A DNA stretch of 35,128 bases from Chiloscyllium plagiosum (GCF_004010195.1 NC_057718.1:54779864-54814991); one strand, 5' to 3'; counted from the stretch's first letter, positions 1 to 35,128 are shown. Notes: generated by a model not told the origin, from the letters alone. Made by a program: numbers and translations.

Positions 1-199
1 AACTGAGGTATTGTCTAAGACTGCAGGTAGATCAAGGAGTGATGCTCACAATCATACAGGATATCATTTGTCATTTTGATCAGTACCATTCCTGTGGGAG
101 AGACAAAAACCTGATTAGAAGAGCTGTGGGAATAATCCCAGAATTAAAATCCTGTGCCCATCAGATATGATTGAACATGCTGGGGCTTTTTTCTGTCAA

Positions 200-570
200 T
201 AGGAAGATCCAAGTGCTGACCTGTTCAAGGCCTTTATCATTATGAAAGAGGTTATGGGAAAGACACAGAAGATGCTTCCACTTGTGGGCAAGAACAGCTT
301 GAGGAGCCATCAATACAACACAGTCACTAAAAAATCCAGTTAGAATTCAAGAATAACTTCTTTGCTGACAGAATGGAATGCTGGACTCCACAGGAATGAT
401 TGAGATGCATTTACAAGCTAAACAGATTAGATACATTTACAAACAGATTAGATGCATTTACAAGCTAAATAACCATACAAGGGAGAATAGAATACAAGAG
501 TAAGATGATGGAAGAAAGCTAATGTGGAGTATAAACAGCAACACAAGCCTTTGGGCCAAATTACCTGTGT
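200..570 (+). mobile_element. Old CR1 LINE 3' fragment, with short internal tandem duplication (402-470)
   Basis: Degenerate CR1 3' motifs (ctgacctgttcaagg..tttatcattatgaaagagg; gggccaaattacctgtgt). Tandem copies of agatgcatttacaa(gct)aaacagatt. Confidence 0.55.
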
Positions 571-776
571 TTTTTCACTGTAAACAGTGATAGTAGGCAT
601 TTAGGAGACAATAACATGAATCAATCATGTATTTCTCTACACTATTTCTAAAACAAAATCTTTGCTCATTGATGGCTTGTGCTTGACATGCACAATAATT
701 CACGTTAAGTTTATTCCAAGTTAGCACTGGTCTCTGAATATTAGTTTCAGACCTACTCATTAACAAAACCTGAACT

Positions 777-883
777 CTACTCATGGGATGGGAAGTGGCT
801 ATCAACAGCATATGTACTATAATCAGTTCATTTTCCATGACCTATGTTCCAATCCTGGATTTCTGTTTTTTTGTTTCTTGTTT

Positions 884-940
<57 letters not shown>

Positions 941-1077
941 TTATATATAAACACACACACACACACACGTAAACAAAAAACAAAAAAACAGAAATCCAAG
1001 ATTGGAAAATAGGTCATGGAAAATGAACTGATTATAGTATATATGCTATTAATAGCCACTTCCCATCCCATGACTAG
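777..1077. repeat. ~300-bp imperfect inverted repeat (MITE-like fold-back) with central (GT)n / (AC)n
   Basis: 777-885 is the reverse complement of ~969-1077 with few mismatches. (GT)n at 886-936 pairs with (AC)n at 951-968. TA dinucleotides at 778-779 and 1075-1076. Confidence 0.9.
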
Positions 1078-1966
1078 GAAATGCCTGAAATGTTTCACAC
1101 TGTCTCTTTCCAAGTCACATGCGACCATATTTTCTAAGAAGCACGTGGTCATGGTAACATATACTAGAAGCAGGCAAGATTATGCCAGATTTTTCCTCAA
1201 CACTCATTACCACATGTTCATTTCTGAGCTTCTCTGCTTTAAAAGAAAACAAATTACTGCAATAGAGAAATTTTCAAGCATCATGTTTTACCATTCTCTA
1301 TCTGGGCCATTAAGTTTCAAATGTTGCTCCAAATTCCTTAAAGGTGTTTAACTGTAGAAGTTCCCACAGAAAAATGAGAAAAAGCCTTTTTAAATTATTT
1401 CTACATAAACTGTATGTACATTACTACAGTCATCACCTCACCCTTCAAAACTACTCCCCAGACAAACTGTCCTGTATCATTGTAAAATTATGGAATGAAT
1501 GTCAGTTCTTGTCAATTCATTCTTTGTCACTCCTTTTGTAGGGCTGTTGGCATCATCTCATTTCTTCCCGTGTTTTCTTCAAACCTCCCTCAGTCCAGAT
1601 TTCAACGTTAAATCACAACTGATTTTCATTTTTGCTTTTGTTTTAATCCTCAAATTCTTCTTCAATTGCAGCCAGGTAAGAGTATGGTTCATTACCTGGA
1701 TTACACCTCTTCCCACCCTACCCCTTGCAAAAATGCCATCCCGTATTCCCAAGTCCTCCGCCTCATCTGCTCCCAGGAGGACCAGTTCCACCACAGAACC
1801 CACCAGATGGCCTCCTTCTTTAGAGACCGCATATTTCCTTCCCACGTGGTTAAAGATGCCCTCCAACGCATCTCGTCCACATCCCGCACCTCCGCCCTCA
1901 GACCCCACCCCTCCAACCGTAACAAGGACAGAACGCCCCTGGTGCTCACCTTCCACCCTACCAACC

Positions 1967-2509
1967 NNNNNNNNNNNNNNNNNNNNNNNNNNNNNNNNNN
2001 NNNNNNNNNNNNNNNNNNNNNNNNNNNNNNNNNNNNNNNNNNNNNNNNNNNNNNNNNNNNNNNNNNNNNNNNNNNNNNNNNNNNNNNNNNNNNNNNNNNN
2101 NNNNNNNNNNNNNNNNNNNNNNNNNNNNNNNNNNNNNNNNNNNNNNNNNNNNNNNNNNNNNNNNNNNNNNNNNNNNNNNNNNNNNNNNNNNNNNNNNNNN
2201 NNNNNNNNNNNNNNNNNNNNNNNNNNNNNNNNNNNNNNNNNNNNNNNNNNNNNNNNNNNNNNNNNNNNNNNNNNNNNNNNNNNNNNNNNNNNNNNNNNNN
2301 NNNNNNNNNNNNNNNNNNNNNNNNNNNNNNNNNNNNNNNNNNNNNNNNNNNNNNNNNNNNNNNNNNNNNNNNNNNNNNNNNNNNNNNNNNNNNNNNNNNN
2401 NNNNNNNNNNNNNNNNNNNNNNNNNNNNNNNNNNNNNNNNNNNNNNNNNNNNNNNNNNNNNNNNNNNNNNNNNNNNNNNNNNNNNNNNNNNNNNNNNNNN
2501 NNNNNNNNN
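1967..2509. other. Assembly gap (543 N)
   Basis: Run of N. Confidence 1.
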
Positions 2510-2555
2510 ACCCGCCTCCAGCTTATCTCTCCACGCTTCAGGCTCACTGCTTTTA

Positions 2556-2590
2556 TTCCTGATGAAGGGCTTTTGCCCGAAACGTTGATT
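2556..2590 (+). ncRNA. Minimal hammerhead ribozyme core in PLE tail
   Basis: CTGATGA-A-GGGC(TTTT)GCCC-GAAAC-GTT. The cleavage triplet is GUU here and GUC in sister copies. Confidence 0.7.
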
Positions 2591-3419
2591 TTACTGCTCC
2601 TCGGATGCTGCCTGAACTGCTGTGCTCTTCCAGCACCACTAATCCAGAATCTGGTTTCCAGCATCTGTAGTCATTGTTTTTACCTCATTGGAAATCATGT
2701 CCATACTTGGCTCTCTTTCTCTCTGCAACTCTACACAAAGTTTTATTTTTTATTCTTGATCTTGTTGGACTGACACGTCTTGAATTAGGCATCAAAATCT
2801 TTTCAAAGACTTGAGTTTTATTGTAAATTTATAGTTTCAAACACTAACTTCCGTCTTTACCTTCCAGCCAATTGGGTCACAAGCTTCCCACCCTCAGGAT
2901 GCATTCTGCACCAGTGCCAATGCCCAGATGACATACAGCCCTGCCCTGTTTTTATCCTCCCTCCCTTTCACGCTCTCTCTCTCTAGATCATGCATTCCTG
3001 ACCCTGGTTGCTTCATCAGGTTTTCTGTTACCAGGGTATATGAAGAGCTTGGCTGAAAACTCATGGCCAGTAACTGGCACACATTATGTTGTATGTCTAT
3101 TTCGAAGCACTTTATGTTGAAAGCCTGGTCTTTGACTGTGAACCAAGCAGCCATTCCTCCACTGCCAAACTGCTGCCAGGGGCCAATGCCAACATGCTTT
3201 GCTTCTACAACAACTGGTCACCCAACATTAGACATCAGATTCTCAACCTGCACTTGCAAACAATTTTTCAAACTGGCATGCAGTATAAAAAAACTGAACA
3301 TTCAGCGAACATTACTATGCTGCTTTGCAACAATTTTATTTTGTGGGCATCTATGATTGACTGTTAAAATGGGGCTATATTAGAAAATTTGGTTACTGCT
3401 GTACAGTATACACATTTAG

Positions 3420-4550
3420 AATTGTCTATAAGAAGTTTCTATGCAATGCAGGCACTGGGCTCTGCAATGCCCTTATAGACGAGGGAAGGATCAGTGAAAA
3501 GATAGCACCAGACATTTAAGGAGATATTTTCTAACATTAAATAAAGACAATCTGAGTAAAGACAAAAGATTCTCAAAAGATGCAGCATCCATAACCAACT
3601 AAGGAAGCTTAAGATGGTATCGAATTGAAAGAAAATAATTCAACAATAATTCAGAAGACTGGCAAAAAAAATGTTTAAAAATGTAATAAGCAGCAAGAAA
3701 TTAGAATACTCAAAAAGGTAGTTGTGAAAAGAAGAACAAATAAACAAATTCTAACATCTTGTGTAGAAAAAGAGAGTTAACATGTGTTTGGGGAATTAAT
3801 AATAGGTGGCAATAAGGAAACGGTCAAAGTGTTAAAGGTATAGAACGTGTCTGTCCTCATTGAAAACAGCAAAGGATTTGCAAGAAATATTTGCAAATCA
3901 AGAGTATAAAGGAAGGGAACAATTACAATCACAACCAGAAGGTTACTAAGAAAACTAGTAAAACAAAAGCATGGACAGAGAATTGACTAATGGGCAGGAA
4001 ACAGCAAGGGAATAAGGGGTCCTTTTTCAGGTTGGTGACCTGTGACTAGTGAGGTTCCACAAAGACCGGGGCAGGGAGCGGATTGATTATGGTGGCGAGA
4101 TATTCTTCAGAGTGTTGGTGTGGACTTGTTGGGCCAAATGGCTTATTTCCGCACTGTAGGGATTCTGTGACCTAAACAGGTTGAAACTCTACTCATTGGA
4201 ATTTACAGTGAGAAGTGATCTAATTATGACAAATAGGATTCTTAAGAGGTCTGACAAGGTAAATGCAGAGTTGATGTTTCAACTCATGGAACAGTCCAGC
4301 ACCAGAGTGTATAGTACCAGAATGGGTGCCAATTTAACAGAGATGAGGAAGAATTTCATCTTGCAAAGGGTCGAGATCTTTGAAACTCTTGCCAGAGAGC
4401 TTTAGGCGCAGAGTCCTTGTGAATATTTAACAAAGATCGATAGATCCTTGATCAGTAAGTGAACCAAGGGTTGAGGAAAGGGGTCCTACTGAATGGTGAG
4501 AGTTGCCTAAAGGGTCTGATTGGCCCACGCCTGTTCCTATGTCTTATGCA
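3420..4550 (+). mobile_element. Decayed CR1 LINE fragments
   Basis: Degenerate CR1 ORF2 motifs (ggttggtgacctgtgactagtgaggttccacaa; KLYSLEF..RSDLIMTNRILKRSDKVNAELMF) and a 3' tail cctgttcctatgtcttatg. Confidence 0.6.
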
Positions 4551-4804
4551 AAGGCTGACATGTCACGAGGACATGACTGACTTAATCCTATAACCCCAAA
4601 AGAAATGACTGCAGACATAAAAAGATGCATTAAAAAACAATTTTCCAAAATTCTCTCACTTTTGGAAAGGTTCCATTAGATTTGAAATAGTAGGTGGAAT
4701 TTCTACTCAAGGAGGAAAAAAAGCAGGTAACTACATACCAGTTGTTATCTTGACACCTATCAAGGAGAAAGACCAGAATATATTCTAAAGCTCAGGTTAC
4801 ACAC

Positions 4805-4911
4805 AGTCATAGAAATGTACAGCACAGAAACAAACCCTTCGGTCCAACTCGTCCATGCCGACCAGATATCCCAACCCAATCTAGTCCCACCTGCCAGCAC
4901 CTGGCCCATAT
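4805..4911 (-). mobile_element. CR1 LINE 3' tail (young family, same as 27209-27690)
   Basis: agtcatagaaatgtacagcacagaaacaaacccttcggtccaactcgtccatgccgaccagatatcccaacccaatctagtcccacc is nearly identical to 27212-27320. Confidence 0.85.
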
Positions 4912-4914
4912 CCT

Positions 4915-6110
4915 GACAGGGCATTTAGGAAATCTCAACTTAATTAGGCAGACGCAATATGGTTTTGAGAAGAAGAAATCATATTTGATTAAGTTGAGAA
5001 AGTAAGTAATGTGGATAATGTGGAACCTGTAAAACATGATGTCCTTGGATTGACAAAAACAAACACTTGATATGACTCAAAGACTCTTACCTTTTGTATA
5101 GAGTTATGATGCAGGGGTAACATAATAATGTAAATAAAGAACTGGTCAAATAACAGGAAACAGAAGTGGGATAAATGGGTTACTTTCAGGTTGAAAATGC
5201 TAAACAACGGAGTGTGACAAGATTGACATTTGGGACCTCAACTATTTACAGGTTATAGTAATGACTCAGATAAAGGGACCAAATGAATACATGCTAAATT
5301 TGGTGTAGACAAAAGGTTGGTAAGAAATTAAATTGTTATGCATTTTTGTAGACAAAGAGTCTACAAAGGGATATAGATAGGTTAAGTGGGTAGGCAACAA
5401 AATGATAGGAAGAATAAGGTGTATATTGTTTAAATGGAGAATCATTTCTGCAGTACACAAATGGGTTCAAGTGCCCTGGTTCATGATTAAAAAAGGTTAG
5501 CTTGCAGGTGCAGAAAGTGATAGGAAGGCAAATGGAAACGATTAGTGCAAAGAGAATGGAATGTACAAGTATGAGAGCTTTGTTTCAATTGCATAGAATG
5601 TTGGTGTGACCACATCTGAAGTACAGCATAGTTTTTAAAATCCATTTTGAGAAGGTATATTAAAGCTTCAGAAGCAGTTCAGAATTTGATACTTGACCAA
5701 TAACTGGGATAAAAAGGTTATTTTATGGGAAAGACTTGGTCAAGTAAGTGGAATGAATGCAGCCCTCTGTTTAGTGATTTAATACAAGATCCCACAGAGA
5801 AATAAGAGGATGGGTACTGAGAGAAAATTTCCCGTTGTGGTAAAGACTAGAACTTCAGTGCACAGATTCAAAATAAGGGGCTCCCTTCAATTGAGAGAAA
5901 TGAAATTATTTTTGAGGAATTCTCTTCCCCAGAGAGGCAGGGTTATTGAATATTTTAAGGCAAAGTTCAAAAGATACTCCAGTGACAGGAAATCAAAACG
6001 TATATAGAATGGAATTAATGCAGTCATCAGATCAGTCATGACATAATCAAATGCCAAACCAGCTTGGGGATCAAATGACCTATTAATCCCCTTAATTTCT
6101 TTGTCCATAC
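4915..6110 (+). mobile_element. Decayed CR1 LINE (RT to 3' end)
   Basis: Degenerate RT motifs (caatatggtttt..aaatcatatttgatta; gctaaatttggtgtagacaaaagg) and CR1 3' region, with many stops. Confidence 0.6.
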
Positions 6111-6555
6111 GCTCGGTTAATTCAAGTTTTAGAAATTTAAATAAGTTGCTAACATACAAGTTGAACGTGAAAGAAAGGTAGAGTATGTGACTTCAGTTAT
6201 AGCAGCATAATCTGGTTTAGGTACCCTTTACCCATTTCAGAATAATCAATGTCACTGGAGATCAATTAATGATATATTTTATAAACAGTTAGGTGACCTA
6301 CTCCCTCATATGTCAGTGATGTAGATACCTACATACACAAATACAGTGTACAAGGGAAATATCCAGAAAGTATAATCATATAGATATGGACACCACGACC
6401 GTCTCCCATCTTTGAACTGAAAGCTCAGTTGCCTAAATTTTTGGAGAGAGAAATAAGATGACCTTTGCAAAGATCTTTTAATCAGGAAAAATATTTTTAA
6501 AATGGCAAATAGAATTCTTCTATTGAAATGGAAAAATTACGCAGCTACAATTTTA

Positions 6556-6806
6556 TTACCACTGCTGCCCCTCAGCGCCAAAGACACAGGTTCAATTCCC
6601 GCCTCAGGCGACTGACTGTGTGGAGTTCTCCCTGTGCCTGCATGAGTTTGTCCGGGTGCTCCAGTTTCCTCTCTCAGTCCAAAAGTGTGCAGGTTAGGTG
6701 AATTGGCCGTAGTGTTCGGTGTAGGGGAATGGGTCTGGGTAGGTTGCGGTTCGGTGTGGACTTGTTCGGCCGAAGGGCCTGTTTCCATACTGTAAGTAAT
6801 CTAATC
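6556..6806 (+). mobile_element. tRNA-derived SINE (HE1-like shark SINE)
   Basis: B-box-like GGTTCAATTCCC, core gactgtgtggagtt..ctccagtttcctc, CR1-like tail ggccgaagggcctgtttccatactgtaa with aatct repeats. Confidence 0.85.
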
Positions 6807-8799
6807 ACACAATAACGTTATTCTGTTCAGGATCCTTCTGAAGTACGTTTTAGGAAACTGAAATTTGACAAGTTTTTCTCTATGTTATTAACAGACAATT
6901 GCTGTAAAAGTATAAATTCATAAACTATGCACTTCAGGCTAAAATTGCAACTATTTTGAGCAAAAGGAGCTTCAGTTTACCAATGGTTTGAAACATTCCA
7001 ACATTATTTTTCTCAGAACCAGTTTCAAGTTCCATGAAGGACATCCTGAAAAAACAAAGGTTCCAAGTGTATATCAAAGTCAGGATGACAGTGGAAATTT
7101 CTCATTTTACCAACAGTACACTTAAGGAAAAGTAGCATCAAGAACCTATAGCAAACTCAGGCAGTGTCAGTGATGTACTAGTGAGAATGTGTATAGGGTA
7201 TATGCAGGTAGGGAAAGAGATAAGTTCTGAGTTTTGTGAAACAAGAGCCTCAGCTGAGCATGACTCAGATAAGAACTTAGTTAACAATGGGGTGTTGGAG
7301 GCAAGGGTAATGGGCTAACAAGATGGAAAAGTATTATGTAGAGCCATTTAACAATATTGAAGCATTCAGTATGTAAGGTCAGTTTAACAAGGTGAAAAGT
7401 ATTCATTCTGTGAAGCCAGTTAAGGTTAAAAACATTCATTATGTAAAACCAGATGGCTTAATCTTTGCTATTGACACTTGCTGATTGTAAAGGTCATCAA
7501 TCAATATGCATGCTGCCTTATTTGGATGCTCCTTCTTGTAAAATGACGATACAATTCATTACAGACGACCATTCTCTCTCCCGCCAGGGCTCGGAATAAA
7601 GATAAAGGATGTAAAGCTATACTATGTCTCTGAGCGTTTTGCTATGACTGAGTGGGGAAACAGGACGACACTAGCACCTGAAGAAATGGTTACACTACCA
7701 ACAATTCATACTCAACCTGAAAACTGGCAAAATCCAAAATCTACACCAATTTAGCCCCAAGCTCTTTGAGACAACTATTTCTGCATGCGTTTAATCCAGG
7801 TTGAACGGGAAGCCAATATTGAACTTTCTGGTTCAATCTGAGTGACCTGCTGAGAAATATGGTAGCATTGGTGACTAAGATGGTTTTGTTCCAGATGATG
7901 CACAGATGAAAAAATCTATTGCTGAATTTGAAACTTGATTGGCTGATTGGACACCATAGCGGCAATCATGAAACTGAAGGCAGTGATGGAGAGTTAATGA
8001 GGACTGCTGCCAGTCTACCCAAGAAATGTTAGCCTACACTTTTGGATAAAGCTACCAAGAAGCAATCTACAGATGAATACAAGGATAGAATGGAAATGGA
8101 ATCTTAGAGCTCACCGATTATGCAGGATGAGCAATTATGTGACAGTTATATTAAAACTAACTGAATTGGAACCAGGAAAAGGGGATTAACATCTGGTAGA
8201 GTAATCAACCAAGTTTGCAGATAGGTTGGGGAGAATAACATGATGTACTGCCGTTGCACCAATACTTTTCAGTGGCATCTGTTGTGGGCATAATATATCC
8301 TGATCGGAAGGCTTTCAGACAATGAAGGAAGCATTCAGTATGTCAGGTCAGTAGGGAGGCTGATATTTGGATAAAAATGTATTTTGAATGTTTGTTGAAG
8401 AGGGGAAAATAATGTGGAATTTTTGCAGCAATTTTATGACCTCAAGATGTCCAGAATGCTTTGCCACTAATGAACTTCGCTTCAAGTATACTCAATTATA
8501 ATGTGAAAATGTGACAGCTGATTAATGCATAAGAAGCTCCAACAAACAGCAATGTGATAATGACCAGATGATCTGTTTTGCTGATCTTGACACAAGGAAA
8601 GTATTTATGTGGATTCTGAGAAAGAACTGCCCTATTCTTTGAAGTAGGGTCTTGTGATGATTCACATCTACATTAGCAGCATGCAGCTGAGATGTTATCA
8701 AAGAGCATGTAAGTTGGCATCTAATAAGATAGTACTGCACTGAAGTGTCAAGCAATGTGTTTTGCTTAAGCATATGAAGTGGTTGTGTTTAATGGTGAA

Positions 8800-9262
8800 C
8801 TATTGTCGAAAAAAAATGGACAAAGGCGATCAAGAGAAGGGCATAATTCCTAATGAAATTCAACAATTGGTGAGCATTGAACCAAACAATTAGTTAACAA
8901 TATGTGGAGTCGTGGAAAGTGAGGAAGTTTCTCAAGGGTTGAAGCAAGTTATTGGTTAGTTGAAAAGTTGGGCGGAGAAATGGCAGATGGAGTTCCATCT
9001 GGACAAGTGAGGTGATGCAATTTCAGAGGTCAAATGCAAGAGGAAAGTATACATCAAATAGCAAGAGATGGAAATGTGTTGCTGGAAAAGCGCAGCAGGT
9101 CAGGCAGCATCTAGGGAACAGGAGAATCGACGTTTCGGGCATTAGCCCTTCTTCTCCTGAAGGAATCAACCATATGAAGATAAGATTATTTTAGAATGGC
9201 ATTACAGTTGGTACAGTCACGATGGGCCAAAGGACCTGTTTGTGTGCAGTACTGTTCTATGT
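8800..9262 (+). mobile_element. CR1 LINE fragments interrupted by a PLE tail
   Basis: gggcggagaaatggcagatggagtt..aagtgaggtgatgca (WQMEF motif) and 3' tail gggccaaaggacctgtt..ctgttctatgt. Confidence 0.6.
9071..9154 (-). mobile_element. Solo PLE tail truncated inside the hammerhead core
   Basis: Minus strand reads gaagaagggctaatgcccgaaacgtcgattctcctgttccctagatgctgcc; the CT of CUGAnGA is missing. Confidence 0.8.
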
Positions 9263-9345
9263 AAGCCAGATATTCCTCTTCATAATTTACTTTTCTTGAA
9301 TAATAAAAATGATAATTCAGGAAACCTTGAATGATCCTGAAATCA

Positions 9346-9437
9346 TAGCTGAAAATGTGTTGCTGGAAAAGCGCAGCAGGTCAGGCAGCATCCAAGGAGC
9401 AGGAGAATCGACGTTTCAGACATGAGCCCTTCTTCAG
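9346..9437 (-). mobile_element. Solo PLE tail with hammerhead core and 13-bp target-site duplication
   Basis: GATCCTGAAATCA at 9333-9345 and 9438-9450. Minus strand reads CTGAAGA-A-GGGC(TCAT)GTCT-GAAAC-GTC-GAT. Confidence 0.85.
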
Positions 9438-9646
9438 GATCCTGAAATCAGTAAAGCAAATGGAAGAAAATGCATCTCTCCTTTCACACCTTTTAGCTAC
9501 TTGAGAAAAGGCAAAAGCAGGAGATCCTCACCCAGCTATTGCAGTGAAGAATCAATATTTACAGTTTTTTTTGACAACTGAAGTAGTGAGTAGCTCATAG
9601 ATTTTGAAGTTCTCTGCCCACAGCTAGCAAAATTTTGAAAATATAT

Positions 9647-10247
9647 TGTGACGAAGCTGCTCCTTTAACATGGTTATTGTTGTCCTTAAGTTTTATTTTA
9701 TTCAGAGAGGTCGTAAAAGACACAGACTCCAAGAACTCTAAATTGAAGGGCCAGTTTGATTATAACTAACAGAAACTGCCTCATGCAACAGGCTTTCCAA
9801 GTTTTTGAAGAAAAAACTAGTACAATGAAAGGGGAGAGGCCAGTTCCACCAACTCAGCTTTTCTCTGGCTTGATTGAAAAGGGCTGCAAGACCCAAAAGA
9901 AGCAGGTCTGTGCTGATCACTCTCTGACTTCTCTCCTGTAAGAACCTGTGTTTGATTTTACCACCAAAGGGTGTTTCTGGGGATTGTTGCAAGTACTGGG
10001 AACAGCATCATTAAGTTGGGATAATCTGTTGGGTTTTTCGGATAGATTAAGTTATTCTGTATTCTGTTCTCTTTTGTTTGTTTTTCATTCAATAATCTTG
10101 TAAATAAATTGTTTTGTTTAAAACTACATGGTTGAGCCAGCTGCATTTCTCCTAGAATATCCACATTAACTTTACTAGTTTTAAGCAGATGTAGAGTCTG
10201 GGCTAAGTGCTTGAAATGTTTTAAGGGGTCTGGCCTGGTCCATAACA
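9647..10247 (+). mobile_element. Probable solo LTR
   Basis: About 600 bp, starting TGTGAC and ending ATAACA (TG..CA), with internal AATAAA near 10104. Flanks atat/attt are a near-match 4-bp TSD. Confidence 0.6.
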
Positions 10248-11229
10248 ATTTTACATTGAACCTTTTGCAGTTCTGACAATATTGCAATATTAACCGTCTC
10301 TACCAACCAATAGGTGGTATCTGATCTGAGTATTTTCTGCATTTTCTGTTTTAGTTCAGATTTACATTATTATGCTATTTTAATTTTCTGCCAAATTTCC
10401 ACAAGAGCCATTATACGCAGGAAGATTTCAAGCTTTTTAAAACTTTGAATAAACTGTTCATGAAATTTATATTGCAACTTGACACACACTGAAAAATGAC
10501 CAAGCACAAACTATAAAATAGTCACCATCAAGTCAGCAAACATGGCAACCATTATGTACACTGAAATATTCCATAAGCAGCACTAGGTAATTGATCCACT
10601 TTAAACATGGCACACAAAACATTTCATTAATGTGTAGCCTTACCCAATCTACTGAGTATAATACTGACATAGGGAAATACACTCCAGATCACAGTTCCCA
10701 ACTAAAGTCACAAGCCCAATTCAATTCAAACAAATAGCAAACAGAACTGCAAGCAATGAAATCATCTGGCATTCAAGCCATGATAATAAATTTCAAAGTG
10801 AAGCACAAGACATAACATATGTACTACATTTAGAAGTGAAACAAAACACAGATTTCTGCATGATTTCTGTTACAAACACGACACACCTGTGCCAAAGCAC
10901 AGATTTCTGATGACCAGTTTATTTTTAAATTGCATCCTCAGTCAAATGAATGGCATGATAACTTGAAACTTGCCCAGAAACCCATCATGGCTGGTTACCA
11001 CCCTACACTGAATAGCAGAGCAGACTCAAGGGGTCAAATGGTATACTCCTGCTCCCACCTTCTATGTTTCTACCAGTCCACTTTCATTCATCGGTAATAT
11101 GAATGGAACGGGTCACCACCAACACTTGCTTACCAATAACCTGGTCACTAATACTCAGTTTGGGTTCTGCCAGGATCATTTAGCTCCTAAGCTGAAGAGG
11201 AAGTTTGGCTCTTTTGAGCTCAAAGAACA

Positions 11230-11790
11230 CTTAAGAGGCTTAATATCATTCAGTACAAAACAATCTGCTTAATGGGCACCATATCCACTAACACCCATTC
11301 CCTCTACCACTAACACATATGATCAGCAGCATATGCCACCTACATGATGCACAGCAGAAATTCATCAAGGGACCTCGCAGCACATCCAAACCCACAACCA
11401 CTACCAGTTGGAAGGACAAGGGGGAAAACACATCAGTACATCACCACCTGCAAGTTCCCCTTCAAACCATTCACCTTTCCAACTTAGAAATATATCAGTT
11501 TACTCTGCCACTGCTGTTGGATCAAAATTCTGGTACTCTCTACCTCAAGGCATTGTGGGTGTACCTACACCAAACAGATTGCAATGGTTTAAGAAGGCAA
11601 CTCATCACTTTCAAATGGAACGAGGGATGAGTGATAAATGGATTCTGGATTAGTGGTGCTGGAAGAGCACAGCAGTTCAGGCAGCATCCAAGGAGCTTCA
11701 AAATCGACGTTTCGGGCAAAAGCCCTTCATCAGGAATAAATACTTACCTAACCAATAGTGCAGACATCCCACAAGTGAACAAAAAAAAAC
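11230..11790 (+). mobile_element. CR1/L2-type LINE 3' end, interrupted by a PLE tail
   Basis: aatatcattcagtacaaaac..caccacctgcaagttcccc..gggtgtacctacacca..cacaagtgaacaaaaaaaa. Probably the same family as 15100-15370 and 19935-20240. Confidence 0.6.
11641..11740 (-). mobile_element. Solo PLE tail with intact hammerhead core (11700-11738)
   Basis: Minus strand reads tttattc-CTGATGA-A-GGGC(TTTT)GCCC-GAAAC-GTC-gattttg. Possible 6-bp TSD ATAAAT (11634-11639 and 11736-11741). Confidence 0.85.
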
Positions 11791-13302
11791 TCAGCTGCCA
11801 GTAGTTGCATTTCATATTTAGATGCAACAAAGCTTGATTGGTACCATCCAGCGTAATGACATTATTTACCTGCAGCTTTAATTGAACTATTGAAATGTAA
11901 GAGATCAAATTTTTAAAAAAAACAAGTGCCCTTCAAAATTTCTGTGCTAGAACTTTGGTTCAGTGTGAACTTACTGCCTTGATGTTGTAATGAGTGCATT
12001 AAAAATGTTTTTTCCTCCAGCGCGTATTTGTCATCAAATTTCAGTATTTATCAATTCCAGAAATGATACTGGAGATCAAGTGTATAGTGTCAACCACACT
12101 GCCAGATTATGCATAATGTGCATCACAATCACCAGGCCCAAAAGTAATGGCACTTGAAAAACTGATTTTCATATTTATATATTGATCAATAATAAACTTT
12201 AATTATATACTGAATGTTACAGCATTATTTTATTATTAGTTGGGTTTTGGTGGCATCTGGGAGTCAATTTCCATACAATCCAAGTTTAACATTTGAAATA
12301 GTTTAGGAAACACTGACTGAGATAGCTCTTATGGTCAAGATATCTACATTTAATGTAAAAAAATTAAGAATTTTATCTAAGTGCACTGAGAATACCAAAG
12401 GGATAGGATACACAATTTTGTAACACTGAGTAAGGAAGACTATACCAAGAAGAAATAATTTGACAACTCTGTGCACTGTTACATAGGTTTCTTCTGCACA
12501 ATAGCAGTGTACTGACAGGCACAGTGTAATGGGGAGCAAACAGCTGGTGGAAAATAAATTCTAAGCAATTAGATGGATAAAGCAATTTGAATGCAAACCA
12601 ATGTGCAGTGATATTGCTCACAGATTTATGTCAATTGGATAGGGACTAACCTTAAATGATTCTGGTCATTGATGGTCTTCTGCAAAATCCGATTCTGAAA
12701 TATGACCAGATTGTCTGTCTGCCTATGTTGAGACAGTCAAACTAATTTGACAAAATGCCTCATTGCTGAAAGTTCTAATCAAGCAGCAGAACAGACTGTC
12801 TGGTGGTGAGCAAGGCTTTTTGCCATTGGATCCTTCCTACGAAGGTCTGCAGAAAAATGCCGTTTTTTTTTTAAAAAAAAACAAGAATCACCTGAGCAAT
12901 TGTGCCACAGGACTCTGAGCTCTACTGGCTATTCCAGGAATACATATTAAAGATATGCATCATCTGCACCTAGAAGATCAACATTGTGAAACCAGCCTTT
13001 AATCTGCTCAAAATGTGCTGGTGTTTCAGTGCAAAGGGTTACCTTTGACCGAGTATTGCAGACTGGAATATTCCAATGCCCATGACTATGTGCTAAGGGA
13101 TATACCAATGCTGGGGTAAAAACCACAGAAGAGCAATGTGATAGGTCTCTGTTTCAGGACACATATAAGGAGGGACTGGAAACAGTAGAAACTTTCAGGC
13201 TCTGTGCTTTACAATAAATATTGTGAACATGAACAATATTGAAATTACATTGAGATACCTCAGAGCCAAACATGGTGCAAGAAGAAAAGTTTATTTACAA
13301 AG

Positions 13303-13458
13303 AGAACAAAGAACAAAGAAAATTTACAGCCCGGGAACAGGCCCTTCAGTCCTCCAAGCCTGAGCCAATCCAAATCCACTGTCTAAATCTGTCGCCCAAT
13401 TTCTAAGCATCTGTACCCCTCTGCTCCCAACGTACTCATGCATCTGTCCAGACGCATC
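13303..13458 (-). mobile_element. CR1 LINE 3' tail (same family as 20241-21899)
   Basis: (agaacaa)n tail followed by aaaatttacagccc..aagcctgagc..atccaaatccactgtctaaa, matching 20241-20390. Confidence 0.85.
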
Positions 13459-14486
13459 ATTTCTATTACATTCTATATAATTTTCAATTTGAAATGCTTT
13501 GCTCTCAGGCTATATACTTGACATGGAATGCAATCGGACATCCAAGAATGTAACATGAAAAATGGAGACAAGCTGAATTTTATTGCTACTTATGTAATAT
13601 TCAAGTTGAAATGTCTTGTTATGCATTTTTACAAAAAAGGCATAATTTGGGGCATAAACATTACATCCACAAGACAGATGGAAAATATACACAAAATATA
13701 GCAAGTGCATATCCTTTCTTATGAGGGAAAAATAAAGTCAATGATCAAAGGGTCTGTTTCCATGCTGATTGACTATGAATTTAAAAGTGGCCAAAAAATC
13801 CAGTGTCTCAAGTGCTGGCTGTAAAAGGAATAGACTAATGGGGCAAATACAGAAGCCTCCTTTCTGTGCTGTATGGAGCTATATTACTTAAGGGCAATAC
13901 TTTTCTCTATTACATCCAAATAGGATGGCTGGTACAAGTCAAATACTATTTTGTATCACAATTCAAATCTATTAGAGTTTCAAAGTTCACAGTCATTACT
14001 TCACAAAGTTCACAGCACATTACTTAGGATGAATGCTGTATGCAACTCAGTCTATTATTAGTACTGAAGTCACATGATTAGTATCTAATATGCATTTTTC
14101 ACATTCATAAAATTGTCAAGGGATCAAAACCACCACCACAAATGACTTGAGGTCACCTCAGAAGTACTATGCCAGCACTCTGTTGTATTGAATGCTTTAC
14201 ACAGCCTAACTTACTACAACAGAAGGAATTCTATCAGAAATCCACAAAACTGTTGTGGATTTGTTCATTTTTACCCCTTTATATTTGATTCCATTGAGTT
14301 TCCATCATTTCCCCTTGCACTTGGTTTCATTGGCACTTCTATTTATCGCCACACTTGCTTAATTCTCATATTACTATCAAAAAGCACACTATTTGTAATG
14401 ACTTACACAATTAATTTTTGCATAGCATAGAAGTGTCAGCTATTTTTCATTTATATTAGATCACTTAATAACTAAAAGCAAGTATT

Positions 14487-14777
14487 TAGATTTAGATTTA
14501 GATTACAGTGTGGAAACGGGCCCTTCGGCCCAACAAGTCCACACCGACCCGCCGAAGCGAAACCCACCCATACCCCTACATTTACCCCTTACCTAACACT
14601 ACAGGCAATTTAGTATGGCCAATTCACCTGACCCTGCACATCTTTGGATGGTGGGAGGAAACCGGAGCACCCGGAGGAAACCCACGCAGACACGGGGAGA
14701 ACGTGCAAACTCCACACAGTCAGTCGCCTGAGGCAGGAATTGAACCCGAGTCTCTGGCGCTGTGAGGCAGCAGTGCT
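14487..14777 (-). mobile_element. tRNA-derived SINE (HE1-like) with 7-bp TSD
   Basis: Reverse-complement homologue of 6556-6806 with a (tttaga)n tail. AAGTATT at 14480-14486 and 14778-14784. Confidence 0.9.
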
Positions 14778-17749
14778 AAGTATTATAGTACGGCAAGGAA
14801 ACTAGAATATGAAAGAGGCACAAATCTCCAGCTACATCATTTCAAAAGGAATTTCTTAATGTTCTGTCCTGCTACATTTAATGGAATCCTTTTTCCGTAT
14901 TATTTTCTTGATGTTTTCCTAATTTACTATTGGATAAACTGAGAAAACAAATCATTTGGCAGATTGTGCTAAGGTGGTAATGTCTCTAGAGGGCCATACA
15001 AGTTCAAACTAACCATAGAAAATGGTGAAATTAATAAATTTAGAATTTAAAGCTAGTCATTATTAATTGTGGCAAGAATATATTGTTGATTGTTTGAAAA
15101 ACCCAACTGTTTCACTCATGTTCATAGGGCAGGAAATCTCTCATCCTTACCTAGCCCAACCTACTGATGATTCTCGACTGTGTTTTTGCAACTTTGTGTT
15201 TGATTCTTTACTGCTCTCTGAAATGGCCTAACAAGTCACTCAGTTGTACCAAACAGATAACTGAAGGATTGAAGTTGCTCAAAAATGTGATTTTTCACCA
15301 TCTGCTCAACAGCAATTAAGAATGGACGATAAATGCTGGTCTTGCCAACACCACCTAAATCTCATTAAAGATTTTTATGCAAATATACACATGTAAATCT
15401 TTGAACGTGGACCAAAGTAAAATGTGTCTCAAGTAATTAAAAGTGTTAGTTTTCCTGTAACAAGCTTTACCAAAGGCTTAGTAAAAGGTTCCCAAATCAT
15501 TTAGAAAAGCAAAATCAAAGAGCCAGTGGAAAGACACACAAAGCTTTATGTTAAAAGTCTACCTTTTATTTGGAACAGCTGTCTATTAATTCTTCGTATA
15601 AACAAAGCTCAGGCATTGTAATCATCCTTTGGTTGTTTCTCACACCCTTCTCATTTATGTTATGGTTATCCCTTTTGTCTCTAGTTATCATATTTTTTAA
15701 GCAAAAAACGTGCAAGTTTTTTTTTAAATGGGTACTACTTACATTTATATAGTACCTTTGACATGGAACAATGTCCCAACATATTTCACAAAAGATGCCA
15801 TCAAAAGTGTGGGGACTTAATCCAAAATGATATTAGGAGATATGGCCAAACTCTAAACAGCTGGGTTTAAAAAGGTTTTTAAAATGAAACTAAAGGTAAG
15901 CAGGCGTGGGAAACCAGGAGTCGGTTCTGAGGGTTGGGTTGAAATGGTAAATGAACAGAATCCAGTACAAGATTGGAATAAATTTTTCCAGAGATTACCA
16001 AAGCACAATGGAATTTATTTGGATAAACAAATTCAAATCTAGTTATAATGAGTAAACAACTTCTGAAACACAATCTGATATAGAACAGGTTTCTCCTCAA
16101 CACAGGCTCAACCCCACAGCATCTTCAGAACTGCAAAGAAATGAGGTGGAATACATGTAGAAATAAATAATGTTTCCACTGACGTGATATTACAATGACA
16201 GTGACATCACAAAGCACCAACTGACTTTTATGACAATCACCAACTTTTCAATTAAAAAGCTTGAAGTTTGAGATCATTTGACATAGCAGTTCAAGAAAAC
16301 CCCATTTATCATCAGTGGAGATGCTGAACTGATCAAAATGGATCACAGTCTATCCTTACACACTGAAGCATAAGCCACTGCTGAATATGCATAAATTTAC
16401 ATAATTACAAATTATCTTTCACTTGAAAGCTATCACACAAACTTATCATCCATGAGAACAACACACCAAGATGATCACAAACCATCAATAGTAATTTGCA
16501 ATTATTGTACTTCCAAGAAACATTCCAAAAGTCAATTGCTGAATGCAAGAAATAAACTATCAATAGAGAGGTGACTTCATTTAAAATCTCAAGCAGTTAT
16601 CCCCCAAATTTGAAATCCTATTTATTCAATTTGAATCTGGAAGGGAGATTGAACAGGGAAAATTTTAAAACTAAGTAAATCCATTAACATTTGTCATGCA
16701 GTCACTGTCATGGAGGCAACGAAAAAAAATCTGCACACAGCATAGTCTCCAAAGCACTTGTTGGTTGAGGGGCACTTGTTGCCCAGAATGAAAGGAAAAA
16801 AGTTTGCTCATTAGATCTGGATACAGAATCTTTTTAAACGGGGTAGTAAACAAGCTGACATTGTGTAATCCACAAAAACTTATTTCAGAACATAGTGAAC
16901 AAATGTATGCTACATCGTATCTTATTTCAATGTTATTCAAAATAACACTTTGCTGGCACTGTATCAAATAAATTTTGCAATTTTAAATGGTGCAATAACA
17001 AAAAAAATTAATGATTATTTCATTTGGAAACAAAATTTACCAAAGCACAAATTCAAATCTGTAACGCACAATGATGGCTATGAACAAAAAGGAGTTACCA
17101 AAAGTTAAAACATTTTACAAACGTTAATGCTTTTTTTGGGGGGGGGGGGGGGGGGGGGGAGAGTTGAGTAACACCAAGGCAAGAGTATATTTAGAAAATT
17201 ACATTAACTCTCTATAGATCATTTCCCCATCGCCAACTTAAAACAGTATGTACCCATTTTACATCTAATTGGACAAAACATTCTCACAATGCAGCAATGT
17301 AGTTCTTCAGCTGGTTATTAACAAGTGCATAAGATCGAACTCAAAAGATCAAAAATCACCTTAATCTTGACCTAACAGCTTCACAGTGTGATTTATTTGT
17401 TAAATGCTCGGATTTCTTTTCCCCAACAAGGCAAAAACCAGGAATACATTCAAAAGTTTCTCTCTCTGTTGGGTATCAAAAGAATGCTGCAGATACAGTA
17501 GGTCCCCAATAAATAGAAACTTTTCCCTGATTAATTATGGATTAAAGTTTTCAAACATTTGTTTACAAACAACTTTTAAAGGAATCATTTTTCAATAATA
17601 TATCCAATAGTTTTTATTGGAAAGAGCTTAAAAGTCAAAAGAACGGGTGCAATTAAGCACACTAAAGTTGAATTCCCCAACTAGGTTTTATTTGCGTTTT
17701 ATTATTTTTAAAAGTACATCAGCATTGAGCCGGGCAGGAGTTTTGCTAA

Positions 17750-17955
17750 TTTCTGGATCAGTGGTGCTGGAAGAGCACAGCAATTCAGGCAGCATCCGAC
17801 GAGCAGCAAAATCGACGTTTCGGGCAAAAGCCTATTCGCTTTTGCCCGAAACGTCGATTTTGCTGCTCGTCGGATGCTGCCTGAATTGCTGTGCTCTTCC
17901 AACACCACTGATCCAGAATCTGGTTTCCAGCATCTGCAGTCATTGTTTTTACCTC
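17750..17955. mobile_element. Inverted pair of PLE tails forming an 81-bp hairpin, 13-bp TSD
   Basis: Arms 17751-17831 and 17838-17918 are reverse complements with one mismatch around a 6-nt loop. GGAGTTTTGCTAA at 17737-17749 and 17956-17968. Confidence 0.92.
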
Positions 17956-18299
17956 GGAGTTTTGCTAAGCCAAGACAACCTGAACCAGAGACGCTGAATT
18001 TTAAACCTAATAACGGTTTACATACGATCAGCAGCACTGGCAGCGCTTCCTTCCCTTATCAAAGTTTGTCAATAGAGAAAAAAGTGTCGTGTCATAGTAA
18101 GCTGCATCTCAAACACAAGGCAATACATTTCAACTTGGTGAAAGGTCACACGAAGTAAGTTTCTTTCTGAAGTTAATTTTCACCTTTCCTCTGCCTAGCC
18201 GCATTTTCAAACAAGATTGGCCCGGTCCTAACAAAGAGCTACGCTGGTTCTGGAGGGATTTATTTCTATTTTTAAACGTCAAGTGTTATCACAAGCAGA

Positions 18300-18945
18300 C
18301 TTACGGCCTGGGGAGGAGGTGGTGGCCCTGGCTCAGCCCGGACCTTTACAAACACCTCCGGCCACATTCCGTCCCAGAGAGAGCTGACTAACTTGGGGTG
18401 GGTGGGGGAGAAAGAGGGAGAAACGGAGCCGGTCCAGATTCGGGGGAATACTGGAGTCGGTCTACAAGCTCGGCGGGTGGGAGAGTGAAGGCCGCGCCGC
18501 GCCGCGCGAACACCCTCCTCCCCTCCCTCCCTCCCACCATCACTCACGTTGACAGCTTTCTTGTCCAGAATAAAACTCCAGGCCAGAGTTCCCGGAGCTG
18601 CACGGCCCGGCCCAGGTTGCCTTTGATCTGGCCGAGGATGTAGTTGGACTCCCGGTCCAGGCGCTCCGCGTACGGCAGCAGCTGGTTGTACAGGATCTCC
18701 TTCTGCGGCCTGAAGCCCAGCGCCTCCTCCCGTCTCCGCCGCCGTCTCCACTCGCTGCCGCTCTCCTCGCTCATGTTGAGCATTTCGCCTGATTCGGGAT
18801 CACTGCCCGGCCACGTCTCACTGACTCCCGACTCCCGATCCATCTGAAGCGCCGCGACCGGCGGATGTGAGGAAACGGCAACGTCCCCGTCACCGACTGA
18901 CACACTTCCGGTTTCTGATCTCCCCCTCCCCCCATCCGCCGCTTG
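18300..18945 (-). promoter_or_regulatory. CpG island / promoter of PSME4 with ETS (GABPA-type) motif CCGGAAGTG at 18903-18911
   Basis: GC- and CpG-rich stretch in an otherwise CpG-poor, AT-rich window. It overlaps exon 1, and CCGGAAGTG lies about 60 nt upstream of the first ATG, as is typical for housekeeping promoters. Confidence 0.75.
18548..18843 (-). CDS. PSME4: Proteasome activator complex subunit 4 (PA200), coding exon 1
   Basis: Translation [57 protein letters not shown] closely matches the vertebrate PSME4 N-terminus as I recall it ([21 protein letters not shown]...[23 protein letters not shown]). The exon ends at a canonical donor AC|GTGAGT (intron starts 18547, phase 2). In-frame ATGs at 18843, 18783 and 18774; the true start is uncertain. 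Confidence 0.95.
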
Positions 18946-19167
18946 GGGGGGAGGGTAAAGGTGGGGGGGGGGGAGGGTAAAGGTGGGAGGAGCTGGGAGA
19001 GGGATAGAAGGGAACAGGAATGGGTGGATGATGTGGGGAATGGGGTGTAGGAGTGGATGAAGAAAGCAACAGGGAGACAGGGACCGATGGGTAGGTTGGT
19101 GGACGAGGGAGGAACAAGAGTGGGGAGATATGGAGAGTGAGCCTGAGACCGCATATGTGGAGCAGGG

Positions 19168-19260
19168 TTAAAAATCACACAACGCTAGGTTATAGTCCAA
19201 CAGGTTTATTTGGAAGCACTAGCTTTCGGAGCGCTGCTCCTTCATCAGGTGGTTGTGGAG
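19168..19260 (-). mobile_element. Solo tail of a second PLE family with hammerhead core (19217-19251)
   Basis: Minus strand reads cac-CTGATGA-A-GGAGC(AGC)GCTCC-GAAAG-CTA-gtg, then cttccaaataaacctgttggactataacc. Confidence 0.8.
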
Positions 19261-19514
19261 CGAGAATGAGCAGAGGCAGGAGTGTGGAGGAGTGAGGGAG
19301 CAGAAGGTGGGTGGGAGTGAGCAAAGATGAATGAGGAGGATTGAGTGAGCAGAGATTGACGTGGAGTAGATTAGAAAGGGGATGGAATAGACAGGAAGAG
19401 TAGAGAGGTAGGGGAGGTAGTGGGAATGCAGAGGAAGGAAAAGATAGTAGAGAGAAAGGAAAGGAAGTAGAGAAAGTCGGATTGGGAATAAGAGATAAGG
19501 AAGAGAAAGGGGGA

Positions 19515-19815
19515 GTGTCTGTAGAGACCCAGGTTCAATGTTAGCCTTGGGTAAATGTCTGCGGATTTTGGATGTTCTCCTCGTGTGTTTCCTTTAGTGT
19601 TCCAGTTTCCTCCCACAGATCACAGGTTAGGTGGATTGGTCATGCAAAATTGTCCATACTGTCCAGGGATGTGCAGGCCAAGTGGATTACCCATGGTAAA
19701 TATAGAGTTACAAAGATAGGGTGGGAGTCGGTGTCTGGGTGGGATGCTGTTCAGAGGGTCAGTGCAGGACTTAATGGGGCAAATAGCCTCTTTCTGTGCT
19801 GTAGGAATTCTATGT
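19515..19815 (+). mobile_element. Older HE1-like SINE
   Basis: gagacccaggttcaat..ccagtttcctcccaca..caggttaggtggattggtcatgcaaaattgtcc, with CR1-like tail tagcctctttctgtgctgtaggaattctatg. Confidence 0.75.
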
Positions 19816-19934
19816 TTTTTTCCCTTCATTCTACGTAACTGTAATTGTCTTTTACAAAAGCTGTGCAGATTGTTCTTAAAGAGAGAAATTTCCTTATGTC
19901 TGTGAATTCAAGTAGTCATGCACTTGGAAGATTG

Positions 19935-20240
19935 ACGTAATGGTTGGAGGTCAGTCATTTCAGCTCCAGGAGTAACGGAGATTAATTTCTTTGGCCAAAC
20001 CATCAACAGATGATTCATCAGTGACCATTCTACACCATAACATCAGAAGTGGGATGTTTGCTGATCATTGGACATCAGCACTATTTAGAACTCCTCAACT
20101 ACTGAAGCAGTTCATGTCCAAATGCAGGACGAGCTGGACAACTTCCAGATTTGGGGTGACCATCAGCAAGTAATATTCTTGTCAAGTGAACGCCAGGCAA
20201 TGATCATCTCCAACAAGAGAGAATCCAAATGTTGATACTC
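19935..20240 (+). mobile_element. CR1/L2-type LINE RT fragment
   Basis: IRSGMFADH (degenerate FADD motif) plus caggcaatgatcatctccaacaagagaga. Truncated by the younger CR1. Confidence 0.6.
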
Positions 20241-21899
20241 AAAGAACAAAGAAAATTTACAGCCCAGAAACAGGACCTTCAGCCCTCCAAGCCTGAGCTG
20301 ATCCAAATCCACTGTCTAAACCTATTGCCCAATTCCTAAGCATCTGTATCCCTCTGCTCCCCACTTACTCATGCATCTGTCCAGACACATCTCAAATGAA
20401 TCTACCATGTCTGCCTCTACTACCTCTGCTAGCAACACGTTCCAGGCACCTACCACCCTCTGTGTAAAGTACTTGCCACATGTTTCCCCCTTAAGCTTTT
20501 CACCTCTCACCTTGAAAGCGTGACCTCTCATTATTGAATCCTTCACCCTGGGAAAAAGCTTATCTCTATCTACCCTGTCTATACCCTTCATGATTTTGTA
20601 GACCTCAATCAGGTCCCCCTTCAATCTCCTTTTTTCTAATGAAAACAAACCTAATCTACTCAACCTCTCTTCATAGCTAGCACCTTCCATACCAGGCATC
20701 ATCCTCATAAACCTTCTCTGCACCCTCTCCAAAGCGTCCACATCCTTTTGTACTGTGGCAACCAGAACTGTACACAGTATTCTAAATCCGGCCGAACCAA
20801 TGTTGTGCACAATTTTAGCATGACCTGCTAGCTCATATACTCAATACCCCGTCCAATGAAGGCAAGCATACCATATGCCGCCTTGACCACTCTATCCATC
20901 TGTGCAGCAACCTTCAGGGTACAATGGACCTGAACTCCCAGATCTCTCTGTTCATCAACTTTTCCCAAGAATCTTCTGTTTACTGTATAATTTGCTCTAG
21001 AATTAGACTTCCCAAAATGCATCACCTCAAATTTGCCTGGATTGAACTCCATCTGCCACTTCTCCACCCAACTCTCCAGTCTATCTATATTCTCCTGTAT
21101 TCTTTGACAGTCCCCTATGCTTTCTGCTACTCCACCAATCTTCGTGTCAACTACTACTCTCTGTCTCCTGTTGCTCAACCAGTTCTTTATCCACCTAGCT
21201 AGAACAACCTGAACACGATGTGACTTCGCTTTCTCTATTAGTTTACCATGGGAATGGGTACATGAATAGGAAGGGTTTGGAGGGATATGGGACGGGTGCT
21301 GGCAGGTGGGACTAGATTGGGTTGGGATATCTGGTCGGCATGAACGGTTTGGACCGAAGGGTCTGTTTCCACGCTGTACATCTCTATGACTCTAAACGCC
21401 TTACTAAAGTCCATGTGTATGACATCTTCAGCCCTTGCTTCATCTATCAACCTGGTCACTTCCTCAAAGAACTCTATTATGTTGGTAAGGCATGATCTCC
21501 CCTGCACAAAACCATGTTGCCTTGCACTGATAAGCCCATTCTTTTCCAAATATAAATAGATTTTATTCCTCAGTACCTTCTCCAGCAACTTTCCCACCAC
21601 TGACGTCAGGCTCACTGGTCTGTAGTTACCTGGAATATCCCTACTACCCTTCTTGTACAGGGGAACAACATGAGCAACCCTGCCGTCTTCCAGCACCACA
21701 CCTGTGTTTAAGGATGCTACAAAGATATCTGTCAGGGCCCCAGCTATTTCCTCTCTCGCCTCCCTCAGCAACCTGGGATAGATTCCCTGCAGTCCTGGGG
21801 ATTTGTCCACCTCAATAACCTCTAGCTTCCCAACACATCTTCCCTGCTTATGTTAATGTGATCCAGAGTAATCAAACTTCTATCTCTAATCTCAACATT
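20241..21899 (-). mobile_element. CR1 LINE, 5'-truncated ORF2 RT with internal deletion and nested insertion
   Basis: KSPG..IYPRLLRE..PGNYRPVSLTSVVGKLLEK..QHGFVQGRSCLTN..DFSKAF, then DTKIGG..WQMEFN..LERVQRRFMRMMPG..RRLKGDLIEVYKIM. The PQGS/FADD segment is deleted near 21150. (tctttgt)n tail. Confidence 0.95.
21255..21393 (+). mobile_element. CR1 3' tail nested antisense inside the CR1 RT
   Basis: Reverse complement of 27209-27345. It splits the host DFSKAF|..PHGKL motif. Confidence 0.85.
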
Positions 21900-22319
21900 G
21901 TATTTGAGCAATTATGCAAAGCTGCAGACTGTGACAATAAATCATGAAATAAAGAAGGCCACATTAAGAATTGAAAACCCATAAAAAGTGCCCTCCCATC
22001 AGATTCAATGTGCAACTGTACCCAATGTTTCAATGAAACAATTGGATACTGAGTATTTTGAGTATCCTATCACCATTGACCAAGCCATACAACCAGTGTT
22101 TCACTTGCCAAACAAAGTACCCATACTGCTAAAAATAACACTTGAAAGTCAGACCCAAAGTTGAAAGAAATTATTATGCAGAGTCTCATGTCACAGAGCC
22201 TACAGACTGGGTGAATTTCATTATGGTGAATGAGAGGACAACACTTTTTTTTAGTTCCCAAACATCTTAATGAAGCTATAACGTGGGACCATTGTCCTTG
22301 TGTACCATTTGCTGCAAGT

Positions 22320-23545
22320 AAGCACACAGGTGCAGCAGGCAGTAAAGAAGGAAAACTGTATGTTGGCCTTCAAAGTGAGAAGATTAGAGTATAGGTTCAA
22401 CATCATCATAATACAACCCTCAGGGACATGTCCAGATGGTCAAAAGAGGCTTGTGGATTGTTCAATGATAAAGGAAGACTGGAACCTTACTTTTACTTCA
22501 ATATACAGCCTCCATGGCTGACATGAAATGTCAAATCTATGTAAATAAGAACTAGTTCAGCAATGTCCTAAACCAGTCTCCTAGCCAGGCAGCAAGGCAA
22601 ATTAGAAGTAAACAAAAAAGTCAAAGCATTACAAGCTTTAAGTGTGATTATTTCAACATCTGGGAACCAAACATTAATGAGAATATATAACTATGGAGAT
22701 AATGCAAAGAAGCTGCTAGGCAATTTGGACAGGCTGAATGGGCAATAACATGGCATATAGAATATAATATGGATAATTGTGAGGCTATCCACTTTGATAA
22801 AAGGAATGGAGACACAGAATATTTCTTAACTGGTGAAAGATTGGGAAGTATTAATCTCTAAAAGATTGGGGAGTATTGATATCTAAAAGGACTTGAGTAA
22901 CTTTATTTATGTCACTGAAAGCCAACATGCAGGTGCAGCTTGCAATTAGGAAGGAAATGGTATGTTGGCCTTTATTGCAAGGGATTTGAGTAGAGAAGTG
23001 CATCATTGTATAGAACCTTGGAAAGACTTCATCTGGAATATTGTGTGCAATTTTGATCCCTTTGCCTAAGGAGCAATATGCTTGCCAGAGAGGGAGTGCA
23101 GTGAAGGATTAACCTTCTCATTCCTGGGATAATGGTAATGGTGATGACAAATAGGGCCTGGATTCTTTCAAGTTTAAAAGAATGAAAGGTTTTCTTACAG
23201 GATGTTGCAAAATTCTTACAATTCTCCCTTTCTTGGGAATGTGTGCTCTTTCTAAAACCAGGGGACACAATTCAGAAGAAGAAGCAAGCAATTTAGGCCT
23301 ATGATGAAAAACCTCTTCGCTCAGAGGGTGGCAATATCTTTGGAATTCTCTCTCCCAGAGGGCTGTTTAAGCTAAGTCATTAATTACATTTCAGATAAGG
23401 ATTAGTAGATTTCTCATTACTAATTATATCAAGGGCTATGAGATAGCGATGGAAATTGGTAGAGGTAGATGATCAGCTACAAACTAGACAGGTACAGCAA
23501 GCTTGAGGGAATGAATGGCCTACTCACGCTCCTTTCTTCCTCTGA
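22320..23545 (+). mobile_element. Decayed CR1 LINE fragments
   Basis: QVQQAVKKENCMLAF and caggtgcagcttgcaattaggaaggaaatggtatgttggcctttattgca..ctggaatattgtgtgcaatttt, with 3' end gaatgaatggcctactc. Confidence 0.65.
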
Positions 23546-23899
23546 GTTCTGGCCAGACAGGTTTTCTGGAAATCTTAAACTAGGAATTCAGTGGAAAAAT
23601 TCAGGTAAGGAATTCCAAAACTTCATGATTTGGCACAGAAAACACAACCATCAGTGGTAAAGCAATTAAAAGCTGAGATGTGCAAAAAGGCAGAGTTGGA
23701 GCAGTACCAAGATATTGGATGAATGTGAGTATGAAGAAGATATTAGGAAGAGGATGGGGCAAGTTCATAGAAATTCTTGAAAATTATTCGATGGAAACAT
23801 TGCAAAACTGGGAACCAAAGTTCATCAAACACAGCAGCAATGGATACATCAGACAGACATAACAGGACTCAGTAACATTTTCCCCAATAATGCCAAGAG

Positions 23900-24490
23900 T
23901 CATTGATCAAGGAGCAATCACCACATTAACCATGATGCGTGTTACATGAGTTGCTATGTATGGAGGTCCACTCCAAGTGGAAAGCAGCAAGAGTGGAATC
24001 AACAAGATCATCGACATTCAGATGTCAACCATTCAAGACATTTCTGCTTTTGGACATAATTTATTAAATAATCCAGATCATGCTGAGAATTGCACCACAA
24101 ACCAATTTAAGATTATCAGTTGAGCTCACAGTGTGATGAATTAGCATTTTCTAGAAGCTACATATAATAATACACAGAATTCTATGTTTTGGAGGCAAAA
24201 GAAGTCATACTATTACGTTTTTTTTCATTGAAAAAAGAGAGACTGACAATCTCTTTCCTGTATTCTTGTGGCAACACTCTGACAATGACTCTTGGCAACA
24301 CTCTGACAAATCAGAGTTTGGCTGGTCTGAGAACTAAGATCGAATGTTAACTGTTCCTGTTGCATCTCCATGCCAATGATGGCCCAATCATTTAGCACCT
24401 TCTTCTCATGCAATATAAATTGGTGCCGAGTGTGTCAAGTCTGTTTCCTGTCCTCGAGTCCTGATGAGTACAAGATCAAAAACTTTGGCT
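23900..24490 (+). mobile_element. Ancient PLE remnant (endonuclease C-terminus and degenerate hammerhead)
   Basis: Manual translation from ~24043 gives SAFGHNLLNNPDHAENCTTNQFKIIS*AHSVMN*HFLEATY, resembling PLE GIY-YIG C-termini (SAIxxHL...F.I...LEA). CTGATGA at 24461-24467 has an eroded stem II and GAAA. Confidence 0.55.
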
Positions 24491-26536
24491 TCTTCTTATC
24501 AAATGTTTAAATCCTTTGAGAAATATTAAATATGAAGTGTCTTTGGCACACCAGCGGTTCAGTACTTCTCAGGCTTGTTGAAAGTCATCCAGCAGCGTCA
24601 TGAACATCCATTGTTATGGCCATGTCTACCTCCTTGAATGAACAAGATGTTTACTACTAACAATTGGGAGCAAATATCTTCATAGACAAGCTGAAATGCT
24701 TCTGCGTAACATGGTTCATTTACAGAGCAACAAAACTGAATCAAGAAGCTGTCACTGCAGCCATCATGTCAGCCGTTCTTATCACTAGAATTCACTAGAT
24801 TTTGCTCCCATGCATGACTGCTTGATGCTCACTGGAAGCTACAAGGATTTTCATACATTAGGTTAATAGCAAAACTGTTGAATGTTTTTCAGATCGGACA
24901 CTGACGCAGCACACTTGATGAGTTTCTATGCAGAAATTTTGAATACGTAGTTGTGCTGGAGATCCAAGACATCAGGGTGGAAGACAAACATTGAGATGCA
25001 TTCCTTCATGGATCAGGAGGAGTTCTTAGGGTATGTTTAATTTTGTCACCCTCTGACTTATTATTTGTATTATTTCTATTATCTTTGAAAATATAATTCT
25101 CACTTCTGTGGTCGCAGTTTATAAGTGAATTTCTCTACAGGAAGCAGTAGAAATGCCAATACTTTTGAAATATATTGTTAATTGCACCTTCAAGGATACA
25201 CAAAACATGTTGCTGTAATCCATAAACAATTGTTGCTTCTAACCACTGTCCATTGTCTAGCTGTAGAATTTCATCCTCATGTTCAGCAACATTTGGAATT
25301 GGAACAGGAGCAACATGACGACTGGGAGGTGTTTCTTTAGTGTATTCATCTTGTTTATGGCCTTATCAATAATTGTCATCTTCACCTGATCAATGCAGGA
25401 TCCTGTCATTCCAATAAACACATCCATGATCTCATTCGGTATCTCAGAGACAGCTCCAGAACATAACCATTGTTACGATTTTGTATGTTCCATTAATGAG
25501 CAGCAGTTCAGAAAAGTCCTCAGATTTAATTATTGGTGTTTTGAATTCATTGAACCGGGTGTGGTTTGTTTGCCTTCCAACACCCATCATCATCCTGTTC
25601 TGTTGAACCTATCCAGTGTGTCACAAAGTCTACCCATACTATCATCAACGGCTCTGAATAAGTCAGTGCCAAGATTGGCGTGCCGACACTGATTGCCATG
25701 CACAGAGCCTTGGTGTTGTGCAGCTTAGAGGGAACTTTGACTGACATCACGTGCTTTGTATCTTTATAATGGCACTCAGGATTACAATATTATTAAAGGT
25801 CCTCTGAATGTACTTCTTCAGGTGATTGTTCCCACTCACCAGTTTAGCCAAGTCTTCCTTCTTCTGCATTTAGTCCCAGTTGAGTTGTTATTTTCTGGTA
25901 TATAAGTTATGCATTACACACTTGGGACATGGTAGGTATGTACAATTACAAAGAAGTGATAGCAACCTCTTGGTTGCATTGAATTTCAATGTCATAATAG
26001 CTTTGCAGTCCTTGGCAAGATCTCCTGTAAAATGAAATGAAAAAATTCCAGTTTCCCAAGTGTGAGCTGACCTCGTCAAGAAACATTCACAGCAGATGTT
26101 ATCCTTGATCATGATGACCTCCGCAAAAGTCTGTGCATGCTAAACCTATCTCTGTTGGATTCTGTTCTTCATAATCAACCCACTCAGGGATGTTACACAC
26201 AGGAGTAGGTGGGACTTGAACCCAGATCTCTTGGCTCAGAGGCAGGGTTTCTATTATTGCACCACAATTGCTCACAGTTGTCACTCATCCCTACCCTTGC
26301 TTTGCTTTCTTAGGTAACTAGAATCTATTTTAACTTTTGGGGCTCTTTTTAAACTGCTCTGCTTAGTGGTAATTTAAGCTGTTTCCATGCTCCTTGTTTG
26401 TGTCTTAATTCCTCCCTTTCATTATATACTCAATCTTTACATATTTTGTTATATTACATAAAAACTGTGACTTTAAGACATTTCAGAATCATTTCATACC
26501 GGACCCCTCCTTTGAATAACAAAGATTTTAAGTTCT

Positions 26537-26622
26537 GAAGAAATCCAGCAGTTTTGGCAGCATCTGTGGACATAAGAACAGAGCTAACATTCCAAGTTCA
26601 ATATGACTCTTCTTTGAGTTCT
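26537..26622 (-). mobile_element. Degenerate PLE-type tail
   Basis: Minus strand aagaagagtcatattgaacttggaatgttagctctgttc..cacagatgctgcc resembles the other tails; the core is eroded. Confidence 0.45.
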
Positions 26623-27208
26623 AAACTAATTCAGTAGTCACCTTTTGTGACAAATAAAGATAGTGCACTTTTATAAATTCAGTTTCTAATTTACAATTTC
26701 CAGTGCCCCACATGACAGATCAGTAGTTTCTTGAAAGGGTTTGATGGTTTAAAGTTTAGGTGAAATTATTGTAAAGTGAATGTTTGTGATTTTTGAAGCT
26801 GAATATCTTGGAGGTTGCTTCTCAGGAATGTCCAAAATGGAAGGGGTTAATTACTTTGGCTGCTTGATGACTGGCAGCCAGTTTCAGAGTCTGCTGGCTG
26901 ATATCTGATGGTTTCAATGAATCTGCTGGATCTTGTTAAAGGTGGAGTCTATGAAACCAGTTTTGAATACTTTGTTAACAGTTTTGTTCAGTCTGAAACA
27001 TGGAGACAGTGGAAATTCCATAGCCTTTGGGTGTTGGGACATCCTTAAATAATCAAGTGTATGAATTTCACAGTTTTTTTGCAGTAACTTCACTTGTTTT
27101 CCTATTTAACTGAGTGTTGTCCAGAGACTTGACCATTTCTGTAGTCATATGCCAAAAGTTACATGATATGTAAGCAGCTTCCTTAACAGTTTGTGTGTAC
27201 CTAATTTA

Positions 27209-27690
27209 TAGAGTCATAGAGATGTACAGCATGGAAACAGACCCTTCAGTCCAACCCGTCCATGCCGACCAGATATCCCAACCCAATCTAGTGCCACCTG
27301 CCAGCACCCGGCCCATATCCCTCCAAACCCTTCCTATTCATATATCCATCCAAATGCCTCTTAAATGTTGCAATTGTACCAACCTCCACCACTTCCTCTG
27401 GCAGCTCATTCCATACACGTACCACCCTCTGTGTGAAAAAGTTGCCCCTTAGGTCTCTTTTATATCTTTCCCCTCTCACCCTAAATCTATGCCCTCTAGT
27501 TCTGGACTCCCCGACCCCAGAAAAAAGACTTTGCCTATTTACCCTATCCATGCCCCTCATAATTTTGTAAACCTCTATAAGGTCACCCCTCATCCCCGAC
27601 GCTTCAGGGAAAACAGCCCCAGCCTGTTCAGCCTCTCCCTATAGCTCAAATCCTCCAACCCAGGCAACATCCTTGTAAATCTTTTCTGAA
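27209..27690 (-). mobile_element. Young CR1 LINE 3' end
   Basis: RGDLIEVYKIMRGMDRVNRQSLF..TRGHRFRVRGERYKRDLRGNFFTQRVVRVWNELPEEVV, with a (ctatgact) tail. Confidence 0.95.
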
Positions 27691-29379
27691 TAGATCAAAT
27701 GTTTATCATATGGCATGCCTCTGGGTATGGCACTAGATTATGAAATTTCTTGTGCACCACCTCAGCTCTGTCACTTTTTCAGTTAAGATTTTGTCAAAGG
27801 TTCTCCCCTAAGTCAAAGAGGAATCCTCCTTCCTGCTGCATTCAATTTTTGGTCATTCCTCTCATGATTTATGGCTGCCCCATTATTCCCCTTACAATAT
27901 ACAGTAACTTCATTATTGATTAGTAGTATGGTTATTGTCTTTCCAACTAGCTCTTCTGCATTCAAGTTTCATCCCAAAAAGAAACATCTGGAGTAGTATG
28001 AGTCCACCAGGAGCTTCAGGTCCGAGTTTCATTGACTTTTACAACAATGCTAATTTCACATCAGGCAAATTGTTGTTCACTGATGGTTTCCTGAACTTGG
28101 TTCAACCTAGTCAGGTGTTTACAGCAGCTAGTTTGGGTCTGTATTTGTCCTTTTTTAAAAAGTCACTTGAGTGCATTAAAGTCTCTGGTATTAGAATCAG
28201 ATGATGAAGTTAGATGTTGTTTGTCTATTTTTACAATGGTTGTAAAAACTCATAAGTGCACATATTAGACAGGAAAGGTTGCCTAAACTATCTATCTTGC
28301 AAATGCAACAGATCCTTAATCTAGAATACACAAATGAATCATATTTCTGAAGGCACTTTAGCAAATGGAAAGAAGCAAAATCAATTGTTGACAGCAAGAA
28401 ATGAAAGACTTTCTGACTCCCTATTCTTCCTTTAACATCTCAAAAGCATCAAGAAAGCAAATGGAGAAATATCCATTCACTGACAACTATACAAATTTAA
28501 TTACTGTTGAGGATACGAGACATCAGTTAAACAGCTCTGGTTTTGGGTTCAACTATTATAACTCAAGGACAATAAGAACATTTAAAACTGTGTATTCTTT
28601 ATCCTCCTATTGGTCTAGAACTTCCTTTTTAAACTTTATACCTGCAGTTGTGTGTCTGTATTGGACGTCACAATTTATTGCGTTCTCAGGGTTAGTAAGT
28701 AATAAAATTGTTCTTTATTTCACTCAAGAAAAATTGGCTCATTAATTCTGATATGGGAAGTATGTTTAATCGAAACATGATACAACTGCATATTAAGAGA
28801 GTTAAAAGTCTATATTGCAGCCATCCAAGAACGTTAACAAAGGGGAGTTGATACACCCCTTTTCAACTGGTCATAACAACCCCCTCCCATATTCTTGCCT
28901 TGTGAATTATAAAGATTTGTGGACTCTAGCTCCATTCACTCTTTTGGATTCTTACAACTCAACCTGTGTTTGAAGTTCAGTGCTTTGTTTTAGGGAAGTA
29001 TGTAACTCAATCCTTTCTATATCCTTTTCCTCCAAAGCCTGTCTCCATGACAATGTGAGTCACGTGGTTCCCTGTATTCAAGTAAAAATATTACTTAGTT
29101 AAATTGAGAGTCGAAAGGATAGTGATGTGGTATCTCAATAGATCATTTGAAGTATAACCTTTTACAAAACCCTGATGTTTTGGTCATTATTTAAAGATGT
29201 GCATGCTTGCACTTTCTTCCTGGTAAAACCATCTTTGCATGGGGACCTCAAAATTCTTTAACACCCTCTCCAGTTTGCTGTCAGCAAAATTCAGAACAGG
29301 ATTATATGACTACTTCTTTTCTTCATTTTAGTTAAAGACATCCCCCCAAAATATGTCAGTCCCATAAATCCTCATATTT

Positions 29380-29870
29380 GTAACAGTTTCTTGAAAATGT
29401 AAGGAGGACTGTGATTAAAACAATCAGTAGCAGTTATACATTTAGATTTCCAAAAGGCATTTAGTAAGTGCCTCATGAAAGGTTACCACACTGAATAAAA
29501 ACATGTGGAACATGTGGCATTGTGGTCAATATACCAGAATAAATAGAAGGGACAGGAAACAATGTCAGGATATACGGGTGTTTTTCAGATATGGAAATTG
29601 TAACTCAGACTGTACAATCATTACTGGGTCTTCAGGTTTTTGCAATCCACATTAATTACATGAATAAAAGAGTTACTGCATCATAACCAAATTTGCTGAT
29701 GATGCTAAGGTAGACAAGAAAGCAAATGCTGTATAATACTGTGTAAGAGTCAGCAAGGGGCTATAAATAGGTTAAGTGAGCAGGCAAAAAATTGGCCAAT
29801 GGAATGTAATACATGAAAATGTGAGATTGCTCATTTTGACGTGAAGAATAGTAAAGCAGAATTTTATTGA
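29380..29870 (+). mobile_element. Decayed CR1 RT fragment
   Basis: ttagatttccaaaaggcattt (LDFQKAF) and aaatttgctgatgatgctaag (KFADDAK). Confidence 0.75.
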
Positions 29871-30294
29871 GATTATGTTTGATGACACCCAAAAGCATAT
29901 GTGGGCAGAACAAAATTTCTTAAATTGAAACAGAGGATGATAAAAGCCGAATGAACTCTTAAAATGAAAACCTTAACATACTTTTAAAAAGTGAGGAGAA
30001 AAAGAACTTAAAGAAGATTTTTTTAATTTAAAAAATTAGCTTAATATTGCACATTCACATTTAAAAATCAGAGGTAAGCATGCACAGTCAGAATTTATTA
30101 TAATTAGATCATTGGTGTCAGCAGACTTTTAAATAGAAAGAGATTGCCGAATAATGAGGTACAAACGGATATAGGTGTTGTAGTGGTTGTAACAAAGTCA
30201 GCCAGGTGGACCTCAAAGAATATGAGTTCCCTGATTGGGGCAGTTAGCTTGGTCTAATTACATGGCCCTGGCTGACAGATATAACCAGGAGTGT

Positions 30295-30643
30295 TACCTT
30301 CCTCTGTTTCTAGTTGCACTTCAGTCCCACGCTCCTGATCTTCGGATACCCAGTACAGAGGGGGGAGGGAAGGTCTGAGGACCTCCTTATGGGTCTGCTC
30401 TTGGGCCTGGCCAAACTGCCATAAACAGGTCCAGGCAGCGGGCGGTGGAGGGAGTCGTTAGGGCCAATTGCCTGCCCCTCTTCCATGGTTGCATTAGAGC
30501 CCGGGTGTCTGCGGAGAAGGAGAACGCGGTGTCCACCAACACCCTGGAGTTTTTCAGGGAGAGGTGGGCACCGCAGGGAGTGGAGTGTATTATTTCTCCC
30601 TCCAACTCTATTTTGATTTAATCCCTGCCCTGCCTTTACTGTT
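30295..30643 (+). mobile_element. Tx1-clade LINE ORF2 3' fragment, copy A
   Basis: Homologous to copies B and C, ending shortly after the ORF2 stop (ISPSNSILI*). Confidence 0.8.
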
Positions 30644-31310
30644 CCAACTGCTTGTTCTGTGGTGCTGTGGACTCCGTGGACCACGTGTATATTGGGTGTG
30701 GGTGTTTGCACTCACTTTTTGATTTTCTGAAAAACCTCCTCCTCTGCTTTTGGTTGCACTTCAGTCCCACGCTCCTGATCTTTGGGCACCCGGTACGGAG
30801 GAAGGAGGGCAGATCTGAGGACCTCCTCGTGGGTCTGCTCCTGGGTCTGGCCAAACTGGCCATAAACAGGTCCAGGCAGCAGGCCGTGGAGGGATCGTTA
30901 GGGCCGACTGCCTGCCCCTCTTCCGCGGTTACGTTAGAGCCCGGGTGTCTCTGGAGAAGGAGTACGAGGTCTCCACCAACACCCTTGAGCTGTTCAGGGA
31001 GAGGTGGGCACCGCAGGGAGTGGAGTGTATTATTTCTCCCTCCAACTCTATTTTGATTTAATCCCTGCCCTGCCTTTACTGTTTGATCACACAGCATTGC
31101 CCTTTGATGTGAAGGGCACTGCTTGTCACTGGCCACTTGTGTGTTTCTTTTCTTCCCGGTGGTGGAAATTGAATAAAGATTTTGTGAACCTTGTGTCTTT
31201 CACTGTGTCTCACACCTGCACACACACAACATGAGTACGAGGGAAAAATAAGCACTACCCCAGTTAATGGTAGTGTGGGGTTAAGAAAAAAAAGAATATG
31301 AAAGAAAATT
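30644..31310 (+). mobile_element. Tx1-clade LINE 3' end, copy B (CCHC zinc knuckle, 3' UTR, A tail)
   Basis: CLFCGAVDSVDHVYIGC (C-x2-C-x7-H-x4-C), then LLLCFWLHFSPTLLIFG..LLLGLAKLAINRSR, typical of the Tx1/L1 ORF2 C-terminus. AATAAA, terminal hairpin and A-rich tail. Confidence 0.85.
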
Positions 31311-31532
31311 AACAAGAGTGTCATAGGTTCTGTTCACTCTGAGAGCTGGCTCTGAGGGAGCTTGATCTGTGCAAAGGACTCTCCATGTCTAAATAAAGGA
31401 CATCTTGGTAATGGGACGTTAGCCTCTGTGGAGTTATTTCACCTCCCCTGTGACCTCTAAAACCCACCCCCAATCTGTTTGCCTTCTGACTAAGGTCCCC
31501 AATTACAAAAAAAGGAAAATAAACAGGAGTGT

Positions 31533-32052
31533 TACCTTCCTCTGTTTCTGGTTGCACTTAAGTCCCATGCTCCTGATCTTCGGATACCCGGTACAGTACA
31601 GGGAGGACAGGTCTGAGGACCTCCATATGGGTCTGCTCCTGGGCCTGGCCAAACTAGCCTTAAACAGATCCAGGCAGCAGGCCGTGGAGGGGGTTGTTAG
31701 GGCCAATTGCATGCCCCTCTTCTGCGGTTATGTCAGAGCCCAGGCATCTCTGGAGAAGGAGCACGTGGTGTCCACCAACACCCTTGAGCTGTTCAGGGAG
31801 AGGATGGCACCGCAGGAAGTGGAGTGCATTATTTCCCCCTCCAACTCTATTTTGATTTAATCCCCGCCCTCCCCTTCACTGATCACGCAGCATTGCCCTT
31901 TCAGAAGGGCACTGCTTGTCACTGGCCACTTGGGTGTTTCCTTTCTTCCTGGTGGTGAAATATAAATAAAGGTTTACACACTTGTTGTTCTTCATTGTGT
32001 CCGACACCTACACACACACACGGCATGGAGCTAGGGGGGAAAAAAAGTAAAA
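31533..32052 (+). mobile_element. Tx1-clade LINE 3' end, copy C
   Basis: FLCFWLHLSPMLLIFG..LLLGLAKLALNRSRQQAVEG..ISPSNSILI*. The 3' UTR ends ctagggggg-A-tail. Confidence 0.85.
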
Positions 32053-32169
32053 AAACAGGAGTGTCAGAAGTTCTGCTCACTTTGACAGCTGCCTCTGTGG
32101 GAGCTGGATCAGTGTGAGTGAAGGATTCTGCTCTTCTTTTTCCAGTATTAAAAAAGGAGAGGAGACTAA

Positions 32170-32310
32170 TTCTGTTGCTGCCTTCCCGTTGAGGAGTGGG
32201 AAATGAATAAAGATTTTTGTCTTTCACAGTGTCCCACACCAGCACACACACAATGTGGATGCTGGGGAAAATATAAGCACTCCCGCAGTGTGGGAGTATT
32301 CAAAAAAAAA
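32170..32310 (+). mobile_element. Tx1 3'-UTR-only remnant, copy D
   Basis: tgaataaagattttt..ctttcacagtgtcccacacc..cacacacaa..gggaaaatataagcact matches 31170-31257, followed by a hairpin and A9. Confidence 0.7.
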
Positions 32311-32332
32311 TACAGGAGTGTGGCTGTGCATT

Positions 32333-32403
32333 CAGGCAGTGGCGTAATGGATAATGTATCTGACTTTGGATCAAAAGTTGAGGCTTGAGTCCTCCCTGGC
32401 GAA
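32333..32403 (+). pseudogene. tRNA-Arg-derived pseudogene (anticodon position reads TTG, likely from TCG)
   Basis: cagtggcgtaatggataatgtatctgactttggatcaaaa resembles vertebrate tRNA-Arg (CAGTGGCGCAATGGATAACGCGTCTGACT.CGGATCAGAA). T-arm and acceptor stem are damaged. Confidence 0.75.
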
Positions 32404-32467
32404 AATCCAATGTGTTAATTTGTCCCTATTGTACATTGACGTTGTCTGTAAATTGCTGTTGTGCATT

Positions 32468-32540
32468 GGGCCAGTGGCATAATAAATAATGCGTCTGACT
32501 TCGGACCAGAAAGTTGTAGGTTCGAGTCCGACCTCATTCG
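32468..32540 (+). pseudogene. tRNA-Arg(TCG) pseudogene
   Basis: 73 nt: GGGCCAGTGG..GCGTCTGACT-TCG-GACCAGAA..GGTTCGAGTCC..TCG. B box intact, acceptor stem mispaired, D-loop GG lost. Confidence 0.85.
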
Positions 32541-32805
32541 AATGCAATGTGCTACTGTGTCCCCATTACATGTTGACGGTTGTCTGTCTGTTACTGTTTA
32601 GGGAAAAAAAATAATCAGAAGTGTCACCGCTGTTAGGTGGAAGTGTGGTGGAGAAAGAGAAAGAGAGAAAAAACGAGAGTGTTAGATATCCTAGGGGAAA
32701 AAAAATGTGTCAGAGGTTCCACTCACTTTGAGAGCTGCTCCAAGGAAGCCAGGCCAGTGTCAAGTACTATATACATGTAAATACAGGGTGACTTGGTAAC
32801 AGAAG

Positions 32806-34393
32806 TGGCGACAATAGTGGGATTAATGATATAAATATGCAAAAGTACCTCCTAGCTGAAGCCCAATTGTAGGTCAGGCACTACGCTGGCTTTGTCATTA
32901 GACAATGCAGCAAGAAAATGCAAATGAATTACAGGATATGGTGATGGAAGTGGACACATCACCAGGGCAAGTGAGCTTGGAAGACACCACTTGAGTGAAT
33001 GTAATTGCATAGCCTCACTCAGGAGAAATCCTGAATTAAGGGACTTGAGGTCAGTCCACAGCAAAATCCCAAAACAAAGCCAAGCCTCAACCAAATGGTT
33101 GACATTTTTTTTAGAATCTGGGCCGGCAAGCCATGTAATTGCTGCTGGTACGTAGGCTTGAGACAGCAAAAGAGCCCCAGTAGGCCTGAATTGAGTAAGA
33201 GAACAGTGGTCAGTATCCTGGAGAGTGCACACCCTGGAAAGTCCACCAACATCTGTTTTGGAACAGTTAAATTGCTTAGCAACATCAAAAATCAGAGCCA
33301 ATCAAATAAATGTCTGGCTAAATGGCCACCCGGTTCTAATGGAAGTTGATTCTAATGGGGCTGTATCAGTGATTGCACAACCAGTCTTTAACAAAATTTG
33401 CTCTGGACTCCAGCCCTTAAGTTTGCCTAAGACCTGAGCAAGACTGAGAACCTCTACTGGGGAACCTTTACAGATTAAGGGTACAACTTCAGTTCCAGTC
33501 TCATACGAGAGCATGTTGGTTCAGTTACCAGTGATTGCAGTGAAAGGCTAATGGAGCAAAATTGGTTGAGAGAAATAGACTCAACATTTTTTGATCAGGA
33601 AAGGGCTGCCTGAGTGAAGTCCTAATTAATTACCTAAAAGGATTTTCAAGAAGGTCCAGGGACTATCAAAGGAGCCAAGGCCACCTTATGTGTTGACCAG
33701 AAAGCAATTCCACAATTCTGTAAGGCCAACCCAGTGCCTTTTGTCTTATGTGCAAAAGTAGAGGCAGAAATCAGGATGTTGGAAAGTGAAGAAATCATCA
33801 AACCAGTCCAGTTGGCAAAATGACAAGCATCAGTTATACCAATTATGAAGCCCAAAGAATGGCTTCGCCTTTGTGGGTGAATTGCTTTTTGAAACTGGAT
33901 AAATTGCATAGAGAATTTATACATAAAGTTGGCGGGGGTGGGAGTGCAGTCCTTCATGAAGCTGGACATGAGCCATGTGTATCTGCAATTGTAATTAGAT
34001 GAAGATTTCCAGAAGTATGCTACAATTAATGCCAATAAGGATTTGTACCAATATACGAGGCTGCTATTTGGGAATATCATCAGCCTGTGCCATCATTCAG
34101 TAGATAACGGAGAACATTTTACAAGGTCTATCCCAGGTTGCCATTTATACGAATGATGTGCTAATAACAGGGAAGACCAATAAAGAGCATTTAGAGAAAT
34201 TGAACATTGTCTTGAGATATTCTTCCAACGTCAGCATATGCCTGAGAAGGGAAAAACGCATGTTCCAGGCACCCCAAGTACAAGACTGGGTTACACTTGT
34301 TGGAAGATAAAGCGAGGGTGATTAAAAGTGCTACAGCTCTCACATCTGTCCTGGAACTTAGGTCTTTCCTTGGATTGGTGAATTATTATCAAA
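32806..34393 (+). mobile_element. Decayed Gypsy (Ty3) internal region: PBS, protease and RT
   Basis: TGGCGAC PBS-like motif at 32806. VWLNGHPVLMEVDSNGAVSVI is a degenerate aspartic-protease DTG motif. RT motifs KLDMSHVYLQL, LYQYTRLLFG, IYTNDVLITG and RSFLGLVNYY are present, with many stops and frameshifts. Confidence 0.9.
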
Positions 34394-35128
34394 GGAACAG
34401 GAGAATTGACGTTTCGAGCATAAGCCCTTCTCCAGGAATGAGGAGGGTGTGCCAAGCATGCTAAGATAAAAGGTAGGGAGGAGGGACTTGGGGGAGGGGC
34501 ATTGGGAATACGAAAGGTGGAAGGAGGTTAAGGTGAGGGTGATAGGACGGAGAGGGGGTGGGGGCGGAGAGGTCAGGAAGAAGATTGCAGGTCAAGAGGG
34601 CGGTGCTGAATCCAAGGGTTGGGACTGAGATAAGGTAGGGGGAGGGGAAATGAGGAAGCTGGAGAAATCTACATTCATCCCGTGTGGTTGGAGGGTTCCT
34701 AGGCGGAAGGTGAGGCGCTGCAACCGCAAGAAGTGCAAAACGTGCACCCACACTTCCCCCCTCACCTCCCTCCAAGGCCCCAATGGATTCTTCTATATCA
34801 GTCGCAAATTCACCTGCACCTCCACACACATCATTTACTGTATCAGCTGCACCTGATGTGGTCTCCTCTACACTGGGGAGACAGGCCGCCTACTTGCGGA
34901 ACGTTTCAGGGAACACCTCTGGGACACCTGCACCAATCAACACAACCGCCCCGTGGCTGAACACTTTAACTCCCCCTCCCACTCCGCCAATGACATGCAG
35001 GTCCTTGGCCTCCTCCATCGCCAGACCCTGGCCACACGATGCCTGGAGGAAGAGCACCTCATCTTCCGCCTAGGAACCCTCCAACCACACGGGATGAATG
35101 TAGATTTCTCCAGCTTCCTCATTTCCCC
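34394..35128 (+). mobile_element. Penelope-like element: inverted 3' segment (34394-34719, minus) joined to a GIY-YIG endonuclease region (34719-35128, plus)
   Basis: CNRKKCKTC..FTCTSTHIIYCISCT*CGLLYTGETGRLLAERFREH..VAEHFN..LIFRLGTLQPHGMN. 34644-34719 is the reverse complement of ~35052-35128. The tail hammerhead at ~34405-34438 has a mutated core CTGGAGA. Confidence 0.92.

Follow-up and report, generated by a model that had tools for sequence, protein, structure and literature searches.

The closest described systems are LINEs of the Tx1 clade that insert into other transposable elements. In crocodilians, Tx1-8_Crp and Tx1-4_AMi insert in specific LTR retrotransposons, according to the main text of Kojima 2015 (Genome Biol Evol, PMC4494074), where a family ranks as target-specific once a single kind of sequence accounts for over 20% of its flanks. 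The same text describes tandem inserts of Tx1-Mar and SINEU-3 in Mariner-N4_AMi that sandwich a target-site duplication (TSD) and are taken as sequential insertions. In Xenopus laevis, Tx1L sits in Tx1D (Garrett 1989 and Christensen 2000, as cited by Kojima 2015, PMC4494074, and Repanas 2007, PMC1950540). Here we analyze a stretch of 35,128 nucleotides from Chiloscyllium plagiosum, hereafter the window. A first reading made from the sequence alone (the sequence-only reading) had proposed that a Tx1 family cuts a Gypsy LTR near its transcription start and regenerates the target with each insertion, and had supposed this target class to be undescribed; that supposition falls with the Tx1 families that Kojima 2015 (PMC4494074) places in specific LTR retrotransposons. 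Our literature search for a Tx1 preference for LTR retrotransposons returned nothing beyond that paper (PMC4494074), the search for Tx1 insertion targets in sharks returned no report, and the search for sequence-specific Tx1 elements returned, judging by titles and abstracts, no LTR TATA target.

Layout of the array

The window contains seven A-tailed spacers between eight copies of the motif (A)ACAGGAGTGT; the array starts right behind the TATA-like box in the 5′ LTR of a Gypsy-like element. All spacers lie on the + strand, and the features are the following.

30188..30283, +, U3 part of the local Gypsy-like 5′ LTR, beginning TGTAAC
30234-30238, +, CCAAT-type ATTGG in U3
30280-30285, +, TATA-like TATAAC in U3
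30284..30294, +, motif copy 1, ACCAGGAGTGT, read as the left copy of the TSD
30295..30643, +, spacer S1a, Tx1 fragment (reference positions 97-440) without its own tail, BLAST 90% to S1b
30644..31310, +, spacer S1b, Tx1 3′ end: C-terminal part of ORF2 with CCHC knuckle, 3′ UTR and A-rich tail
about 31286-31310, +, A-rich tail of S1b
31311..31321, +, motif copy 2, AACAAGAGTGT
31322..31521, +, spacer S2, read as a reverse-transcribed copy of an LTR transcript from elsewhere (contig C4): R/U5-type LTR 31322-31441, 66 bases of C4 flank 31442-31507, A tail 31508-31521
31522..31532, +, motif copy 3, AACAGGAGTGT, bridged by contigs of two studies
31533..32053, +, spacer S3, Tx1 position 97 to about 605, 3′-truncated at an internal A-rich run, plus tail
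32054..32064, +, motif copy 4, AACAGGAGTGT, contig-bridged
32065..32310, +, spacer S4, chimera: LTR R/U5-type piece of another subfamily (about 32065-32196), Tx1-type 3′ tail (about 32170-32300) and A tail
32311..32321, +, motif copy 5, TACAGGAGTGT, contig-bridged
32322..32612, +, spacer S5, A-tailed pair of tRNA-like units with a spacing of about 135 bases
32613..32624, +, motif copy 6, AATCAGAAGTGT, decayed
32625..32671, +, spacer S6, final ~30 bases of Tx1 (CACCGCTGTTAGGTGGAAGTGTGG...), as compared with other Tx1 ends, and A/G-rich tail
32672..32682, +, motif copy 7, AACGAGAGTGT, decayed
32683..32705, +, spacer S7, 15 bases (TAGATATCCTAGGGG) like the start of the LTR continuation as found in its CAGACATCCTG variant, and A8
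32706..32710, +, last motif copy, eroded, TGTGT (repeat family D4)
32711..32803, +, true local LTR continuation, its end shorter than in other copies
32804..34470, +, decayed internal part of the Gypsy-like element

The motif recurs where the sequence-only reading had placed it, from 30284-30294 through the eroded 32706-32710; as it had also noted, the first copy comes after the TATA-like TATAAC at 30280-30285, and an A-rich run precedes each later copy. With at most one mismatch allowed, the motif has five matches in the window, all on the + strand and all inside the array; shuffled windows held 0.93 matches on average, and five were reached in 1 of 100 shuffles. A repeat search of the window found tail and motif in register in five copies (family D3) and motif with LTR continuation in three (family D4). 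Public runs from two studies of this species supply contigs that span 31338-31690 and 31974-32737 with at most one difference, which shows that the right two thirds of the array are not misassembled. Among the contigs listed, the left third (30195-31338) is unbridged, the contigs there being short and from many copies. A related species carries 32256-32866 at about 96% in the public contigs listed.

The spacers are of several kinds. Tx1 3′ parts make up S1 (30295-31310 as a whole, S1a plus S1b), S3, and S6, and S5 consists of tRNA-like units; these identities and the single orientation had been recognized from the sequence, but S2, S4, and S7 turned out to be LTR-type pieces. S2 is 93.0% identical over 186 bases to the LTR and flank on contig C4, the homology stopping exactly where the A tail starts. 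Its 66-base flank has one other match in the genome, and the C4 copy has its own U3 and runs on into unique DNA. The LTR piece of S2 (31322-31441) and the true local continuation at 32711 are 69% identical. These comparisons identify S2 as a retrocopy, evidently originating from the C4 LTR. The LTR continuation had been thought to resume after motif copies 2, 4, and 8, which is correct for copy 8 (32711), whereas 31322, behind copy 2, belongs to the C4 retrocopy and the piece behind copy 4 to another subfamily. S4 was considered as a separate family and rejected, as its genome matches span 1-132 or 132-236 and unite both halves only in the window's own copy. In S5, the Rfam tRNA model scored 39.7 bits at 32468-32540 and 22 bits, below threshold, at 32333-32399, and ARAGORN found no tRNA there; its genome matches are 64-136 bases long at 72-89% identity, with several clustered on contig C8. 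We read S7 as a read-through remnant, and short LTR pieces like it also come after Tx1 tails in L045, L046, L050, L055, and L056. Annotation of such arrays thus calls for caution: "LTR continuation" pieces can be retrocopies from other loci, and because apparent continuations may come from elsewhere, the dating of nested insertions can be misled.

The Tx1 LINE and its LTR target

By pairwise protein scores the LINE groups with the Tx1 clade, in agreement with the sequence-only reading. Specifically, the 327-aa product of L041:52-1032, which covers the linker and the N-terminal half of the reverse transcriptase (RT), is 55% identical over 325 aa to Xenopus Tx1 ORF2 (351 bits), far above its scores with human L1 ORF2p (114-116 bits) and R2 proteins (35-52 bits), and it matches Pfam RVT_1 with an E of 2.9e-16. 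The nearest named proteins come from turtles, sturgeon, ray, and Xenopus (54-59% identity). Near-full ORF2 copies in the genome align to residues 3-1191 of Xenopus Tx1 ORF2 at about 51%, a range that should include the N-terminal endonuclease domain, given that P0034 is listed with PF03372 and PF00078, although without domain positions. A family 3′ end (C3:127037105-127037510) is located 0.7 kb downstream of one such copy (C3:127033477-127036395), with both on the same strand, and the link from endonuclease to tail is one of coordinates and not of one continuous copy. A C-x2-C-x7-H-x4-C knuckle is visible at 30644-30700 and in relatives; Pfam zf-RVT scored E 1.2e-4 and 23.1 bits on the C-terminal part, below its cut-off of 27.5. 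Spacer S1b, which served as the Tx1 reference stretch (667 bases, window 30644-31310), is 97.7% identical over 556 bases to the unplaced contig C94673. The 4.4-kb piece L091 holds no Tx1 ORF, and its copy is therefore 5′-truncated near the start of the reference.

We take the target repeat to be an LTR, as it adjoins an internal part with gag/pol-type frames, the window ending before the 3′ LTR. The window LTR begins TGTAAC, other LTR copies end TTATTTCA, and in L009 the LTR end adjoins internal position 64, which is window 32804. TGGCGAC stands at 32807, after the window's 5′ LTR, and is presumably a tRNA-type primer site. The true continuation (32711..32803), aligned via L001 3131-3219, carries an Inr-like TCACT about 14 bases in. 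The window shares homologous internal sequence behind this LTR with L009, L010, L022, L023, L027, L045, and L052. The window frames include a protease-like DSNGA and a reverse transcriptase with YTNDVLI; against Pfam RVT_1, stop-free pieces and frames with X at stops gave E values of 1.3e-4 to 4.6e-3, below cut-off. In L062, behind an empty LTR copy, there are gag-like and RT (YLDD) frames that match three proteins with E 2.3e-14 to 2.3e-5; these carry PF13975/PF00078/PF17917/PF17919/PF17921/PF00665, domains common to retrovirus-like elements and given without their order. Copies of the LTR differ from one another by 0.229 on average and copies of the Tx1 by 0.095, indicating that the LINE spread later than the LTR family.

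The U3 piece had 1188 first-look candidates in the genome, of which 40 were scored at 84-88% identity. Our LTR sample consists of the 29 loci most similar to the window's among these candidates, picked with the U3 piece alone. In 17 of them the LTR runs uninterrupted through ...GACAGATATA AACAGGAGTGT CAGAGGTTCTG..., with the motif once and no LINE. A retro-insert lies precisely at the site, with the motif on both sides, in 8 of the 29: this Tx1 stands right behind the motif in four, a diverged Tx1-like insert in one, and other retro-inserts with a second flanking motif copy in three (L064, L070, L084). Four loci are something else. The comparison of empty and filled LTR copies (17/29 and 8/29) thus agrees with the earlier proposal that target-primed reverse transcription (TPRT) duplicates and regenerates the target, the motif being single in empty LTRs and on both sides of inserts in filled ones. 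It does not agree with the motif being part of the Tx1 terminus, which had been named as a possible objection. Together these alignments identify the motif as target DNA, apparently a TSD that restores the target.

For the LINE, we chose 28 loci by Tx1 sequence alone, those most similar to the window's among 3933 first-look candidates, with control windows 400 bases farther on (n=28). By a strict automatic rule, the motif, with at most two mismatches, occurred within 100 bases of the 3′ end in 15/28 loci and 1/28 controls, and the start of the LTR continuation stood behind the Tx1 3′ end in 7/28 loci and 0/28 controls. Judged by eye, 22/28 had a motif variant and 15 to 16/28 the LTR behind the 3′ end; four of the 28 showed no motif at all (L037, L042, L044, L048), and two were ambiguous. 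By the rule of Kojima 2015 (>20% of flanks), both the strict count and the count by eye of the LTR start class this family as target-specific. Genome-wide, the terminal Tx1 16-mer has 1884 exact copies. AACAGG follows this end-word after 5-35 bases in 539 of them, compared to about 1.2% expected from the window background rate, and the exact 10-mer ACAGGAGTGT follows in 151 (8%). All 88 Tx1-LTR pairs within 150 bases had both pieces on one strand, and no pair had them on opposite strands. The LINE inserts at the LTR site far above chance and in one orientation.

The specificity for an LTR site that had been proposed is supported by this enrichment and orientation, but the preferred sequence is a short word, (TATA)AACAGG, also present outside the LTR. 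Motif junctions outside this LTR were found in L034 (AAACAGGCTTCGTTG) and L039 (ACAGGATTGT) and in loci of the L035, L057, and L076 type, with different downstream sequence; because many motif-bearing junctions sit outside this LTR, the element appears word-specific rather than LTR-specific. Off-target copies (L033, L036, L038, L044, L058) have duplications of their own of 7-16 bases, and those of L033, L036, and L038 begin just after ATAT(A).

Proposed mechanism and rival explanations

We consider it probable that a Tx1 family cuts a word in the LTR core promoter, inserts in the LTR sense by TPRT, restores its target, and takes other RNAs along. The cut word would be GACAGATATA/AACAGGAGTGT/CAGAGG, with GACAGATATAAACAGGAGTGTCAGAGG as the predicted endonuclease substrate. 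Two staggered cuts would duplicate about 11-15 bases (AACAGGAGTGT, sometimes preceded by TATA), with reverse transcription primed by the target and always running in the LTR sense; since intact target would stay on each side of the insert, the site could be hit again. The same machinery would insert other A-tailed RNAs, namely transcripts of other LTR copies, a tRNA-array transcript, and SINE-like elements. Because the source LINEs sit in LTR sites, their transcripts would often read 14-25 bases or more into motif and LTR and then end in a second A tail, and base-pairing between this read-through and the nicked target may improve targeting, as has been suggested for R1 and R2. An array would gain units whenever one of its motif copies is hit again, and also when whole units are copied locally. 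We infer the enzyme part that reads the word, the role of read-through, the mode of local copying, and any effect on the LTR promoter. A further-reaching version, which we regard as doubtful, has the Tx1 specialized on the LTR core promoter. Landing between TATA box and start site would silence the host element, the LTR promoter would drive the inserts (even promoterless truncated ones), the self-restoring site would trap germ-line polyadenylated RNAs, and units with the same 5′ end would be re-insertions of local transcripts; if so, the trapped RNAs would include LTR transcripts from other loci, tRNA-array read-through, and SINEs.

The sequence-only reading took the array as an ordered, chronological record of insertions, and this is contradicted by the relationships among units. 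Truncation at the 5′ end falls within 5 bases in 32 of 76 within-locus Tx1 pairs (2000 shuffles, mean 3.2, maximum 12). S1a and S3 both begin at position 97 and have 12 non-majority (private) states in common, the top value among 435 pairs (next 8), which firmly points to shared ancestry. In L084 a non-Tx1 unit of about 275 bases is present twice, nearly identical, between motif copies; in L049 and L055 the copies within each locus are mutual nearest relatives; and L039 shows an alternating 572/204/572/204 pattern. Local DNA duplication, by unequal exchange or slippage between motif and tail repeats, is thus likely to have contributed to the array. It is not the whole story, however, and an array in which only one or two insertions are real and the rest is duplication or misassembly seems very unlikely. 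The window's seven spacers are of five kinds, with the source of S2 on C4. Among units with equal 5′ ends, tail length and composition vary strongly, and the 3′ ends are not the same either. The nearest relative lies in the same locus for only 5 of 36 copies from multi-copy loci, some common truncation points (L048 ATAAACAGG, L060 GTGT) are better matched by microhomology to the duplication at the locus itself, and the contig bridges of the two studies speak against misassembly. Distances within arrays and between loci do not inform on early duplication versus independent hits, because the family history is star-like.

The motif might instead belong to the element RNA, carried by read-through or 3′ transduction from a few sources to random sites with no target preference. 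Indeed, in 5 of the 28 unbiased copies (L033, L046, L050, L055, L056) the tail is followed by the motif, 14-25 bases of LTR, a second A run, and then unrelated DNA, so the motif does travel with some RNAs. In these five transduction cases, however, the local duplication is a different word (L033: AACTATG). The 17 LTR copies with a single motif and no LINE, the motif flanks on both sides of filled sites, including those with SINE-like and other inserts, and locus-specific variants repeated on both sides (L034, L035, L038, L039, L060) make this account highly improbable. We give as little credence to a single capture of Tx1 by an LTR, with the composite spreading by Gypsy-like retrotransposition or segmental duplication. 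Such spread is possible in principle because the site lies in U3, which the 3′ LTR passes to both daughter LTRs, and all 40 of 40 scored matches of a junction query carry the junction, but the query forces this result. Against it, the 30 junction loci show many distinct 5′ truncation points, ranging from 45 to 574 across loci, and tails that all differ; the LTR copies have diverged more than the Tx1 copies, and most LTR copies are empty. Finally, an endonuclease without sequence preference might make the nicks, with the aim coming mainly from read-through RNA that pairs with LTR DNA there. Read-through RNAs exist, and pairing of co-transcribed target is held to strengthen R1/R2 specificity in the text of Kojima 2015 (PMC4494074). 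Yet SINE-like, tRNA-like, and LTR-derived inserts, which should lack read-through, use the same site, off-target duplications start after ATAT(A)/AAC-like words with no LTR homology downstream, and the Xenopus Tx1L endonuclease is described as sequence-specific in vitro (Repanas 2007, PMC1950540). We therefore judge pairing as the main source of aim to be improbable and favor cutting at the LTR core-promoter word.

Comparison with known Tx1 systems

With thousands of empty and filled target copies in one genome, this LINE and its LTR form a good natural system, suited to studies of how an APE-type endonuclease reads DNA, how LINE 5′ junctions form (microhomology versus local copying), and to what extent a LINE mobilizes other RNAs. 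Like Tx1-8_Crp and Tx1-4_AMi, the LINE targets an LTR retrotransposon; the main text describing those families gives neither LTR superfamily nor position within the element. Their hosts are crocodilians, and the host lineage differs here. Xenopus Tx1L has the closest named ORF2 apart from sharing the habit of a LINE aimed at one site in another transposon, but its target is described as a non-autonomous piggyBac-type DNA transposon, whereas here it is an LTR promoter, and its word differs, with AGTT downstream of the nick (Repanas 2007, PMC1950540). Tx1-Mar and SINEU-3 are similar in having non-autonomous partners at the same site, and transcription from the flanking target is discussed for them (PMC4494074). 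Compared to the Tx1-Mar arrays as described there, those seen here run longer, with seven spacers in the window and five Tx1 units in L060, and they mix LINE ends, LTR retrocopies, tRNA-like units, and SINE-like units, with evidence of local copying of units in addition. R1 and R2 belong to other clades, the R2 endonuclease being restriction-like, and their targets are host genes and not a retrotransposon. In insects, transcripts of R1 and R2 carry 3′ target sequence able to pair with the nicked target, according to Kojima 2015 (PMC4494074), and comparable pairing may occur here. Set beside these systems, the locus is a new example of known Tx1 behavior that leaves the range of Tx1 target kinds unchanged, and it adds a case of a LINE inside a retrotransposon from another vertebrate lineage, with a base-exact target word at the TATA box of the host LTR.

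The array and its LTR target

The sequence-only reading had described a motif that recurs after A-rich runs. We located eight copies of this motif, separated by seven spacers (S1 to S7), and an A-rich run indeed precedes each copy after copy 1. With ≤1 mismatch allowed, five matches were found in the 35 kb compared to 0.93 expected, and five were reached in 1 of 100 shuffles. In the list, Tx1 positions count along a reference stretch, the 667 bases of Tx1 3' end at 30644-31310 (S1b).

Features of the array (window coordinates)
From 30188, + strand: U3 part of a short LTR; starts TGTAAC, with ATTGG at 30234-30238 and TATAAC at 30280-30285
30284-30294: motif copy 1, ACCAGGAGTGT, directly 3' of the TATA-like box; the target stretch with TATA, AACAGG and GTGT is GACAGATATAAACAGGAGTGTCAGAGG
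31311, 31522, 32054, 32311, 32613, 32672: further motif copies, decayed to varying degree; TGTGT at 32706
30295-31310: S1, two joined Tx1 pieces, positions 97-440 (S1a) and then 1-667 (S1b), plus tail
31322-31521: S2, LTR-type piece, 66 foreign bases and tail
31533-32053: S3, Tx1 97 to about 605, plus tail
32065-32310: S4, LTR-type piece joined to a Tx1-type tail
32322-32612: S5, two tRNA-like units (Rfam 39.7 and 22 bits, the latter below threshold)
32625-32671: S6, Tx1 terminal ~30 bases plus tail
32683-32705: S7, LTR start (15 bases) plus A8
From 32711: local LTR resumes; decayed internal part of a Gypsy-like element from about 32804

In public runs from two studies on this species, contigs bridged 31338-31690 and 31974-32737 with 0 or 1 differences, and the 611 bases of 32256-32866 matched a related species at about 96%, with 22 differences and four gaps. 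Thus, the right part of the array, which is the part bridged (the left third is unbridged by the listed contigs), is real and predates the split of the two species.

Using the U3 piece as the query, we obtained at least 1188 genome candidates, and 29 loci were returned besides the window's own. In 17 of these the LTR runs without interruption as ...CTGGCTGACAGATATA AACAGGAGTGT CAGAGGTTCTGTTCACTCTGAGAGCTGG..., while four carry this Tx1 directly 3' of the motif (L078, L083, L088, L089) and one a diverged Tx1-like insert at the motif (L067). Three harbor other retro-inserts with a second motif copy at the far side (L064, L070, L084), and four are of another or ambiguous state: L076, with different downstream sequence, L082, which is ambiguous, and L080 and L081, which contain other transposons 6-12 bases beyond the site. 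Comparison of empty and filled LTRs therefore indicates that the motif, present once in the former and on both sides of inserts in the latter, belongs to the LTR and is duplicated upon insertion. At the LTR locus L092 (C4:53540220-53540620), nine motif-region bases are missing, with GATATAAACAGAGG in place of GATATAAACAGGAGTGTCAGAGG; the gap is a deletion between two CAG words, and there is thus no full target there.

The LTR repeat leads directly into a homologue of the window's internal part at L009, L010, L022, L023, L027, L045 and L052. At L062, gag-like and RT (YLDD) frames lie 3' of an empty LTR copy, and their protein relatives have protease, RT, RNase H and integrase domains (best E 2.3e-14). 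These sequence features hint that the target may reasonably be read as a Gypsy-like 5' LTR. In the 17 empty copies, the stretch around TATA and the motif ranks with the best conserved, and TCACTCT, which we take to match the initiator pattern of core promoters, sits 14 bases 3' of the motif. On that reading, the insertion site would fall between the TATA box and the start.

Other observations were made in the window. After the LTR, TGGCGACAATAGTGGG (32807-32822) resembles a primer binding site, and the matching tRNA would end ...GTCGCCA; the S5 tRNA-like units end ...CTGGCGA and ...CATTCGA. An open frame at 34857-35126 (+), reading CGLLYTGETGRLLAERFREH..., resembles the terminal GIY-YIG endonuclease part of a Penelope-like element that would have inserted in the decayed Gypsy-like pol at about 34470; it had no Pfam match at E 0.1. 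At 1499-2773, both strands carry overlapping open frames, six in all and 210-424 aa long, which suggests low-complexity or repetitive sequence.

The LINE and the word it seems to recognize

The window contains the 3' end only of the LINE: the ORF2 C-terminus, in which a C-x2-C-x7-H-x4-C knuckle is found, precedes a 3' UTR of ~220 bases. A copy of the same family, L041, has kept a 327-aa open frame upstream that matches Pfam RVT_1 (E 2.9e-16). Its best named relative is the Xenopus laevis "Transposon TX1 uncharacterized 149 kDa protein" (55% over 325 aa, 351 bits), compared to 114-116 bits for human L1 ORF2p. With the Xenopus protein as the query, the alignments of many genome copies start at residue 3 and reach about residue 1191, at about 51%, and in some copies the open frame exceeds 1200 aa. 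One ORF2 copy, C3:127033477-127036395, lies 0.7 kb upstream, on the same strand, of a 3' end of this family, coordinates that make it a candidate for joining endonuclease to tail. The closest relative of any window unit is a Tx1 copy at L047, on the unplaced contig C94673, which is 97.7% identical to S1b over 556 bases; L047, like L057, includes long runs of N.

Because a junction query finds junctions only and is circular, the fair sample consists of loci found by Tx1 sequence alone (3933 candidates, 40 scored, 28 usable loci). In this sample, 15 of the 28 loci had the motif (≤2 mismatches) no more than 100 bases past the 3' end, compared to 1 of 28 control windows taken 400 bases further, and seven had the initial 20 bases of the LTR continuation, compared to none of the controls. 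By eye, 22 of the 28 ends showed a motif variant, two were ambiguous and four had none. The exact terminal 16-mer of Tx1 has 1884 genome copies; AACAGG was found 5-35 bases past it in 539, versus about 1.2% predicted from the window background rate, and ACAGGAGTGT followed in 151. All 88 pairs of Tx1 and LTR pieces ≤150 bases apart had both members on the same strand. Together with the motif on both sides of inserts, the excess over controls bears out the earlier proposal that a Tx1 LINE inserts at a specific site in the LTR and regenerates that site. Mean divergence among copies was 0.229 for the LTR and 0.095 for Tx1, indicating that the LINE invaded an older LTR family.

The LTR site is used, as had been proposed, but the aim is word-specific rather than LTR-specific. 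Specifically, at many junctions AACAGG is followed by sequence other than this LTR, as in L034 (AAACAGGCTTCGTTG), L039 (ACAGGATTGT), L035 (ACCAGGAGATT), and L038 and L057 (ACAGGGGAT). L076 represents a related LTR family, with U3, TATA and AACAGGAG in common and a different downstream part. Off-target Tx1 copies have their own duplications of 7-16 bases, which in L033, L036 and L038 begin directly after ATAT(A), and many Tx1 tails end ...TATATAAACAGG. From these duplications and tail ends, the element seems to recognize approximately (TATA)AACAGG and to make the second cut 11-16 bases further along.

Read-through, passengers and the history of arrays

Five of the 28 loci (L033, L046, L050, L055, L056) show a Tx1 end, an A-rich tail, the motif, 14-25 LTR bases and a second A run, followed by unrelated DNA with a different local duplication. 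This structure indicates that the source copies were themselves inserted at LTR sites and that their transcription ran on beyond the tail. The tail-motif joint frequently reads AATAAA(CAGG), and this AATAAA could direct polyadenylation some 20 bases further downstream. The read-through 3' end, complementary to the nicked bottom strand of other LTR targets, could then guide priming, by analogy with R1 and R2, for which pairing of a target-derived 3' end has been proposed to do so (Kojima 2015, PMC4494074). S7 fits a read-through remnant, and similar pieces occur in L032, L045, L049, L052, L054 and L060.

S2 is the clearest case of mobilization in trans. The 66 "post-LTR" bases of S2 match one other place in the genome, on contig C4. 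The LTR there is complete, including a U3, and shares 93.0% identity with S2 across 186 bases; the homology stops exactly where the S2 A tail begins, and C4 then runs into unique DNA. Identity of S2 to the local LTR continuation at 32711 is, in contrast, only 69%. Thus, 30188-30294 and 31322-31441, which the sequence-only reading had paired as one LTR, are parts of two LTR copies.

Non-Tx1 inserts were also seen. L084 (C5:14936429-14939536) contains a ~275-base unit twice, near-identical, between motif copies in the LTR target; the unit ends in AATAAA plus an A run, Tx1 ends come after the duplicated unit, and related sequence flanks the L048 array. The Tx1 machinery may have carried this unit as another passenger. 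Precisely at the LTR motif, with flanking motif copies, L064 has a tRNA-derived SINE-like insert of about 185 bases and L070 a SINE-like insert of ~330 bases that begins GGCTGCACGGTGGCTCAGTGG and ends AGAAAAGATT instead of a long A tail.

The arrays might reflect one composite that spread, successive insertions or local duplication. Because 5' truncation points and tails differ between loci, the loci represent separate events rather than a single spreading composite. Within loci, we compared starts at 24 loci with at least two truncated copies (76 pairs): 32 pairs had starts ≤5 bases apart, versus a mean of 3.2 and at most 12 in shuffles (for example, five starts at 45 in L060, three at 239 in L049 and two at 97 in the window). 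Same-start units differ in tails and even in 3' ends, and the nearest relative was within the same locus for only 5 of 36 copies. Judging from the junctions, part of the sharing is due to microhomology: the L048 junction falls on ATAAACAGG, a word within Tx1 itself, that of L060 on GTGT, and truncation hot spots near 440 and 565-574 coincide with TGT/GTGT words.

Another part is due to true local copying. S1a and S3 have 12 non-majority states in common, the top of 435 pairs, and near-twins occur among the L049 copies, the L055 copies and the L084 unit. The route could be either DNA-level, as unequal exchange perhaps triggered by repeated cutting, or re-insertion of local transcripts. In the window, an order that fits would have an old unit starting at 97 copied once to give S1a and S3, with S1b and S2 later entering the motif between them. 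The shared starts and the S1a-S3 kinship show that arrays are not simple stacks and do not form an ordered record of independent hits.

Comparison with known systems

The original observation was confirmed, and the core of its interpretation, a site-specific Tx1 with the target restored in an LTR, holds; details of the interpretation need correction. The analysis supplies an enzyme family and a target identity for the stacking of inserts at a TATA box: a Tx1 LINE and an LTR that may be Gypsy-like. Beyond Kojima 2015, no Tx1 family aimed at an LTR TATA box was found in the literature searched, which lay outside Repbase reports and subscription journals. The sequence-only reading gave no earlier description of this target; the kind of system is already known, as Kojima 2015 (PMC4494074) reports Tx1-8_Crp and Tx1-4_AMi in specific LTR retrotransposons and discusses transcription from the flanking target. 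Other Tx1-clade LINEs likewise have known target preferences: the piggyBac-type Tx1D for Tx1L, U2 genes for Keno, microsatellites for Kibi and Koshi, Mariner-N4_AMi for Tx1-Mar and Harbinger elements for Tx1-9_AMi. In vitro, the Tx1L endonuclease of Xenopus shows sequence specificity (Repanas 2007, PMC1950540). Sequential insertions also have a counterpart, in SINEU-3 tandem copies "sandwiching a TSD" (Kojima 2015, PMC4494074).
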